A stretch of 64,000 nucleotides of DNA from Candidatus Hydrothermarchaeum profundi (GCA_002011125.2 MTMF02000009.1:1734788-1798787), one strand, 5' to 3'. Shown: positions 1 through 64,000, counted from the first letter of the stretch. Made by a program: numbers and translations. Notes: generated by a model not told the origin, from the sequence alone.

Positions 1-119
1 GGCATCAGTACGAGATTAGGCAGGGAACGATGTCTTGAGGCATCTGATGAGTAACTCAGTAGCTCTTCAGGAGTTGAAAGCACTCGATCCTCGTCCATAA
101 AATCAAAAAATTGCAACAT
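1..119 (-). CDS. FAD-binding oxidoreductase (GlcD/D-lactate dehydrogenase-like), 5' part; runs off the window edge
   Basis: Hand translation from ATG at 119 gives MLQFFDFMDEDRVLSTPEELLSYSSDASRHRSLPNLVLMP, matching the 'V...EEL..YS.DAS....P..V..P' N-terminus of GlcD-family proteins. Not in the ORF track. Confidence 0.65.
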   Translation of the reverse strand, partial: MLQFFDFMDEDRVLSTPEELLSYSSDASRHRSLPNLVLM

Positions 120-364
120 ATTCCAAACTTAGAGTTTTAACAAACTCAACGAATGCTCCTTTATGAGCAAGGCATATCAGAGACTCTGAAAAATCTCTCT
201 CCGTTAGAAATTACTTTTTTCTTTCAGGCAGTCCATGGGAGTAAGAAAAGGTTTCTATTCTCATTACGAGATACTTAGTAACTCTCATAATCTTACGACA
301 CTTACTATTTTATGATAAGTTTTATTATGCGCTAGAATCAAAAACTATTTGAGGTCTGAAGAAA

Positions 365-1903
365 TTGGCAAAAATCGTTGGGATCATATTTGGTGAGGTC
401 AGTTATGGCGACTTTAATTTTATAGTTAGCAGAGAATCCAACCTTCAAAAGGGACAATACGTTAAAGTAAACCACGAGGTCTATGGATGGATTTTAGCAC
501 AAGTGGTAGCGATCTCTAGATACAATGAGAGGTACACATTAAATGCCATGGCTGGAACTACTTCACCTAAAGAAAACATTGCATCTGAAAGGACGGTAGC
601 TAACGCCAAAGTTATAGGATATCTGGATGAAAAAGGAATGCTTAAATCACCCAAAATACCCTTTAAACCCGGAGAAAAAGTCTATGAAGCCGATAACTCC
701 ATTATAACTCGCACTCTAAATCTATCTACAAGGGAAGGGGTATATCTTGGGCTACTCGAAGGTCATTCAAGTCCATTGAGGGTTTATCTCAACCCAAACA
801 GATTGGTACAGAAACATATATGCGTCCTAGCTAAGACAGGTGCGGGAAAGTCTTATACCGTCGGTGTCCTAATTGAAGAACTATTGGAGAAAAAGGTGCC
901 TGTAGTTGTTATAGACCCCCATGGCGAATACTCGTCATTGAAATACCCAAACAATAACAAGCGAGAGCTTGAGATGATGGAAATCTACGGAGTCTCCCCA
1001 AGAGGATATGAGAACGTGGTTGAATTCACCCCAGACCTCAATCTAAACCCTCAAGCAGACAGAAAACTCGCTCTCGACGTAACTAAGCTAAGCGTGAGAG
1101 ATTTTATTGAGATGCTGCCTTCGAAACTTACCTCGAGTCAAAAGGGGATGCTATTCGAAGCCCTCAAGGCAGTTCACGCTTATGGTAAATATTCGCTAGA
1201 GGACTTAATAAGGATAATACATGAATTCGAAAATAAAGCTAAGTGGAATCTAATAACAAGCCTAGAAATGATACGGGAAAGCAAGATATTCGAGGGGCCG
1301 CCGGTTGCTCCTCACGATTTAGTAAAAAAAGACGTAGTCTCGATTATAAATTTAAGGGGGGTTCAGCCAGATATTCAGGAAATCGTAGTTGCCAGAGTAG
1401 CGCAAGAACTCTTCGATGCGAGGAAAGGCGGCAAGATTCCTCCCCTACTATTACTTATAGAGGAAGCCCATAATTTTGCTCCAGAAAGAGGTTTCGGCAG
1501 TACTCCGGCATCAGGTATCCTCCGAACACTTGCGAGTGAAGGGAGGAAATTTGGACTCGGACTATGTGTAGTTTCACAACGCCCAGCAAGGATAGATAAA
1601 AACGTGCTAAGCCAGTGCAATACCCAGATAATATTGAAAGTGACTAACCCGAATGATCTTAAAGCAATTAGTCAGAGCATCGAAGGATTTACCCAAGACT
1701 TAGAGGAGGAGATTAAACAACTTCCTCCAGGGGTTGCACTTATAGTAGGTGATGTCGTAGAGCAACCAATATTCGTTGATATAAGAGTTAAAAGAACCAA
1801 ACATGGTGGAACCTCGGTAGAACTTGTAAGAAAAAATAGGCGGAAAAAAGTTACAACCCCAATGACCTTCGAAAGCATCTGGAAGAGGATATTCAGGGCA
1901 TAA
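365..1903 (+). CDS. HerA/FtsK-family ATPase (DUF87 helicase) with N-terminal HAS barrel
   Basis: Walker A AKTGAGKS, IDPHGEY, Walker B LLIEEAH, EGRKFG and SQRP motifs; TTG start. Confidence 0.9.
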   Translation: MAKIVGIIFGEVSYGDFNFIVSRESNLQKGQYVKVNHEVYGWILAQVVAISRYNERYTLNAMAGTTSPKENIASERTVANAKVIGYLDEKGMLKSPKIPFKPGEKVYEADNSIITRTLNLSTREGVYLGLLEGHSSPLRVYLNPNRLVQKHICVLAKTGAGKSYTVGVLIEELLEKKVPVVVIDPHGEYSSLKYPNNNKRELEMMEIYGVSPRGYENVVEFTPDLNLNPQADRKLALDVTKLSVRDFIEMLPSKLTSSQKGMLFEALKAVHAYGKYSLEDLIRIIHEFENKAKWNLITSLEMIRESKIFEGPPVAPHDLVKKDVVSIINLRGVQPDIQEIVVARVAQELFDARKGGKIPPLLLLIEEAHNFAPERGFGSTPASGILRTLASEGRKFGLGLCVVSQRPARIDKNVLSQCNTQIILKVTNPNDLKAISQSIEGFTQDLEEEIKQLPPGVALIVGDVVEQPIFVDIRVKRTKHGGTSVELVRKNRRKKVTTPMTFESIWKRIFRA

Positions 1904-2000
1904 CTAATTAAGCTACTATTATTTTTGGTTTCTGTATATTATGAGGAAAAATATTTACCTGTCAACTTTAAGTTGTGGATATATAGGATAGTAAATAAAA

Positions 2001-3779
2001 ATGATTAATCCAATCAGCCTTTTTCCATATAAAGAAGCCAGACCATTTCAAGATGAATTAATACAAAGGATATATTCAGCTGATAAGATACTGTGTAATG
2101 CCCCAACGGGCGTTGGAAAATCAATAAGCGCTCTATGTGGTTTTTTAGCCGAGCGAGATAGAGATGAGAAGATCGTTATCTTAACTAGGACTAAGTCGCA
2201 AGCTAAAATATTTCTTCAGGAAATCGCTAAGATCTCTCAACATTCTGGACAAAAATACCTAGCCATCCAGCTTCGTTCAAAGCAGGAACTCTGCCCATTC
2301 TACAGGGAAAACGAAACAACATATGAAGAATTCATAGAACTCTGTAAAGCTACATTAGAATGCCCTTATAGGGAGAAATTCTTTGATAACTGGGGTACCG
2401 TCGAAACTTTAGCTGAAGAGATTTCTAGTACTCGACTATATGCAGACTACTCCAACCTCCTACCCCTCCTTAGAAGTAGGGGCTGCCCCTATTTAGTATT
2501 ACAGGAACTTTCCTCCTTGGCCGATGTACTAGTAACATCTTACCTCTATCTCTTAAATCCCTTTTTGAGGAGAATTTTCCTCAATAGAATACAAAAGGAA
2601 ATAGAGGACCTCTTGATTATTATTGATGAAGCCCATAACCTCCACAGCATGGACATCTTGGGGAAAACCCTTAGCCGCCATACGTTGGATATGGCCGCGA
2701 AAGAAATTGATTATGATTTTTCAAGTATCTATTTTATATTTGATGGAAAAGACGACATATTGGAGGTCGAGGATTATTTAGATCACTCTGAAGTAGCATA
2801 CCTCCTAGATAAGGGTAGAGAAGTACTTCGTAGCAGGTTGAAACAGGACAAGAAGGTTTCTTATACCTTCAGGGTAGCTTCCTTTTTTAAGCATGCACTG
2901 GAGTATAGCATGGAGGGGAATTGGATGTTTTTTAGAAAAGAAGGAAAACTCTATATTAAGCCTCTTTTTCCAAACGAGTTCATCGAACCTCTCAGAAATT
3001 CAAGGAAGCTTTTGATGATGAGCGGAACATTAGAACCTCTTGAAGGATTTAAGTTGCTATATGGCCTAGAGGATGCAGAAGACGTATCTCTACCTAAGAT
3101 ATTTCCAAAAGAAAACTCCTACTACCTAGGAGTAAAGGGAATCAACACTGCTCAGACGACAAGGGAAAATAGAGGCGAAGAACTCTGGAAAGACTACGCA
3201 GGAGTAATACAAAGGATATCTAACGCATCTCCCATGACAACTCTTGTTTTTTTCCCTTCATATGACATAATGTATGCGGTGGCCAAGTATCTCAACGAGG
3301 TAGGACTAGAGCCGGCAGATAGCGCACAGGCAGAGGACTTCTGGAAACAAGTTGTAGACAAGGGACAAAAAAAGGTTTTCGCTGTGTCTGGTGGAAAATT
3401 TAGCGAGGGAGTCGAGTTCACTATTAATAAAGGTAACGAGAAGAAGAGCGTGATAAGCACCTTAATTATTGCAGGCTTTCCATTTCCTGTGCCCGACTTC
3501 GAGCTTGAGATTAAAAGCAAGTTCTACGAAGAGAGGTTTGGATATGGCAGAGCGTTTTTATTGTTATCGGTTTTGCCCATGGTAAACAAGGTTCTTCAAG
3601 CTATTGGCAGAGCGGTAAGAAGTGAGAATGATAGAGCTGCTATTGTTCTCTTGGATGATAGATTAGAATATCTGAAGTATTTTCCAGAAAGCATTAGCAA
3701 CGAAATTCAAATATGCGAGATGGATGAACTCGCAGATGAAGTTGCATGGTTTCATAGTAGGTTAAAAGGAGGTTTCTAA
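2001..3779 (+). CDS. XPD/Rad3/DinG-family Fe-S DNA helicase
   Basis: APTGVGKS, DEAH, Fe-S cysteines (LCP...LC...ECPY...GCPY), SGTL, FFPSY, QAIGRAVR. Confidence 0.9.
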   Translation: MINPISLFPYKEARPFQDELIQRIYSADKILCNAPTGVGKSISALCGFLAERDRDEKIVILTRTKSQAKIFLQEIAKISQHSGQKYLAIQLRSKQELCPFYRENETTYEEFIELCKATLECPYREKFFDNWGTVETLAEEISSTRLYADYSNLLPLLRSRGCPYLVLQELSSLADVLVTSYLYLLNPFLRRIFLNRIQKEIEDLLIIIDEAHNLHSMDILGKTLSRHTLDMAAKEIDYDFSSIYFIFDGKDDILEVEDYLDHSEVAYLLDKGREVLRSRLKQDKKVSYTFRVASFFKHALEYSMEGNWMFFRKEGKLYIKPLFPNEFIEPLRNSRKLLMMSGTLEPLEGFKLLYGLEDAEDVSLPKIFPKENSYYLGVKGINTAQTTRENRGEELWKDYAGVIQRISNASPMTTLVFFPSYDIMYAVAKYLNEVGLEPADSAQAEDFWKQVVDKGQKKVFAVSGGKFSEGVEFTINKGNEKKSVISTLIIAGFPFPVPDFELEIKSKFYEERFGYGRAFLLLSVLPMVNKVLQAIGRAVRSENDRAAIVLLDDRLEYLKYFPESISNEIQICEMDELADEVAWFHSRLKGGF

Positions 3780-4807
3780 TGGATCATGAAGCGCTTCTAG
3801 ATGAATATACTGAGAAAATAGAGGAAGAGCTTAAAACGTATTTACAAAAAAAAGTTGAGGAAGGTCGGAGGTACCACCCTTTTATAGGTGAGGTCTATAG
3901 TGATCTTGAGGAATTTATCTTAAGAAAAGGGAAAAGACTCGCATCCTCGAGCACTCTGATAATTTACGAAGGTTATACCGGCGCTCTAGATAGTAAAATA
4001 ATGAAGGTGGGAGTAGGAATCGAACTATACAGGCATTCAATATTAATTCATGACGACTTGGTAGATAGAGACGATTATAGGAGAGGCGGAAAAACCTTTC
4101 ACAATATATTCAAGAAAGACCGGCGATATGGAGATGGAATTGCCATTTTTACGGGTAATTTGCTCTATGCACTTGCACTAGAATCTATATTAAATTCGGG
4201 TTTTGGCATGCAAAAGCTCAAGAGAGTGGTAAACCTGTTTGCAAGAGATTATATCGCTGTAAATGAAAGTCAAATGCTTGATCTGGACTTTGAATACCGT
4301 AGCCCTGATGAAGAGGAGTGGTACATTATGGCTAGTAAAAGAGCTTCTTCTCTTTTCCATGCTACAATATTATCTGGCGCGATATTAGGAGGCGCAGAGG
4401 GGTCTGACATAAAATTGCTCGCCGAAGCAGCTGAAAATATCGGTTACTCTTTTGATATTCAAGACGATATTATAGGGACTTTCGCAAACGAAGAACAATA
4501 CGGCAGACCTCCTGGGGGCGACCTTGTTTACTGGAAGAAGCCATTACATATGGTTTACACTATGAAACTCGCTGATGAAAGTGAGTTGAAAGAGATAAAG
4601 GAAGCAATAGGAAACAAAGAAAATATAGAGAACGTTAGAGAAATTATCAGAAGGACCGGTGCATTAGAAAAGGCCAAGGAAAAGTCAAGGATACATGCGA
4701 AGAGGGCGATTGAACTGATATCGCAGACTAAGCTTAACAGAACTACTAAGGAGTTCTTCAGTAGCTTTATCACTTATGTAGCGGAGAGTCTGGATTGGTA
4801 TAAATAA
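3779..4807 (+). CDS. Polyprenyl diphosphate synthase (GGPP synthase family)
   Basis: GKR, first Asp-rich motif LIHDDLVD..RRG, second motif IQDDIIG. Confidence 0.9.
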   Translation: MDHEALLDEYTEKIEEELKTYLQKKVEEGRRYHPFIGEVYSDLEEFILRKGKRLASSSTLIIYEGYTGALDSKIMKVGVGIELYRHSILIHDDLVDRDDYRRGGKTFHNIFKKDRRYGDGIAIFTGNLLYALALESILNSGFGMQKLKRVVNLFARDYIAVNESQMLDLDFEYRSPDEEEWYIMASKRASSLFHATILSGAILGGAEGSDIKLLAEAAENIGYSFDIQDDIIGTFANEEQYGRPPGGDLVYWKKPLHMVYTMKLADESELKEIKEAIGNKENIENVREIIRRTGALEKAKEKSRIHAKRAIELISQTKLNRTTKEFFSSFITYVAESLDWYK

Positions 4808-6112
4808 TTATTTTAATTTGTTTTCAAGAAAATCGCTATATCCCTGCAAGTCTAGCAGCCCATGACCACTAAAGTTGAATGCTATTACCTTCTCTTCCCC
4901 CGTTTTCTTACATTTTAATGCCTCATCAATAACTGCCTTAATAGCATGATTAGTTTCTGGAGCAGGTACAAGACCTTCTGTTTTAGTGAATATACTCCCT
5001 GCCTCAAAAGTTTCTACCTGATTATATGCGACAGCATCGATATGGCCTGTTTTGTGGAGTAGACAAAGACTTGGTGCATCACCATGATACCGTAAGCCGC
5101 CGGCATGTATGGGGGAAGGCACGAAATCATGGCCCAAGGTATACATTAATATTAGCGGAGTTAATTGGGCCGTATCTCCGAAATCATATCGATACTCGCC
5201 TTTGGTTAGAGTAGGACACGACTCGGGCTCTACTCCTATGAACCTTGTACCATCTGATTCCCCGCGTAGTTTTTGCCCAAGGGTTGGAAACATGAACCCT
5301 GAGAAGTTAGACCCGCCTCCTACGCAACCTACCATGATGTCCGGCTTGGTATCTATTTTTTCAAATTGTTTAATGACTTCCTGTCCGACTACAGTCTGAT
5401 GTAATAATACATGATTTAATACAGAACCCAAAGAATATTTTGTTTTTTCATCTCCTACTGCCCTCTCTATCGCCTCGCTAATAGCTATACCTAAGGATCC
5501 CGAATGATTGGGGTCTTGCTCCAAGAATTTCCTTCCCGACTGCGTTACATCCGACGGTGACGGATGAACCGTAGAGCCATAAAGTTGCATTAATATCCTT
5601 CTATATGGTTTCTGATTATAGCTTACTCTAACCATAAAAACCTCGCATTTAAGTCCAAAAAGAGCACATCCAAGAGATAATGCTGTACCCCATTGACCCG
5701 CTCCAGTCTCTGTAGTAAGTTTCTCAACTCCCTCTTTCATATTGAAGTAGGCCTGCGCGATAGCAGTGTTTGGCTTATGCGATCCTGCAAAACTTACGTC
5801 CTCCCGCTTATAGTAAATTTTAGCGGGAGTTTTCAGATATTTTTCAAGTCTTTTCGCTCTATATAACGGGGTAGGTCTTCCAATCTGGTAATATGCGTCT
5901 AATACTTCCTCTGGTATATCGATATACCTATCTTGGCTAACCTCCTGCTTTATAAGCTCCATCGGGAATATAGGTGCCAAATCTTCAGGTCCTACTGGTT
6001 CTTTAGTTGCCGGGTTAAGATAGGGGGGGAAAGGCTCTGGCAAATCAGGGAGAATATTATACCATTTTTTTGGAATTTCGTCCATATCAAGCAAGACTTT
6101 TGTTTCCTCCAT
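4808..6112 (-). CDS. trpB: Tryptophan synthase beta chain, type 2 (TrpB-like PLP enzyme)
   Basis: [17 protein letters not shown] (PLP lysine), [30 protein letters not shown]. Confidence 0.93.
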
Positions 6113-6291
6113 TTATCTACCTCCAATTTAACTGGCTCCTAATTCTCAAAAATAGTTATATATAAAGTTAATGTGCAAATATAGTACAACAATGTACTCT
6201 TTTTATCAATGAAAGTGCATTTTTCTTCATCAATCTTTCAACAATTGAGAAGTTCTGCCATTTAACAACCAACTATAGCGAATTCCCAAAA

Positions 6292-7977
6292 CTAGTTATC
6301 TTTATTTACAATCTTGTTTGGCCTCTTAGGTATCCATACACAAAAAATGCTCCCTACCGGATTGTTATCTTCTACCCACACCCTCCCGCCATGCAATTCG
6401 ACAATGCGCTTAACTATAGCTAATCCCAATCCTGTTCCTATAACTCCTATTTTGTTCTTCCTTGTAAACCTCTCAAAAATAAGCTCCTTATGCTCATCAG
6501 GCACCCCCATGCCTTCATCTCTAACTTGTATCCGCCATCCTTCACCGTCCTCGTCTACCCTTACAGTTATAGTAGATTTATCCGGGCTGTATTTTATTGC
6601 ATTTGACAGCAAGTTAGAAAAAACTTCTTCAATAGATGGATGAACCCATGCTAAATACTTCTTTTCGTCTTCCAGCTCCATTCGTATGCTCCTTCTCTCA
6701 GCAATAGGTTTAAAATTCGTTATAACCTCTTTCAGAATCTCCTTAAGATCGCACTCTTCAAACTCTAGCTTTTCCTCCGATTCTACCTTCGCTAGTACTC
6801 CGGCGCTTTGAATCATCTCTTCTAACTTCTCGGCATTCCTCCTTATAATTTCCATCACATCTTTATACTCTTCTGGCGAGGCAACTTCCGCTAAGCCTTT
6901 TATAACGCTTACAGGATTAAGAAGGTCATGGCGGAGGATATCTGTGAAGAGATCTTTTAGCCTGTTAGACTCCTCCAACTTCGACAGATAAGACTTCAGT
7001 TTATCTTCCATTATCCTATACTCTGTAACATCCGTGACTATACCGAGAATAGCCCTTTCACCCTGGTATTCTATCAGCTTTGTAAGATGTAATCCAATGA
7101 TCCTTCTACCGTCCTTCGTTAAAAGCGTGTACTCGTAGGGAGGGACCTCCTCGCCCCGCATATGCCTCTGGAAATTCTCAACTACCAGGTCACGAGACTC
7201 CGGGGCAATAAGCGAAAGAAAATCAAAGCCTGGAGAATAAAACTCCTCCCTCGAATAACCCATCACCTCCTCACACATCCTATTAGCATAAACCACCCTG
7301 CCCCCCTGGTTAATAAAAATCATGTTCGGAGACTCCTCAGCCAAAGTCCTAAACTTCTCTTCAGACTCGCGTAGCTTTTTCTCCATCTCTTTACGCTCGC
7401 TAATATCCCTTAAGATTGCCATATCAGCTGGCTTGCCCTCATAAGTTATTAGAGAGGCATTCACCTCAAAAGGTATCATTCTCCCATCTTTAGAGATAAT
7501 TTCAATCTCGTATCTAATTGGCACCTCCTCACCACAAAGCCTCCGCTTATAAAATTCTGCTACCATTTCCCTATATTTTTGAGAAATATAGTTAGTAAAT
7601 GGCTTATTGAGCACCTCTTCCTGAGTGAAGCCTGTTAATTCTAGCATCTTTGAATTTACAAACTTAAGGAGACCCTCTTGAATTACAACAATACCATCAT
7701 TACTCTTCTCAACCAAGGTGCGGTATTTTTCCTCACTCTCCCATGCTTTCCTCTCAGACACCAGCTTCCTGTCATAAAGATAACCAGCAAGCATAAATCC
7801 AGGTATCCATATCAACACCAATAAAGTATCAAGGCTTAGAAGATGAATTGATAAGGTATGCTTATACTTAAAATAGTCATAAACATAATGAAAAAGATTA
7901 ACAATCCATCCCACACTGCCTATCCCTATAGCTACCCAATGCTCTCTAATAATGCTGGAAATTCTTGTAAATCTCAT
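6292..7977 (-). CDS. Membrane-anchored PAS-PAS sensor histidine kinase
   Basis: Two N-terminal hydrophobic helices, two 'SEEK(Y/F)RTL.E' PAS-PAC repeats, H-box LRHDLLNP, NLLSNAIKY, DEGMG, GTGLGL. Confidence 0.9.
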   Translation of the reverse strand: MRFTRISSIIREHWVAIGIGSVGWIVNLFHYVYDYFKYKHTLSIHLLSLDTLLVLIWIPGFMLAGYLYDRKLVSERKAWESEEKYRTLVEKSNDGIVVIQEGLLKFVNSKMLELTGFTQEEVLNKPFTNYISQKYREMVAEFYKRRLCGEEVPIRYEIEIISKDGRMIPFEVNASLITYEGKPADMAILRDISERKEMEKKLRESEEKFRTLAEESPNMIFINQGGRVVYANRMCEEVMGYSREEFYSPGFDFLSLIAPESRDLVVENFQRHMRGEEVPPYEYTLLTKDGRRIIGLHLTKLIEYQGERAILGIVTDVTEYRIMEDKLKSYLSKLEESNRLKDLFTDILRHDLLNPVSVIKGLAEVASPEEYKDVMEIIRRNAEKLEEMIQSAGVLAKVESEEKLEFEECDLKEILKEVITNFKPIAERRSIRMELEDEKKYLAWVHPSIEEVFSNLLSNAIKYSPDKSTITVRVDEDGEGWRIQVRDEGMGVPDEHKELIFERFTRKNKIGVIGTGLGLAIVKRIVELHGGRVWVEDNNPVGSIFCVWIPKRPNKIVNKDN

Positions 7978-7978
7978 T

Positions 7979-9043
7979 CTATTTCTCCCCTATAGGTATG
8001 GAAAAGCAAAACCTACTCCCTCTCTTAACTTCACTATTTTCCAGCCATATTTTCCCGCCATGAGCTTCCACTATTTGTTTAGCGACTAAAAGCCCCATAC
8101 CAGTTCCACCATGCTTCCGAGTAGTGCTACTATCAACCTGATAGAAAGGATCAAATATCTTCGCATGTAACTCCCTAGGTATACCTATACCTGTATCACT
8201 GACACATATATGCATGAAGCCATTCTTAACTTTAGCTTCCAATGTCACTCTCCCATGATCAGTAAACTTTACTGCATTATCTACAAGGTTTCGTAGAACG
8301 TGTCCCAAACGAGTAGGATCTGCTCTCACCTTAGGTAATTTATTATCTACCTTATAATCTAATTCTATTCCCTTCCGTAAAGCTTGTTCTTTAAACTCTG
8401 AAATTATCTGGTTTAATATTTTCGATACATCCACTTCATCTAACTGCAATCTTATTTCCTTTTTCATTGACCTTGCAGCTTCGATTAGGTCTTCCACTAT
8501 CGAGTCTTGCCTATGCAAAGCGTTCAAAGCCATATGCGCTAACCTCCTTCTCTGGTCTGGATCATCCTCCTCCAGCAACAACTCCATTGCACTCTTCGCT
8601 ATAGTGATAGGCGTACGAAGCTCATGGCTCACATTGGCGAGGATATTACCCTTCATTTCATCGAGGGTTTTAAGCTCCTCATATGCCTGCTTAAGCGCAC
8701 GAGTTTTCTCATCCACCTCCGCCTCCAATTTAGCGTTGACTCTCACAAGCACATAAATAGAAAGGGTATTTCTAGCTACTACCGCCATAGCTACAATAAA
8801 CATCAATAGAGAAGCCATCTCTAGCATCTTGTAGAGGGTATAATTACCCAAAAATATTCTAGCCCCTAGAGCTAAATCAACTAATAAAATCGCGAATAAT
8901 ACTAAGATAAAGGCAGGATACATCTTCTTAAAGATCTCTCTTGTAAAAAATACGCTGGAAAAAAAGAAAAAGTGAATAATAGCGCTTGAAGAGATAAGAG
9001 CTAGAATAAAAACCAAGATATGAAGTGTACTATAAAACGCCAA
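7979..9043 (-). CDS. Membrane sensor histidine kinase
   Basis: Three N-terminal TM segments, H-box VSHELRTP, NLVDNAVKF, DTGIG, GGTGMGL. Confidence 0.9.
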   Translation of the reverse strand: MAFYSTLHILVFILALISSSAIIHFFFFSSVFFTREIFKKMYPAFILVLFAILLVDLALGARIFLGNYTLYKMLEMASLLMFIVAMAVVARNTLSIYVLVRVNAKLEAEVDEKTRALKQAYEELKTLDEMKGNILANVSHELRTPITIAKSAMELLLEEDDPDQRRRLAHMALNALHRQDSIVEDLIEAARSMKKEIRLQLDEVDVSKILNQIISEFKEQALRKGIELDYKVDNKLPKVRADPTRLGHVLRNLVDNAVKFTDHGRVTLEAKVKNGFMHICVSDTGIGIPRELHAKIFDPFYQVDSSTTRKHGGTGMGLLVAKQIVEAHGGKIWLENSEVKRGSRFCFSIPIGEK

Positions 9044-9404
9044 CCTCGCCCCCCCTAATCTTGCTGATAAGATACAAGTTTATTGCAACACTACAAATAA
9101 GGAGATATACCATAGCTATCTCAGAGACTTTCTGAAATCTCTCTATATTATATAAGTGGACTGCCTCTATGTCCAATACCGCTTCGAAAAGCTCAAGCAT
9201 TTCAGTGATCATGAAAATAAATAAAGCAATTACACCAAGAAATGCCGCTATCCTCACCTTTTTCCAGTTTTCTTTCAAAAATTTTAACCCATCACCTGAA
9301 ATAAGCCATTCTTTTCTCCAAAGTGCAACAATTAATAAAGTAGAGGTTACTAAAAATAAGATTAGGATTCCGATTGTATATAGTAAATCCATAAGCTCAG
9401 CCAT
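9030..9404 (-). CDS. Small three-TM membrane protein, translationally coupled to the kinase
   Basis: 124-aa hydrophobic ORF overlapping the kinase start; its 3' end carries a purine-rich SD-like GGCGAGG before the kinase TTG. Confidence 0.7.
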   Translation of the reverse strand: MAELMDLLYTIGILILFLVTSTLLIVALWRKEWLISGDGLKFLKENWKKVRIAAFLGVIALFIFMITEMLELFEAVLDIEAVHLYNIERFQKVSEIAMVYLLICSVAINLYLISKIRGGEVGVL

Positions 9405-9527
9405 TTAGATCAACAAGGCAATAGTTGATTATCTCATTTTGAATTTTCATTCTTTGGGAATAAATAATTTTTCAAAACTTCTTCAGCCCCTATTGATGTA
9501 GCAAGGCATTACGGCTCATTATCAATA

Positions 9528-9601
9528 AGCCCCGGGCGGGATTCGAACCCGCGACCTCTTCCTTACCAAGGAAGCGCTCCACCATGCTGAGCTACCGGGG
9601 C
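9528..9601 (-). tRNA. tRNA-Thr(GGT)
   Basis: GCCCCGG acceptor stem, TAGCTCAG D-arm, anticodon arm CTTCC-TT-GGT-AA-GGAAG, GGTTCGAATCC T-loop; no encoded CCA. Confidence 0.96.
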
Positions 9602-9733
9602 GTGAATAAAGGATTAGAAAACTCTCTATTAAAACTTTTCTTGAAAATATTTTTCTAAAGTTTAAAAAACTTCATTCTCTATCATAGTGGGCAGAATACC
9701 TATTAACTTAAAAAATAGTAAGGTGTGAGTTCC

Positions 9734-9754
9734 AGGTAACCCTGGGGGTTACCT
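9734..9754 (-). terminator. Perfect hairpin 20 nt downstream of slyD (possible terminator or stability hairpin)
   Basis: AGGTAACCC-TGG-GGGTTACCT, 9-bp stem. Confidence 0.35.
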
Positions 9755-9773
9755 CAAAGAACTCCCGTATCCT

Positions 9774-10232
9774 TCACTTCTGCACGTCAGCAACTTTTAT
9801 TTCGAAGATCAGCGTCTTCCCGGCTAAGGGATGATTAAAATCTAATACAACTTCATCCGCAGATACTTTAGTTATAACCGCTTGACCCTGTGGGGTTCTC
9901 ACGATCATACCTACTTCTGGCTGAATTTCGCTCTGCTCGAAGACCTGTATTGGAAAGTTCTGAACAAGATCTGGATAAACTTCACCATAGGCCTTTTCTG
10001 GGGGAAGGGTGACTTTCTTTTCTTCACCTACTTCCATGCCCTTTAAAGACTCTTCAATCCCAGGTATTATCTCGCCTGCTCCGACTCTCACTGTGATGGG
10101 CTCATAAACCCTCTCTTCGTTATAGATTCCTGCCTTCTTTGCAACCTCTTCATCTGAAGTATCGAAAACTTCTCCATTCTCGTATTTCCCTGTGTACTCT
10201 AATTTCACTATACTTCCCTCTTCAACTTTCAT
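9774..10232 (-). CDS. slyD: FKBP-type peptidyl-prolyl isomerase (SlyD-like)
   Basis: YTGK..GEVFDTS, IIPGIEE, PPEKAYG, DFNHPLAGKTL. Confidence 0.93.
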   Translation of the reverse strand: MKVEEGSIVKLEYTGKYENGEVFDTSDEEVAKKAGIYNEERVYEPITVRVGAGEIIPGIEESLKGMEVGEEKKVTLPPEKAYGEVYPDLVQNFPIQVFEQSEIQPEVGMIVRTPQGQAVITKVSADEVVLDFNHPLAGKTLIFEIKVADVQK

Positions 10233-10663
10233 ATTTTATTCACCTCATTTTTATATAAGATTCTTGAAAGAATCCGCATTAGAAAAGAAGACCCACTGAA
10301 TGGATATTCAAAAACTTTTTTACTTAAATAATTGATAATTTGATCCTGATTCTCCACATTAACTGGGAGGGGCCCATCATAAACATCTTCTTCAAAAGCA
10401 GTTAAATGAGTAACTTTCATTGGCTATTGCTTCCTCTCCCGATTATTTCTAAATGAAGACAGAACTTCCCTGAAGCATCTAGAAACTTCTTCTAGGAAAT
10501 CAAGCTGCCCCAGTTTTCCCTCCCGGTAAAATAAGGGAAAAATTTCTTGAAGTTCTTTCATATTAGGAAGCGGCAAAATAATACTATATAAGCGTTACGG
10601 TGAGATATGAGATTTTCTTTAGGGAAATCCAAATAATGCTGAGCTTTTTTTCTTTTACAAAAT

Positions 10664-11692
10664 TTAGTGTGTGAAGAGATGAGCTTTAGGTATTAGTTGC
10701 GAGTACTCATAATAGCTTACTTCAGAATACCAATGTCCAGAGATTTTTGCGATAGCTAGAACTGAGAAGAACAGTACAGTAAGAAAGATACCAAACAAAA
10801 TAGGCGAAAGCTTTTCCTGAGAAGGCCATATATGGAGTGCATTGGAAGGGCAATTTTCTATACACTTAAAGCATTTAATACATTCTTGCGAGCTTACTTT
10901 ACTCTGTGACTCTACCTTGATGTAGCTTGGGCAGACCTTTGAGCACTTTGAACAGGAAGTACATTTCTCGCTCTCTCTCACTATCTTAAGAGGACTAAAT
11001 ATCCCTACTACCCCTAGAAGAGCTCCATAAGGGCAGAGATACCTGCACCAAAAATTATGGATGAAGAGAGATGCTATAACTAATAGGCATGTAACTAATA
11101 TTGTGAGAGTGCCAGGCTGAATCCAGAAATCCAGCATTTTAACATCTACCACCTTGTTATAAGGAGAGTTAATAAAGGCGTAGGCTGTGGTACCAGACAT
11201 ATCAATTAAGACAGCTTTTATAAAAAAAGCCAAAATTAAATATTTTATTGACCTTAAAGGATAGTCCAGAAGCTGGGGAACCAAGAGCTTCTTACCGCTT
11301 ATTTTTTTCCCTATGCCTCCTAAAAACTCTGAGAGGGCTCCTATAGGACATAGCCAAGAACAGAAGCCTCTTGCAAAGAATGATGCAGATAGAAGAGCGG
11401 CAAGGAAAATAGCGAGTCCAGCAGGATGCACTGTATCATATAGCCCTGTAGATATCCAGCTTTTAAGACCTACAAGAGCGCTGATAGGGAGAAACGCCTC
11501 TATAGCTGGGGGTCTTGATACATAGGCGGTTCCATCTCTGAAATGTGAAACGAAAAGATAGAATTGCCAGCCCTCGTAAACGAGGATCGTTACAATAGTC
11601 AGTTGTATCGTATTACGTAGCTTTTGAGAATTTTTTGAGCCATAAAGATATTTATTTATATGCTTATACACCAAATCATACACTATACCCAC
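10664..11692 (-). CDS. Membrane polyferredoxin, NapH/MauN-like 4Fe-4S protein
   Basis: FCSWLCP and WCRYLCP motifs, two CxxCxxCxxxCP motifs, several TM helices. Confidence 0.85.
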   Translation of the reverse strand: MGIVYDLVYKHINKYLYGSKNSQKLRNTIQLTIVTILVYEGWQFYLFVSHFRDGTAYVSRPPAIEAFLPISALVGLKSWISTGLYDTVHPAGLAIFLAALLSASFFARGFCSWLCPIGALSEFLGGIGKKISGKKLLVPQLLDYPLRSIKYLILAFFIKAVLIDMSGTTAYAFINSPYNKVVDVKMLDFWIQPGTLTILVTCLLVIASLFIHNFWCRYLCPYGALLGVVGIFSPLKIVRESEKCTSCSKCSKVCPSYIKVESQSKVSSQECIKCFKCIENCPSNALHIWPSQEKLSPILFGIFLTVLFFSVLAIAKISGHWYSEVSYYEYSQLIPKAHLFTH

Positions 11693-11912
11693 GTCCTATA
11701 TGACGCTTTAAATTATTTGAAAATTAATTATAAAAAATTTATTATTATAAAATATAACTTTTAATGGAATTTTACTTTAATTATAAAGGTATAATACCTA
11801 TATTAAATTGGACAATATAATCAAGAAAAAATGACAATTATTAAAAGCACTCTACCCAAAAAATAGCAAAACTGGAAAAATGTTTCAAACGCCAAATAAA
11901 ATTGCAGTATTG

Positions 11913-11950
11913 ATGCAGGGAAGGGATATCAGCATGAATTTACCAGTAAA
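11913..11950 (-). repeat. Degenerate copy of the tRNA-Leu 3' end plus TTTACCAGTAAA motif (att-like site A)
   Basis: atgca-gggaagggat versus atgcgggggaagggat at the tRNA end (14948); followed by a 12-bp near-palindrome. Confidence 0.6.
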
Positions 11951-11953
11951 GTC

Positions 11954-12343
11954 CTACCATGTCGTCTTAACGTATCCGCTCTTTATTATCTCCTCATCTT
12001 TGGTGATCAGAGATGCGTTGATCCTCTGGGCTGTGGCAACTATTATCTTATCATGAATTTCACTTAATTTGTCGAGTTTTAATGTCATTCTGACGGTTTC
12101 GATATCAAGGGGATAGGGCGGGAAGTTTATCGAGTTCTCTACCATATCCAGGAGTTCGTCAAACTTCAATTTGAAGTTCTTCTTCACAGATATGTAGCTT
12201 GACTCTGCCAGAACAATCGTCGGGACGACTATTACAGCATCTCCTTTCTCTGCCCTCTCATAAACCTTCTTCGCCTCTTCGCCAAGTTGCTTGTCGTCGG
12301 TTAAAAACCAGAGAAAAGGATGGGTATCTGTTACAAAGACCAT
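11954..12343 (-). CDS. vapC: PIN-domain toxin (VapC)
   Basis: VTDTHPFLW, PTIVLAE, HDKIIVATA, LITKD acidic PIN residues. Confidence 0.9.
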   Translation of the reverse strand: MVFVTDTHPFLWFLTDDKQLGEEAKKVYERAEKGDAVIVVPTIVLAESSYISVKKNFKLKFDELLDMVENSINFPPYPLDIETVRMTLKLDKLSEIHDKIIVATAQRINASLITKDEEIIKSGYVKTTW

Positions 12344-12535
12344 TTAAGCACCTGATTTAAAAAGGGATTTTTTGGCCTCTTCTACGTCCTCATCCCCGAT
12401 TTCAATTCCCTTCAAGGCACCCTTCAGAGAAACCACTTTTTTTGTTTGGAATCCCTTGCTTAAGCTGAGCTTCAGAAAGTCTAAATCCCTTTGAATCATG
12501 TCTACCTTCTTAGCCAGCTTTTTTATTTCATCCAT
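12344..12535 (-). CDS. Cognate antitoxin
   Basis: Small ORF abutting vapC; C-terminal 'SLKGALKG.....EDVEEAKKSLF'; start taken at MDEIKK. Confidence 0.75.
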   Translation of the reverse strand: MDEIKKLAKKVDMIQRDLDFLKLSLSKGFQTKKVVSLKGALKGIEIGDEDVEEAKKSLFKSGA

Positions 12536-12727
12536 AACAGACACCCTATACACAAATTCTTCCATATTTCACGATAAAAAAGTTTCCTCTTCTGGATTTA
12601 AGTAGATCACTATTCGTAGAGTTTAAATCACCACCTAAAATTCTTATTTATTTTTTACCAGCAAACATGGGCTTCGAATTTCAAAAATCTTGAAAAAGAT
12701 GAGAAAACCGTCTCTGTAAATTAGTAA

Positions 12728-12766
12728 ATGCGGGGGAAGGAATATCAATGCAGATCTACTGGTAAA
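12728..12766 (-). repeat. Exact 13-bp copy of the tRNA-Leu 3' end plus TCTACTGGTAAA motif (att-like site B)
   Basis: atgcgggggaagg is identical to 14948-14960; the downstream 26 nt align with site A. Confidence 0.75.
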
Positions 12767-12934
12767 TCCTCTAACCTTTATCTACCGTTTTAGTCCCTAT
12801 TTTTCCATTTCAACTTAAATAGTTTTCCAAAACATGGCCGTGGTTAACATGCAGTTGATCAAACTTAATGCCGGGTCCCAGAGAATCTGCTAACCAAAAG
12901 CATTTTCAGATGGAACCGCGCTTATAGGGAATCG

Positions 12935-13864
12935 CTATTTTGATCTAAATAATGCATGGTACAGCGAGGGATGTTTCTGGGCTTTTTTGTTGTATTTTAT
13001 ACCTCCGAACAGAACATCTAGGTCAATAACACCTCTACCTATCAATTCTAAAAATTTCTGATCACTATCATCAAGCTTAAAAACGTCTTCATAAAACTCT
13101 ACAACACCTCTCTTTATTAACGCAGCATCCAATACTTGACTCTGGGTTGTAAATTGACCTATCTTCCGGACAACCTCTCCATCGTCGTATCTCTTGATCT
13201 TAGATACTAAACCTTCAATCTCTGGCTTCTTCCCAGCTATCAGCATATACAGGATCATCAGCTTTCTAAGTATCTCCTTCTGTAGCTTCAATTTTGATAG
13301 GTTGTACATGTCGAAGAGGTCTCTGGCGTAAAGCCTTTCTGCCATTGCCTTGCTCTTCATTGCACATATCTCCTCGACGATATAGGTGTTCACTTCAAAT
13401 TCCGGGACATCCTCAAAGAAATGCCTAAAACCTCGTTTAGCCCTCCCCATAAAGGGCACCCTTTCAAGGTAGTTTATCTCCACCTTAATGCTGTCTTGAA
13501 CGCCTTTCAGGGTCTTATATCTTATCAAAAACCTTTCCATGATGTACGAAGGAGGTTTTTTAGTCACTCTGTATCCTAACCTATCAGCAACTCCTACAAT
13601 ACCTTCAGCAATTCGGGGTCTTGCTTTCAGCATTTTCTCCTTTTCCAAAGCGCCAATGAAATTGAGATCCAAGTCTATGGACAGCCTCGGTATATCTAGA
13701 TAGATAAAATTCAGCGCAGTTCCGCCCTTTAGGGCGAGGTTTCTACCAAGTTTCTCATCTTCATAGATCTCAAAAAGCATATTGGTGATGTGATAGGCCT
13801 TCTCTATAAAATCAACGTTAAAGCCAGTGCCCCTTTGTAACCTTTGAAGCGCCCTTAGATCCAT
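12935..13864 (-). CDS. AbiEii/AbiGii nucleotidyltransferase toxin (type IV TA)
   Basis: IEKAY, LKGGTALN, RLSIDLDL, IKVEIN, EICAMK, ARDLFD. Confidence 0.9.
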   Translation of the reverse strand: MDLRALQRLQRGTGFNVDFIEKAYHITNMLFEIYEDEKLGRNLALKGGTALNFIYLDIPRLSIDLDLNFIGALEKEKMLKARPRIAEGIVGVADRLGYRVTKKPPSYIMERFLIRYKTLKGVQDSIKVEINYLERVPFMGRAKRGFRHFFEDVPEFEVNTYIVEEICAMKSKAMAERLYARDLFDMYNLSKLKLQKEILRKLMILYMLIAGKKPEIEGLVSKIKRYDDGEVVRKIGQFTTQSQVLDAALIKRGVVEFYEDVFKLDDSDQKFLELIGRGVIDLDVLFGGIKYNKKAQKHPSLYHALFRSK

Positions 13865-14674
13865 TTAAACGCCTTCCACTACCTTTTCCAGCCCTGGATC
13901 TACGATGATCTTCCACCGCTTATTAAACTTCCCCTTCTTATTTACCTCAAAATAGTATACATTTCCAGAAAGCATGCCTTCGAGTTTTTCAAGAAACGAG
14001 CTGGGGGGATTTGCCTGTTCTTTTAACAGTTCAAAAATATAGCCAAGACGGTTTATGAGGATCTTCTCCCCCATCCTTTTTGCATACCCTATCAACTTAT
14101 TCCAATCCACATCTTCAACATCCATGAGGCATCGCAGCACCTCTTCGTAGCCTCCAGCGTACTCCGCCCTATCTATCACATCTACTATGGTCCGCTCTAG
14201 ATCGGAGACCACTACTTCTCCCTTTTCATACCCCTTCCTCTCAAATCCAAAAAAACGTTGTTGGGTTAAGATGATTGGCCGGATTACATTTCCATGATAC
14301 TCTATCTTAGATACGTGCTTTGTCGTAGATAAATAATAATTCCGAGTAACCTGCTGTGCAAGGCCGTGTAAAGCCAAAGCGGTGTAATAGGAAAAGAAAT
14401 AGGGCTTAACGATGTGCTCTGCCACCAGGATGGGATCTTCCACATATTCCCCTTTATCATGAACTATATGTGCCGGTATGCGGACATAGAGGTTGGACTT
14501 GACCTTGTCTAGTGCACCTTTCTTGTGCATGCTCTTTAGGAGGTTATATGCGTGCATCTTCGAGATATCAAGCAGGTCCATAGCGAGCTCCGCATTAACG
14601 ATGCGCTTATCCTCGGCCTCAAGCATGAAATACAATTTTTGCTCCAGTCCGGAGAGTTTTCTTAATTTGTACAT
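13865..14674 (-). CDS. AbiEi antitoxin / transcriptional regulator
   Basis: N-terminal wHTH, YFFSYYTALALHGL, VSDLERTIVD, RLGYIFE; abuts abiEii. Confidence 0.88.
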   Translation of the reverse strand: MYKLRKLSGLEQKLYFMLEAEDKRIVNAELAMDLLDISKMHAYNLLKSMHKKGALDKVKSNLYVRIPAHIVHDKGEYVEDPILVAEHIVKPYFFSYYTALALHGLAQQVTRNYYLSTTKHVSKIEYHGNVIRPIILTQQRFFGFERKGYEKGEVVVSDLERTIVDVIDRAEYAGGYEEVLRCLMDVEDVDWNKLIGYAKRMGEKILINRLGYIFELLKEQANPPSSFLEKLEGMLSGNVYYFEVNKKGKFNKRWKIIVDPGLEKVVEGV

Positions 14675-14948
14675 GCTATTTAATTTGTTTTCAAATATTT
14701 AAATATTTTGATTAAAAATATGAAAATAGATTAAATAACTTAATGGAAAACACGTCTATTTATTCTATCTTCTTACTGGTTTCAATCAATAAAATAGACC
14801 AAAAACTGATATAAAGTCATCCCAAAAAATGGGACAATCGTCCTTTAATATGAGATATGAAGATTCAATGCTAATTTTTACCAGTAAATTGGTGTTTCAA
14901 ATTATAGAAATGATAGAATTCTGGTATATTGGTCCCGGAATTTTAGTA

Positions 14949-15034
14949 TGCGGGGGAAGGGATTCGAACCCTTGAACCGACTAACGGACAGGACCCTGAA
15001 TCCTGCGCCTTTGACCAGACTTGGCTACCCCCGC
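14949..15034 (-). tRNA. tRNA-Leu(CAG)
   Basis: GCGGGGG acceptor stem, TAGCCAAG D-arm, anticodon arm CAGGA-TT-CAG-GG-TCCTG, long variable arm, GGTTCGAATCC. Confidence 0.95.
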
Positions 15035-15175
15035 ATAGAATCTATATTTTCAATTTCTTATGATAAAAAAGTACCTATTTATCTAAATTTATAGAGGAGA
15101 AAAGGGAGAGAATTGTTGCATACTGAATAAGGAGGCATAAAGTAGATTATTCCCTATACACCGATATTTCGTAGC

Positions 15176-16030
15176 TTAAAGTTCTTTCATAATCTTATAA
15201 ATAACAGAGAAATCGAGGTCCTCCAAATTCCTGGATAGTGTTATGCCATATAGCTCTTTAGCAGTACTCCCTGTGAATAGGGGTTTTTTAAGAAACCTCG
15301 CTAGGTCCTGCAGATAATGAAGATCCTTATAAATTAAGGCAACTTTAAAATGCGTAGAAAAGTCTTCTTTGAGCAGTTTTTCTTTTTTCACATTCAAAAC
15401 CAGAGAGTCACCAGCGCCTTTAGACAGTATATCTAACACTTTCTCCTTTGGCAAGCCTATCTCTTCCCCAAGCACTACTGCCTCGGCAATAGATGCCATA
15501 AAGGAGCCTAAAAGCATGTTATTAATTAGCTTCATTTTTGTCGCCATACCACGTTCTTCAAGATAGAAGATATTGCTCCCAATTTTTTCTAGCAGGGGAA
15601 GACATTTTTCGTATGCCTCTCTTCTACCACTAACCAGCACTGTAAGTAGGCCCTTTGAAGCAGGGATAACACTTCCCAATACTGGTGCCTCAATATACGC
15701 CGCATTCACTTTTTCAAAGGTCTCATGGAAATCCAATACATCCTGAAAATGGTTAGTCGTAGTGTCAATGATTATCTTACCATCACAGTCCCCCTGGAGA
15801 ATCCCTCTTTCTCCTCCTATCACGTCCCTTACTGCATTACTGTCAAAGAGGTTCATGAATAAAACATCCACCTTGGATATTAGAGCAGCAGGCGAATCCA
15901 TCATCTCTACCTTTAAGTCCGCCGCCTTTTCTTTAGTCCTATTCCACACAGATAGCTCTACTCCTTCGGAGATCAATCTCCTAGCCATCGCCTTTCCGAG
16001 ATAGCCTAACCCAATAAATCCTACCTTCAT
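15176..16030 (-). CDS. NAD(P)-dependent oxidoreductase, 3-hydroxyisobutyrate dehydrogenase family
   Basis: GFIGLGYLG, WNRT, EAPVLGS, KLINN, KDL. Confidence 0.9.
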   Translation of the reverse strand: MKVGFIGLGYLGKAMARRLISEGVELSVWNRTKEKAADLKVEMMDSPAALISKVDVLFMNLFDSNAVRDVIGGERGILQGDCDGKIIIDTTTNHFQDVLDFHETFEKVNAAYIEAPVLGSVIPASKGLLTVLVSGRREAYEKCLPLLEKIGSNIFYLEERGMATKMKLINNMLLGSFMASIAEAVVLGEEIGLPKEKVLDILSKGAGDSLVLNVKKEKLLKEDFSTHFKVALIYKDLHYLQDLARFLKKPLFTGSTAKELYGITLSRNLEDLDFSVIYKIMKEL

Positions 16031-16155
16031 ATGACTCCCCTAATCTTATTAGCCTCTAGTAAACTTAAAGCTTGATAACTCAGAGCCTACGATTATCACT
16101 ACTTCTTCCAAAAATTCACCACTATACATAAGATTTTATTTACTTTTAGGTGGAT

Positions 16156-16320
16156 TTATTCCATTCCAACTGGCCCGCCTTCCAAGTATTTCTCTGGGTC
16201 TTCTTCGAACTTCGCCTTACAACTTGGAGCACAGAAGTAGTACATCTTACCTTTATAATATTTGGATATTTTAGCGGTCTTTGGATCAACTTCCATACCG
16301 CATACAGGATCTATTGCCAA
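16156..16320 (-). CDS. YHS/TRASH-domain metal chaperone (54 aa)
   Basis: Hand translation MAIDPVCGMEVDPKTAKISKYYKGKMYYFCAPSCKAKFEEDPEKYLEGGPVGME; SD GGAGGTGA before the TTG; below the ORF-track cutoff. Confidence 0.9.
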   Translation of the reverse strand: MAIDPVCGMEVDPKTAKISKYYKGKMYYFCAPSCKAKFEEDPEKYLEGGPVGME

Positions 16321-16326
16321 AGCTTT

Positions 16327-16647
16327 TCACCTCCTTATTTCTTCAATTACTTTGATTATTTCTTCTTTGCTGGGAAACGCATCCTGCCTCTCTACTTCTT
16401 CTCCAGCTTTAAAATAAATAAGGGTAGGAGTGCTTGTAACTCTATATCTCTGGGCAACCTCTGCGTATTTCGAGATATCAAGCTTGTAGAACAACACATC
16501 CCCAGAATATTCTTCGTATACCTCCATAACTCTAGGAGTAATAGCCCTACATGGAGCACACCCGGGCACCGTGAACCAAACCACCACAGGCTTATCTGCC
16601 TTCAATACTTTCTCATCAAACTCTTGTCCTGTAATAAACTCCGTTAT
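16327..16647 (-). CDS. Thioredoxin (CAPC active site)
   Basis: KPVVVWFTVPGCAPCR, V.STPT. The frame is open upstream of the track start to an ATA at 16647 behind GGAGG, which gives a full-size 106-aa Trx. Confidence 0.85.
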   Translation of the reverse strand: MTEFITGQEFDEKVLKADKPVVVWFTVPGCAPCRAITPRVMEVYEEYSGDVLFYKLDISKYAEVAQRYRVTSTPTLIYFKAGEEVERQDAFPSKEEIIKVIEEIRR

Positions 16648-17267
16648 ATCATCCTCCCATGAAAAAGCTCTTTGGCTACAAAAAGGGCCTCATCTAATGT
16701 CAGGTAAAGTCCTTCGCTGAAATGCTGCTTATCAGAGAACACATTCTTAGAGCACCTTTCCCTCCCAATACAGTCATCATATATTATTTCAATTAGGACC
16801 CAGAGTTCTTCGGGGGAGGAGCTACCTATTTTCCCCTCCTTGACTTCTATTTCTACCTTCTCTTTGCAATAATCGCAACATGACTTAATACCCGCATCTC
16901 TCTCTACCAAAAGAGGCACAGTTAATGAATCCAAGGCAGAGGTGGCAAAAACTCCTCTACCATCATAAAATACCTCGTACTGCGTAGACATAGCTGAAAA
17001 GGGAGAAGCAGCAGTTATTTCCGCCCCCATAAGCGAGATGAACTCAAATTCATTCAACTTACTAAAGCTTTGTATAACATCGAAAAGTCCTATGCTTAAA
17101 GAATCCATTATTTCTTCTTTTTTGGGCGGTTTACCCTCATCTGAAAACTTTTTAAGTATAAAATTAAGTACCTCTAGGTCGACCTTGTTTAGCTCTCGCA
17201 TTTTTTTGTCTAATTCAGTTACTTCCCTGAGTTTTTTAAGAGCTAATTCAGCCTTCTCGGTAGTCAC
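16644..17267 (-). CDS. Organomercurial lyase (MerB)-like protein, atypical active site
   Basis: wHTH-like N-terminus, SPFSAMST..V...GR..FATSALDSL, IKSCCDYCKEKVEI; Ser where MerB has the CALD cysteine. Confidence 0.65.
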   Translation of the reverse strand: MTTEKAELALKKLREVTELDKKMRELNKVDLEVLNFILKKFSDEGKPPKKEEIMDSLSIGLFDVIQSFSKLNEFEFISLMGAEITAASPFSAMSTQYEVFYDGRGVFATSALDSLTVPLLVERDAGIKSCCDYCKEKVEIEVKEGKIGSSSPEELWVLIEIIYDDCIGRERCSKNVFSDKQHFSEGLYLTLDEALFVAKELFHGRMI

Positions 17268-17279
17268 CTTAGTCTGCCC

Positions 17280-19685
17280 CTATTTAAAAGTTGGTGTGTA
17301 CCTCTTAAGAAGAAGAGAATTAGTAACCACTGACACAGAACTCATAGCCATGGCCGCAGCAGCAATTGCAGGGTGTAATAAAATACCCCAGAACGGGTAA
17401 AGCGCTCCAGCCGCCACCGGGATCCCTAGAGTGTTATAGAAGAACGCCCAGAAGAGGTTCTGCTTTATTTTAGTTATCGTCTTCTTGCTAAGCTTAATAG
17501 CCTTAACCACATCTCTAAGATCATCTTTTATAAGCACAATACCCCCTGCCTCTATCGCGACATCAGTCCCCGATCCAATGGCGATGCCAATATCAGCCTG
17601 AGCTAAAGCTGGAGCATCATTTATGCCATCACCTACCATGCCGACGAACCTGCCTTCCTCCTGTAACTTTTTAATCTCTCTCGCCTTATCCTCCGGTAAT
17701 ACCTCTGCTAGAACCCTCTCTATTCCCAGTTGAGCGGCTATAGCTCTAGCAGTCCTCTCGTTATCCCCGGTAATCATTATAACCTCTATGCCCATTTTCT
17801 TCAACTCACTTACTGCCTCTTTAGAATACTCTTTCAGGGTATCTGCTACCGCTACAATACCTACAGCTTTATTATCAGTTGCAATTAGCATGGCTGTTTT
17901 ACCCTCGCTCTCCAGTCTACTCATCTTCTCCTCTAGATGCTCGAACTCAATGCCGTTGTCTTTAAATAGCTTCCTTGTCCCTAACAGTATACGTTTACCA
18001 TTGTAATTAGCCTCAACTCCATGTCCGGGTATAGCAAAGAATTCTTCAGGATCTTCAACCTCTAGCCCCTTATCTCTTGCTCCCCTAACTATAGCTTCGC
18101 CCAAGGGATGCTCTGAGCCTACCTCTGCGATAGCCGCTAACCTCAACACCTCGTTTTCATCAAACCCATCAATAGATATAACATCTGTAAGAGAGGGCTT
18201 TCCTTTAGTAAGTGTGCCAGTCTTATCAAGTACAATTGTATCCATCTTATATGCGTTCTCCAGCTGCTCGCCTCCTTTGATTAGAATCCCGCTCTCTGCT
18301 CCTTTGCCAGTGCCCACCATAATCGCCGTCGGAGTAGCGAGTCCCAATGCGCATGGACATGCGATAACTAAAACCGCAATCATTGTGGAGAAGGCGAATA
18401 TGAAGTACTTATCCCCAATAAAATACCATGCCAAAAATGTTAGAACCGCTATGCCTATCACCACCGGAACGAAAACCCCTGCGACTTTGTCAGCCAATCT
18501 TTGGATAGGAGCCTTAGTTCCCTGAGCCTCTTCGACCAACCTAATTATCTGCGCTAAGGCCGTATCTGATCCGACCTTTTCAGCCCTAAATTTGAAAGTA
18601 CCAAACTTATTTATCGTAGCTCCTATAACCTTATCTCCCACCTTCTTCTCTACAGGTATTGATTCACCGGTTAACATAGACTCATCAACAGTAGAATGGC
18701 CCTCCACTATGACTCCGTCTACGGGTATTTTCTCACCTGGTCTAACCACGATAATGTCCCCTACCTCCACCTCTTCAACCGGTATTTCCTTTTCAACTCC
18801 ATCTCTTATAACTCTCGCGGTCTTTGCTTGAAGTTCCATAAGCTTTTTTATAGCCTCGCTAGTACGCCCTTTCGCTATGGATTCCAGCATTCTACCCAAA
18901 AGTATGAATGCAATAATGAGGGAGGAGGTCTCATAATATACATGCCCTGGAAATATTCCCGGAAAGAAAGTTACACCAACGCTATAAAAATAAGCAGCCG
19001 AGGTACCCATAGCTATTAAAACATTCATGTCAGCGATCCTATTTCTAAGAGCGATGTAAGAACCCTTATAAAACTGATATCCGGCTATAAACTGAACTGG
19101 AGTAGCTAAAAGAAATTGTATAAAGGGATTTCGGAGTAAGGGGATACTTATTCCGATATAGCTTCCTACGCTCCCTATAAGTATAGGTATTGAGAGTGAT
19201 ATCGCTAGAGCAAAGCTTCGCTTTTGTCTACTTATCTCTTCTTCTCTAGCAATCTTCTCAACATCCTCCTCTAAAACCTTAAACCCTCTCTTCTCTAAAG
19301 CTCTTCTAACTATCGTAAAATCTAGGGTAGGTAAGAACTCGACCATGATACTTTGAGCACTTAGATTAGACACAGCCTTTACGACTCCCTCAACACCCAT
19401 TGCAGCTTCTTCTATTTTAGCTGCAGATGCTGAGTCTACCATTCCTTCAACCTTGAGCCGGGCTTTCCTAGTGGGTACACTATATCCCACCTCTCTGACC
19501 TTCTCTATTAGCTGTAGGAGATCTACCTTGCCTTCATCGTATTCAACAGTAGCATTTTCAGCACTAAGATTGACATTAGCCGAGCTAACCCCCTCCACCT
19601 TTGAGAGCGCTTTTTCTATAGTTTGAACGCATGTTGCACAATGCATCCCAATTATTGGCAAGATTACCTTTTTCATTTCCATCAC
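17280..19685 (-). CDS. copA: Cu(I)-translocating P1B-type ATPase
   Basis: GMHCATC metal-binding domain, second degenerate domain (GMVDSASA), TGES, CPC, DKTGT, SEHP, GDGIND, YN and MxxSS. Confidence 0.95.
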
Positions 19686-19833
19686 TCAATAATGCAAATT
19701 CTTTCTAAATATGAATAATATAACTTATTATATTACTTAACATCGCTATTTTATATGTTTTATTTACTTTACTGCTCCAAAAGCGAAAGATATTTATTGA
19801 AAAAATAACCATTTTGGAAAAAGGTGATGAAGT

Positions 19834-20421
19834 ATGCATCTTGACATGATAGATCTAGAAATAATAAGAATCCTACAATCTAACGCCCGAACCCCTGTCC
19901 TCGAGATCTCTAAGAAGCTTGGACTAAGCAGACCTACTATTAAATCAAGAATCGATAAACTCAGAGAGGAGGGAGTAATTAAAAAATTTACAATTGTAAT
20001 AGACCGCGACGCTGTAGTTAAGAACATTCTCCTACTCCTTAGGATGAAGATAGATGACAATAGAATACTAGAATCACTTAAAGACGAGGAAGAGATAATA
20101 GAGATATACGAAACGATGAACGAGAAGAATATAGTATGCAAAGCTGTTGTCAGGGACATCGACGAGCTTAGAGAATTCATGGATAAACTTAACAAGATGG
20201 GGGTTAAAGAAGTGGAGTCTTCCATTGTTCTTAAAACCCTCAAGGAAGAACACGAGGCAGACATAGGGCCTGAGATAGGCATTACTGTTGAATGCGAATA
20301 CTGCGGCAAGGAGATAACAGGCACTCCATATAAGTTTAAAATATACAATAAAGAACATTATCTCTGTTGCCCAGTATGCTTGAAAAGTTATAAGAAAAAA
20401 ATGAGCTACGCAAAAAATTAA
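19834..20421 (+). CDS. Lrp/AsnC-type regulator with C-terminal TRASH domain (CopR/CopT-like)
   Basis: Lrp HTH; C-terminal CEYCGKEI...YLCCPVC; divergent from copA. Confidence 0.85.
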   Translation: MHLDMIDLEIIRILQSNARTPVLEISKKLGLSRPTIKSRIDKLREEGVIKKFTIVIDRDAVVKNILLLLRMKIDDNRILESLKDEEEIIEIYETMNEKNIVCKAVVRDIDELREFMDKLNKMGVKEVESSIVLKTLKEEHEADIGPEIGITVECEYCGKEITGTPYKFKIYNKEHYLCCPVCLKSYKKKMSYAKN

Positions 20422-21623
20422 GACTCATGCATCGTAGGCCTAGAATAATTTGACACTCTTAGCTCAGATAGCACTACTCTATTGTCCCATGTCTTTTCTA
20501 AATTGCCTGGCTGATATACACAGTAAGGGTCTTCAGCAAGATAATCACCTGTTAGGGCATATGCCCTGGACCTACTCCCCCTACAGATATCGTTGAATTC
20601 ACATACCCTACATCGCCCCTTAAGCTTCTCAGGGTTTTGCATATCTTTCAAAATCTTGGAACTCCTGTATATTTCAACTAAGTTTCCATATTTTACATTG
20701 CCAATTCCGATAGGTAAGAAGCTGCTAGGGAACACCTCTCCCCTATTTGAAACGAAAATACCCTTCCCATAGCTCTTATCTTTATGCTTAACAGCTTCAT
20801 TCTCTCTAGCATTTGAGGTAGGAAAATAACTTTCCCTCAGCCTTTTTTTCAGGTATCTATAAAGCTTACCATGTTTAATTATCCCTTCATCAACTTCTCC
20901 CTCCTCAATCTTTCTTCTCAGTACTGCTACTCTCCTATAAGGCTCGCTCCCTGCTATCGCGTTTATGGGGATATTCGAGACTTTCATAGCGTCGTATATA
21001 AAGTTGAAAACATCTTCATATTCCTGAGGAGTAAGGGCGTATTCTTCCTTAGCTCTCCCAGTAGGTATCAGCATATATAGATACCATCCAACCGCACCCA
21101 ACTTTTCACTTAAAGACAATATCTCCGGCAATTCCTTAGCATTAAATTTAGACACCGTAGTCATAAGCCGAAATGGTAACTTGATCTCTCGCATATATTT
21201 GACGGCTTTTACCATAATGTTAAAGGTACCCTTTACCCCTCTGAAAGAGTCATGTAACTCTGCGTTAGGGCCGTCGATACTCATCGCCACTACTTCTACA
21301 CCTGAGTCCTTTAACCTCCTTAAGTTTTCCCGGTGCAAGAGAGGGGTCGTACTTGGAGCAATGGTAACTCTGACTCCTAGGTCTCTGGCATATCTAATGA
21401 TCTTAAAAATATCACTACGTAAAAGGGCATTCCCCCCTGTGATCCTCAAAATTGGGTATTCCCTGCCGAATTCCACCATTTGATCTACTAGCCGATATGC
21501 CTCGGTAGTAGTAAGTTCATCCCTATCTGGGTTCTTTTTTGCCGATGCTTTGCAGTGCTTACACGCTAACCCACAGGCTATAGTGGATTCCCACATTATA
21601 GATACAGGATTTAAGATTTTCAT
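20418..21623 (-). CDS. Radical SAM/SPASM protein (NirJ/Ahb-like family)
   Basis: WESTIACGLACKHC, ITGGN, SPASM-like C..C....C.GSRSRA...DPYC. Confidence 0.85.
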   Translation of the reverse strand: MKILNPVSIMWESTIACGLACKHCKASAKKNPDRDELTTTEAYRLVDQMVEFGREYPILRITGGNALLRSDIFKIIRYARDLGVRVTIAPSTTPLLHRENLRRLKDSGVEVVAMSIDGPNAELHDSFRGVKGTFNIMVKAVKYMREIKLPFRLMTTVSKFNAKELPEILSLSEKLGAVGWYLYMLIPTGRAKEEYALTPQEYEDVFNFIYDAMKVSNIPINAIAGSEPYRRVAVLRRKIEEGEVDEGIIKHGKLYRYLKKRLRESYFPTSNARENEAVKHKDKSYGKGIFVSNRGEVFPSSFLPIGIGNVKYGNLVEIYRSSKILKDMQNPEKLKGRCRVCEFNDICRGSRSRAYALTGDYLAEDPYCVYQPGNLEKTWDNRVVLSELRVSNYSRPTMHES

Positions 21624-22126
21624 CTTCCCATACGCTTTTTATTTTCATTTTCTAAAAGGCCTACCATCTCGAGATACTTTTCTTTATCTTTACTCGCAAA
21701 GGCAACTTCCTTATAATCGCTTATGGACACTTCGATTAGCGATTTTATTTAGCCGAAACTCTGCCTTATTTTGCTAAAGCGAAGTCTTCTAATTGCCTTT
21801 TGAAAAGCCTGTTACTCTCTTCTAATTAGAGAGTCTATATCCCCACATTTACTACAATTGACTTGATATATATCCTTTAAGATTACCTATTTGTAGTGCT
21901 ATTTTTTTCTAATCTATATGACGCTCTTTGCTAAGTTTTTTAAGTGGCAGGAATTTTACTTTGTTTAAATCATTCTCCATCGTAATCGCACATATACCTA
22001 GTGAAAAATAAAACCAATCCCAATTATTTTTAGGTAATAACTTTAATTTAATCTCATCTTCCCTTTTTTTCATAGTTAAATATATACATTTACATTTTAA
22101 TATAGTTATTGCAAATACATGTTAAA

Positions 22127-22918
22127 TTAATGCATAGATAGGTCTATTATATCAAAAGTTATACCCTCGTCTTCAAGCTTCTTTAATAACTCAGGTATCT
22201 CATCGTCAGCTCCAACGACTATAGGCGAGATTCCATGATGACTAGCTTCAATTACTGCCTCTTTTGCTCCAAAAAAAGCTTTTGGCCTTTTATTAATATT
22301 TTTTAAGGATATAAGAGCTTCCACTCCAATGGCGCAAGTGAAATTGCTCCTTTTTACTACTTTTTTTAGCTTATCATAGTCTACATTCCTAGACCCCCCC
22401 TCCTCTATCCTGGGTATTCTAAAAATTTTTACTGTACCTTTTTTTAGCTCGATAATTCCTTTTAAAGATTCTACGCCAACATCCTGTCCTTTTTTAGCGG
22501 CATGAATTGTAGTTCCAGTGGCTTTGGAATCCTTATCACCCGCGTAGAGAAGGCCATTTTCCATCCAAAGATTTACCTTTTGATTTTCTATCAAATCTTG
22601 AGCAGCAATAGCTGTGAACACTCTTACATCGCTAACCACATCTTCCAAAACAAATCTGAGATAGCTCTTTATCTCTTGGGCTCCTTTTATTATCTCTTCA
22701 ACCCCTCTCTGAGTAACTCGGTAGTTTAAAGGTCCTTCAGATAACACCATGCCTTCCTTTAACAGCTGCTTGAAATATTCTGATACCGCCTGAGGCGTTA
22801 TATTAAGCTTGTCCGCTATATCTGCCTGTCTAACATTAGGTTGATTGGCAGCGATTTCAACCAAGATTTGAAATTTAGTGTTGATCATGCCTTCCAAATT
22901 CCTACGCTTCCTTGACAT
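22127..22918 (-). CDS. Archaeal wHTH transcriptional regulator (COG1497-like)
   Basis: TKFQILVEIAANQPNVRQADIADKLNITPQAVSEY; start uncertain (22936, 22918 or 22888). Confidence 0.8.
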   Translation of the reverse strand: MSRKRRNLEGMINTKFQILVEIAANQPNVRQADIADKLNITPQAVSEYFKQLLKEGMVLSEGPLNYRVTQRGVEEIIKGAQEIKSYLRFVLEDVVSDVRVFTAIAAQDLIENQKVNLWMENGLLYAGDKDSKATGTTIHAAKKGQDVGVESLKGIIELKKGTVKIFRIPRIEEGGSRNVDYDKLKKVVKRSNFTCAIGVEALISLKNINKRPKAFFGAKEAVIEASHHGISPIVVGADDEIPELLKKLEDEGITFDIIDLSMH

Positions 22919-23127
22919 AAAATTAAATTTATACAAATCAATTTAAATAGATTTTCCAGAGAAAAATATATGTAAAATTACGTATTATATAAGACAAAAA
23001 TACAAAAAGAAGCTAAATTATGCTTTAATAAAGAAATATTGATTATATAGTAAAGTATTATTGAGAAAAAATTTAAATATAACCTGTTTTGTCTCATTCA
23101 TTTTGTGAAAAAATGGAGGTGATTGGA

Positions 23128-23244
23128 TTGAAAACGCAGGAAAGAAATGTTATATCAATTCGACTTGACTGTGCAACTTCAGCCAACGGTCTATCCCACT
23201 ATATAATCTATGGAGACCTTCCAAAAGGTAAAGCTCCACTATAA
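23128..23244 (+). CDS. cbpA: RiPP precursor peptide, CbpA-like (38 aa)
   Basis: MKTQERNVISIRLDCATSANGLSHYIIYGDLPKGKAPL; SD GGAGGTGA before the TTG; 'VI..R..C.....GLSHYI' motif; ends 23 nt before the rSAM gene; not in the ORF track. Confidence 0.85.
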   Translation: MKTQERNVISIRLDCATSANGLSHYIIYGDLPKGKAPL

Positions 23245-23267
23245 ATTAACTGAGGTCGGGGAAGATT

Positions 23268-24629
23268 ATGCACTATAATACAGGGAGTAATCCACGAGTA
23301 ACCTTCTGTGATATAGATTCCAATTGGAACCTAGCAATAGACCCAGATACAATGTTCTGGGCCTTAATTTCAAAAAACAAAGATCTAGACGTAGTTCTCA
23401 GTGACGAAGTATTTCCTATGTACGAGAAATACCGAGAAGAACTCGCTAATGAAATGAATAAGTTCAGATTCGAAACCAACCTAAGTGCGGTATATGTTAA
23501 CCCAACCGACAGATGCAATGCAAACTGCACTTACTGCTACCTCCCTAAGAACCATAAGGAAAGAGGCCTTCAGATGAATGGCGAGCAACTTCGAGAAACT
23601 ATGACCAGAATTGAAGAACATTTCAATGAGAACAGGCTTAATGGGAGAAAACCAGTAATAGTATTTCACGGAAGCGAACCATTATTAGTTAAGGACCTCC
23701 TAGAGCAGACGATAGAAGAATTTCGAGATACATTCCACTTCGGCATCCAGAGCAATGCATTAGAGCTGGAGGAAGACGACACAGAATTCATCAGGAGATA
23801 CGGAATAAACATTGGAATATCCCTTGATTCTCATATCCAAGAGATAAACGACTCAGTTCGCAGAGTGGCAGGAAATAGCGGAACCTATGAGAAAGCGGTG
23901 AAAGCAATAGACATGCTAGAAGGGTATGAAGGTCTGAATGTCGTTACAACTATCACAAATCGTAACGTAAAACATCTCCCCGGCCTAGTCGAGTTTCTTT
24001 ATAATAAAAAGGTACCAGCTATACTTATGAATCCTGTCAGGGGCACTCAGAAGTCCGCAAGACAGCTTCGCCCAGAATCAAAAGATTTAACAAAATATTT
24101 CATCGCTGCAGTAGAAAAGGCATGCGAGCTGTCAAAGAAGGATGGGAGGCAGATAATTATAGGAGACTTCGCTAATATCCTATTAGGAATAGTAGCGCCC
24201 CTCGGCAGAAGATTGATGTGTGATATCACGCCCTGTGGAGGGGGGCGATGTTTCTTTGCAATAACCGCTGATGGACGTATGTTCCCTTGTGGAGAGTTTA
24301 TAGATATGACGGAGTTCTACGCAGGAAATATCTTCAAAACCCCTATATCAGAGGCAATGGAATCAAAAGCTTTTAAGAATGTGAGGTCAAGAATCGTAGA
24401 GAAGATAGAATACTGCAGTACCTGCGCTTTTAGGAATATATGTGGCGCTCCATGTCCCGCAGAAGTTTACTCCGAGAAGGGAGATCTAAATCAGAGATCT
24501 CCTTACTGTGAATTCTATGAAGAACTCATTAGGTATGCGTTTAAAGTGATAGCCGAGGATAAGCTAAAGTATCACTTGAGAGAAGAAGCGCTGAATAGCC
24601 TAGAATACAAATATAGTCTCATAGCATAA
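23268..24629 (+). CDS. cbpB: Peptide-modifying radical SAM/SPASM maturase, CbpB-like
   Basis: PDTMFWAL N-terminus, SAVYVNPTDRCNANCTYC, FHGSEP, RRLMCDITPCGGGRCFF, FPCGEF, C..C..RNICGAPCPAE. Confidence 0.85.
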   Translation: MHYNTGSNPRVTFCDIDSNWNLAIDPDTMFWALISKNKDLDVVLSDEVFPMYEKYREELANEMNKFRFETNLSAVYVNPTDRCNANCTYCYLPKNHKERGLQMNGEQLRETMTRIEEHFNENRLNGRKPVIVFHGSEPLLVKDLLEQTIEEFRDTFHFGIQSNALELEEDDTEFIRRYGINIGISLDSHIQEINDSVRRVAGNSGTYEKAVKAIDMLEGYEGLNVVTTITNRNVKHLPGLVEFLYNKKVPAILMNPVRGTQKSARQLRPESKDLTKYFIAAVEKACELSKKDGRQIIIGDFANILLGIVAPLGRRLMCDITPCGGGRCFFAITADGRMFPCGEFIDMTEFYAGNIFKTPISEAMESKAFKNVRSRIVEKIEYCSTCAFRNICGAPCPAEVYSEKGDLNQRSPYCEFYEELIRYAFKVIAEDKLKYHLREEALNSLEYKYSLIA

Positions 24630-24727
24630 TACCTGTTTGCTAATCTCTGCACTCCTCAGGGAAAACGAAATATTTATATAACAGCACCCAGGCTAATCAA
24701 CACTATCTAGCGGATGAGGTGATATGC

Positions 24728-25066
24728 TTGGCAAAATATCTTAAAGTAGGCGGCAAGAAACTTGAACTCGACGAAGACGGTTTCTTAGTGGACTGGGAAC
24801 AGTGGGATGAAGAGGTTGCAAAGGCTTTCGCTAAGCAAGATGGAATTGAGTTGACTGACGAGCACTGGGAAATTATCCATTTCCTTAGAAAGTACTATCT
24901 AGAGTATAAGATAGCGCCTCCAATTAGAATGCTTGTAAAGGAGGTCAAAAAAGCACTAGGCCCCGAGAAAGGTAATCTAAAATATGTTTATAAGCTTTTC
25001 CCTGGCGGCCCTGCAAAGATGGCTTGCAAATATGCTGGACTACCAAAGCCAACTGGCTGCGTATAA
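24728..25066 (+). CDS. dsrC: DsrC/TusE sulfur carrier with both C-terminal cysteines
   Basis: DEDGFL, LTDEHW, LFPGGP, C-terminal C-X10-C (ACKYAGLPKPTGCV); TTG start after GAGGTGA. Confidence 0.92.
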   Translation: MAKYLKVGGKKLELDEDGFLVDWEQWDEEVAKAFAKQDGIELTDEHWEIIHFLRKYYLEYKIAPPIRMLVKEVKKALGPEKGNLKYVYKLFPGGPAKMACKYAGLPKPTGCV

Positions 25067-25192
25067 AGAATAATATAACTACTTTTTTTTATCTATTTAG
25101 AAATCTATCAAATTAAGCCTAAAAAAATAATTGATTAGGCATATTTTTTATAAGAAAATTATTTATTATCTTTCAATTAGCTTATTTATTAA

Positions 25193-25645
25193 ATGAAAGT
25201 TAAAAAAATTTTGTTGCCATTAGAATCCTCTTTAAAAGCTTCACCAATAGGCCCTGCCTTCGAAATTGCTAAAAAAGGTAATACCGAAATTATAGCTCTC
25301 GATATAGTGCCAATAAATTCCTCGGCCGGCTGGAATTATAAAGAAATTTTAAAACGTATGAAAAATAAAAAGTCAGAGCCCTTGTTAAATGAGCTTGAAG
25401 AATGGGGAAAAAGGATAGGTGTAAAAGTAAAGAAGGTTATAGAGTCCGGGTCACCAACTAAAAAGATAATTGAAGTAGCTAAAAGAGAAAAAGTAGATCT
25501 TATCATAATAGGCGAAACGAAGGGATTCCTTGGAGTAAATCCACATATGTATTTAATAATTAAAAAAGCCTGCTGCCCAGTATTAGTAATTGGAGAAAAC
25601 AGCCGCAGAGTACCATGCAAAGCATGGAATATTGAATTCCCATAG
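25193..25645 (+). CDS. Universal stress protein (UspA family)
   Basis: KKILLP, GSP.KKIIEVA...VDLIIIG, A.CPVLVI. Confidence 0.85.
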   Translation: MKVKKILLPLESSLKASPIGPAFEIAKKGNTEIIALDIVPINSSAGWNYKEILKRMKNKKSEPLLNELEEWGKRIGVKVKKVIESGSPTKKIIEVAKREKVDLIIIGETKGFLGVNPHMYLIIKKACCPVLVIGENSRRVPCKAWNIEFP

Positions 25646-25701
25646 ATTAAATGCGGCTACTGCATCTACCTCTGAGAATGCAGCGGTAGACTTTCATAGT
25701 T

Positions 25702-26067
25702 TTAAAATTCAGTATCCGCTGAATTAGACTTTGCTTTAACTCTCTCTACTACCCTTAAAGCTCTATCTACGCAATTCTTTATTACCTTAGCGGGAGCAGG
25801 TCCTGGTACGCCTCTAACAGGTATACCCTTATAGAATATGATAATAGTAGGAGGCACATATACCCTCTTTTGTAGAACAAGTTCCCTCTCAGAATCATAA
25901 TCTACATAGACAGATTTTATTCTCCCTTCATATTCTGAGGAAACCTCCTTTAACAACTCCGCAACCTCAACGCAAGAAGGGCTCCAATCTGCCTTAAAAA
26001 AGACAAGTACAGGTATCTCAGATTCGGTTACCTCTTTATCCCAGTTTTCAAAATCAACTTTCCTCAT
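25702..26067 (-). CDS. Thioredoxin-like protein with monothiol WSPSC site
   Basis: MRKVDFENWDKEV..SEIPVLVFFKADWSPSC, V..PPT; last gene of the dsrMK run. Confidence 0.8.
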   Translation of the reverse strand: MRKVDFENWDKEVTESEIPVLVFFKADWSPSCVEVAELLKEVSSEYEGRIKSVYVDYDSERELVLQKRVYVPPTIIIFYKGIPVRGVPGPAPAKVIKNCVDRALRVVERVKAKSNSADTEF

Positions 26068-26074
26068 AGTAGTC

Positions 26075-26392
26075 TCAAAACACTGGCTGCTGTTTAGCTC
26101 CAACATAGGCATGACACTTATTACAGTAATCAGCTACCTCATGGCAATTTGCACATATTTCGATATCTACTTTCTTTGTTTCAGGCTCGAATAATTCAGT
26201 CACCTTAGATGCAGTTTTTACGGTTCCTGTTGTAATACTCCCATGATTTGCCCTATACCAATCTAGCCCTCGCTCAGTATGGTACTTAGGGGGATTAACA
26301 TCCTCAGGCTTAGGCGGTTTCTCTATTATCCCCACACAGCCGCTGACAAGAAAGAAACAGATTATCATAATCAATAGCCTCATCTTCTCCAC
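26075..26392 (-). CDS. Small membrane-anchored/lipoprotein c-type cytochrome, DsrJ-like, two CxxCH motifs
   Basis: Signal with LVSGC lipobox, WYRANH, CANCH and CNKCHAYVG; directly after dsrK. Confidence 0.7.
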   Translation of the reverse strand: MEKMRLLIMIICFFLVSGCVGIIEKPPKPEDVNPPKYHTERGLDWYRANHGSITTGTVKTASKVTELFEPETKKVDIEICANCHEVADYCNKCHAYVGAKQQPVF

Positions 26393-26393
26393 C

Positions 26394-27809
26394 TCACTTC
26401 ATCACAATCGCCTTCCCAACCAAGTCATGGACCCCGCCTACTTGGACTTCAAGCTTATAGTGCGACATAACTAAGGGAAGCTGGGCTTTATCTATAGCGC
26501 ATGGTGCAGCTAGATAGTTAGCTCCTGTGCTCCTCACTGCTTCAGCTCTGGGCATACCTCCCTTCATCCTGAGCTCCATTATCTCTTCAGTAAGAAGACC
26601 TCCACCGCCGCCGCAACAGAAAGTTTTCTCCTTAATTGTATTATCTGGCATCTCTCTAAAATCATTAACACAGCTTTTTATTATGTACCTCGGTTCTGAG
26701 ATCAGATTTCCTGCCCTTGCCATATTACATGGATCATGCAAAGTTACGATAACATCATCATTCTGACTTTTATCAAGCTTTATCTTGCCTTTTCTAATCT
26801 TATCAGCAGTGTATTCCAGTATGTTACAATATTTAAAGGGCAAAGGTCCATTCATTTTCTCCATAAACTGCCTCGCTGCTCTCCAGGCATGCCCACACTC
26901 TCCGATTATAACCAGCTTTGCGTCTATCTCCTTTGCCTTGTCAACTATTCTCTTATTTATCCACTCGATGTCGATATAAGATTGAAAAAGACCGAAGTTT
27001 GCTGCCTCACTAGCATATGTGCTCATTGTCCAATCTACCCCCAATGCGTTCATTACTTTCGCCACCCCTATCATAGTATCAGTATTCGTAAAAAGGTCGG
27101 CAGAGGGAGGAACGTATAGGATATCCGCCTTCTCTTTATCCACTGGGATCTCGATATCTATATCTTCCATCTCCTTGACATCTTCTATCAAGAATTCACA
27201 GGTGCTTTTAAATGCTTTATCTGGAATGCCAAGGTTATTGCCAATATCATACACTTTCGCTATGACCTCTGTGATATACTTGGTCGCAAGCCCTAGGTTA
27301 GCTAGTATCTCTCTACCCGCCATAGTTATTTCTGCCTGATCTATACCATAGGGACAAAAAACAGAACAACGCCTGCATTCACTACACTGATAAAAATATT
27401 TGTACCATTCATTTTCGATTATATCATTTGTGAGATCCGACGCTCCCACCAAAGAGCCAAATATCCTGCCGCTGATAGTAAAATATCTCTTGTATACTTT
27501 TCTTAGGAGCTCAGCTCTACCTACGGGCGTATTCTTGGGATCCCCGGTGCCGAGATAATAATGGCATTGCTTAATGCATGCCCCACATCTGACACAAATA
27601 TCTAAATAAAGTTGCAGTGATTTCCGGGTTTTCCTAAGTTCATCAAGCTTCCTTATAGCTACTTCAGGCCTGTGCTCAGGAGGCAACTCGGGGTAGGGTA
27701 TTTTTACTTTGAGCCACTTTATATCCTTCTCCTTTGCTCTGTGCATAATGTAGTTTTCCGCTGCTGCTGGTTGAAATTTTACGTCGTAAATGTTTTTCAT
27801 TTCAGCCAT
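26394..27809 (-). CDS. dsrK: DsrK Fe-S oxidoreductase (HdrD-like)
   Basis: CVRCGACIKQC, GDPKNTPVGRAELLRKVYKRYFT, CSECRRCSVFCPYGID, GECGHAWR, HDPCN, FCCGGGG. Confidence 0.93.
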   Translation of the reverse strand: MAEMKNIYDVKFQPAAAENYIMHRAKEKDIKWLKVKIPYPELPPEHRPEVAIRKLDELRKTRKSLQLYLDICVRCGACIKQCHYYLGTGDPKNTPVGRAELLRKVYKRYFTISGRIFGSLVGASDLTNDIIENEWYKYFYQCSECRRCSVFCPYGIDQAEITMAGREILANLGLATKYITEVIAKVYDIGNNLGIPDKAFKSTCEFLIEDVKEMEDIDIEIPVDKEKADILYVPPSADLFTNTDTMIGVAKVMNALGVDWTMSTYASEAANFGLFQSYIDIEWINKRIVDKAKEIDAKLVIIGECGHAWRAARQFMEKMNGPLPFKYCNILEYTADKIRKGKIKLDKSQNDDVIVTLHDPCNMARAGNLISEPRYIIKSCVNDFREMPDNTIKEKTFCCGGGGGLLTEEIMELRMKGGMPRAEAVRSTGANYLAAPCAIDKAQLPLVMSHYKLEVQVGGVHDLVGKAIVMK

Positions 27810-27815
27810 GAGTTC

Positions 27816-28541
27816 TCACTCCTCTACCTCAATACTATGGGAGCCCTTCTCGAAGTAGTGAATCCTAGTAGGGCTGAAGAACACGCCTCCAAGATGCATT
27901 ATCTTGCTGAAGGGTAAAATCATGAGAAGCAACTGCACTAAAAAGAAGTGAGTGAGAAACCAGAAACTATCAGGTATAACGGAAGGATTCGGCTGCAAGG
28001 TTATTAGTCCCATTATCATTGTCTTCACATCAAATACGTAGACTCTGGAAAAAAACTTTAGAATTAGCCCAGTGCTTGCTATGGAAATCAGGAGTAGGAG
28101 GGCAAAGTAATCTGCGAAGTTAGATATGAATCTGAGATCAGCAAAAACTAGACGCCGTAATAATAGGTATAAGAGAGGAACTAGGATTAGTAGGCCAGCG
28201 TATATCCCCACTGTTTGAAAAGCCATGACCCATGATGGAACAGGATACAAAAAATATCTTAAATGTCGCAATAGGATTAGTAAGAAGCATATATGGAATA
28301 TCCATGACCCCGCCCACAGAATATAATTGCCAGGAAACCTCAAAAGGCTTCTAAACAATGCAACATCTAATAAAACTCTCGCTATGGATTTTCCAGGCGA
28401 ATCCTGCCCAGGGAAAACAGGGATCTTTACCGGGGAGCGTATCGTCGCCCATGCGGCAAGCCTGTAAATAAATCCTACTGTGAATATGGTAATAGTGATA
28501 TAAGGAAGATAAACCCCAATAAAACTAGCAATAACACCCAT
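27816..28541 (-). CDS. dsrM: DsrM membrane cytochrome b (NarI family)
   Basis: DVALFRSL; heme histidines in WIFH, LRHLRY, LTH and PFSKIMH; FFSPTR. Confidence 0.92.
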   Translation of the reverse strand: MGVIASFIGVYLPYITITIFTVGFIYRLAAWATIRSPVKIPVFPGQDSPGKSIARVLLDVALFRSLLRFPGNYILWAGSWIFHICFLLILLRHLRYFLYPVPSWVMAFQTVGIYAGLLILVPLLYLLLRRLVFADLRFISNFADYFALLLLISIASTGLILKFFSRVYVFDVKTMIMGLITLQPNPSVIPDSFWFLTHFFLVQLLLMILPFSKIMHLGGVFFSPTRIHYFEKGSHSIEVEE

Positions 28542-28620
28542 TAAATCACCTCCTCAGTTCCCATATATGGTTATGAATATAAAATATTTTCATTTACAAG
28601 TTGGTGTGGGGCTTTGTGCA

Positions 28621-28794
28621 CTACCACCAGCAGATGACTTTTTCGTAGTCGAAGATCTTATCGATAAGAGCATCGTAATCAGGAACGCCCTCATATAGCT
28701 TGAATACTTCCACTTCATTTCCCTGTGAATGCACATGTATAATCTTCTTCACAGTTTCATCGGCAGGTGATTTCAGGATTTCTAATACCTTCAT
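28621..28794 (-). CDS. DsrH/TusB-like small protein (57 aa)
   Basis: Hand translation MKVLEILKSPADETVKKIIHVHSQGNEVEVFKLYEGVPDYDALIDKIFDYEKVICWW; SD GAGGTGA; C-terminal 'DY..L...IF....V..W'; not in the ORF track. Confidence 0.75.
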   Translation of the reverse strand: MKVLEILKSPADETVKKIIHVHSQGNEVEVFKLYEGVPDYDALIDKIFDYEKVICWW

Positions 28795-28803
28795 TTCTTC
28801 ACC

Positions 28804-29094
28804 TCAAAAAGGTACGATAAAATCGTTTTCAAGCATTTTCTTAGCCATGTCCTCTAGCGAGATTATCTCCGTAAACTCGTCAGCGTTCTTCTCATTGTTG
28901 GAGTAAACCTTTCCATCAGAATCAACTATCCACTCTAAATTCTCCAAGATATACGGATTCTTTTTTAGCTCCACATTTATGATAAAGAGGTTCACTGTAT
29001 GCCCTTCCAAGAGTAATCCAAGCGCAGACCTAGTGAATTCGCTCTGCCTATATCTGTCAGAGTCCCTTAAAATAAATGCTATTTTTCTCTCCAT
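28804..29094 (-). CDS. DsrF/TusC-like protein
   Basis: KIAFILR, EFTRSALGL, C-terminal 'ISLEDMAKKMLENDFIVPF'; lies between the DsrE-like and DsrH-like genes. Confidence 0.65.
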   Translation of the reverse strand: MERKIAFILRDSDRYRQSEFTRSALGLLLEGHTVNLFIINVELKKNPYILENLEWIVDSDGKVYSNNEKNADEFTEIISLEDMAKKMLENDFIVPF

Positions 29095-29095
29095 C

Positions 29096-29407
29096 TTAAA
29101 ACACCACGTATCTATCTACTTCCGCGGCTATTTCCGCGTTATTATCCTGATTACCATGGACTACACCATCAATAGTGGGCTTATAGGTGTTATGCAAGTC
29201 AAAGCCTTGATAGGTTTTATTGCATAGGCTTATCTCAGCGCCGGATTTGAGCAACTCCTCAAACTCAGGATCCTGAGTAAGAAATACAGAATTTGCGGTG
29301 AAAAAAATCTTCACTTCTTTACCTTTAGCCACCGCTGCCTTAGTTAACCCAATAACATGATTCAGATGTTTATCTGAACTCACAAGTATCCCAAGCTTTT
29401 CTCCTAT
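29096..29407 (-). CDS. DsrE-family sulfurtransferase
   Basis: KLGILVSS, AA..KGKEV.IFFT, ISLC (active cysteine), DRYVVF; apparent ATA start at 29407 behind GGAGGTG. Confidence 0.8.
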   Translation of the reverse strand: MGEKLGILVSSDKHLNHVIGLTKAAVAKGKEVKIFFTANSVFLTQDPEFEELLKSGAEISLCNKTYQGFDLHNTYKPTIDGVVHGNQDNNAEIAAEVDRYVVF

Positions 29408-29424
29408 CTAGACCACCTCCTATT

Positions 29425-30042
29425 TTATTCGCCTTTCCTTTCAAGATACGCATACGCTAGGATGAAAATTAAGGCTTGAAAAGCGCCTATATACACGCCC
29501 TTTATCTTAAAGAGATATACTGCGAGAGGATTTGCAAGAGGAAACTCCCCTAACCAAATTAGTCCATATGGTGAACCAAGCAAAGAAGACTCTACACCTC
29601 CTGCTAGCTTTGCTGCTAACCATGGTATCGTATAAAGTTGCGCTCCAATTGCTACTCCGACTAATATCATAAAGGCGGTAATCAGATAATTAAGGCTTCC
29701 TTCGCCTATTCTTGCGAAACTGCTTATTACGCAACCCCCCGCAATAGCCATACCTATGCCGAAGATAACGCCTCCAACAACACTATACCAGCCAGCAGGC
29801 ATATTAGTGGGTCTTAATACTCCAACCGTCATAAAGAACGTATAGAAGAAACTTGTGGTACCAAGTATCATAAGAGTCATCTTTAGATTTCTATCTATCC
29901 TAAAAAGGATGTAGTCCCGTATTGCACCAGTCATGCAGAACCTGGATCTCTGAACTAGAAAGCCTAGTATAAACCCGAAGAATGCCGCAGAGATATAATG
30001 GGCCGGATTTGACATTATCTCCGCTATTGCACTCATTTTCAC
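29425..30042 (-). CDS. YeeE/YedE sulfur-compound transporter, N-half type
   Basis: GFLVQRSRFCMTGAIRD, GGVIFGIGMAIAGGC. Confidence 0.88.
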   Translation of the reverse strand: MKMSAIAEIMSNPAHYISAAFFGFILGFLVQRSRFCMTGAIRDYILFRIDRNLKMTLMILGTTSFFYTFFMTVGVLRPTNMPAGWYSVVGGVIFGIGMAIAGGCVISSFARIGEGSLNYLITAFMILVGVAIGAQLYTIPWLAAKLAGGVESSLLGSPYGLIWLGEFPLANPLAVYLFKIKGVYIGAFQALIFILAYAYLERKGE

Positions 30043-30560
30043 AGCCCCATTTTTTTCTCGTAATATTTAGCCCCTATATATGTGCCTATAATTAATCCAA
30101 TCCCGGCGAGATAGGCTCCCAGAGCTATCTGGGGGAGGGAGTTTAAAAAAGTTCCCACGTTACAAGTCGTAATAAAAACGATTCCAATTCCCATTAATAT
30201 CCCCCCCACTATTGACTCTGGAAGGCTGGACTTATCTACTCTTATTCCAAACTCCTCTGACAATAAAGCTGCCACAAAGCTTCCTAACACAAAGAAGAGG
30301 AGAGTGACCGCTACATCCAAATTTCCAGCAAAAATACTCCAGTGTGGATTTCTCAATACAAATTTTTCACCGATAAACGTAGTTAGAATAGTCTGATCAA
30401 CCCATCTAAGAGCGCTAGCAAAGGCCCATGCCTTTCCATAGCCTAATGTTATGCCTGTTTCGGTTTTGAAGGGTATAACTAAAAAAACTAGGACAATGCT
30501 GATGAGTACGCCTCCAACCTTGTAGTCAAGTGGTTCCTTAAATAATGAGCGTAATCCCAT
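30039..30560 (-). CDS. YeeE/YedE sulfur-compound transporter, C-half type
   Basis: LGSFVAALLSEEF, GGILMGIG...TCNVG. Confidence 0.82.
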   Translation of the reverse strand: MGLRSLFKEPLDYKVGGVLISIVLVFLVIPFKTETGITLGYGKAWAFASALRWVDQTILTTFIGEKFVLRNPHWSIFAGNLDVAVTLLFFVLGSFVAALLSEEFGIRVDKSSLPESIVGGILMGIGIVFITTCNVGTFLNSLPQIALGAYLAGIGLIIGTYIGAKYYEKKMGL

Positions 30561-30777
30561 CCTAGTCCTCCTCCATTAAATTACGAGTGTAAGGAATGTG
30601 TGTATTTAAGGTTTTCTATTAGTCTTGGTTGTGTAAATTTTTTAATATCCAACCTAAATAATTAATATTCTACTTTAATTAGAAAAAATTTAAATAATCC
30701 AAAAAAAAATAAAATTATACCTTCTAAATTAAGGCTTGTATAAATTATGTACATGAAAAAAAGTAGGTGTGTAAATT

Positions 30778-31335
30778 ATGGATGAGAAGGATTGCACCAT
30801 ATACGAAATGCTAAATGAGGATGGAAGGAAAAAAATCGTAGAGATAGCAAAGGTTATTGGATTCTCGCCTCCTTCGACAAAAGAACGTGTAGAGAAGTTG
30901 ATTAAAAATAAAGATATAAAAGTTAAGGCTCTTTTAAACGTTCAAAAGAAAAAATGGAAGACCGCTGTCTGTAATATACAAGTTTCAAGCATGGAAGAAG
31001 CCCTTAAGCTAGCAGACACTTTCAAGAATTGTCCTAGAGTGATTTTCGCAACAACTATGACAGGAGCTTATAATCTTATACTAATATTAGTAGCTAAAGA
31101 TACTGCTGTCCTTGAATCTGCTATTGAAAACGGCATCCGACCTGTAAGCTCAATAAAAAAACTGGACATCTCTATAGGAGAAGCCCCAATTTTACCGGGG
31201 TTTCTTGATATAAGAATAAACCCTGTTAGTAAAGAGCCTCCCTGCGGCGAAAAATCCTGTTCAGAGTGCTATCTCTACGAAAGGAAATGTGATGGATGTC
31301 CGGCAACAATATATTGGAAAGGCCTTAGATCTTGA
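30778..31335 (+). CDS. Lrp/AsnC regulator with Cys-rich C-terminal tail
   Basis: Lrp HTH and RAM domain; tail PCGEKSCSECYLYERKCDGCPAT. Confidence 0.85.
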   Translation: MDEKDCTIYEMLNEDGRKKIVEIAKVIGFSPPSTKERVEKLIKNKDIKVKALLNVQKKKWKTAVCNIQVSSMEEALKLADTFKNCPRVIFATTMTGAYNLILILVAKDTAVLESAIENGIRPVSSIKKLDISIGEAPILPGFLDIRINPVSKEPPCGEKSCSECYLYERKCDGCPATIYWKGLRS

Positions 31336-31395
31336 GCCAAGATAATATTTAAATAAAGATTTTTCCTAAAGTATTGAGGTAAAGGAGGATTAGCT

Positions 31396-31653
31396 ATGCC
31401 GGAGGTTGAAATTCCGAAGATTGGGAAAGTTAATGTTTCTAGAGTAGTAGACTGCACAGGACAGGTGTGCCCAAAGCCACAACTAGAAGCCAAAAAGGCG
31501 TGTAAAGAGATGGTTGAGGGAGAGATAGTGGAAATGCTTATCACTAACCCTGCCTCAATTGAGGCGGTACCTAAAATTATCACTAAGTCTGGTTGTTCTG
31601 TATTAGGAACAATAAAAGACGGAAATACATGGAAACTGTACTTTAAGAAGTAG
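31396..31653 (+). CDS. tusA: TusA-family sulfurtransferase
   Basis: VDCTGQVCPKP. Confidence 0.85.
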   Translation: MPEVEIPKIGKVNVSRVVDCTGQVCPKPQLEAKKACKEMVEGEIVEMLITNPASIEAVPKIITKSGCSVLGTIKDGNTWKLYFKK

Positions 31654-32392
31654 AAACCTCCTTCCAAATATGCTCGAAATAGTTCCTGTACAGCTTGATG
31701 CACCCAGGGTTTCTATTATATAAAGCAAAGTAGTAGTTAGCTGGATCCTCAGACGCCAGTATAAGCTCCTTATCATCCACTATGACAAAACGAGAGTGAT
31801 CATGCTCGAAGTCCTTGATCTCTGCGTTAAGCTTTCTTAATTTTTCCTTACATTCCTCATCAAACATTCCCATGGCTTTTATTTTAACTCCTGAGTTACT
31901 GGCTTTTCTCAGAGAAGCTTCTATCTCTCTAGTTGTTATTGGCTGTATACCTACTACATATACCTCTTTCTCCGCTCTTTCTATCATCTCGATAAGTTTT
32001 TTTCTGACGTTTTCTTGTCCCCGTATAGTCCAAATCATATCTTCCATAGATTCAGGACTCTCTTTTTCTTCATAGATAGGCCCTATCTTGGAGATTAGAT
32101 CTTCTACCACTTTTATCCGGATATCACATTCTCTTTTCAAAACTTTTCGCGGATCAACTGCCCTATATCTTTTAGGTCTGCCAGGTTGAGATTCGACAAA
32201 ACCCATTTCCTCTAGATTATCTAAGATATCGTACTCTCGTGAGTAGGGTATACCGGCAGATTCTCTTATTTCTTTAACGGTTGAAGGCCCTCTAGTTACT
32301 AGGGCGATATACGTTTTTGCTTCATATTCTGTTAAGTCAAAGAGCTTGAGTATATCGACCCACCGCTGATCTATACCAAATTTTTTACTCAT
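31643..32392 (-). CDS. TrmB-family transcriptional regulator
   Basis: LTEYEAKTYIAL, SAGIPYSREYDIL, GRPKRYRAVDP, PLD-like C-terminal domain. Confidence 0.88.
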   Translation of the reverse strand: MSKKFGIDQRWVDILKLFDLTEYEAKTYIALVTRGPSTVKEIRESAGIPYSREYDILDNLEEMGFVESQPGRPKRYRAVDPRKVLKRECDIRIKVVEDLISKIGPIYEEKESPESMEDMIWTIRGQENVRKKLIEMIERAEKEVYVVGIQPITTREIEASLRKASNSGVKIKAMGMFDEECKEKLRKLNAEIKDFEHDHSRFVIVDDKELILASEDPANYYFALYNRNPGCIKLYRNYFEHIWKEVSTS

Positions 32393-32460
32393 TTTCAAGT
32401 AAAAAATAGAAAGTTTTATATATTTAAATTTTACTTAATTTTAAGTAAATTGAGGGAGAC

Positions 32461-32700
32461 ATGATGGCGGATATTACTCCAGACGAGGTACTTGATTGTA
32501 GAAAACTTGTATGTCCTATGCCTGTTCTCAAGACCAAGAAAGCCGTGAAAGGCATGCCTGCAGGGAAGATCTTAGAGGTCCTAGCTACTGATAAAGCGGC
32601 ACCAAAAGATATTACAGCATGGGCTAAAAAAGCGGGAGTGGAAGTACTTAAAATCGAGGGAGATGAAGAGTTCAAAATATACCTCAAAAAGAGCGAATGA
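32461..32700 (+). CDS. tusA: TusA-family sulfurtransferase
   Basis: LDCRKLVCPMPVLKTKKA, LEVLATD, DI.AW. Confidence 0.9.
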   Translation: MMADITPDEVLDCRKLVCPMPVLKTKKAVKGMPAGKILEVLATDKAAPKDITAWAKKAGVEVLKIEGDEEFKIYLKKSE

Positions 32701-32924
32701 ATATGCCTTATAGTCTAGATTTAAGCCGTGCCAAGTGCCCTATGGTTGTCTACAATCTTAACAAAGAAATGAGGAAACTAAGCTCGGGAGAAGTCTTGGA
32801 AGTAGTAGTAACAGATCCTGCAGCAGAGAAGGACATTCCGGCTTGGTCAAGAACCACAGGAAATGAGATTATTGAAACTATAAAGACTGAGAATAATATA
32901 AAATTCAAGATAAGGAAAAAATAA
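32697..32924 (+). CDS. tusA: TusA-family sulfurtransferase
   Basis: LDLSRAKCPMV, VTDPAAEKDIPAW. Confidence 0.87.
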   Translation: MNMPYSLDLSRAKCPMVVYNLNKEMRKLSSGEVLEVVVTDPAAEKDIPAWSRTTGNEIIETIKTENNIKFKIRKK

Positions 32925-32935
32925 GGAGGTTTAAA

Positions 32936-33412
32936 ATGGCGGAAGAAAAAAAGAAGAGGATAGCAATAATAGCATCTAAAGGAACTTTAGATATGGCTTA
33001 TCCTCCCCTAATTTTAGCTACTACGGCTCTATCTATGGATATGGAAGCAGGGATATTCTTTACTCTCTATGGTATTAACATTCTCAGGAAAGATAAGCAG
33101 GAATCCCTTAAAGTAGCTCCATTAGCAAATCCAGCGATGCCAGTTCCGGTACCAAATATAATGGGCGTGATACCTGGCATGACGGCTATGGCGACATCTA
33201 TGATGAAGGGCTGGATAAAAAAGATAAACTGGCCAACAATTCCTGAGCTACTTGAAATGTGTGTAGAGGAAGGTGCGAGGCTGATAGCCTGCTCGCCAAC
33301 AATGGAAATGCTAGACCTTAAAAAAGAAGACCTAATTGATGGCGTAGAGATAGCAGGAGCTGCCGACTTCTTAGAATTTGCATCAGAAGCAGATATAACC
33401 CTATTTATCTAA
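32936..33412 (+). CDS. DsrE2/DrsE-family sulfur carrier
   Basis: IIASKGTLDMAYPPLILA, FFTLYG, LIACSPTM, AGAADF. Confidence 0.88.
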   Translation: MAEEKKKRIAIIASKGTLDMAYPPLILATTALSMDMEAGIFFTLYGINILRKDKQESLKVAPLANPAMPVPVPNIMGVIPGMTAMATSMMKGWIKKINWPTIPELLEMCVEEGARLIACSPTMEMLDLKKEDLIDGVEIAGAADFLEFASEADITLFI

Positions 33413-34384
33413 ATCCTCCAACATCATCGCTAGACCATAACACGGTAAATTCTCTGGAGCACAGATAGTTTCGGATAAGTCCACGTACTCTAGACGCAGG
33501 CGATTACTGGCCTCTTCTGCTAATACAGACCCAACACCGCATCCATAGACTCTATTCAACTCATGTCTTCTGGAAACATTCATTAAAGAGGTAGAGATAA
33601 TTTCAACCTGTTTTTCATGGAGATATCGACAGATTTTTTTTAAGACATCTTCGCCTATATCCTCTAAATCCGAGCATAAAAGTCTCGCAATCCGTCTCAT
33701 TGAGTCTATTTTCCCTTTTCCCTTTTCATCGGGAGTATCGCAGGAGTACTCTGCAATCATGCCCAAAATATTATATACATCCGCTGTGATTGCGAAATAC
33801 TCCGAGGATATAGGTAAGAGCCCCCCTCTATAAGGTAGTTTATCTGTTATAGCTGGCACAGGAGTTCTTAAAAAACCAGTATAAACCAGCTCTCCACGCT
33901 CCAGCCTCTCTAGGTCATTTTTTCCAGTTAATATTTTTCCTTTGCTAAAGGGCAGAATATCTGTCGTAGTTGACCCCACGTCTACGAGTATGCCCATGCC
34001 GAACTTTTTTTCCATGTAATAGAGGCTTGCAACCCAGTTTGCAGCGGCGAGTTCTAATGGATCCTTAACTTCATCTCGATAAAGCAGCCTACGACGAATA
34101 GATAAGTAGAGTGGATGCTCCATTACATTTTCACATGCTTCGAGAATATACTCCACCCCTTCTCGGCGGCTGTTGAATACGTCGCTCAATTCAGCTGTCA
34201 TAGTAACCGCTATTTTGTCTGCCTCTTCCATTATGCCCCCTAAGAATCTAGCAAACTCATCTTTTTTCCTCCAGAAGGGGAAGTAGTGTATGTGACTTCG
34301 GATTTTACCCTCCATAAGCACCAACTTCTTTGTGTTAGCTCCCCCTATATCAAAAGTCAAAATCTTCAATCTATCATCTCCCAC
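33401..34384 (-). CDS. mfnF: Methanofuran biosynthesis protein MfnF (hydantoinase/H4MPT-linked family)
   Basis: DIGGANTK, TMTAELSD, AAANW, DVGSTTTDI, ELVYTG.LRT, SEYFAITAD. Confidence 0.85.
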   Translation of the reverse strand: MGDDRLKILTFDIGGANTKKLVLMEGKIRSHIHYFPFWRKKDEFARFLGGIMEEADKIAVTMTAELSDVFNSRREGVEYILEACENVMEHPLYLSIRRRLLYRDEVKDPLELAAANWVASLYYMEKKFGMGILVDVGSTTTDILPFSKGKILTGKNDLERLERGELVYTGFLRTPVPAITDKLPYRGGLLPISSEYFAITADVYNILGMIAEYSCDTPDEKGKGKIDSMRRIARLLCSDLEDIGEDVLKKICRYLHEKQVEIISTSLMNVSRRHELNRVYGCGVGSVLAEEASNRLRLEYVDLSETICAPENLPCYGLAMMLEDLDK

Positions 34385-35316
34385 GAGATTGAGTATCCTC
34401 CGTAGGATACATAGCTGCCTGTTACCGTGCCCTTCTCCTTTTTTAGATATACGCTTTTTTTAGGCAGATATTTATTAATCTCCTTGCCGTGATAATTTCG
34501 TAGGAGTAGCTCCGATATATTGAAGCCGTATACGTCATTTAAAGCTATTATGGGCACAGTAGGTCTTGGATTGATCTCTATAATATTTACCTTCTCGTTT
34601 AGAACAAAGTCGACACCTACATAGCCAAATAGACCCTTTATCTTCTCAGCGGCACTAATTATATCCTCAACGTTCTCTAAGTTGAAAGGTATTTTAGCTC
34701 CATGATACTTGAAGTCCCTTATCTCTTGGGTATTAATGCTTATAACGTGAACATCATCTCCTATTATCAGGCTTGCACTACAAGCTTTCCCAGGTACGTA
34801 TTCTTGTATCAGGTAGCCTCTCGGGACTCTGCGGAGGTCACTTTCACTTTTTATTAGCGAAACGCCCTCACATGATACTCCATCTCTTGGCTTTGCTATA
34901 GCCGGGAGGTCTATGCTTGTTTTCCCATCGTAGATCTCGGTCTTAGGCATATATTTTTTGAGCTTTTTATATGTCCTATACTTGTCTCCTGCGTCCAAGA
35001 TCCCCTGGGTATTCGACCCCAGATTAGGACAGTCGATTTTCTCAGCCATCAAGGTGAGGTCATAAAGAATATTGTCGGTTTCCGGTGCAATTATTAGGCA
35101 GTAGGCAGCTTTTCCCAAGTATTCTGCAAACTTATCCCTATAGTCACTCACCTTGGGGTAGTTGAAAAGGGGTATCCGTCTGTCAATAAAGGTATATACA
35201 TCTTTAAAACCGTCTAAGAGTATCTTAAACATTCCAAGTCCTTCCACCGTTATAGAGGGCTCCAGCTCCTTGAAAGCTCCGCATGTAGCATACTCAAAGA
35301 GGAAAACATGCTCCAT
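34366..35316 (-). CDS. mfnD: ATP-grasp tyramine--L-glutamate ligase (MfnD)
   Basis: LFEYA, EGLGM, IIAPE, KPRDGVSC, QEYVPG, GYVGVD, EINPR; coupled to mfnF. Confidence 0.83.
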   Translation of the reverse strand: MEHVFLFEYATCGAFKELEPSITVEGLGMFKILLDGFKDVYTFIDRRIPLFNYPKVSDYRDKFAEYLGKAAYCLIIAPETDNILYDLTLMAEKIDCPNLGSNTQGILDAGDKYRTYKKLKKYMPKTEIYDGKTSIDLPAIAKPRDGVSCEGVSLIKSESDLRRVPRGYLIQEYVPGKACSASLIIGDDVHVISINTQEIRDFKYHGAKIPFNLENVEDIISAAEKIKGLFGYVGVDFVLNEKVNIIEINPRPTVPIIALNDVYGFNISELLLRNYHGKEINKYLPKKSVYLKKEKGTVTGSYVSYGGYSISWEMID

Positions 35317-35454
35317 GTTGAATGTTTTGGATTATAATTAAAATTATTATGCTTAGCGGTTGAAAGCTATGGGTTATGTTTATCTATTTTTGAGAATTGA
35401 GTTAATTTTATAGGGGAGAAGATTCCCTAGATATGAACGGAAGGAGAGTAACGT

Positions 35455-35979
35455 ATGCTCGGTGTCAGCATAAAGGAGTGTATGACCAGAGAAGTGATCA
35501 GTATTGATGGAAAGACTTCGATTCGAGAACTTGCTAAAACCATGAGAGATCATGGGATTAGTTGCGTCGTACTTCAGAGGAATGGAGAGCCCTGCGGAAT
35601 AGTAACTGAAAAGGACTTAGTGAGGAAATGCATAATCGAGGGTATAGACGCAAATTCTAGCTCCTTTAAAATTATGAGTTCTCCTCTCATAACTGTAGAT
35701 GGGAACATAGCTCTTACTAAGGCAAGTAAACTCATGGAAAAACATGGGATCAGGCGACTTGTCGTAACCGACCAGGGGAGAGTTGTAGGCATTATAACGG
35801 TTACAGATATCCTAAGAATCTCTCTTAAGCTTGTCTCAGAATTTTCTAGGACCTTTGAGGAAATAGAAGAGCTTTTGAAAAATCTTTTCAAGATAGCTGA
35901 CTCAAGCATAGAGATACTCGAGAAGATGCAGGAGTTCAAGAAACTGAGGGAGAGGTTAGAAGAGCTGGAGAGGAGGTAA
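35455..35979 (+). CDS. CBS-domain pair protein
   Basis: GIVTEKDL, IMSSPLITV, IRRLVV, GIITVTDI. Confidence 0.88.
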   Translation: MLGVSIKECMTREVISIDGKTSIRELAKTMRDHGISCVVLQRNGEPCGIVTEKDLVRKCIIEGIDANSSSFKIMSSPLITVDGNIALTKASKLMEKHGIRRLVVTDQGRVVGIITVTDILRISLKLVSEFSRTFEEIEELLKNLFKIADSSIEILEKMQEFKKLRERLEELERR

Positions 35980-37320
35980 CTATAGTCCTATACCGAAGTA
36001 TTTTAAACCTGTGGTAGCAGTTTTATTAGGATCTAAAATCCTCCTTCCATCAACAATAACCCCTGGTTTTTTCATTACCTTTGAAAGCTTTTCTAAATCT
36101 AGGCTTTTGTAGACATCGTGGTCTGTTAAAATCACAAGGCAATCTGCTTCTCTTGTTACCTCAATTATATCATTGGAAAACTTTCCTCCGAAATCCTGAG
36201 TTACAAGAGGGTCATGGGAAAAGACCTCGCATTTTTTCATAAGTTCCTCTATCACGGCCTTAGAGGGGGTATTCCTAACATCATCGGTATTACCCTTATA
36301 AGCTACTCCAAGTATCGCCACTTTTGAATTCTCTACTCTCTTGCCTGTAGCTTTCAAAGCTCTCTCAATAATTTCTAAGAGGTGCTTAGGCATAGACTCG
36401 TTGAGTTCTCTGGCAGAGGTTATCACTTTCAACTCTAATCCCAGTTCTCTTGCTTTGTCTATCAGGAAATACGGATCCTTAGGTATACAATGCCCGCCAA
36501 CTCCCGGTCCAGGCATATGAAGGTTTACCCGCGGATGCTTATTAGCGAGGCTTATAACTTTCATAACATCTACGCCGAGCTTTTCGCAGAGGAGGGCGGT
36601 CTCATTGGCGAGAGCGATGTTCACATCTCTATACGTGTTCTCTATGAGTTTAACTACCTCAGCTGTAGCGATATCAGTGGTAAATACTTCCCCAGAGGTG
36701 ATGTTAGAGTATAATTGTTTAGCTAGGATAGCGCTTTCTTCGTTTATGCCTCCGACTATTCTGTCATTTTTCTGAATTTCCTCTAATGTCTTTGTGGGGA
36801 TGGCTCTCTCTGGAGAATATGCTAAGAAGTAGTCTTTCCCTGCAACGAGACCGCTTTTGTTTAGAATGGGTATGGCAAGATTTTTAGTTGTACCGGGCGG
36901 TAGAGTGCTTTCTATTATAATAAGCATTTTTTTACGCAGGTTTTCAGAGATGGTTTCTAGAGCTTTTTTTAGGCAGCTGAGATCTGGCTTCTTATTACCG
37001 CCAATAGGTGTCTGAACCACGATTAATATGACATCGCTTTTTTTAACTACCTCGCGGGTATTTACCGTAGCGACAAGTCTTCCTGATTTCACCGCCTTTT
37101 CCACAAGCTCTGGAAGACCTCTCTCATTTATTGGTGCTTTTCCCTGATTTACCTTATTGACTATTTTGCTACTGATATCGCCCCCTAAGACAGTATATCC
37201 TCTGTCAGCGAGAATTGCTGCCATAGGCAGGCCAACATATCCTAGACCTATAACGCCTATTTTGCAAGACTTATCGCTGATCTCTTTCTTAGTAACCATC
37301 GCTCCAAATCTAAGCATCAC
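35980..37320 (-). CDS. wecC: Nucleotide-sugar dehydrogenase (UDP-ManNAc dehydrogenase, WecC-like)
   Basis: GLGYVGLP, ESTLPPGTT, SPER, KLIENTYRDVNIALANE, PGPGVGGHCIP; true start may be ATG 37299. Confidence 0.88.
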   Translation of the reverse strand: MMLRFGAMVTKKEISDKSCKIGVIGLGYVGLPMAAILADRGYTVLGGDISSKIVNKVNQGKAPINERGLPELVEKAVKSGRLVATVNTREVVKKSDVILIVVQTPIGGNKKPDLSCLKKALETISENLRKKMLIIIESTLPPGTTKNLAIPILNKSGLVAGKDYFLAYSPERAIPTKTLEEIQKNDRIVGGINEESAILAKQLYSNITSGEVFTTDIATAEVVKLIENTYRDVNIALANETALLCEKLGVDVMKVISLANKHPRVNLHMPGPGVGGHCIPKDPYFLIDKARELGLELKVITSARELNESMPKHLLEIIERALKATGKRVENSKVAILGVAYKGNTDDVRNTPSKAVIEELMKKCEVFSHDPLVTQDFGGKFSNDIIEVTREADCLVILTDHDVYKSLDLEKLSKVMKKPGVIVDGRRILDPNKTATTGLKYFGIGL

Positions 37321-37887
37321 ACCTATTTTAAGCTTTCCGGTGAAATTGTTCCGGGGCGAAGATTCATTTAGCGGTATACTGCTCTTATTTTAAAAAATAT
37401 GTCTTATAACCATTTCTAACCATTTCTAATGCCTTTTTTATATTTAATTTTCTTATAAAATCATTTTTATTATTATTTTTTTCTAAATATACTACATAAT
37501 AGCATTATACGGTCTTTAAGCAATATTAAAATCGCTCTTAGTTCATCATTAGTAAGCGGTAAAAAGAGTTGGAGCCAAGAAATACTTTGATATTTGAGGC
37601 ATTAGCGGCGAGAGGATTCCCTAGCGCAATAGTGGATGTACAAGATACCAGAAGTCCTCGTGGCTCTAGCAGTCGAGCCTGAGAGATGGGAAGAAGCATA
37701 CCTATATACTCTAGGAACCGTAGCTGCAGTTGTCCCTGATTTACAAAAAAATTACTGTTATGCAAGTCTCTGAGGAAGGAGAGCTTCTTAGAGAGATGAG
37801 CGCTTCAACAAGTGAGGTAGATGCACTTAACTATAAAATCTCCTTAGATGACCTGAAGTCACGTTTAAGCGGGGATACATAGCACTA

Positions 37888-40800
37888 TTATGAGGCAAGC
37901 CTTTTACTTATAATGAACCAGACCTTTTTTCGAAGCTTTCTATCCGGGATGTATCGCTCCAGGTAACTTTGGATATCTTTAACAATAATGCCTAGATCAT
38001 TTTGATATTTTTTAACCGCTTCTATTACCCTCTTTTTATTCACGGGTACCTTTATACTTCTAGCACCGTTTATCACAGCGTAGTGTATGTACTCCGCCTT
38101 CTCTGGGTATTCGCAGTTGAATCTTTTACCTCCAATATTAACGTAGAAGCCGTTTAAGTCTGAGCCTGTCATTGAAGGGCCTCCGGGAACCTCTACTATC
38201 TCCACTAGAGTAGTATCGGGGATATACTCTTCTGGGAATTTCTTCAATCTGCTTATGTCTACCTCCCGCAGAATAGCTTCCGCTATATCCTCTGGTCTAG
38301 ATCCTCTGGATTTCTTTTTCCTAGATACGCTTTCCGCTTTCTCTATCCTTGATTTAACCAAGTTTACTACCGCTCTGTAAACCTCAAGCTGCTCTTCCTC
38401 GGTTAAACCTAATATTTCTCCCATAATGATTTTGTCAAGCTCTCTGCGATCGGGTTTCACCTTATCTAATGAAACATCTTCAGGTTTCTTTGCACCGATC
38501 TCATCGAAAACTGAACCAATCGGACGTTTGGAAAGCCTATCAAAGGCCTTTTTGAGTTTTTTGATATTTCTTTTTTGCAATTGAAATGGATCGAAAACTA
38601 GAATATCTTTTAATTCATAAACTTGAATTTTTAATGGACCGCCTCCACCGCCGTAGCTTCTAGTAAGAATCTCAATCAACATAAAATTATAACTTGAAGT
38701 TAAAATAGCTGAAAGAACTGCAGAGTTTCCTATTAGATATACATCAAAAAATTCACAATCAAAAAATACTCTCGACGAATTTAGTATCGAAAAAATCCGT
38801 TCTCTCAATATATAGGGCCAGCCAATTTTTCCAGGGACCCTTTCACCTAGGTCATACCATCTTTTTCTACTAGCACATGTAGGTCTTTCATGGAACCCTC
38901 TCTCTTCCCCCCATTCTATGTATTTTAAAACATTTGTTCCATTCAATTCCTCTCTATCCTTGTGGATCATCAGCACCCTATATTTTAAATCCCCTAGATC
39001 AACAATAACTCCCTGACACTCCCTAGGGCTCTTAACAACATAGTTGGGAATCCAGTAAACGTAGCCGTCTTCTCTTAAAAAATCCTTTAATGATAGTCTA
39101 GAAGAATATTGAGATTTTTTGAAGTACTTGCCGCCCTTATCCCTCCAAGCATGACCTTGTACTGGGACTTCAAAGTCCTTCTCTATAGGGTGCATCCAGA
39201 ATTCTCTTTCGATACTCCACCTTGCAATATCTTCATCTATGAGATAGAAGAACTCGTTTGCACCGGTTGTAAACCCTCTACAAACTTCTGCGATTTCCTT
39301 TAAGGGAACCAGCAGGTCTCTACCTTTCTCGATAATCTTAAAGAAAATCGGTGGTGCTCTAACATACTTCCCCCATTTAGAGCCTACGTATCTGCCAGCC
39401 TCTTTGTCATAGCCCTCTTTCCAAAGCTCAGCCTGTTTTTTAGGGAATATCCTAATCTTCTCGTCTTCGTAAAATTCGGTCTTATTTTCAATGAGTTTTA
39501 TTAATTTCTCTATAGACCCGAATTTCTTTTCATCGTCATCGGTCTGAGGAATTATCTCGCTTAAAGGCTTGAGCAATTGAACAAATTTCACGACATTTTC
39601 TTCGCGCTCTTTCTTTCTTTTTTCATCCTCTTCTTGATTTTCTGAGTAACACCTTTCTAGGATAGTCACAGCAGTATTAACATCAGCCTCCTCAAACCAC
39701 CGCTCTACCTTGGATTCTATAATGGCTACTATCTTTGTCTTTGTAAGGAAGAACTCCTGTAAGTACTTCCCATAATCTACATCAAGCCAGGAGTTAGAGG
39801 TTACATATCCAAATCTGCCCTCCTCCCTAAGGAACTTCAATCCATGAAGGAAGAAATAGGCATGGACACCTGCCCTCTTACCTAGGATTACATTCCTACC
39901 CCAATCCTGTTTTATAACAGCATTAAGGACTTTCTTATACTCTGGCTTATAGTCCTCAAGTTCTTCCTGCCTAGTATACGGAGGATTACCAACAACGGCA
40001 TCCATATACGGTACATATAGCTCCTTTTCACCCTTACTTAGTGTACTAATTCTCTCCCCAATATTAAGCCACATCCTAAGCTTCTTCTGGTCCTGTGTAG
40101 GATAAATATGGAAGAAGTCCTTGCAGATAATCTGAGGATAATTCTCCACACTAGCTAAGTTACGAATCGCCAGACTAATAGTCGAGAGGTGGGCTGGGAA
40201 CTTAGCTATATCAATACCATACAGCTGCGAGAGAACCTCACTATGCGACTTAGTAGGATTAAAAGTCTTCAAGCGAGCATAGCTTCTAACAAGAAACGTT
40301 CCAGCACCACATCCAAAGTCTGCGACGATATCTCTCTCACTTTTAACACAGAAACCTATTATTAAGTCCACTAGGCCTGGACGTGTGAAATACTGCCCAA
40401 GCTTGTGCCTCTCGTTCACAGGTATCAAGCTGTCGAAAATCCTACCTATATCTTTCAAGCCTATTTGGGAGAAATCGTATTTTGAGAAACTGTTGATAAA
40501 ATGCCTAAAGTTAGGTATAATCTCGTCGGGTAGAGGAATGCCTTCAATAAAGTTAGTAGCAAAGACGGTCTCATAGTCGCCGGTAACTCTCTCCGCAATA
40601 TCGAAGTATTCCTGAAGCCTCCTCTTTAAAGCCTCACTACTGTCGATGCCCTCTGGGATAGTTATTTGTTTTAAATTATACTTAAGCCTTAGAGTGTTAT
40701 AGAATAGAAGCTTGTCTAGGAGTAGGTAAAGGAATTGTCGAGCTATCCTTTCAAAATCTTCATCAGAGGAAGGAAGAGTCCATCCTTGCTCTATGAACCA

Positions 40801-41460
40801 GCCATTTAGCTGTGTCCTAAAGCCATTATCCTTCTCATACACCTCCATTAGATGAAGAGAAATCGGCATATCGAAGGCATCTACGGTAGAGTGGAGGCTT
40901 GCAATAAAAAACTCATCAACAGGCGGCTTAGAGATTTCGCTTTTACCCAGATATACCTCTTCTAGGTCTTTGAAGAATTTTCTCAGGAACTCTTTTATCT
41001 GCTTTTCAACTATTGGCTTATCTATCTCCTTGAGGTTTCTTATCTTAGTTACCTCATACCTCCTAACCCTCCTGTCAACTACGCTCCTAGCTTCTGGATC
41101 AAAGGTCTTCCATAGGAAGAGCTCATTAATATTCCAAGTACCAATATACTCTATCTGAGGACTTGCCATAGTAGCTTTGCGCTGAGCATCGTTCAAAATA
41201 TAATCATGAGTCCATCCCAGAGGAGGTTTAAGCTCGATTAGACATACCACTCTACGATTTTTCTTCCACCAAACGATAAAATCCGGAAAACTAATGCTAC
41301 TACCATCTGAAGTCTTAATCTCAATCTGCGAGTCTACATACTCTAAAGGAGAATCGATCTCTTTTAGTACTTCGCTCATCCAATTGGTAAGTCTCCTCCT
41401 AAGAGTGTCCTCAACATATCCAAAGCTTATAGATATATCATCTCTCTTGTGATATTTCAT
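37888..41460 (-). CDS. Type IIG restriction-modification fusion (endonuclease + N6-adenine methyltransferase + TRD)
   Basis: N-terminal PD...ExK (FPDF...IELK), GQYFTR, DFGCGAGTFL, GNPPY, SNSWLDVDYG. Confidence 0.88.
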   Translation of the reverse strand: MKYHKRDDISISFGYVEDTLRRRLTNWMSEVLKEIDSPLEYVDSQIEIKTSDGSSISFPDFIVWWKKNRRVVCLIELKPPLGWTHDYILNDAQRKATMASPQIEYIGTWNINELFLWKTFDPEARSVVDRRVRRYEVTKIRNLKEIDKPIVEKQIKEFLRKFFKDLEEVYLGKSEISKPPVDEFFIASLHSTVDAFDMPISLHLMEVYEKDNGFRTQLNGWFIEQGWTLPSSDEDFERIARQFLYLLLDKLLFYNTLRLKYNLKQITIPEGIDSSEALKRRLQEYFDIAERVTGDYETVFATNFIEGIPLPDEIIPNFRHFINSFSKYDFSQIGLKDIGRIFDSLIPVNERHKLGQYFTRPGLVDLIIGFCVKSERDIVADFGCGAGTFLVRSYARLKTFNPTKSHSEVLSQLYGIDIAKFPAHLSTISLAIRNLASVENYPQIICKDFFHIYPTQDQKKLRMWLNIGERISTLSKGEKELYVPYMDAVVGNPPYTRQEELEDYKPEYKKVLNAVIKQDWGRNVILGKRAGVHAYFFLHGLKFLREEGRFGYVTSNSWLDVDYGKYLQEFFLTKTKIVAIIESKVERWFEEADVNTAVTILERCYSENQEEDEKRKKEREENVVKFVQLLKPLSEIIPQTDDDEKKFGSIEKLIKLIENKTEFYEDEKIRIFPKKQAELWKEGYDKEAGRYVGSKWGKYVRAPPIFFKIIEKGRDLLVPLKEIAEVCRGFTTGANEFFYLIDEDIARWSIEREFWMHPIEKDFEVPVQGHAWRDKGGKYFKKSQYSSRLSLKDFLREDGYVYWIPNYVVKSPRECQGVIVDLGDLKYRVLMIHKDREELNGTNVLKYIEWGEERGFHERPTCASRKRWYDLGERVPGKIGWPYILRERIFSILNSSRVFFDCEFFDVYLIGNSAVLSAILTSSYNFMLIEILTRSYGGGGGPLKIQVYELKDILVFDPFQLQKRNIKKLKKAFDRLSKRPIGSVFDEIGAKKPEDVSLDKVKPDRRELDKIIMGEILGLTEEEQLEVYRAVVNLVKSRIEKAESVSRKKKSRGSRPEDIAEAILREVDISRLKKFPEEYIPDTTLVEIVEVPGGPSMTGSDLNGFYVNIGGKRFNCEYPEKAEYIHYAVINGARSIKVPVNKKRVIEAVKKYQNDLGIIVKDIQSYLERYIPDRKLRKKVWFIISKRLAS

Positions 41461-41637
41461 TAGTTAACTCCTTGGGATTTCCAAGGATATACCCGAGATT
41501 TTCATTAAAAGATTATGTTTTCCGTAAAAAAAGAATTTAATTAAAAATACAACTAATAAAGCATAATAAAGCCTTAGTTAATACTAAATCTTATTTAAAA
41601 AGTGATTTATTAACACTAATAGGAAAAAACATTAGTA

Positions 41638-42375
41638 TCACATCATGCCTCTCTCTTTCATACTGACGAACTTTCCATTACCTATCACGACATGATCCCG
41701 TATCTCGATCCCAATAGTACGTCCTGCTTCTATTATCCTCTTGGTTACCTCTATGTCGCCATCGCTTGGCTCGGGGTCTCCCGAAGGATGATTATGGACT
41801 ATTATCACAGAGTCAGCATTCTTCACCAATGCTATCCTAAAGATGCTCCTCGGCTCTAGGACGCTGATATTAAGGGACCCTACAGAGACAACTACCTCAG
41901 AGTTGTCTATAACTCCGCATCTCGTGTCAAGGCAGAGTACAACGACCTGCTCCCTATCTAAATCTCTCATCTTAGGCAATAGAAACTCTGCAACATCCTT
42001 AGGGTTTGATATCTCATATCTCTCTGTGCTCGGGTAATCCATCCGCTTAGCAAGCTCATAGGCCGCTTTGAGTTGGACAGCCTTAGCAAAGCCCATACCC
42101 GGAACCCAACGCAACTCATTGACATCTGCCGAGAAAAGAGACCTGAGACTACCATATTTTTGTAGCAGCCTATTCGCTACATCAACTGCCGTCTCTCCTT
42201 TCCTGCCAGAGCGGAGTAGGATAGCAAGCAGCTCAGAAGTGGAAAGCGCTGGCGCTCCATGCGCTGCTAACCTTTCCCTAGGCCTCTCGCTCGGTGGCAG
42301 GTCTTTAATATATATTTTATCCCCTCTTGGCCTAGAATAGCGGCTTCTCCAGTCCTTTCCTGCGTAGTCATCCAT
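41638..42375 (-). CDS. radC: RadC/JAB-domain protein
   Basis: ERPRERL, ELLAILL, HhH, HNHPSGD.EPS..D, DHVVIG. Confidence 0.92.
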   Translation of the reverse strand: MDDYAGKDWRSRYSRPRGDKIYIKDLPPSERPRERLAAHGAPALSTSELLAILLRSGRKGETAVDVANRLLQKYGSLRSLFSADVNELRWVPGMGFAKAVQLKAAYELAKRMDYPSTERYEISNPKDVAEFLLPKMRDLDREQVVVLCLDTRCGVIDNSEVVVSVGSLNISVLEPRSIFRIALVKNADSVIIVHNHPSGDPEPSDGDIEVTKRIIEAGRTIGIEIRDHVVIGNGKFVSMKERGMM

Positions 42376-42429
42376 GAAATGCTGAAACTCACAGGAGAAT
42401 ATATAGGCATGCTTTTTTCGGATAAAATC

Positions 42430-43362
42430 CTACTCCTCGAATTCTTTTTCTATCCTTATTCTCTGGGTCCTCCCGTGAGGCTCCTTTGAAACTATTTTTC
42501 TCTCACAGAGCACTGCGACTATCCTGCTAACTTTAGGCCTTGAAAAGCCTGTTTTAGCTGGCAACTGATCCTGCATTATTTCACCGCCGTTTTCTATAAT
42601 CGCATCCACAACCTTTTGCTCATCTTCGGTTAGGATCTCATAGGAGACTTTCTCTCCCTTCTTCATTCGTAAGAGAGCGAAAACTAGAAACGCTCCAACA
42701 ACGAGCCCGCTTAAAAGGGAGAATACTTCCTTCGGTAACTTTTTCTTCTTAAAATCCTCTCCCTCTCCAACTGTGGTAACAGTATAACCTTGTGAGGATA
42801 GATAATCCTTAATCTCCTGCGATATCCCTTTATCCACCAGCACCACTCTTTCAATTCTCATGGTATTCATCGCATCTTCTACGCTCATAGGAACCTCATT
42901 CTGCCTCGTAAATAGTATGGGAAACCCTGTCTCGCCAGCTATTCTGAGGGCGGTCAACATTCCCTCATAGGTCTCGCCGTTAACCAAGATGCATTCCTTA
43001 GAGTCAGGGTATAGCTCAATGGCAAACCTAGCTGATGTTCCATGACGGTCTGCACCGCTTATCCGGTTAGTCACAAATCCTAGTGCTTCAATCTCCCTCT
43101 GGACCTTTAGTGATATAGCGCTTTCTCCACCAATGATAAGCACCCTATCGTAGCCAGCCTCTCTATAGCCCTTCAACTGCACTTTAACTTCATCTAATAG
43201 TTCGTTCGGAGTTGTAGTAACGATGGGTATACCTGACTTCTGAGAGTATGCCTGCGCTATAACCCAGTCTGGAGGAAGATCACTTCTCACGAGGATTACA
43301 TCGTAGTTTGATAAGCTTCCAATAAAGAGTAACAGTAGTAGCGTTGTTATTAAACGCTTCAT
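42430..43362 (-). CDS. Membrane protein: external cell-wall-binding-repeat-2 region, TM helix, cytoplasmic wHTH
   Basis: Signal peptide, IIGGESAIS, RISGADRHGTS, TM helix, then LTEDEQKVV...GEIMQ..L...GFSRPKVSR. Confidence 0.75.
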   Translation of the reverse strand: MKRLITTLLLLLFIGSLSNYDVILVRSDLPPDWVIAQAYSQKSGIPIVTTTPNELLDEVKVQLKGYREAGYDRVLIIGGESAISLKVQREIEALGFVTNRISGADRHGTSARFAIELYPDSKECILVNGETYEGMLTALRIAGETGFPILFTRQNEVPMSVEDAMNTMRIERVVLVDKGISQEIKDYLSSQGYTVTTVGEGEDFKKKKLPKEVFSLLSGLVVGAFLVFALLRMKKGEKVSYEILTEDEQKVVDAIIENGGEIMQDQLPAKTGFSRPKVSRIVAVLCERKIVSKEPHGRTQRIRIEKEFEE

Positions 43363-43462
43363 GGCTAAAGAACTAGATTACCGGACATATAATACTTGCG
43401 AATTTCTCCGAATTTGACAATGCTTATTCTATTGCTTAAAGATTTGGAGTGGGAGGTGATTA

Positions 43463-46400
43463 ATGCTGAGAGGAATCCTCCTAATAATTCTTTTTCTGGC
43501 ATTAACCCCTACTGTGGAGGCATCAATAAAGGTAGTGAATAGGTCAACTCCCGCCTGCTATTCAGGCGAGTATCACCAGACAATACAATCAGCAGTTGAC
43601 TCAGCGGCTAGTGGAGATTCCATAATAATTTGTCCTGGAATCTATAGCGAAAATATTGATATAGGGTTGCCGCTTGAGATTAAATCTTACTCCCAAGATT
43701 ATGCTGACACAGTAGTACAAGCTGCTATCGCAAGCGATAATGTCTTTGAGATAACCGCAGGCAACGTTAATCTCAGCAGCCTTACAATCACAGGTGCTAA
43801 TGGGAGTAACGCCGCAGGAGTATACATCTTCGGGGCAAAGGAGTGTAATATCACGAATAACAAGATTAGCGGAAATTGGTACGGGATTAAAACTAGATCA
43901 TCTAGTAATAATGTATTTTTTAATAATAACTTAAGTTTAAATACAGAAAGCGGGATTGCCCTAGGGACTTCAAGTAATAATGTCATAATAAGAAATAAGA
44001 TTTCATACAATAACTATGGGATTTTATTAAGAGATTCTATTAATAACCTACTTTCAAATAATTCGGTGCTAAATAATTACTATAGTGGATTATTCTTGGA
44101 TTTTTCAGGTAGTAATACTATCGCTAATAATAATATTAGCCTCAACTACGACTATGGAATCTATATCTACTCCTCAAACAGCAACTATATTTATAATAAT
44201 CTTTTCAATAACACCTACAATTTTTACCTCTTCTCTACTATTAATGAATGGAATACTTCTACAACGCTAGGCTCTAATATAATAGGCGGGCCAACTATAG
44301 GAGGTAACCTTTGGGCTACACCGCTGGAATCAGGCTTTTCACAGAACTGCCAAGACAGCGATCATGATAGGATTTGCGATTCTGGTTTTGTCTTAGATGA
44401 TGATAACATAGATTATTTACCTATAGCCCTAGGTAACATAAGAAACTTGGAGACAGGTAAAAGATTTTCTTCTATACAATCTGCGATAGATGACCCTGAA
44501 ACAGATATCGGCCACACGATAGTGGTGCCGCAGGGGTACTACAGTGAGAACGTTAAATTGAACAAATCCATTAATTTAATTAGCACAGGTAAACCTACAA
44601 TAATTAATGCTAGCAAACCTGATTATACGCTGGAGATATCAGTAAGCTATGTAAACATTAGCGGCTTCACGATAACAGGAGCTTCAAGCTGGGAATCTTC
44701 TGGAATTTTTGTTTCCAATGCAGACTACTGCGATATCAGTAACAGCAATATCTCATATAACTGGCATGGGATTACCTTAGAATATTCCGATAACTGTACT
44801 CTGATAAATAATTCAATCCAATATAATTCCGGTTTTGGGGTGATATCAGAATACTCTCTTTCTAGTACTATTAGTGGTAATAGTGTAAATCTTAATGGAG
44901 CAACAGGGATACATATTTTTTCTTCTAACAATAATCTTCTAGAAAAAAATGAGATAAACTATAATGAAAGAGGTATTTATCTTCAAGAATCTGAATCAAC
45001 CCGCATTGTAGATAACACTATAAATTCTAACACCTATGAAGGGATAACTCTACGAAGTGCTAATAGTAATTTGATAAGACATAACAATGCAACCAACGGG
45101 TACATTGGATTATACTTAATATTTTCAAGCGACTTCAACGTTATTTCTGATAACAATCTTTCTCTTAATAACAGGCAGGGGGTTTATCTTAGCTATTCTC
45201 AAAATAATACCCTTGCAAATAACACTATAACGCTAAACGGGGATTCAGGCATATATCTTAGATCTTCCGGTAATAACAATTTCTATAACAACTTCTTCAA
45301 TAACTCTCTAAATGTCTTCTTTTACGATGAGGCTCCTAACAAATGGAATACTACCAAGCGATCCGGCTTAAATATCCTAGGCAGAGAAGATATTGGCGGC
45401 AATTACTGGGCTACTATCGGTGGCTCTGGCTTCAGCGAATTATGCATAGATGAAGATGGCAATAGTATCTGTGACGGCTATTATGCTTTAAACCCGGGTA
45501 ATGTCGATTTCTTCCCACTATTCTATGAAACTGATCCTCCAATAATCGAGATAATTGGTAACGCATCTGTTAATAACAGCCTCCATAATAGTGCAATTAC
45601 ATTCAACGCTAGTGTTTCTGATTTAAGATCCAATATATCTTCATGCCTTCTTGAACTAGATAGCATAAATGTTAGCATGCTTCTCGAGGGCACCGGTAAA
45701 AATGTTACATGCGGATATGCCTCATACAATCTAACTGAGGGAGAGCATAAATACTCTATCTACGCTAGCGATGCCTCTGGAAATATCAACCAAACCTCTA
45801 TTTTAACGCTAGTAGTAGACTCTACGCCGCCTATAGTCTCGCTAGTAAGCCCCATAGACAACTATAATTCCTCTAACCAAAGCTTATTCTTCGAATTCAC
45901 AGCCTCCGATAACCTTTCATCTGCTCTCCTATGCAGCATCTATGTAGACGGAAGCAAAGAATGGTCAGGATACGCTTCAAATGCAACTCTTCCTCTTGCT
46001 GAAGAACTCCACAGCTGGTATGTCAGCTGCTCAGATCAAGCTGGTAACAGGGGGTTCTCAAAGGAGTATACTTTTTTAATCGACTTAACACCTCCAACTA
46101 TAGATATATCTTCTCCTTTAGAGAAATTATACTCTTCTAGGCAGATAATGTTAAACACCTCCTCGGGGGAAGAAGTTGAAACCTGGGGGTACTCGCTTAA
46201 TGGCGGCGGAAACATCACTTTTACTCCTGCTATAACCATTTCTATATCTGAAGGTCTGAATACTCTCTTTGTATACGCTAGAGACTACGCGGGGAACACT
46301 AATAGTGCTAGAATAGACTTCACCGTAGATACCATTGCTCCCTCTATTACTATATTGTCACCTGAAAACACCGTATATGCAGATAACACTATTACAATAA

Positions 46401-48733
46401 ACATAACCACCGATGAGAGCAGCAACATATCCTACTCTCTAAATAATGCAGAAAATGTTTCTTCCAACAATCTATCTACCAGCTTTGAAACATATACATC
46501 AGGAGCCGAAGGATTAAACTGCGTAGACATCTACGTGAGAGACAAGGCGGGAAACCTTAACTCGACCCAGGTCTGCTTCATAATAGACACAGTTAATCCC
46601 CTAATCGAGGTTACTTCACCTCAAAATCACTCCTATGGCTCATATACTATAGATCTTAACGCTTCATCAAACGAAGCCATCTCCCTATGGCAGTACTCCT
46701 TAAATGGGGACCCAATGACTAATTTCACTCCTAACATGACTATAAATGGCCTTGAAGGAGAGAATAATATAACAGTCTACGCTTTAGATAGTGCAGGTAA
46801 CATAGCTAATACAACGATATACTTCTATATTGATACAATCCCCCCGGAGATCACTATTCTGACATCTAATAACTCCAACTTCTCTGGAGAAATAAATCTC
46901 TCCTGGACCCTACAGGACTCTTCACCTTTCACCGTAGATTTTTATTTGAATGGTAGTTTAAACCGGACGAATACTACCGACGGATGCTCTTTTGGCAATT
47001 TAGAGGAAGGAGTCTATTTATGGAGAATAGAAGCTACCGATTCGCTTGGAAATAAACACCAAAGCAAAGCTTATATATTCACAGTTGACATCACAGCCCC
47101 GCTTATCATAAACGCCACTATATCTGCCGAGAAAGCCCTAATACAAGACGGCATAGAGATATCAGTTAATGCGGTGGACAACTCTACAGGAACACGATCA
47201 ATATTAGCGGAGATAAATGAGGCCAATCTAACCTTTTCAAACCAAAGCCTATGGTTAACTAGCGAAGGATTCTATCATTTAACCGGCATCTATGCCGTAG
47301 ATTATTCTGGCAACATGGGATATTTCCCTATAGACTCTTCTTTCGCCATCTATAACGATACCACTTCACCTTCAATTATAATCCACTACCCAATGCCATA
47401 TACAAATCTCTCTTCCAACTCCTGGGAGCTGAACTGGTCATCAACTGATATCTTTCCAGTAGCTTCTGCTATACTCTTAGACGGCTCAATAGTAGCGGAA
47501 GATGTAGAGACTACTAGTGGATATAATATCCTCGAGATTACCGCAAGCGAGGGGTTTCATAACATATTAGTAGAGGTAAGTGATACAGCTGGAAACAAGA
47601 ACTCAGCAGAAGTACCTTTTATTATTGACCTTACTTTGCCCGAAGCAGGTAAGCCTACCATTATGCGGGAAAACATAACCGAGGGAGAGATGATTAAAAT
47701 AAAAATAAAAGCCACTGATTCACTCACCGGAGTAGAGGACATTTTTATCGTGATAGAAGGTCAGAATTACTCAATGGAAAGAGAAGGCGAGTACTTCTGG
47801 CTGAAGCATCCCTTCGATGTCGGACTCTACACTATCGCAGGGTTCTATATACATGACTATGCTGGAAACCTAGACTACGTAGAATATAATACCTCTTTTA
47901 GAGTGGAAGAGAGGCCGAATTTCATCTCTTTATCGTTTGCTAGCGGAGGTGGAGGCAGTATAACTAAAAAACCTGTATTCAAGGAGGGCTTTAACGTTTT
48001 GACCCCAGAGCTTATGAAGGACTTACTCAAGGACCAAAACATGTTGCAAGGTGAATTTTACAAGACCAATCGGTCAATATATCCAACCCTCGTTCTGACA
48101 GCAAGGAGCAAAGGTAAGTATCCCGCGCCGGATATGAACCTTGGCGGACTAAATATTAGCATATTAAAGGGTGATCTCTACGAGTTATGCGCTCAAGAAG
48201 TCTTAACAAGCCTCCGTAAAGCCGAGTCTATAGTCATCGCTAGAGGAGATATTGAGGCAGATTCTATTTCTGCGATAGCTTACGCCAAGGCTATTAATGC
48301 GCCCATACTTCTTACCGATCCTATAGTTCTACCTGAAGTCATATATAATGCTACAGAAGCATTAAAGCCGGAGAAAATAATAATTATTGGAGGCGAAAAG
48401 GCTATCTCCCGGGAAGTGGAGTGGAAGCTCGCCATGCTAGCAGGTGTAAGGAGAATCGCGGGTAAGAATAGAGAAGAAACTGCAGCAAATGTTGCTGGAG
48501 CTATTAAAGAAACTGCTATACCGGATACTATTATAATAGCGGACGGCGAGAGACCTGCGGCAGAAGCCGCTATCTTGGCCTATAGTCTTGATGCACCTGT
48601 GCTTTACTCTAATGCTGAGGAAATACCTCCACCTACGAAAGAGTTTCTAAAAAACATTGACCAAAAAACTAAAATTATTCTAGTAGGACTAGGTAATTTC
48701 GAACTTAACTATCTTATTTTTTCCGAGAGGTAG
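43463..48733 (+). CDS. Large secreted surface protein: two NosD/CASH beta-helices, Ig-like repeats, C-terminal CWB2-like repeats
   Basis: Signal peptide, two 'IQSA(V/I)D' beta-helix modules, repeated 'D.AGN' and 'D.TPP' Ig-like units, C-terminal APILLT / IIGGEKAIS / RIAGKNREETA. Confidence 0.85.
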   Translation: MLRGILLIILFLALTPTVEASIKVVNRSTPACYSGEYHQTIQSAVDSAASGDSIIICPGIYSENIDIGLPLEIKSYSQDYADTVVQAAIASDNVFEITAGNVNLSSLTITGANGSNAAGVYIFGAKECNITNNKISGNWYGIKTRSSSNNVFFNNNLSLNTESGIALGTSSNNVIIRNKISYNNYGILLRDSINNLLSNNSVLNNYYSGLFLDFSGSNTIANNNISLNYDYGIYIYSSNSNYIYNNLFNNTYNFYLFSTINEWNTSTTLGSNIIGGPTIGGNLWATPLESGFSQNCQDSDHDRICDSGFVLDDDNIDYLPIALGNIRNLETGKRFSSIQSAIDDPETDIGHTIVVPQGYYSENVKLNKSINLISTGKPTIINASKPDYTLEISVSYVNISGFTITGASSWESSGIFVSNADYCDISNSNISYNWHGITLEYSDNCTLINNSIQYNSGFGVISEYSLSSTISGNSVNLNGATGIHIFSSNNNLLEKNEINYNERGIYLQESESTRIVDNTINSNTYEGITLRSANSNLIRHNNATNGYIGLYLIFSSDFNVISDNNLSLNNRQGVYLSYSQNNTLANNTITLNGDSGIYLRSSGNNNFYNNFFNNSLNVFFYDEAPNKWNTTKRSGLNILGREDIGGNYWATIGGSGFSELCIDEDGNSICDGYYALNPGNVDFFPLFYETDPPIIEIIGNASVNNSLHNSAITFNASVSDLRSNISSCLLELDSINVSMLLEGTGKNVTCGYASYNLTEGEHKYSIYASDASGNINQTSILTLVVDSTPPIVSLVSPIDNYNSSNQSLFFEFTASDNLSSALLCSIYVDGSKEWSGYASNATLPLAEELHSWYVSCSDQAGNRGFSKEYTFLIDLTPPTIDISSPLEKLYSSRQIMLNTSSGEEVETWGYSLNGGGNITFTPAITISISEGLNTLFVYARDYAGNTNSARIDFTVDTIAPSITILSPENTVYADNTITINITTDESSNISYSLNNAENVSSNNLSTSFETYTSGAEGLNCVDIYVRDKAGNLNSTQVCFIIDTVNPLIEVTSPQNHSYGSYTIDLNASSNEAISLWQYSLNGDPMTNFTPNMTINGLEGENNITVYALDSAGNIANTTIYFYIDTIPPEITILTSNNSNFSGEINLSWTLQDSSPFTVDFYLNGSLNRTNTTDGCSFGNLEEGVYLWRIEATDSLGNKHQSKAYIFTVDITAPLIINATISAEKALIQDGIEISVNAVDNSTGTRSILAEINEANLTFSNQSLWLTSEGFYHLTGIYAVDYSGNMGYFPIDSSFAIYNDTTSPSIIIHYPMPYTNLSSNSWELNWSSTDIFPVASAILLDGSIVAEDVETTSGYNILEITASEGFHNILVEVSDTAGNKNSAEVPFIIDLTLPEAGKPTIMRENITEGEMIKIKIKATDSLTGVEDIFIVIEGQNYSMEREGEYFWLKHPFDVGLYTIAGFYIHDYAGNLDYVEYNTSFRVEERPNFISLSFASGGGGSITKKPVFKEGFNVLTPELMKDLLKDQNMLQGEFYKTNRSIYPTLVLTARSKGKYPAPDMNLGGLNISILKGDLYELCAQEVLTSLRKAESIVIARGDIEADSISAIAYAKAINAPILLTDPIVLPEVIYNATEALKPEKIIIIGGEKAISREVEWKLAMLAGVRRIAGKNREETAANVAGAIKETAIPDTIIIADGERPAAEAAILAYSLDAPVLYSNAEEIPPPTKEFLKNIDQKTKIILVGLGNFELNYLIFSER

Positions 48734-48734
48734 G

Positions 48735-48890
48735 TTACACTTGCTCTCTCTTAATGTTCATCTTTTTGTATATACTAACTATGTTGGAACTGTCACAGCT
48801 AGGGCACTTTATTTCTTCCCCTTCCGCAGCTTCGTAGGATATCCTAAACATCTTACCGCAATCATCGCACACCATTATTTTTTCGGCCAT
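48735..48890 (-). CDS. Small zinc-ribbon protein (FmdB-like, 51 aa)
   Basis: Hand translation MAEKIMVCDDCGKMFRISYEAAEGEEIKCPSCDSSNIVSIYKKMNIKREQV; CxxC...CPxC; not in the ORF track. Confidence 0.75.
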   Translation of the reverse strand: MAEKIMVCDDCGKMFRISYEAAEGEEIKCPSCDSSNIVSIYKKMNIKREQV

Positions 48891-48925
48891 CCTTCTTCTC
48901 CACTTAAACTGATCTCATCTAGTAT

Positions 48926-49522
48926 TTATGCTTTCTCAAGTTTTAAAAATATTTCCTCCAACCTTTTTCCCTGATCTCTAAGTAGGTAAAGTCCTAAGCT
49001 AATTACTACAGTAGAGATGGCTGTTACTAGTCCGACTAAACCTACGTGCTGGAAAGAAAACCATTTCAAAGGCGTGTATCCACCAACATAATCGAGATAG
49101 TCATTTATCCCAAACCAAAATATAGCCAAAAAAGGATAAATTCTGCGATAATTGATAGTGTGAAGTAAAACCACGGGCTCGATTATCATCCCAAAATGTA
49201 AGGCGAACATCAGGTAATAAAAGGACCTGTTTCCTGGGGAGAGGAAATAGTCCGAATAGAAAAGTATGACGAATAACGTCCAGAAACCATATTTTATCAC
49301 CGCAACGGAGGCTAAATAGCTGAGAGCATCCACTTTTCTACCTAAGAATATTAAGCCAACTGCTATCGCAAACATGAAGGTGGAACCAGGACTATCAGGG
49401 ATAAAAGCCCATACAATTTTGGGGGTTATTTCTAACTGCCACTTATAGTAGAAAAACCCTGCAATGGTACCAAGAATGTTAATTATAAACACCATTGATA
49501 GGATAAGCTTATAGCGCTTCAT
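48926..49522 (-). CDS. DUF1405-family membrane protein
   Basis: INILGT.AGF.YY..QL, FIPDSP, IKYGFWT, HFGM, NDYLDY. Confidence 0.8.
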   Translation of the reverse strand: MKRYKLILSMVFIINILGTIAGFFYYKWQLEITPKIVWAFIPDSPGSTFMFAIAVGLIFLGRKVDALSYLASVAVIKYGFWTLFVILFYSDYFLSPGNRSFYYLMFALHFGMIIEPVVLLHTINYRRIYPFLAIFWFGINDYLDYVGGYTPLKWFSFQHVGLVGLVTAISTVVISLGLYLLRDQGKRLEEIFLKLEKA

Positions 49523-50421
49523 TTTCTACCGTATTTAACCTTATGATGTTTATCGTATGGCTCCACATGAACCAGAGCATAGTTTATTTCTGGGAATTTC
49601 TCAACTATTCTATCCTGTATTATAGTGGCTATCTCATGAGCCTTCTCTATAGAGAGGGATTCATCAACACAGACATGGAGGTCCACGGTGGCAAATGCTC
49701 CAACAGCGTGTATCCTGATATTATGAATGCATCTAGCGCCAGGGACTTTCTCCGCTGCATTCTTTACTTCTTCTATCAACCCGGGGGAAGGCACGGTGCC
49801 TATCAGTTGTTCAACGTTTTCCTTGCCTACGCTTACGCCCATCTTTAATATGAGTAGTGCTATAATAAAACCTGCTATTGGATCTAAGATTGGAAAGCCA
49901 AGGCCTGCACCAATAAGGCCTGCAATAACTATGAAAGACGAATATATGTCCCCCCTATAGTTCATCGCCCCGGCCTTAAGAGCTGGGCTTTTAATTTTCT
50001 CTGATACCTTTAAAGTATATCTAGCCATCCACTCCTTCAATAGGACTGTAGGAATAATAGCTAAGACCGCAAGTACTTCTGGAGGACCTGTCACCTTCAT
50101 CGCCTTTAGAACGGAATGCCGTGCTATCTCGAAGCCTAATACACATAATATTATAGATGCTATTAATCCCGCTAAAGGCTCGAGGTCGCCATGTCCATAT
50201 GGATGCTCTTCATCCGGATATTTTACAGCTTTCTTTAAACCAACCCAGACCACTAGCGACATTACAAAGTCCGAAAAGGAGTCTACCGCGTCAGCAATTA
50301 TAGCCGTGCTATTTGAGATCACTCCAATAACGAACTTAAAAATGGTTAGAAAAAAATTTCCCACGATACCATACTCTGCTGCTCGTTTACCAGCTCTGGT
50401 TCTTTCTTCTATCATGTCCAT
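49519..50421 (-). CDS. Cation diffusion facilitator (FieF-like)
   Basis: AIIADAVDSFSD, HPYGHG, LDP, AHEIA, VHVEP. Confidence 0.9.
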   Translation of the reverse strand: MDMIEERTRAGKRAAEYGIVGNFFLTIFKFVIGVISNSTAIIADAVDSFSDFVMSLVVWVGLKKAVKYPDEEHPYGHGDLEPLAGLIASIILCVLGFEIARHSVLKAMKVTGPPEVLAVLAIIPTVLLKEWMARYTLKVSEKIKSPALKAGAMNYRGDIYSSFIVIAGLIGAGLGFPILDPIAGFIIALLILKMGVSVGKENVEQLIGTVPSPGLIEEVKNAAEKVPGARCIHNIRIHAVGAFATVDLHVCVDESLSIEKAHEIATIIQDRIVEKFPEINYALVHVEPYDKHHKVKYGRK

Positions 50422-50424
50422 GTG

Positions 50425-50910
50425 TTACTCCTCTTTACGTTTGATCTCCTTAGCAGGGACTCCTCCCACAAAGGTTCCAGAATTAACATCCTTGTTTACT
50501 AGAGCACATGCTGACACGACAGCACCATCCCCTATAGTTACCCCTGGGAGAATGGTCGAATTGGCTCCGATCATAACATTTTTCCCTATTCTTACCCTGC
50601 CGGTTCGCCACTCATCAACCAAAAACTCGTGCCCTAAGATAGTGGCATTATACCCGATGACGGTGTTATCCCCGATCTCAATAAGCTCTGGAAAAAATAT
50701 GTCAAACATAGCCATCAAGCCTACAGAAACATTCCTACCAACTTTCATTCCTAACATTCTATATAGATAGTTTTTAAGAGAAAGAGAGGGAAGAAATCTA
50801 CATGCATAGATAACAATAAAATTAAAGGCTACGCGCAGAGGATTCCTTATCTTGTACCACCCACACATGGAATTTTTGCCTTTGACCTTATGGACCTCCA
50901 GATCTCTCAT
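50425..50910 (-). CDS. Hexapeptide-repeat acyltransferase
   Basis: FFPELIEIGDNTVIGYN, IGANSTILPGVTIGDGAVV, GGVPAK; start at ATG after GGAGGT. Confidence 0.87.
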   Translation of the reverse strand: MRDLEVHKVKGKNSMCGWYKIRNPLRVAFNFIVIYACRFLPSLSLKNYLYRMLGMKVGRNVSVGLMAMFDIFFPELIEIGDNTVIGYNATILGHEFLVDEWRTGRVRIGKNVMIGANSTILPGVTIGDGAVVSACALVNKDVNSGTFVGGVPAKEIKRKEE

Positions 50911-52657
50911 CTCTGACCTCCAAACCATATCTTACTATAGGACACCTTCGATGACATCTCCCACAAGATATGCAGTTATCATTTATCCATGCCTTGCCAT
51001 CCCTTATTTCAATAGCATTATTTTTACACTGGCTCAGACATACTCCACAGCCGAAGCAGTGGGTAGCTCTCTCCGCTATAGACTTAATAACCTTATTACA
51101 GTTATCCCCATTGAAAAAATGTCCATTAACCTCAAATCCCCCTTTAGTAAATTTTACCTCCCCTAGAACTCTTGCGAAGTTAACCGTCCTTTCAAAGTCG
51201 AATCTTCCATCACTACCATACTCAAACCTCGTTACAGCCACTCCTACTCTGCCTGCAACTTCTCTCTGTGCCTTCCCAGGGTTTCTCCATCTCCAAAAAC
51301 CATGATTTATGGCCTTCTCACTTAATCCAGACTTTTTAAGAACCGATTCCCATCTCCTCCACAAGTCGGGATGTATCCTTTTCAATATCTCTATCTCAGC
51401 AAGATCAGATCCAGGGCAAGCCCAGCACCCAAGCCTCTCCATCCCATACTCGTAGAGGTGATTTACCTCAGCTCCTTCCATTAAGATATAAAGCCATATA
51501 TGCAGGGCTGTCCAATTCTGCACAGGACTGGCTGCCAGCTGGGAGAGAATCCAAGGATTTCTCCACACCCTGCTGCTCTTTGACCTAACCTCTGACTCGA
51601 ATTTCCTTTGACCTATAAAGCTGATGCAACCTTCCCTAAACTTCTCATTTATTAATCTCGCAATTGGCCCAAGCTTAATTAACTTGCAACACCATCTATA
51701 GTCTCTGCCAGGAGGCCCAAAATATTCTACGCCTTCCCAAAATCTATCACCACAGTCTATTTTTATAAACTCCAATCCCAACCTCTCCACGATTCTTTCA
51801 GCGTATTCAACGATCTCCGGGAACTCTATGCCTGTGTTCGTAAAAACAACTTTAACATCCGGTATAACCTTCTTAACAAGGAGGAGAGTAGCTAAGCTAT
51901 CCTTACCACCACTAAAGGCTACAACTTTAGGCTCCCTCCTCTTAGCAATCCTCCTGATAAACTCTAAAGCCTCTTTTTCCATCGCCTCGACTACATACTT
52001 ATTTGCCTCAAGAACCGTCTTCCAGTCTTGCCCGCCTTCTAACTCTCTTGCCTCAGAGGGGTGCGAGTATCTCCTTACCTTGACGAACATTCCTTTCTTC
52101 TTCTCTTTAGCCTCTAATGCGCTCATCCTGCTTCTGCCTACACCAATGACATTCCCTTTCCATACTATGTATACCTCATCGCCCTGGAGTATGTCTTCAT
52201 CAAAAGATACAACCCCCGGCAATAATATGCTGGCTCCATTGAGTATATACGGCCCTGCGCTCTCGCTAATTTCAACGAACTTTTTTCCCTTGTTCTTCCA
52301 TATCCTCCTCGCACCTTCGACCCTTGGAAGAAACTCGAAATCCATCTTTTCCGCATTAAACTTTAAAACCCCTTGAACTCTGCCATCTATAATTACTTCA
52401 TCAAACCGGTCATACCCTGGAGCTTTATTCAACACAGCTACCTTATCAGAGGGTATTAACTCGCAGTTGAAATGTTTTTTAATCGTCTCGTTTATAAGCT
52501 CGATATCTCCTGCTAAAGCAGGACGCACATCGCCAGGAGGAGTGACCTCTACCTTTTCTGTGTTTCCCCTGCAGACGCCACATTTTTTTCCCAGTACCGG
52601 AACATTGCAGTTTATGCACCAGTATAGCTTCACTCTGCCGAAGTAGGGCATCTTCAT
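50888..52657 (-). CDS. PAPS-reductase-family protein with Zn-ribbon, PUA and C-terminal ferredoxin domains
   Basis: WCINCNVP, PUA domain, FSGGKDS, RWCCKLIK, RLGCWACP, two CxxCxxCxxxC motifs. Confidence 0.87.
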   Translation of the reverse strand: MKMPYFGRVKLYWCINCNVPVLGKKCGVCRGNTEKVEVTPPGDVRPALAGDIELINETIKKHFNCELIPSDKVAVLNKAPGYDRFDEVIIDGRVQGVLKFNAEKMDFEFLPRVEGARRIWKNKGKKFVEISESAGPYILNGASILLPGVVSFDEDILQGDEVYIVWKGNVIGVGRSRMSALEAKEKKKGMFVKVRRYSHPSEARELEGGQDWKTVLEANKYVVEAMEKEALEFIRRIAKRREPKVVAFSGGKDSLATLLLVKKVIPDVKVVFTNTGIEFPEIVEYAERIVERLGLEFIKIDCGDRFWEGVEYFGPPGRDYRWCCKLIKLGPIARLINEKFREGCISFIGQRKFESEVRSKSSRVWRNPWILSQLAASPVQNWTALHIWLYILMEGAEVNHLYEYGMERLGCWACPGSDLAEIEILKRIHPDLWRRWESVLKKSGLSEKAINHGFWRWRNPGKAQREVAGRVGVAVTRFEYGSDGRFDFERTVNFARVLGEVKFTKGGFEVNGHFFNGDNCNKVIKSIAERATHCFGCGVCLSQCKNNAIEIRDGKAWINDNCISCGRCHRRCPIVRYGLEVRDERSGGP

Positions 52658-52752
52658 GATAAGAACTTATATATCCCCTGTATTAATAATTATGATAGCT
52701 TACTAAGAGAAAGCGGTATATATCGCAGTCTCATTTAAGGAAGTGATGCATT

Positions 52753-53601
52753 TTGTCTAGGATTAATGAGAAGTTCGAGGAGCTTAAGAGGAAAAATGAA
52801 GGGGCCCTCATAGGATATCTCACGCTGGGAGACCCTGACATAGAAACATCAAAAAAATTGATCCGTTGCCTATTGGAAAATGTCGACTTATTGGAGATAG
52901 GAATACCCTTTTCTGATCCTATCGCAGATGGCCCTACGATTCAAGCTGCGATAGACCGAGCCTTAAAAGCAGGGGTTAACACAGATATTGCTTTCGAAGC
53001 CGTAGCCGAGCTGCGTAATGGAGGAGTAGAAGAACCGCTAGTATTTATGACCTACTATAATATTATTTTACAATATGGTGAGGAGAGATTCATTAAAAGA
53101 TGCAGTAAAGTAGGAGTAGACGGTATAATAGTATGTGATCTGCCCATTGAAGAGGCGGAAGGAATTTTACAGCAATGCGAAAAATATGGTGTAGATTTTA
53201 TTTTTCTAATAGCTCCGACAACTACCGAAGAGAGAATTAAAAAAATCGTGTCCAGGGCTAAAGGTTTCATCTATCTCGTATCCGTCCTAGGAGTTACTGG
53301 TGCTAGAGGAGAGCTTCAGGAAAGGACTGTAGAGGTAACGAAGTGGGCTTCTCAATATGTTGATATCCCATTGGCAGTAGGCTTTGGGATATCTAAGAAA
53401 GAGCATGTGCAAAGAGTCCTAGAGGCAGGAGCTCAAGGCGCAGTAGTGGGAAGCGCATTCGTAGACATAATTGCTAGAAAGGGGAAAGACGCCTGTGAAG
53501 AATTAAAAAAACTTTCAGCGGAATTAAAAGAAGGGACAAAGAAAATAAAAGTCCCCACATCTAGAGTTCAAAAGGCATCGGTTATGGAGAACGGAAGCTG
53601 A
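52753..53601 (+). CDS. trpA: Tryptophan synthase alpha chain
   Basis: GDP, EIGIPFSDPIADGPTIQ, MTYYN, YLVSVLGVTG, VGFGIS, VVGSA. Confidence 0.95.
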   Translation: MSRINEKFEELKRKNEGALIGYLTLGDPDIETSKKLIRCLLENVDLLEIGIPFSDPIADGPTIQAAIDRALKAGVNTDIAFEAVAELRNGGVEEPLVFMTYYNIILQYGEERFIKRCSKVGVDGIIVCDLPIEEAEGILQQCEKYGVDFIFLIAPTTTEERIKKIVSRAKGFIYLVSVLGVTGARGELQERTVEVTKWASQYVDIPLAVGFGISKKEHVQRVLEAGAQGAVVGSAFVDIIARKGKDACEELKKLSAELKEGTKKIKVPTSRVQKASVMENGS

Positions 53602-53984
53602 TGCGTTCAGCAAGCTTAACTGAGACAATTCTTCAGAGTATTGAAAATATCTCGGAAGATTGCAGAATAAGAAGCAGGGAAGGGTATACAGCAGGATACG
53701 CTAGATTAAAGATATCATACTACGAGAAAGTGTTAGAAAAAATTAAACAAGTAATCGGGCCTGTAATTAAAAATGGAGAAAAAATAGAAAACCAGATAGC
53801 TGATGGCGAAATAGTAGACTCGGGGATTAAGCAATTCGAAGTTAAGAGAGGAGTGTTTCTAGAAGTATACGATTACAAGAAGACCACAGCAATCTTTATC
53901 CGGCTTTATCACATTAAGGGAGACAAGGAGTGGCTCGCATTATATATAGATGAGAACCCAGAAACTCCATGGTGGGAAAAATAG
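53601..53984 (+). CDS. Hypothetical protein coupled to trpA
   Basis: 127-aa ORF; its ATG overlaps the trpA stop (TGATG). Confidence 0.65.
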   Translation: MRSASLTETILQSIENISEDCRIRSREGYTAGYARLKISYYEKVLEKIKQVIGPVIKNGEKIENQIADGEIVDSGIKQFEVKRGVFLEVYDYKKTTAIFIRLYHIKGDKEWLALYIDENPETPWWEK

Positions 53985-54064
53985 TATATACACATATATA
54001 CAATACTTCCGGTATATATAAATAGTATCACTTGAATATAAATTTTATAACCTAGGGCTGTCCG

Positions 54065-54141
54065 AATGAAAAGAGGGCGTGTTGGAGAACCCCCCAAAAG
54101 TCCTTCCGCCACCTCCTCTATTTTTTCGCCCTCTTTTCATT
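54065..54141. repeat. 15-bp perfect inverted repeat enclosing 47 nt
   Basis: AATGAAAAGAGGGCG (54065-54079) and CGCCCTCTTTTCATT (54127-54141). Confidence 0.8.
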
Positions 54142-54285
54142 TCAAAATTATCAACAATATACCTTATAAAACTAGCATCCTACTTTACCTAAATTATTTT
54201 TTTAAGTAAAATTAATAAAAATCTATATTTTTAAATATTTAGAAACAATATTATTTTTTTTATAAAGATAAAAAAGGATGATAAA

Positions 54286-55068
54286 GTGAAAGTTAAGTTA
54301 ACAAGAAGAGAGTTTGTCATTGGATCAGCAGGATTTACAACGGGAATAGCTATAGGATCTCAGGGGTTAAATATAATTAAAAATTTGATAACCTCTGCAG
54401 ATAAAGAAACATCGAGACCAATTAAAGTAGCAAATAAGCCTCCCCTACTTCCATGGCCATATAAAAAATTAGATCCTGAAAAAGTTGCAAAGATAGCCTA
54501 TGAAAACTGGTATAAGGAATTCTGCGCTTATGCTGTTACAAGCGCAATCCTATTACCTCTCTGTAAAGAAATAGGGGAACCATACACCTCATTTCCATTA
54601 GAGTCTGTCAGATGGGGACATGGAGGAGTAGTAGGGTGGGGCACAACATGCGGAACGTTGTTGGGAGCGGGGTTTGCATTGAGCCTTATAGCTGGGAAAG
54701 AGGGTGAAAATATACTTAATGATCTTATATATTGGTATACAAAGTCTGAGCTACCTATTTATGAGCCAGAAAATCCCAAGGCAAGGATAAGAAATAGGAA
54801 TAAAAGCAATTCTCCTCTCTGCCATATTTCAGTAGGCAAGTGGATGAAAAAAGAGGATGTTAGATTTTATACCCTTGAGCGAAAGGAAAGATGTGCTAGA
54901 TTATCTGCAGATGTAGCTTCAAAAACGGTTAAATTACTGAATGAGTGGAAAGACGGAAAATATACACCGGTTCACAAATCCCAAGCTAAAACCCATCAAA
55001 TAACCGCTCAAAATAACTGTCTAGAATGTCATAGAAGCTTGCCTATTATACCTGGTACTAAGATGTAA
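54286..55068 (+). CDS. Tat-exported split-Soret cytochrome c / C_GCAxxG_C_C family protein
   Basis: TRREF twin-arginine signal, LPWPYKKLDP, FCAYA, GGVVGWGTTCG, SPLCHISV, ERCARL, C-terminal CLECH. Confidence 0.85.
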   Translation: MKVKLTRREFVIGSAGFTTGIAIGSQGLNIIKNLITSADKETSRPIKVANKPPLLPWPYKKLDPEKVAKIAYENWYKEFCAYAVTSAILLPLCKEIGEPYTSFPLESVRWGHGGVVGWGTTCGTLLGAGFALSLIAGKEGENILNDLIYWYTKSELPIYEPENPKARIRNRNKSNSPLCHISVGKWMKKEDVRFYTLERKERCARLSADVASKTVKLLNEWKDGKYTPVHKSQAKTHQITAQNNCLECHRSLPIIPGTKM

Positions 55069-55332
55069 GATACTGCGTCATAACAACCTTATTAAACATT
55101 ACCGCTCTATTTAGAAGGCTCATTTATAGCTTCACCTATGTCTTGTAAGGTCAAGATAAAATTTCGAGATTTCTTAAAGCTCAGTCTAATAAGGGAAGTG
55201 GAAACATCTTCTATACCACAAGACTTATTATAATAACTTACGCTGGCGTTGATTCTGAGGATGCTAGCGGGTTATTGAGGAGAGTTAATATTTTCCAATG
55301 TATAATACTATAATGCTATAAAGGTGATTTAA

Positions 55333-55527
55333 TTGCCTACTACAATACAGGTAAAGGAGGATGTCTACCGGGTTCTTAAACATATGAAGGGGAGCATGGG
55401 CTTTGAGACCTATGATGACGTGATTAGGATGTTGCTGAAAGCTAAGAAGATAGCAGCCGAGGACTACTTCGGTAGGTACCCAAGGCTGAAGACCTTCGCG
55501 AGGGAGGAACTTGACCGTTTTGATTGA
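55333..55527 (+). CDS. VapB-type antitoxin
   Basis: MPTTIQV.......L...K......TYDDVIR.L; overlaps the PIN gene start. Confidence 0.8.
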   Translation: MPTTIQVKEDVYRVLKHMKGSMGFETYDDVIRMLLKAKKIAAEDYFGRYPRLKTFAREELDRFD

Positions 55528-55874
55528 TTCTTGGGCATGGATTGAGTTTTTTAAGGGCTCAAAAGCAGGAGAGAAGATCAGAAAGTTCATAGTTGGTAGT
55601 GATAAGCACTATTAACATTGCGGAGGTTTGCAGATGGTTTCTTGGATCTTACACTAAAGCAGATGCTGAAGAAGCTGAAGGGGTTATGAAAGAGGTTTCT
55701 CTCGTATTGCCTGTGAACGAGGATATAGTGGTGGAAGCAGCTAAAATAAAACACAGAAAAGGATGGGGCCTGGGAGATTCTATCATATATGCTACGGCAA
55801 AACAGGAGCAGGCAAAGATAGTCACTGAAGATCCGGATTTTAAAGGAATAAAAGACGTAGTTTTTATAAGGTAA
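55511..55874 (+). pseudogene. vapC: Frameshifted VapC PIN toxin
   Basis: 55511-55615 encodes MTVLIDSWAWIEFFKGSKAGEKIRKFI then a stop; the rest (STINIAEV...LGDSIIYATA...TEDPDF) continues in another frame. Confidence 0.8.
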
Positions 55875-56131
55875 TTTTACAAATTTTTCTATGGGTAAAT
55901 AAGTAAAACTATTCTCCATCCTTAAAATCCTTCAACTAGGCGAGTGCTCCCCGGCCTATGAGTTCCTCTTTGTCTTCCCAAGTTCTATAAGCATAAATTG
56001 AATTATGACTACATACTCATTTTCAATTATTTGAAAAAATGTGAGGTTATATGCGACAGCGATACTTATAGAAAAATATATATAATATTTGCTACTATGT
56101 AGCATGCCAACAAATAACAAGGAGGAATAAT

Positions 56132-56938
56132 ATGACCGAAATCGGGAAAAATGTCAGATTAGAGAGAATAATGAATAGAAAAACTGGGAAGATAATAATT
56201 GTGCCAATGGACCATGGAGTCTCGTCTGGCCCTATACCGGGCCTTATAGATATGCCCCGGATAGTGAATCTTGTGGCAGAGGGGGGCGCTAATGCAGTTT
56301 TACTCCATAAGGGAATAATAAAAGTAGGCCACAGAGGTTACGGGAAGGATATAGGACTAATTATGCATTTATCAGGCAGTACATCTCTTGGACCTGATCC
56401 CAACAATAAGGTGCTAATATCGAGCGTTGAGGAAGCATTGAGACTTGGCGCAGATGCTGTAAGCGTACACATAAACATTGGCGCAGAAAATGAAGCAGAT
56501 ATGTTAAAGATTCTAGGTGAAACTTCACGGAAATGCATGCTGTGGGGTATGCCCTTACTTGCTATGATGTATCCTCGAGGAAAAAAGATAGAGGAAAAAG
56601 GCGGTGAGCATGTCGTAGAAGTAGTTAAACACGCCGCGAGAGCAGGAGCAGAGTTAGGTGCAGACATAATAAAAACTAATTATACAGGTAGCCCAGACTC
56701 TTTCCGAGAAGTCGTAGAAGGCTGTCCTGTACCGGTAGTTATCGCTGGCGGCCCTAAGATGGAGACTGATAGAGATGTTTTGGAGATGGTTGAGGGATCA
56801 ATAGAAGCAGGCGGGGCTGGAACCTCCATAGGCAGGAATATATTCCAGCACGAGAATCCGACTAAAATGGTTAGAGCGATAGCTAGGATCGTCCATGAGG
56901 GATGGAGCGCAGAAGAAGCCTTGGAGGAGCTAAAGTGA
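56132..56938 (+). CDS. aroA': 2-amino-3,7-dideoxy-D-threo-hept-6-ulosonate synthase
   Basis: [44 protein letters not shown]; coupled to DHQ synthase II. Confidence 0.9.
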
Positions 56939-58080
56939 AATTCTTTTGGTTTGAACCACTAGGAAAGTCGTGGGAGGAGAGAAAGAATCTCATTACCACC
57001 GCATTAGAGTCAGGTGCCCAAGGAGTGATAGTAGACCAGAGCGAAGTAGAAAAAACTGCTAAACTCGGTGATATAGACATCGTCGTCTCTGACTCTAGCG
57101 GCCTAAAAGAGCTATTAAATAAGGGAGCTGACATTATCCTTGTTGGGAGAGGAGGCGATGGTCAAGACCCTAACCTATCAAAGCCGGAGGAATCAAAAGA
57201 CTTGGCAAGGCTCAAGGAACTTAAGGAAAGTGGATTTAAAACTTGCGGATATGTCGAGATAAAAAGCAAGGCCCATGAGAGGCTCGCAGCAGCCGAGGCT
57301 AGAAATTCTGATTATGTTATCGTAGTTGGCCAAGAATGGAAAGTTATACCTCTCGAAAATCTAATAGCTGAGCTTCAAAAAGAAGAATGCAAAGTTATAG
57401 CCGGAGTTAAAGACTCCCAAGAGGCCAAACTTGCCTTTGAAACCCTCGAAATAGGGGCTGATGGCGTTTTACTTCAAAGTGATGATATAAACGAGATAAA
57501 AAAAGTTTCTAAGCTAGTGGAGAGGGCTTCTGAGAAGCTGTTGCTACAGCCTGCTAAGATTAAGAGCTTGAAGCCGGTTGGTATGGGCGACAGGGTTTGT
57601 ATAGATACTGCCTCGCTTCTGAATATAGGTGAAGGAATGCTGATAGGCTCGCAATCTAGCGGACTGTTTCTAGTTCACTCTGAAAGCCTAGAAACTGAAT
57701 ATGTTGCTGCTAGGCCATTCAGGGTGAACGCTGGCGCGGTGCATGCATATGTCCTCGTGCCTGGAGGTAAGACGAGATACCTCAGCGAACTTAAGGCAGG
57801 GGACGAAGTCTTAGCCGTAGACAAAGATGGAAATACTAGGACTGTTATAGTAGGTAGAGTAAAAATCGAAAAGAGGCCTCTAATACTAATAGAAGCGGAG
57901 ATAGAAGGCCATGTTTTTAAGACTCTCTTACAGAATGCTGAAACTATAATGCTAGTAAGCGGAGAAGGGTCCCCAATCTCTATCTCTAAGCTGAAGCCCG
58001 GTGACGAAGTTTTGATTCACATCAAGGAGAAGGCGAGACACTTCGGAATGGAGGTTGAAGAGAGCATAATAGAGCTATAA
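56935..58080 (+). CDS. aroB': 3-dehydroquinate synthase II
   Basis: [42 protein letters not shown]; GTG start at 56935. Confidence 0.93.
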
Positions 58081-58089
58081 ATCTTCTTT

Positions 58090-58563
58090 TCACTTTTTAC
58101 TGCGCTCCCTGTTAATCTCAATAACTTCCCGAAGCTTCCCGTAGAGATTGAAAAGATGCTCCATCCTCCTTTCTACTTTTTTGAACTCTTTGTCGGTATG
58201 GTAGCCCATTTGCTGAATGTTTTCAAGCACTTGGGACGCTACTTCATTAGGATCCGTTGAGGCAACTCCTTCAGAGCTTGGGAATCCGGATTTATTCATG
58301 ATTACCTCAACCTTTCTTGCGTCCACCTGGCTTCGTAAGAACTGTATATCCACGTTTCTTTCTAAAAAGGTACGCCATACTTCACTTTCATCTATGGCTG
58401 AAACCTTCCCTTTTTTAATCTCTATTAAGCCTTTCCAGTATAGATCGTCCAACGATGCATTGAGTTCCTTATGAGTCAGCCCGGTCTTCTTTTTTAAGTC
58501 TCTTTTATCTATTTCCCCAATTTCGTATACTACTTCGAGAATTTTTTCGAGATTCTTATCCAT
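58090..58563 (-). CDS. Hypothetical protein with N-terminal wHTH-like segment
   Basis: 'DLKKKTGLTHKELNASLDDLYWKGLI' resembles a wHTH; C-terminal helical segment. Confidence 0.65.
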   Translation of the reverse strand: MDKNLEKILEVVYEIGEIDKRDLKKKTGLTHKELNASLDDLYWKGLIEIKKGKVSAIDESEVWRTFLERNVDIQFLRSQVDARKVEVIMNKSGFPSSEGVASTDPNEVASQVLENIQQMGYHTDKEFKKVERRMEHLFNLYGKLREVIEINRERSKK

Positions 58564-58602
58564 TCTAGTAAGTTTAAATATGTATAAATATAAATTTTAG
58601 CC

Positions 58603-61600
58603 ATGATGGATTCCCATGCCTCAAAACATGCTCTATTAATCGAGAGGCAGCTTCGAGAGGAATTATCTAAGCTTAAGGAGTTATTAAGGAGCAAGAAGGC
58701 GGATGAAGCTACATTATTGATGCTTACTAAAAGAGCTGTCAAGCTTGAAGAACTCTTAAGAGACGAAGTTTCTACTACGATAGGAAGAATTGAAAGGGCT
58801 ATAAAAGAGGCGGAAAAGAAGGAGAATAAGATTAGGGAGCTAGAGCGTTTACTGAAAGAGAAGGAAAAAGAGAAAAAAGAGCTTACATCTAATATCTCAA
58901 ATTTGAAGTCAAAACTTGGGGTATCATGGTCGAGGATAGAGAAACTCAAAGAAGAAATCCGCTTAAAAAACCTTAAGATAGAAGACCTAGAGAGCAAGGT
59001 AGGCAGAGCCGAGGGTGAAGCGTCTAGGAATATAAAGGAGCTTAAATCCAAAGTTCGGGAGCTTACTTTTGCTCTTGAGGATGCTGAAAAAAAAGCTAGA
59101 GAAGAAGAAGAAAAAATCAAAGAGATTGAAGCGGAGATTGAAGATAAAGAAAACGAGAGGCTCGCCCTATTATCACAACTTGAAGATTTTAAGGACAAAG
59201 CTGAGAGCTATGAAGAACTCATAAAGGAGCTCAGCAGAGAAAAAGAGGCTCTAGCGAAAGAGATTGAAAAACTTAAGAAGGAAAAAGCAGAGCTAGAAGC
59301 CGGTGTAGAAGGTGCGAGAGAGATTGAGGACCGGATAGCTGAGCTAATGCTAAAGCTTGGAGAAAGAGATGAAGAGATCAAGAGACTAAAAGAGGAACTT
59401 CAGGTCAGAAATAAAGAGCTAGAGGATACCGACGCAGAGCTTAAGAAGATGGTATCGGAGATAGCAGAGCTAAATCAACGCTTAGCAGAGGCAGAGGAGG
59501 CTTTGAGGGAGAGAGAAGAAGCTGTTGAGAGGGTCGTAGAAAGAGATATAAAGCTAAAAGAGATGGAGAAAACCCTTGCCGAGAAGGAAAAGGAGATAGA
59601 GTTTCTTAGAGCACGGGCACAGGAGCTGATGAGAAGTCTTGAAGAAAAGGATCTAAAGATAGAAAAGCTGAAGAGCCTCGAAGGAATCTTGTCAGAGGTC
59701 TCCAAGCGAGATATGAGAATTCTCCAACTAGAAAGAGAGCTAGAGGAGAAAGAGAGAAATATAAAGGCACTGGAACTGCAAGTAGAGAGTTTAGAGGAAA
59801 ATCTAAGAGAGAGTGAGATAAAACTAGAAGAGCTTAAATCTAAATTGGCGGAGAGAGATAAGAGGCTCTGGGAGCTAGACCAGAAGATGAGGGAAGCTTT
59901 AGCTACGATTGAAAAGAGAGAAGGAGAGATCGAGAATCTTCACAAAGTATTGGACGAAAGTAAGGAAAAACTAGAAGAAAGCCAGAACTATTCAAAAGAG
60001 CTGGAGTCCTCGATAGCACATTTGCGGGAGGAATATAATCAAAGAGAAAAAGAGTTTGAGAGCAAGATTAGCGAGCTGGAAATAACTCGGAAAGAACTTT
60101 CATCAGAAATAGAGAAGTTACATGAAAGGCTTTCTCAAAAGGAGGAAGAACTACGAGAAAATACTGTGAAGACAGAGAAGTTAGAAGGAGATCTGCAAGC
60201 TGTTCAAAAAGAATTAAGCCTTAAAGAAAAGGAGCTGGTAAATAAAGGGGGAGAGATAAGTCAGCTAAAGCAAGCGGTAGAAACTTCTAATATGAGAATA
60301 GCGGAGTTAGAGAGCATCGCTGGTGAGAGAGACGAACTCCTTAAAGCACTTCAAAATAAAGAGGAATCTATCAAGGAACTAGAGATTAAGATAGATACAC
60401 AAGCCAGAGAAATAGAGGATCTGAGAAGCCTATTAAGAGAAAAAGCAGAAGAACTCGAGAATGCTAAAAAAGAACTCATAGAAGCGAAGGAGAGAGAGGA
60501 GGAGCTACAGAAGGAATTAGAGCGGTCAAGAACAGAACTTTCTACCATCCTAAAAAAGATAGAAAACAAGGAAGAGAAGCTTAATGAATTGGATTATAAT
60601 GTAGCCTCACTACAAAACCAGGTGAAAGAAAAGGAAGAAGCATTAACAAGCATACTGCAGGAAAAATCAATGCTTGAAAGCGAGCTATCTGAAGCTAGGA
60701 GTAAACTAGGTGAAGCTGAGGAGCTTATTAAAGATAAGGACAGCAAAATAACAGAACTTAGCCTGAGAGTAGAGTCGCTCTCAGAGACTCTTCAGGGAAA
60801 AGTTGAGGAAATAGAGCGCTTATCCCGTTTAAATGAAGCCCTAGAAGAACAGGTAGTGAATTTCTCTCATAAAGATGAAGAGATTGAAAAACTTAAGGAA
60901 GAACTCGATCATACTAGAGAAAAGATTGAAGAGCTATCACAGCTTGAAGAAGAGATTTCAATAAAGGATAATAGAGTAAAGGAGCTAGAGAAGGCTATAG
61001 AGGAAGCCTCTAATCAGATGAAATTAAAAGAGGATGAGAACAGCGCGTTGCAGGAGCATCTTGAAGCCCTCAAAGAAGAACTTATGCAACTGAGTGAAGA
61101 CCTTGAAAGAAAGAATCAAATGCTTAGAGAAACCGGAGAATTTGAGAAAAGAGTAATCGAGTTAGAAGAAGAGTTGCGCAAAGCAAAAGCTGAAAAAGAA
61201 GCGTGGGAGAACAAGCTGGATGAACTAAGCAAACAACTAGACTCAGAGATAGAAGAAAAACACAGACTGTTAAACGAAATCTCAAGGCAGGAAAGCTCCA
61301 TAGCTGAATTTGAGAATAAGCTTAGGGAAGCGCAGGCAGAGATAAAAGAGAGGGACGCATTAATTGAGGAATTAAACTCTAAGATAAATGAAATCTCACA
61401 AGGAATGAGCGAGGCAGATAAGTCTTATAAGGAATCTATAAAAAGTCTTGAAGAGAGTCTCGCTTCACGAGAAGAAGAGATAAAACAGCTGAAGAACGCT
61501 TTAGAGGAGATGAATGAGAAAAACCTAGAACTCATAAGGCTCATTGAAGACAGGGAAAGAACGGTTATAGAACTAGAGAAAGAACTGCAATTATTAGAAA

Positions 61601-61968
61601 AAGAAAAAGCCGAGTATGAGGCCCAGAGACGGGAAGCTGAAGAAAAGCTTAGAGAGGAGATAATGGTGCCTCTACCTAGATTAAATGAGCTGGAAGGCAC
61701 TATAAGAAAGTTAAAAGCAGAACTGGAAAGAAGTGCTTCAGAAAAAGAGATGCTCAATAAAAAGATAGAGGAACTTGAGAAAACGTTAAAAGAGAAAGAT
61801 AAAGAAATAAGTTCCACCGCAGAAAGGTATTTGAAGGAGTTAAGAAGGGTAGAAAAAGAAACTCTTGAAAAACATAGAGAATACGAAAACCGGATTAGAG
61901 AGCTTGATGAACAATTACAGTTGCTTGGCGAAGAGATTATAAAGACAATAGAACAATTAAAGGCCTGA
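58603..61968 (+). CDS. 1121-aa continuous coiled-coil protein of unknown function
   Basis: E/K/L/R-rich heptads throughout, only 2 Pro; no Walker motifs, hinge, TM helix or signal peptide visible. Confidence 0.85.
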   Translation: MMDSHASKHALLIERQLREELSKLKELLRSKKADEATLLMLTKRAVKLEELLRDEVSTTIGRIERAIKEAEKKENKIRELERLLKEKEKEKKELTSNISNLKSKLGVSWSRIEKLKEEIRLKNLKIEDLESKVGRAEGEASRNIKELKSKVRELTFALEDAEKKAREEEEKIKEIEAEIEDKENERLALLSQLEDFKDKAESYEELIKELSREKEALAKEIEKLKKEKAELEAGVEGAREIEDRIAELMLKLGERDEEIKRLKEELQVRNKELEDTDAELKKMVSEIAELNQRLAEAEEALREREEAVERVVERDIKLKEMEKTLAEKEKEIEFLRARAQELMRSLEEKDLKIEKLKSLEGILSEVSKRDMRILQLERELEEKERNIKALELQVESLEENLRESEIKLEELKSKLAERDKRLWELDQKMREALATIEKREGEIENLHKVLDESKEKLEESQNYSKELESSIAHLREEYNQREKEFESKISELEITRKELSSEIEKLHERLSQKEEELRENTVKTEKLEGDLQAVQKELSLKEKELVNKGGEISQLKQAVETSNMRIAELESIAGERDELLKALQNKEESIKELEIKIDTQAREIEDLRSLLREKAEELENAKKELIEAKEREEELQKELERSRTELSTILKKIENKEEKLNELDYNVASLQNQVKEKEEALTSILQEKSMLESELSEARSKLGEAEELIKDKDSKITELSLRVESLSETLQGKVEEIERLSRLNEALEEQVVNFSHKDEEIEKLKEELDHTREKIEELSQLEEEISIKDNRVKELEKAIEEASNQMKLKEDENSALQEHLEALKEELMQLSEDLERKNQMLRETGEFEKRVIELEEELRKAKAEKEAWENKLDELSKQLDSEIEEKHRLLNEISRQESSIAEFENKLREAQAEIKERDALIEELNSKINEISQGMSEADKSYKESIKSLEESLASREEEIKQLKNALEEMNEKNLELIRLIEDRERTVIELEKELQLLEKEKAEYEAQRREAEEKLREEIMVPLPRLNELEGTIRKLKAELERSASEKEMLNKKIEELEKTLKEKDKEISSTAERYLKELRRVEKETLEKHREYENRIRELDEQLQLLGEEIIKTIEQLKA
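61937..61943 (+). promoter_or_regulatory. Candidate TATA box for tRNA-Glu, inside the coiled-coil CDS
   Basis: TTATAAA preceded by purine-rich GAAGAGA, about 27-33 nt before the mature tRNA 5' end. Confidence 0.45.
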
Positions 61969-61969
61969 C

Positions 61970-62044
61970 GCTCCGGTAGTGTAGACCGGCCAATCATGTG
62001 GGACTCTCACTCCCACGACCGGGGTTCAAATCCCCGCCGGAGCA
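61970..62044 (+). tRNA. tRNA-Glu(CTC)
   Basis: GCTCCGG acceptor stem, TAGTGTAG D-arm, anticodon arm TGGGA-CT-CTC-AC-TCCCA, GGTTCAAATCC. Confidence 0.95.
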
Positions 62045-62106
62045 ATCCTTTGCCACGTCCTAAGCTCCTTGGAATTTATTAGCTTTGAGATAGGAGGCTT
62101 AGGAAC

Positions 62107-62355
62107 GTGGCCGACATCTATAGGAGAGACTTAGAGGAGAAAGCTAAAAACTATATCTCCAAGCTCCCAGCCGAAGATAGAGAAGACATGAGAGGATTCT
62201 ACACCGACCTCACGGCAAGAGGCTACAGCCCGAGCAGAGTTGACAAATACATGGCCTCCTTGGTCAGTATAGGCCGGAGGTTGGGATCCTTTAAGAAAGC
62301 TAGGAGGGAGGACGTTAAACGCTATGTAGCCTGTCCGGAGAGGTCTGGCAGATAA
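62107..62355 (+). pseudogene. Truncated tyrosine integrase (N-terminal SAM-like domain only)
   Basis: 'F..DL.ARGYS.SRV.KY...L......F..A.REDV..YV' typical of archaeal integrase N-termini; stops at 82 aa; 62 nt after tRNA-Glu. Confidence 0.65.
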
Positions 62356-62622
62356 TACTGATGTTGGAGTGCCTAGTTATAGGCGTGGCTTTCCTGGTGA
62401 TTGTGAAATGTTAGGAGTTTGACTCTTTTAAGTCAAATTTGAATCATTTGGGTTGCAAGTGGTAAAAAGGTTTTAGACCTCTTAAAAAAATACTACCTTA
62501 GTCTAAGCTGAAGCCTATCCTGCTCAGCTACTATGTCTCTGGCTTTGCTGGACAATATTAGCGAAGTCGGCAACCAGCCTCTATTTCTCTACCTACCTCA
62601 TAGAAAGGCAGGCTTATAGCGG

Positions 62623-63057
62623 TTACTTCTCCGTGTGTGTTGGCGCGGGAATAACGCCAAGCTGTTCCATCATACCTAGATTGTCTCCAACACCCCATCG
62701 TTCCGCTATCTTGCCGCCAGCAATGCGGACAATGTCAATTGTAGCTAGTTTTATCTGTTTGCCAGTAGGAGCAATGCCCATGAACTCACCTTTATGTGTG
62801 CCACGCAGCGTTATACGGGCTACTACCTTATCCCCCTCAGCGATCATATCTTCAACTGTGACATTAAGGTCAGGGAAGGCATTACGAAACATAGTAAAAG
62901 TCTGTTTTATACCCTCAGGTCCAGGTGATATTTCCGGGGGTGCATTATGGTCGATGAAATTAATGGCTACTAGCTCGTCTACAGCAGCAAAGTTCCCCTT
63001 GTTATGTATCTCCTCATATACTCGGCGGACAAGAGCTTTGTTTTCTTCTACTGACAT
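62623..63057 (-). CDS. SnoaL-like ester cyclase
   Basis: EENKALVRR, AFPD, EDMIAEGDKV, GTHKGEFMGIAPTGK, GKIAERW. Confidence 0.9.
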   Translation of the reverse strand: MSVEENKALVRRVYEEIHNKGNFAAVDELVAINFIDHNAPPEISPGPEGIKQTFTMFRNAFPDLNVTVEDMIAEGDKVVARITLRGTHKGEFMGIAPTGKQIKLATIDIVRIAGGKIAERWGVGDNLGMMEQLGVIPAPTHTEK

Positions 63058-63916
63058 ATTTATCACCTCCTCTTTATATTATACTCAGCACAGGTCTGAG
63101 TTCAATTGCATGTCAATATGGTAATCCACACTTGACACGCCTCACCAGAAACTATTCATGTTTTACCAAATCTACTATTTGGTCATGAGTTACCCCCCTT
63201 CTGAGGTAGCTGGTTGCCGCTTGCTAACTTTTTATATGAACATTCAATAAAAAAAAATTTCGCCAGTTAATACCGAAGGAATTTCTATTTTGACGGCGAT
63301 TCTTTTTACTTGCTTCTTTGATATAGTTCTTCTCAGATTGATATGCGATAAACACATTTACGCAGCTTTTATAGGAGCTTCTATCTCGTCATATATTTTC
63401 TCTAAATCTTCTTCTTTTCCTGTACGTCAAAGCCAACTAGGATCCCAAGGGAGGCAGTCAAGCTCTACAAGACCCGGAGGGAGGTTCTAAGCCAAGAAGA
63501 GAAAGAAGACAACAAGGCTCCTCTTATTCCTCGATATTGGTAGTCAGGTGGTCAAAGGAAAAACTCGCTATTTCTATATATATCAGGTAAACCCGCCAAG
63601 ATGCTCCATATCGCAACTGCAACCAAAATAATAAAAAGTAAAGAAATTGATAATCCGGTCAGATCCTTCTCTTGATTTAGCACTAATTTAATTTTCTAAA
63701 AACTTCTAAAAACGAAAGATTTAAAAATATGCATAGACTATGATTAGATGCCTGTGGGGATAAAGAAACTCTTTTTCTACCCCATAGGCCCCCTCCCCCT
63801 ACCACTTATGATGGGAATTGGTATTGAAGTTAGAGTGCCGTAGATTAATATACCTCTTAGACGGCGAATCCAGTTATACTAAGCTGCGCAAAAGCTACCG
63901 GAGCAATGAGAAAAAT

Positions 63917-63980
63917 GCTTTCCTCAGTTCTCCAGACGGTCATCATATATCAGCCCTGGGTTCTATCATCATCGGAAAGC
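63917..63980 (-). ncRNA. Archaeal box C/D methylation-guide sRNA
   Basis: GCTTTCC-G-ATGATGA(C)-TAGAACCCAGGG-CTGA(D')-TAT-ATGATGA(C')-CCGTCTGGAGAA-CTGA(D)-GGAAAGC: four consensus boxes, two 12-nt guides, 7-bp terminal stem. Confidence 0.93.
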
Positions 63981-64000
63981 TTTATTCAGGTTTTATCACT

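Follow-up and report, generated by a model that had tools for sequence, protein, structure and literature searches.

In an uncultured archaeon, two small toxin-antitoxin cassettes, vapBC and abiE, are arrayed in tandem at the terminus of a leucine tRNA gene (Table 1; coordinates refer to the window, the whole 64-kb stretch of DNA that was analysed). A preliminary description of the locus had stated that, of its two intervals, one contains nothing but vapBC (0.8 kb) and the other nothing but abiEi/abiEii (2.2 kb), and this is borne out by Pfam, which yields PIN, AbiEii and AbiEi and no other family-matching ORF in either interval. The genes with these three domains and a 73-aa ORF are all on the minus strand. 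The 73-aa ORF matched no family in Pfam or NCBIfam and its role as antitoxin is therefore assigned from position only; with a small gene preceding the PIN toxin gene, the pair has the layout of type II VapBC systems. The adjacent and co-directional abiE genes, with PF08843 and PF09407 both above their cut-offs, have the organization of a type IV toxin-antitoxin (abortive-infection) system. In base composition the cassettes are not distinguishable from their surroundings.

Table 1. Genes, tRNA end copies and flanking arms of the tandem array (window coordinates).
Feature	Position	Strand	Basis or content
vapC-type PIN-domain toxin gene, 129 aa	11954-12343	-	PF01850 PIN, E 2e-12
73-aa ORF, presumed vapB-type antitoxin	12344-12565	-	ORF list; upstream of and abutting the PIN gene
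abiEii nucleotidyltransferase toxin gene, 309 aa	12935-13864	-	PF08843 AbiEii, E 4.3e-26, 92.7 bits
abiEi-like antitoxin/regulator gene, 269 aa	13865-14674	-	PF09407 AbiEi_1, 24.1 bits vs cut-off 22.2
tRNA-Leu(CAG), integration target	14948-15035	-	ARAGORN
tRNA-Leu(CAG) 3′ end, repeated core	14948-14960	+ strand reading	ATGCGGGGGAAGG; 13-mer, complement of the tRNA 3′ end
abiE cassette, tRNA-proximal palindrome	14877-14888		TTTACCAGTAAA; 59 nt from the tRNA end; sequence
abiE cassette, distal arm	12728-12766		13-nt tRNA-end copy, 14-nt spacer AATATCAATGCAGA, palindrome TCTACTGGTAAA
vapBC cassette, tRNA-proximal arm	12654-12727		palindrome TTTACCAGCAAA (12654-12665) and 62-nt spacer
vapBC cassette, distal arm, outermost and decayed	11913-11950		ATGCAGGGAAGG, 14-nt spacer GATATCAGCATGAA, palindrome TTTACCAGTAAA (11939-11950)

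The tRNA gene itself is intact and its 3′ end is repeated in direct orientation at the far boundary, as is the case for classical tRNA-targeting integrase elements. The repeat at 12728-12740 is unchanged, and in the whole 2.19-Mb genome (G000) the 13-mer occurs just five times, at the 3′ ends of four tRNA-Leu genes and at 12728. A third copy at 11913-11924 differs by a substitution and the loss of one G; a search with up to two mismatches and no gaps did not recover it, and we accept it as real because of the conserved sequence that follows it. Both the exact and the degenerate copy had been reported in the preliminary description.

Each copy of the tRNA end is accompanied, at set distances, by a 12-bp palindrome, TTTACYRGTAAA. 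Exact matches to TTTACNNGYAAA near the array begin at 11939, 12654 and 14877, and the copy at 12755-12766 has one mismatch to the motif as first proposed. Between repeat and inner palindrome the gap is exactly 14 nt in both copies (11925-11938 and 12741-12754), and on the other side 59 nt (14889-14947) and 62 nt (12666-12727) lie between the palindrome and the tRNA end or its copy, so that the symmetrical layout of four palindromes noted earlier is confirmed, with one mismatch in the copy at 12755. The worry that such a motif might be frequent by chance in AT-rich DNA proved unfounded: the window has six palindrome strand-matches at four positions against 0.42 expected, and none of 100 shuffles gave six. 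The fourth of these positions, at 21689, is unrelated to the array. Genome-wide, TTTACCAGYAAA occurs at six positions, three of them inside this 3-kb stretch. The stretch 14889-14905, adjoining the proximal palindrome of the abiE cassette, resembles an inverted T-arm. Where the two cassettes meet, the proximal arm of vapBC and the distal arm of abiE (12654-12727 and 12728-12766) combine into an attP-like hybrid junction, and this junction is 84% identical over 113 nt to one on contig C38 of G015, a genome of another family.

A genome-wide search for the motif beside tRNA-end copies, as had been suggested at the outset, revealed single cassettes of the same build at three further tRNA genes of G000: a second vapBC (PIN gene plus small ORF, 807-bp period) at tRNA-Leu(TAA), hicBA (662 bp) at tRNA-Ser(TGA), and a DUF4258/DUF2283 pair, with a decayed outer copy, at tRNA-Leu(TAG). 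A candidate third cassette, with a pyridoxamine-phosphate-oxidase gene behind a duplicated tRNA-Ser arm, was rejected for its unconvincing outer arm.

G000 is the sole member of its genus, without close relatives for a comparison of empty sites, and among 35 genomes of the order the junction search matched G015 only. There, tRNA-Leu(CAG) carries at least two stacked cassettes, a DUF4258/DUF2283 and a ParE-like pair, with junctions 73-84% identical to those of the window. From the palindrome to the core copy, the DUF4258/DUF2283 cassettes of G000 (at tRNA-Leu(TAG)) and G015 (at tRNA-Leu(CAG)) show 87.6% identity across 724 columns; the best matches of the flanking housekeeping genes within the order are 65-67% identical and none is from G015. 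The spacers between tRNA end and palindrome in these two cassettes differ in length (42 nt for the G000 copy, 65 nt for that of G015) and cannot be aligned, and similarity begins at the palindrome and not at the tRNA end. Different-cargo cassettes, in turn, have one spacer in common. On these alignments the spacer does not move with the cargo, which a simple crossover in the tRNA core would not predict.

The distal-arm pattern was found at 39 loci of a genome collection, 26 of them in MAGs labelled archaeal: 19 Bathyarchaeia, three Hadarchaeota, two Thermoplasmatota, one Methanobacteriota and one unclassified archaeon. Most of the sequences used throughout are MAGs or metagenome contigs, in which mis-binning is possible. 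Several of the loci are stacked arrays at intron-bearing tRNA-Ser genes. The cargo is varied, with no integrase among 50 ORFs from 15 distal-arm loci, and the pattern had no match in a viral collection. Metagenomic assemblies bear on the array itself. One contig of run X3 spans 12991-14551 with 19 differences, and another, of 4,799 nt from the same run, aligns to the window only at 14808-14955 and then continues dissimilar, so that in this contig the abiE proximal arm adjoins different DNA. Contigs from runs X3-X5 cover the abiE cassette and not the housekeeping flanks 9852-11839 and 15248-17235, missing cover being no proof in itself. Among the assembled contigs we saw no circular form, empty site, split read or cassette-skipping joint.

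The preliminary description had called for an intact integrase to be sought elsewhere, and a family was found whose own elements bear the palindrome beside a tRNA end. On contig C98 of G015 the order is tRNA-Gly, 4 nt, TTTACCAGTAAA, ORF177 and a gene for a 324-aa integrase, and this palindrome is the only exact one in the G015 genome. We collected 80 metagenomic loci with relatives of the C98 integrase, 48 of which have a same-strand tRNA gene (tRNA-Leu in 28 of the 48) 400-900 nt upstream. The palindrome follows the tRNA within 25 nt in 46 of these 48 loci when two mismatches are allowed and in 35 when one is allowed; in the 354 kb of metagenomic loci there is only one other palindrome. The integrase gene lies about 600 bp behind the tRNA gene, just after a gene for a conserved 175-aa protein, and the integrase is always paired with this kind of small predicted DNA-binding protein. 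More than 2,000 close relatives of the integrase are present in public data. Far ends were seen in two of six long integrase loci; the 3 kb inspected in the 80 metagenome loci and the 10 kb inspected in three viral-collection loci did not extend that far. At their far ends the two complete elements, of 5.47 and 18.8 kb, have TTTACTAGTAAA followed by 15 nt and then by a 14-nt tRNA-end copy, an order that matches the cassette ends and is the build of the abiE distal arm. In contrast, the proximal palindrome of integrase-bearing elements is 1-5 nt from the tRNA end, versus 59-62 nt in the window cassettes, and the proximal arm in the window is thus not a plain copy of the integrase-element arm.

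These associations make a tyrosine integrase of about 320 aa, widespread in archaea, the likely recombinase. Its top-scoring model is NCBIfam NF040815 (archaeal XerA) at 182 bits, below the cut-off of 220, and we refer to it as XerA-like for this reason. Pfam detects no lambda-type arm-binding domain in the integrase, so that the palindrome is more likely to be bound by the small partner protein, or to belong to the outer portion of the core site, than to be a classical arm-type site. Of the earlier suggestion that the palindromes are arm or accessory binding sites, the link to an integrase stands and the classical arm-type version has become less likely, with binding as such a prediction. In one structure model the partner protein has a ribbon-helix-helix-like N-terminus and a weakly winged-helix-like C-terminus; Foldseek gave nothing at E <= 0.001 for the model of ORF177, the partner encoded in G015, with weak winged-helix rows only, and ORF177 had no match in PHROGs.

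The integrase is absent from the host of the array. In G000, which is 97.65% complete, the integrase profile has no match and the partner gene was found neither by tblastn nor with profile A2; when the integrase profile was run in six frames over every cassette with its flanks (257 kb), no integrase remnant emerged (best E 0.42). Among 301 Bathyarchaeia genomes, 16 matched the integrase profile and 35 the distal-arm motif (a reversed control gave 0 matches), and 30 of the 35 have the arm without the integrase. No integrase of the G015 type was detected at E <= 1e-8 in four cassette-bearing genomes (G041-G044), nor, outside G015, at E <= 1e-20 in 38 genomes of the phylum. The integrases that G000 does possess were considered as recombinase and set aside, since they belong to other families and their tRNA flanks lack the palindrome. 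Likewise, none of seven integrase matches on the Thermoplasmatales chromosome G042 lies beside a palindrome.

With ends that match the docking sites of an archaeal integrase, in a genome without that integrase, the cassettes look like hitch-hikers. We think it probable that they are non-autonomous and were integrated successively, each as one toxin-antitoxin operon between att halves, by an integrase supplied in trans. A circular cassette would carry an attP-like site composed of a palindrome, about 14 nt resembling a T-arm, a tRNA-end copy of about 13 nt, a spacer and a second palindrome. An integrase from a co-resident or incoming element, acting in trans, would join this site by recombination to the tRNA-Leu(CAG) 3′ end, and integration would restore the tRNA. 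The vapBC cassette would have been the first arrival; the abiE cassette would then have entered the restored tRNA end and displaced vapBC outward, after which the outer att copy of vapBC would have decayed. The decayed att copy is indeed the outermost one, as expected if newcomers use the intact tRNA, in agreement with the earlier view that the oldest cassette lies furthest out. Successive integration of minimal cassettes by a trans-acting tyrosine recombinase, as first envisaged, draws its support from the palindrome beside the tRNA in 46 of 48 integrase loci, from the matching far ends and from the lack of integrase and remnants in G000. Mobilization by the integrase of a neighbouring or incoming element is favored indirectly by the cassette common to two families and by the arm adjoining different DNA in run X3. 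The window cassettes may still be mobile, although G000 has no integrase of this family and outer att copies are decaying.

It is rather unlikely that the cassettes are instead full-length integrase islands reduced by internal deletions to their att ends and a toxin-antitoxin module, never minimal movers and now inert, and the accompanying idea that the module would be retained since its loss kills the cell shares that low standing. Full-length elements with the same arms do exist, the integrase is absent from G000, outer att copies have decayed, and the route of integration, decay and accretion is exactly that laid out in the CIME sections of PMC5704250. Such remnants do occur: behind tRNA-Glu in the same window lies an 82-aa N-terminal integrase fragment, a classical remnant of another integrase family. 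The cassettes and flanks, in contrast, hold no integrase trace and the partner gene is likewise unmatched in G000, while each of the five clear cassettes of G000 consists of one operon between two intact or recognizable arms. Deletion remnants would also have to account for the same minimal DUF4258/DUF2283 cassette, arms included, in another family and at a different tRNA-Leu isoacceptor gene, for a proximal arm that is built unlike that of integrase elements yet is 84% conserved across families, and for arm-bearing genomes outnumbering integrase-bearing ones. Less probable still are transposon-like units with imperfect inverted repeats of about 28 nt (T-arm-like stretch plus palindrome), in which the palindromes or their close surroundings would be the place of strand exchange and the tRNA-end copy would be flank carried along. 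At either end of a cassette the T-arm-like stretch is the outer element and the palindrome the inner one, and the behaviour of the spacers, with DUF4258/DUF2283 copies similar from the palindrome onward and one spacer common to different cargoes, would suit such units. In integrase elements, though, the proximal palindrome touches the tRNA end and the direct repeat is the 14-nt tRNA end, as for ordinary tRNA-targeting integrases; no transposase was found in or near the cassettes; and the two central bases of the palindrome vary (CA, TG, TA, CG) with no consistent polarity.

We give hardly any credence to the palindromes being toxin-antitoxin operators or promoter elements accompanied by chance copies of the tRNA end, or to a true integron array recombining through folded single strands. 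The palindrome abuts a TTTAAATA box in integrase-bearing elements and so may also act in transcription control, but in each cassette one palindrome is located past the 3′ end of the operon, five unrelated toxin-antitoxin families and, at other loci, further kinds of cargo have this palindrome at their borders, and the limitation of the exact 13-mer to tRNA-Leu 3′ ends and 12728 in the whole genome argues against chance copies. Toxin-antitoxin cassettes are typical integron cargo, which would favor an integron; against this, single-strand folding of five junction stretches was no better than that of shuffles (z = 0.17, −0.05, −1.0, 0.64 and 0.65), and with TIGR02249 (integron integrase) the associated integrase obtains 64 bits against a cut-off of 265. 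The integron-like array of the preliminary description is accordingly kept as an analogy only. A broader proposal, which we regard as possible though somewhat short of an even chance, is that several archaeal phyla share an integron-like cassette system of another mechanism, in which a XerA-like integrase and its partner would insert minimal cassettes at tRNA 3′ ends in trans and remove them again; they would use double-stranded, palindrome-flanked att sites, the cassettes would carry their own upstream regions, and arms and cargo would be reshuffled between stacked cassettes. As part of that tentative proposal, the cassette pool would be large and comprise toxin-antitoxin, defence and small metabolic genes.

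If an integrase acting in trans does move the cassettes, then toxin-antitoxin and abortive-infection modules of these uncultured archaea would spread as free-standing units of less than 1 to about 2 kb, and a borrowed integrase would explain why tRNA genes accumulate them in genomes without a matching integrase. One integrase family, a conserved partner, a 12-bp palindrome around a tRNA-derived core and natural minimal substrates make up a testable recombination system, with possible uses in archaeal genetics and in the annotation of integrase-less islands.

Integron arrays and integrase-less attC clusters line up cassettes of one or two genes, often toxin-antitoxin pairs, that are separated by a recurring recombination site, and the integrase acts in trans on each cassette. 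The window array differs in having no attI, no attC hairpin folding and, by Pfam, no IntI-type integrase in the region; its cassettes are anchored at a tRNA 3′ end, have their own upstream regions and receive new entries at the tRNA. Classical, non-suicidal tRNA-targeting integrase elements carry their own integrase inside, which is absent from the window cassettes and present in related elements. Work by Pavlovic in 2004 reportedly dealt with CIMEs and tandem accretion related to ICESt1/ICESt3. In the Tycheposons of Prochlorococcus, as presented in a preprint on these tRNA-anchored islands (10.1101/2020.12.28.424599), later integrations push older ones outward and leave partial tRNA copies; there, the elements are bacterial, encode an integrase themselves and in many cases replication genes, and the integrase-less material consists of degenerated fragments without clear boundaries, whereas the cassette boundaries in the window are sharp. 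Tandem tyrosine-recombinase elements at archaeal tRNA genes, with integrase loss after integration, are described in PMC8371274 and PMC6563490, and the passages on integration share with our array the re-use of one tRNA att site, the formation of arrays, archaeal hosts and a mention of integrase-less integrated elements. Those passages treat proviruses, plasmids and casposons that are at least several kb long, and in them neither minimal toxin-antitoxin cassettes with palindrome-flanked att sites nor the present integrase with its partner gene appear. CIMEs, according to the sections devoted to them in PMC5704250, keep attL and attR, lack integrase and transfer genes and are stacked at the 3′ end of a target gene by repeated integration; they are defined there as decayed ICEs or IMEs, usually of many kb, related to ICESt1/ICESt3 of streptococci. 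Like them, the window cassettes are framed by both att arms (palindrome plus tRNA-end copy) and have no genes for integration, excision or transfer. Unlike them, cassettes of the window type are single operons of 0.66-2.2 kb in Archaea, with an arm build conserved across phyla and one cassette common to genomes of different families. As to derivation by decay, the window cassettes show no integrase or partner remnants and have a proximal arm unlike that of autonomous elements, though an old and complete decay may have taken place. Taken together, the array is best read as a CIME-like variant of known tandem accretion and not as an integron; accretion of this kind at tRNA genes is already known, and what is gained here is mechanism and scope rather than kind.

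The 3′ end of the tRNA-Leu(CAG) gene bounds two stacked cassettes in the window, vapBC and abiE. The preliminary description had reported that this end is copied exactly at 12728 and degenerately at 11913 and that the intervals hold only vapBC and abiEi/abiEii, and both statements are borne out by the sequence: the vapBC interval carries a PIN toxin gene preceded by an ORF of 73 amino acids, the abiE interval carries an AbiEi/AbiEii pair, and the genes of both are co-directional with the tRNA. The exact 13-mer ATGCGGGGGAAGG occurs five times in the 2.19-Mb assembly, four times as the 3′ end of a tRNA-Leu gene and once as the copy at 12728. The four-palindrome pattern described earlier holds in its positions and spacing; the copy at 12755 has one mismatch. 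Six strand-matches to the palindrome motif of that description were found in the window versus 0.42 expected, and none of 100 shuffles reached six; TTTACCAGYAAA occurs at six positions genome-wide, three of them at this locus.

Features of the tRNA-Leu(CAG) locus and of related cassettes, elements and stacks
Feature	Position or extent	Sequence	Remarks
tRNA-Leu(CAG)	14948-15035		minus strand; ARAGORN
tRNA-Leu(CAG) 3′ end	14948-14960	ATGCGGGGGAAGG	plus-strand reading
Exact 13-nt tRNA-end copy	12728-12740	ATGCGGGGGAAGG	
Decayed tRNA-end copy	11913-11924	ATGCAGGGAAGG	one substitution, one deletion
12-bp near-palindrome	11939	TTTACCAGTAAA	14 nt inward of decayed copy
12-bp near-palindrome	12755	TCTACTGGTAAA	14 nt inward of exact copy; one mismatch to motif
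Palindrome	14877	TTTACCAGTAAA	59 nt from tRNA end
Palindrome	12654	TTTACCAGCAAA	62 nt from tRNA-end copy
tRNA-Leu(TAA) cassette	807 bp from tRNA end	TACTGGTAAA, 13 nt, CCCTTCCCCAGCA	PIN gene and small ORF precede
tRNA-Ser(TGA) cassette	662 bp out	TTTACCAGTAAA, 13 nt, Ser tRNA-end copy	hicB-hicA precede
tRNA-Leu(TAG) cassette		TTACCAGCAAA, 14 nt, strongly decayed core	DUF4258/DUF2283 pair precedes
Integrase-bearing element, far end	5.47 kb	TTTACTAGTAAA TTGGTGCGCGAATCC CACTCCCCGCACCA	
Integrase-bearing element, far end	18.8 kb	TTTACTAGTAAA TACGGGTTGGTGCCC CACCCCCTGCACCA	
L048 stack (Bathyarchaeia)	arms at 6164 and 8002		tRNA at 9327
L067 stack (Bathyarchaeia)	arms at 436 and 4357		tRNA at 7548

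In line with the genome-wide motif search proposed earlier, the four cassette ends were compared with the whole genome (G000) by short-word BLAST, and the stretches downstream of all Leu and Ser tRNAs were then screened for copies of the tRNA end; three more tRNA sites of like build emerged. All five clear cassettes carry a toxin-antitoxin-type pair and, read in tRNA orientation, share one order: tRNA end, 42–62 nt, palindrome, operon, palindrome, 13–14 nt with a common TGC...TGAT motif, and tRNA-end copy. The proximal arm (palindrome and spacer beside the tRNA) is present a second time, near-identical over ~65 nt, behind the hicBA cassette at tRNA-Ser(TGA). This second arm (G000:C9:1423820-1424650; L069 2820-3650) precedes a pyridoxamine-5'-phosphate-oxidase-family gene. 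The gene may represent a third cassette type that arrived earlier, but a search for its outer arm gave nothing convincing.

Two other features of this genome deserve mention. Behind tRNA-Glu(CTC) (window 61970-62355) lies an 82-aa ORF, an N-terminal integrase fragment of a different family, which is 55% identical to the start of a 398-aa integrase beside tRNA-Cys (G000:C9, ~157 kb) and 40% identical to a pseudogene beside tRNA-Thr(CGT); conserved sequence that includes an inverted repeat of its own is common to the flanks of these three tRNAs. The ORF is a classical integrase remnant, in contrast to the toxin-antitoxin cassettes. The genome also encodes a tRNA-Pyl with a CUA anticodon (G000:C9:1321583-1321652), and the organism therefore probably decodes some UAG codons as pyrrolysine.

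G000 is the sole member of its genus, without a close relative, in an order of 35 genomes. When the order was searched, the sole genome matching junction 12640-12775 was G015, which belongs to another family; it matched at 73–84% identity and three times on one 3.8-kb contig. On this contig tRNA-Leu(CAG) is followed by a DUF4258/DUF2283 cassette and then by a ParE-like pair, after which a third unit begins, with the same hybrid junction between units. From palindrome to core copy (the core being the tRNA 3′-end sequence), the G015 DUF4258/DUF2283 cassette aligns over 724 columns, with 87.6% identity, to that at tRNA-Leu(TAG) of G000. The housekeeping genes flanking the window locus had best matches of 65–67% identity in the same search, none of them in G015.

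Running the distal-arm pattern on the species-genome collection returned 39 loci, 26 of them in archaeal-labelled MAGs (19 Bathyarchaeia, 3 Hadarchaeota, 2 Thermoplasmatota, 1 Methanobacteriota and 1 G015 record); the 13 bacterial-labelled loci mostly differ in internal spacing and look like chance matches. The Bathyarchaeia cassettes are stacked and 1.2–7 kb each; an intron-bearing tRNA-Ser supplies their core with its 3′ end, and their proximal palindrome abuts the tRNA end. Since the T-arm is unaltered in some of these distal arms, the distal arm amounts to the last ~26 nt of the tRNA, three bases and the palindrome. None of the 50 cargo ORFs in 15 archaeal distal-arm loci is an integrase; among the cargo are toxin-antitoxin pairs, GNAT acetyltransferases, methyltransferases, regulators, radical-SAM enzymes, an ABC transporter and membrane proteins. 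A Thermoplasmatales chromosome (G042) has 25 exact TTTACYRGTAAA sites versus none for the reversed control (loci L072-L074, L077-L083), many adjoining a T-arm-like GAGTTCAAATCTCG stretch, in both orientations and often with no tRNA nearby, as though pieces of the arm had become a dispersed repeat.

G015 has a single exact TTTACYRGTAAA, located 4 nt past tRNA-Gly(CCC) on contig C98; a 177-aa ORF and then a 324-aa tyrosine integrase come after it. The best NCBIfam model for this integrase is archaeal XerA (182 bits, below the cut-off of 220), and it has no extra N-terminal arm-binding domain. The database holds 2,162 relatives at E <= 1e-10, of which the best 120 are 52–83% identical and ~310–325 aa long, with Archaeoglobus, Methanothrix and Thermofilum among the source names. 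We fetched 80 metagenomic loci encoding relatives (354 kb in total). A same-strand tRNA lies 400–900 nt upstream of the integrase gene in 48, most of the others being cut by a contig end near that distance, and the palindrome stands no more than 25 nt past this tRNA in 46 of the 48 at up to two mismatches (35 at up to one), usually with TTTAAATA directly after it. In fourteen further loci no tRNA was called, but the palindrome stands at the right distance; only one palindrome occurs elsewhere in the 354 kb. The target tRNAs are Leu (28, all five anticodons), Ala (6), Ser (6), Glu (3), Met (2), His, Tyr and Cys. The search for an intact integrase elsewhere, advised in the preliminary description, thus led to a XerA-like family tied to the palindrome.

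Of the 80 loci, 78 encode the 177-aa partner. As we read its sequence together with an AlphaFold model (pLDDT 77, built on 12 sequences), its N-terminus looks like a ribbon-helix-helix, although the monomer model leaves the strand disordered. Next in the model comes a long helix, then a C-terminal helix-and-strand domain whose modelled fold matches winged-helix proteins only, weakly (E >= 0.03). The integrase profile matches 16 of 301 sampled Bathyarchaeia genomes. The far element end was visible in two of six long loci fetched from integrase-bearing members; both far ends are built like the window's distal arms, and the cargo of these elements is mixed, with transposases, TetR, a TFIIB homologue, a CDC48-like ATPase and a phosphorylase among it.

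The best-supported inference is that circular, integrase-less cassettes integrate site-specifically into the tRNA 3′ end through this integrase family acting in trans. The trans-acting tyrosine recombinase and successive minimal cassettes postulated earlier gain support from the palindrome-linked family, which is absent from G000 and from the cassettes. Each incoming cassette would enter the restored tRNA end and displace older units outward, an order consistent with the copy being exact at 12728 and decayed at 11913. The circular form of the complete elements would have two palindromes ~30 bp apart around the tRNA-derived core. Because the integrase lacks an arm-binding domain, the palindrome is more likely a binding site of the partner, or the outer part of a symmetric site, than an arm-type site.

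Contigs from public sequencing runs bear on the locus. Run X3 contains a contig that spans 12991-14551 and differs there at 19 places, as well as a contig of 4,799 nt whose similarity to the window is confined to 14808-14955; the two together hint weakly at cassette movement. The same organism is present in run X2, where the similarity of single contigs to the window begins at 14690, or at the tRNA end (14947), and extends rightward, with other sequence ahead; these may be population variants with other cargo beside the same arm or tRNA. For window 12342-12591, very deeply covered contigs in runs X3 and X4 (~1,949 and ~1,274) carry, in a different context, a gene ~91% identical to the vapB-like ORF there; a related antitoxin gene therefore belongs to a far more abundant organism or element of those samples.

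Some features do not suit this picture. The intact proximal palindrome of the G000 and G015 cassettes lies 42–65 nt from the tRNA end, versus 1–5 nt in the integrase-bearing elements, and their core is adjoined only by a decayed palindrome-like stretch. The spacer from tRNA end to palindrome is independent of cargo, being unalignable between the two DUF4258/DUF2283 copies and 84% identical between the window vapBC cassette and the G015 ParE-like cassette. A simple core crossover does not explain such independent exchange at these junctions (window 12654-12766; G015:C38); it would be accounted for if stacked cassettes traded arms, or if strands were also exchanged at a second point close to the palindrome. 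An inverted T-arm-like stretch precedes the intact palindrome, so that each cassette is framed by ~28-nt imperfect inverted repeats.

That the cassettes are plain decay remnants of integrated elements agrees with part of the CIME literature (PMC5704250) and with the lack of an integrase in G000, where tblastn with the G015 integrase matched only a 21%-identical pseudogene of another family and neither the integrase nor the partner profile found a match (assembly 97.65% complete). However, when all cassettes of G000 and G015 together with 23 archaeal loci (257 kb) were searched in six frames with the integrase profile, no match was better than E = 0.42, and this absence of remnants, together with the sharp single-operon content, the cassette common to two families and the distinct, conserved arm, leaves decay an unlikely account. 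Among the 301 related and incomplete Bathyarchaeia genomes, where counts describe the sample and are no test, 35 have the tRNA-Ser-type distal arm (reversed control, 0), 30 of these lack an integrase match, and the arm occurs in 5 of the 16 integrase-bearing genomes. A transposon-like mechanism acting at inverted repeats we regard as quite improbable. Still harder to credit are operator-only or true integron readings, taken jointly: the palindrome is located behind operons, genome-wide counts contradict them, and folding is no better than in shuffles, which also speaks against the integron likeness proposed earlier.

Tandem re-use of tRNA att sites and post-integration loss of integrase are described for archaeal elements (PMC8371274; PMC6563490) and, in the form of CIMEs and tycheposon islands, for bacteria. 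A full-text literature search found no description of minimal toxin-antitoxin cassettes of this build, the palindrome or the integrase-partner module, although an account may exist elsewhere. The present analysis contributes a defined att build together with a candidate integrase family.
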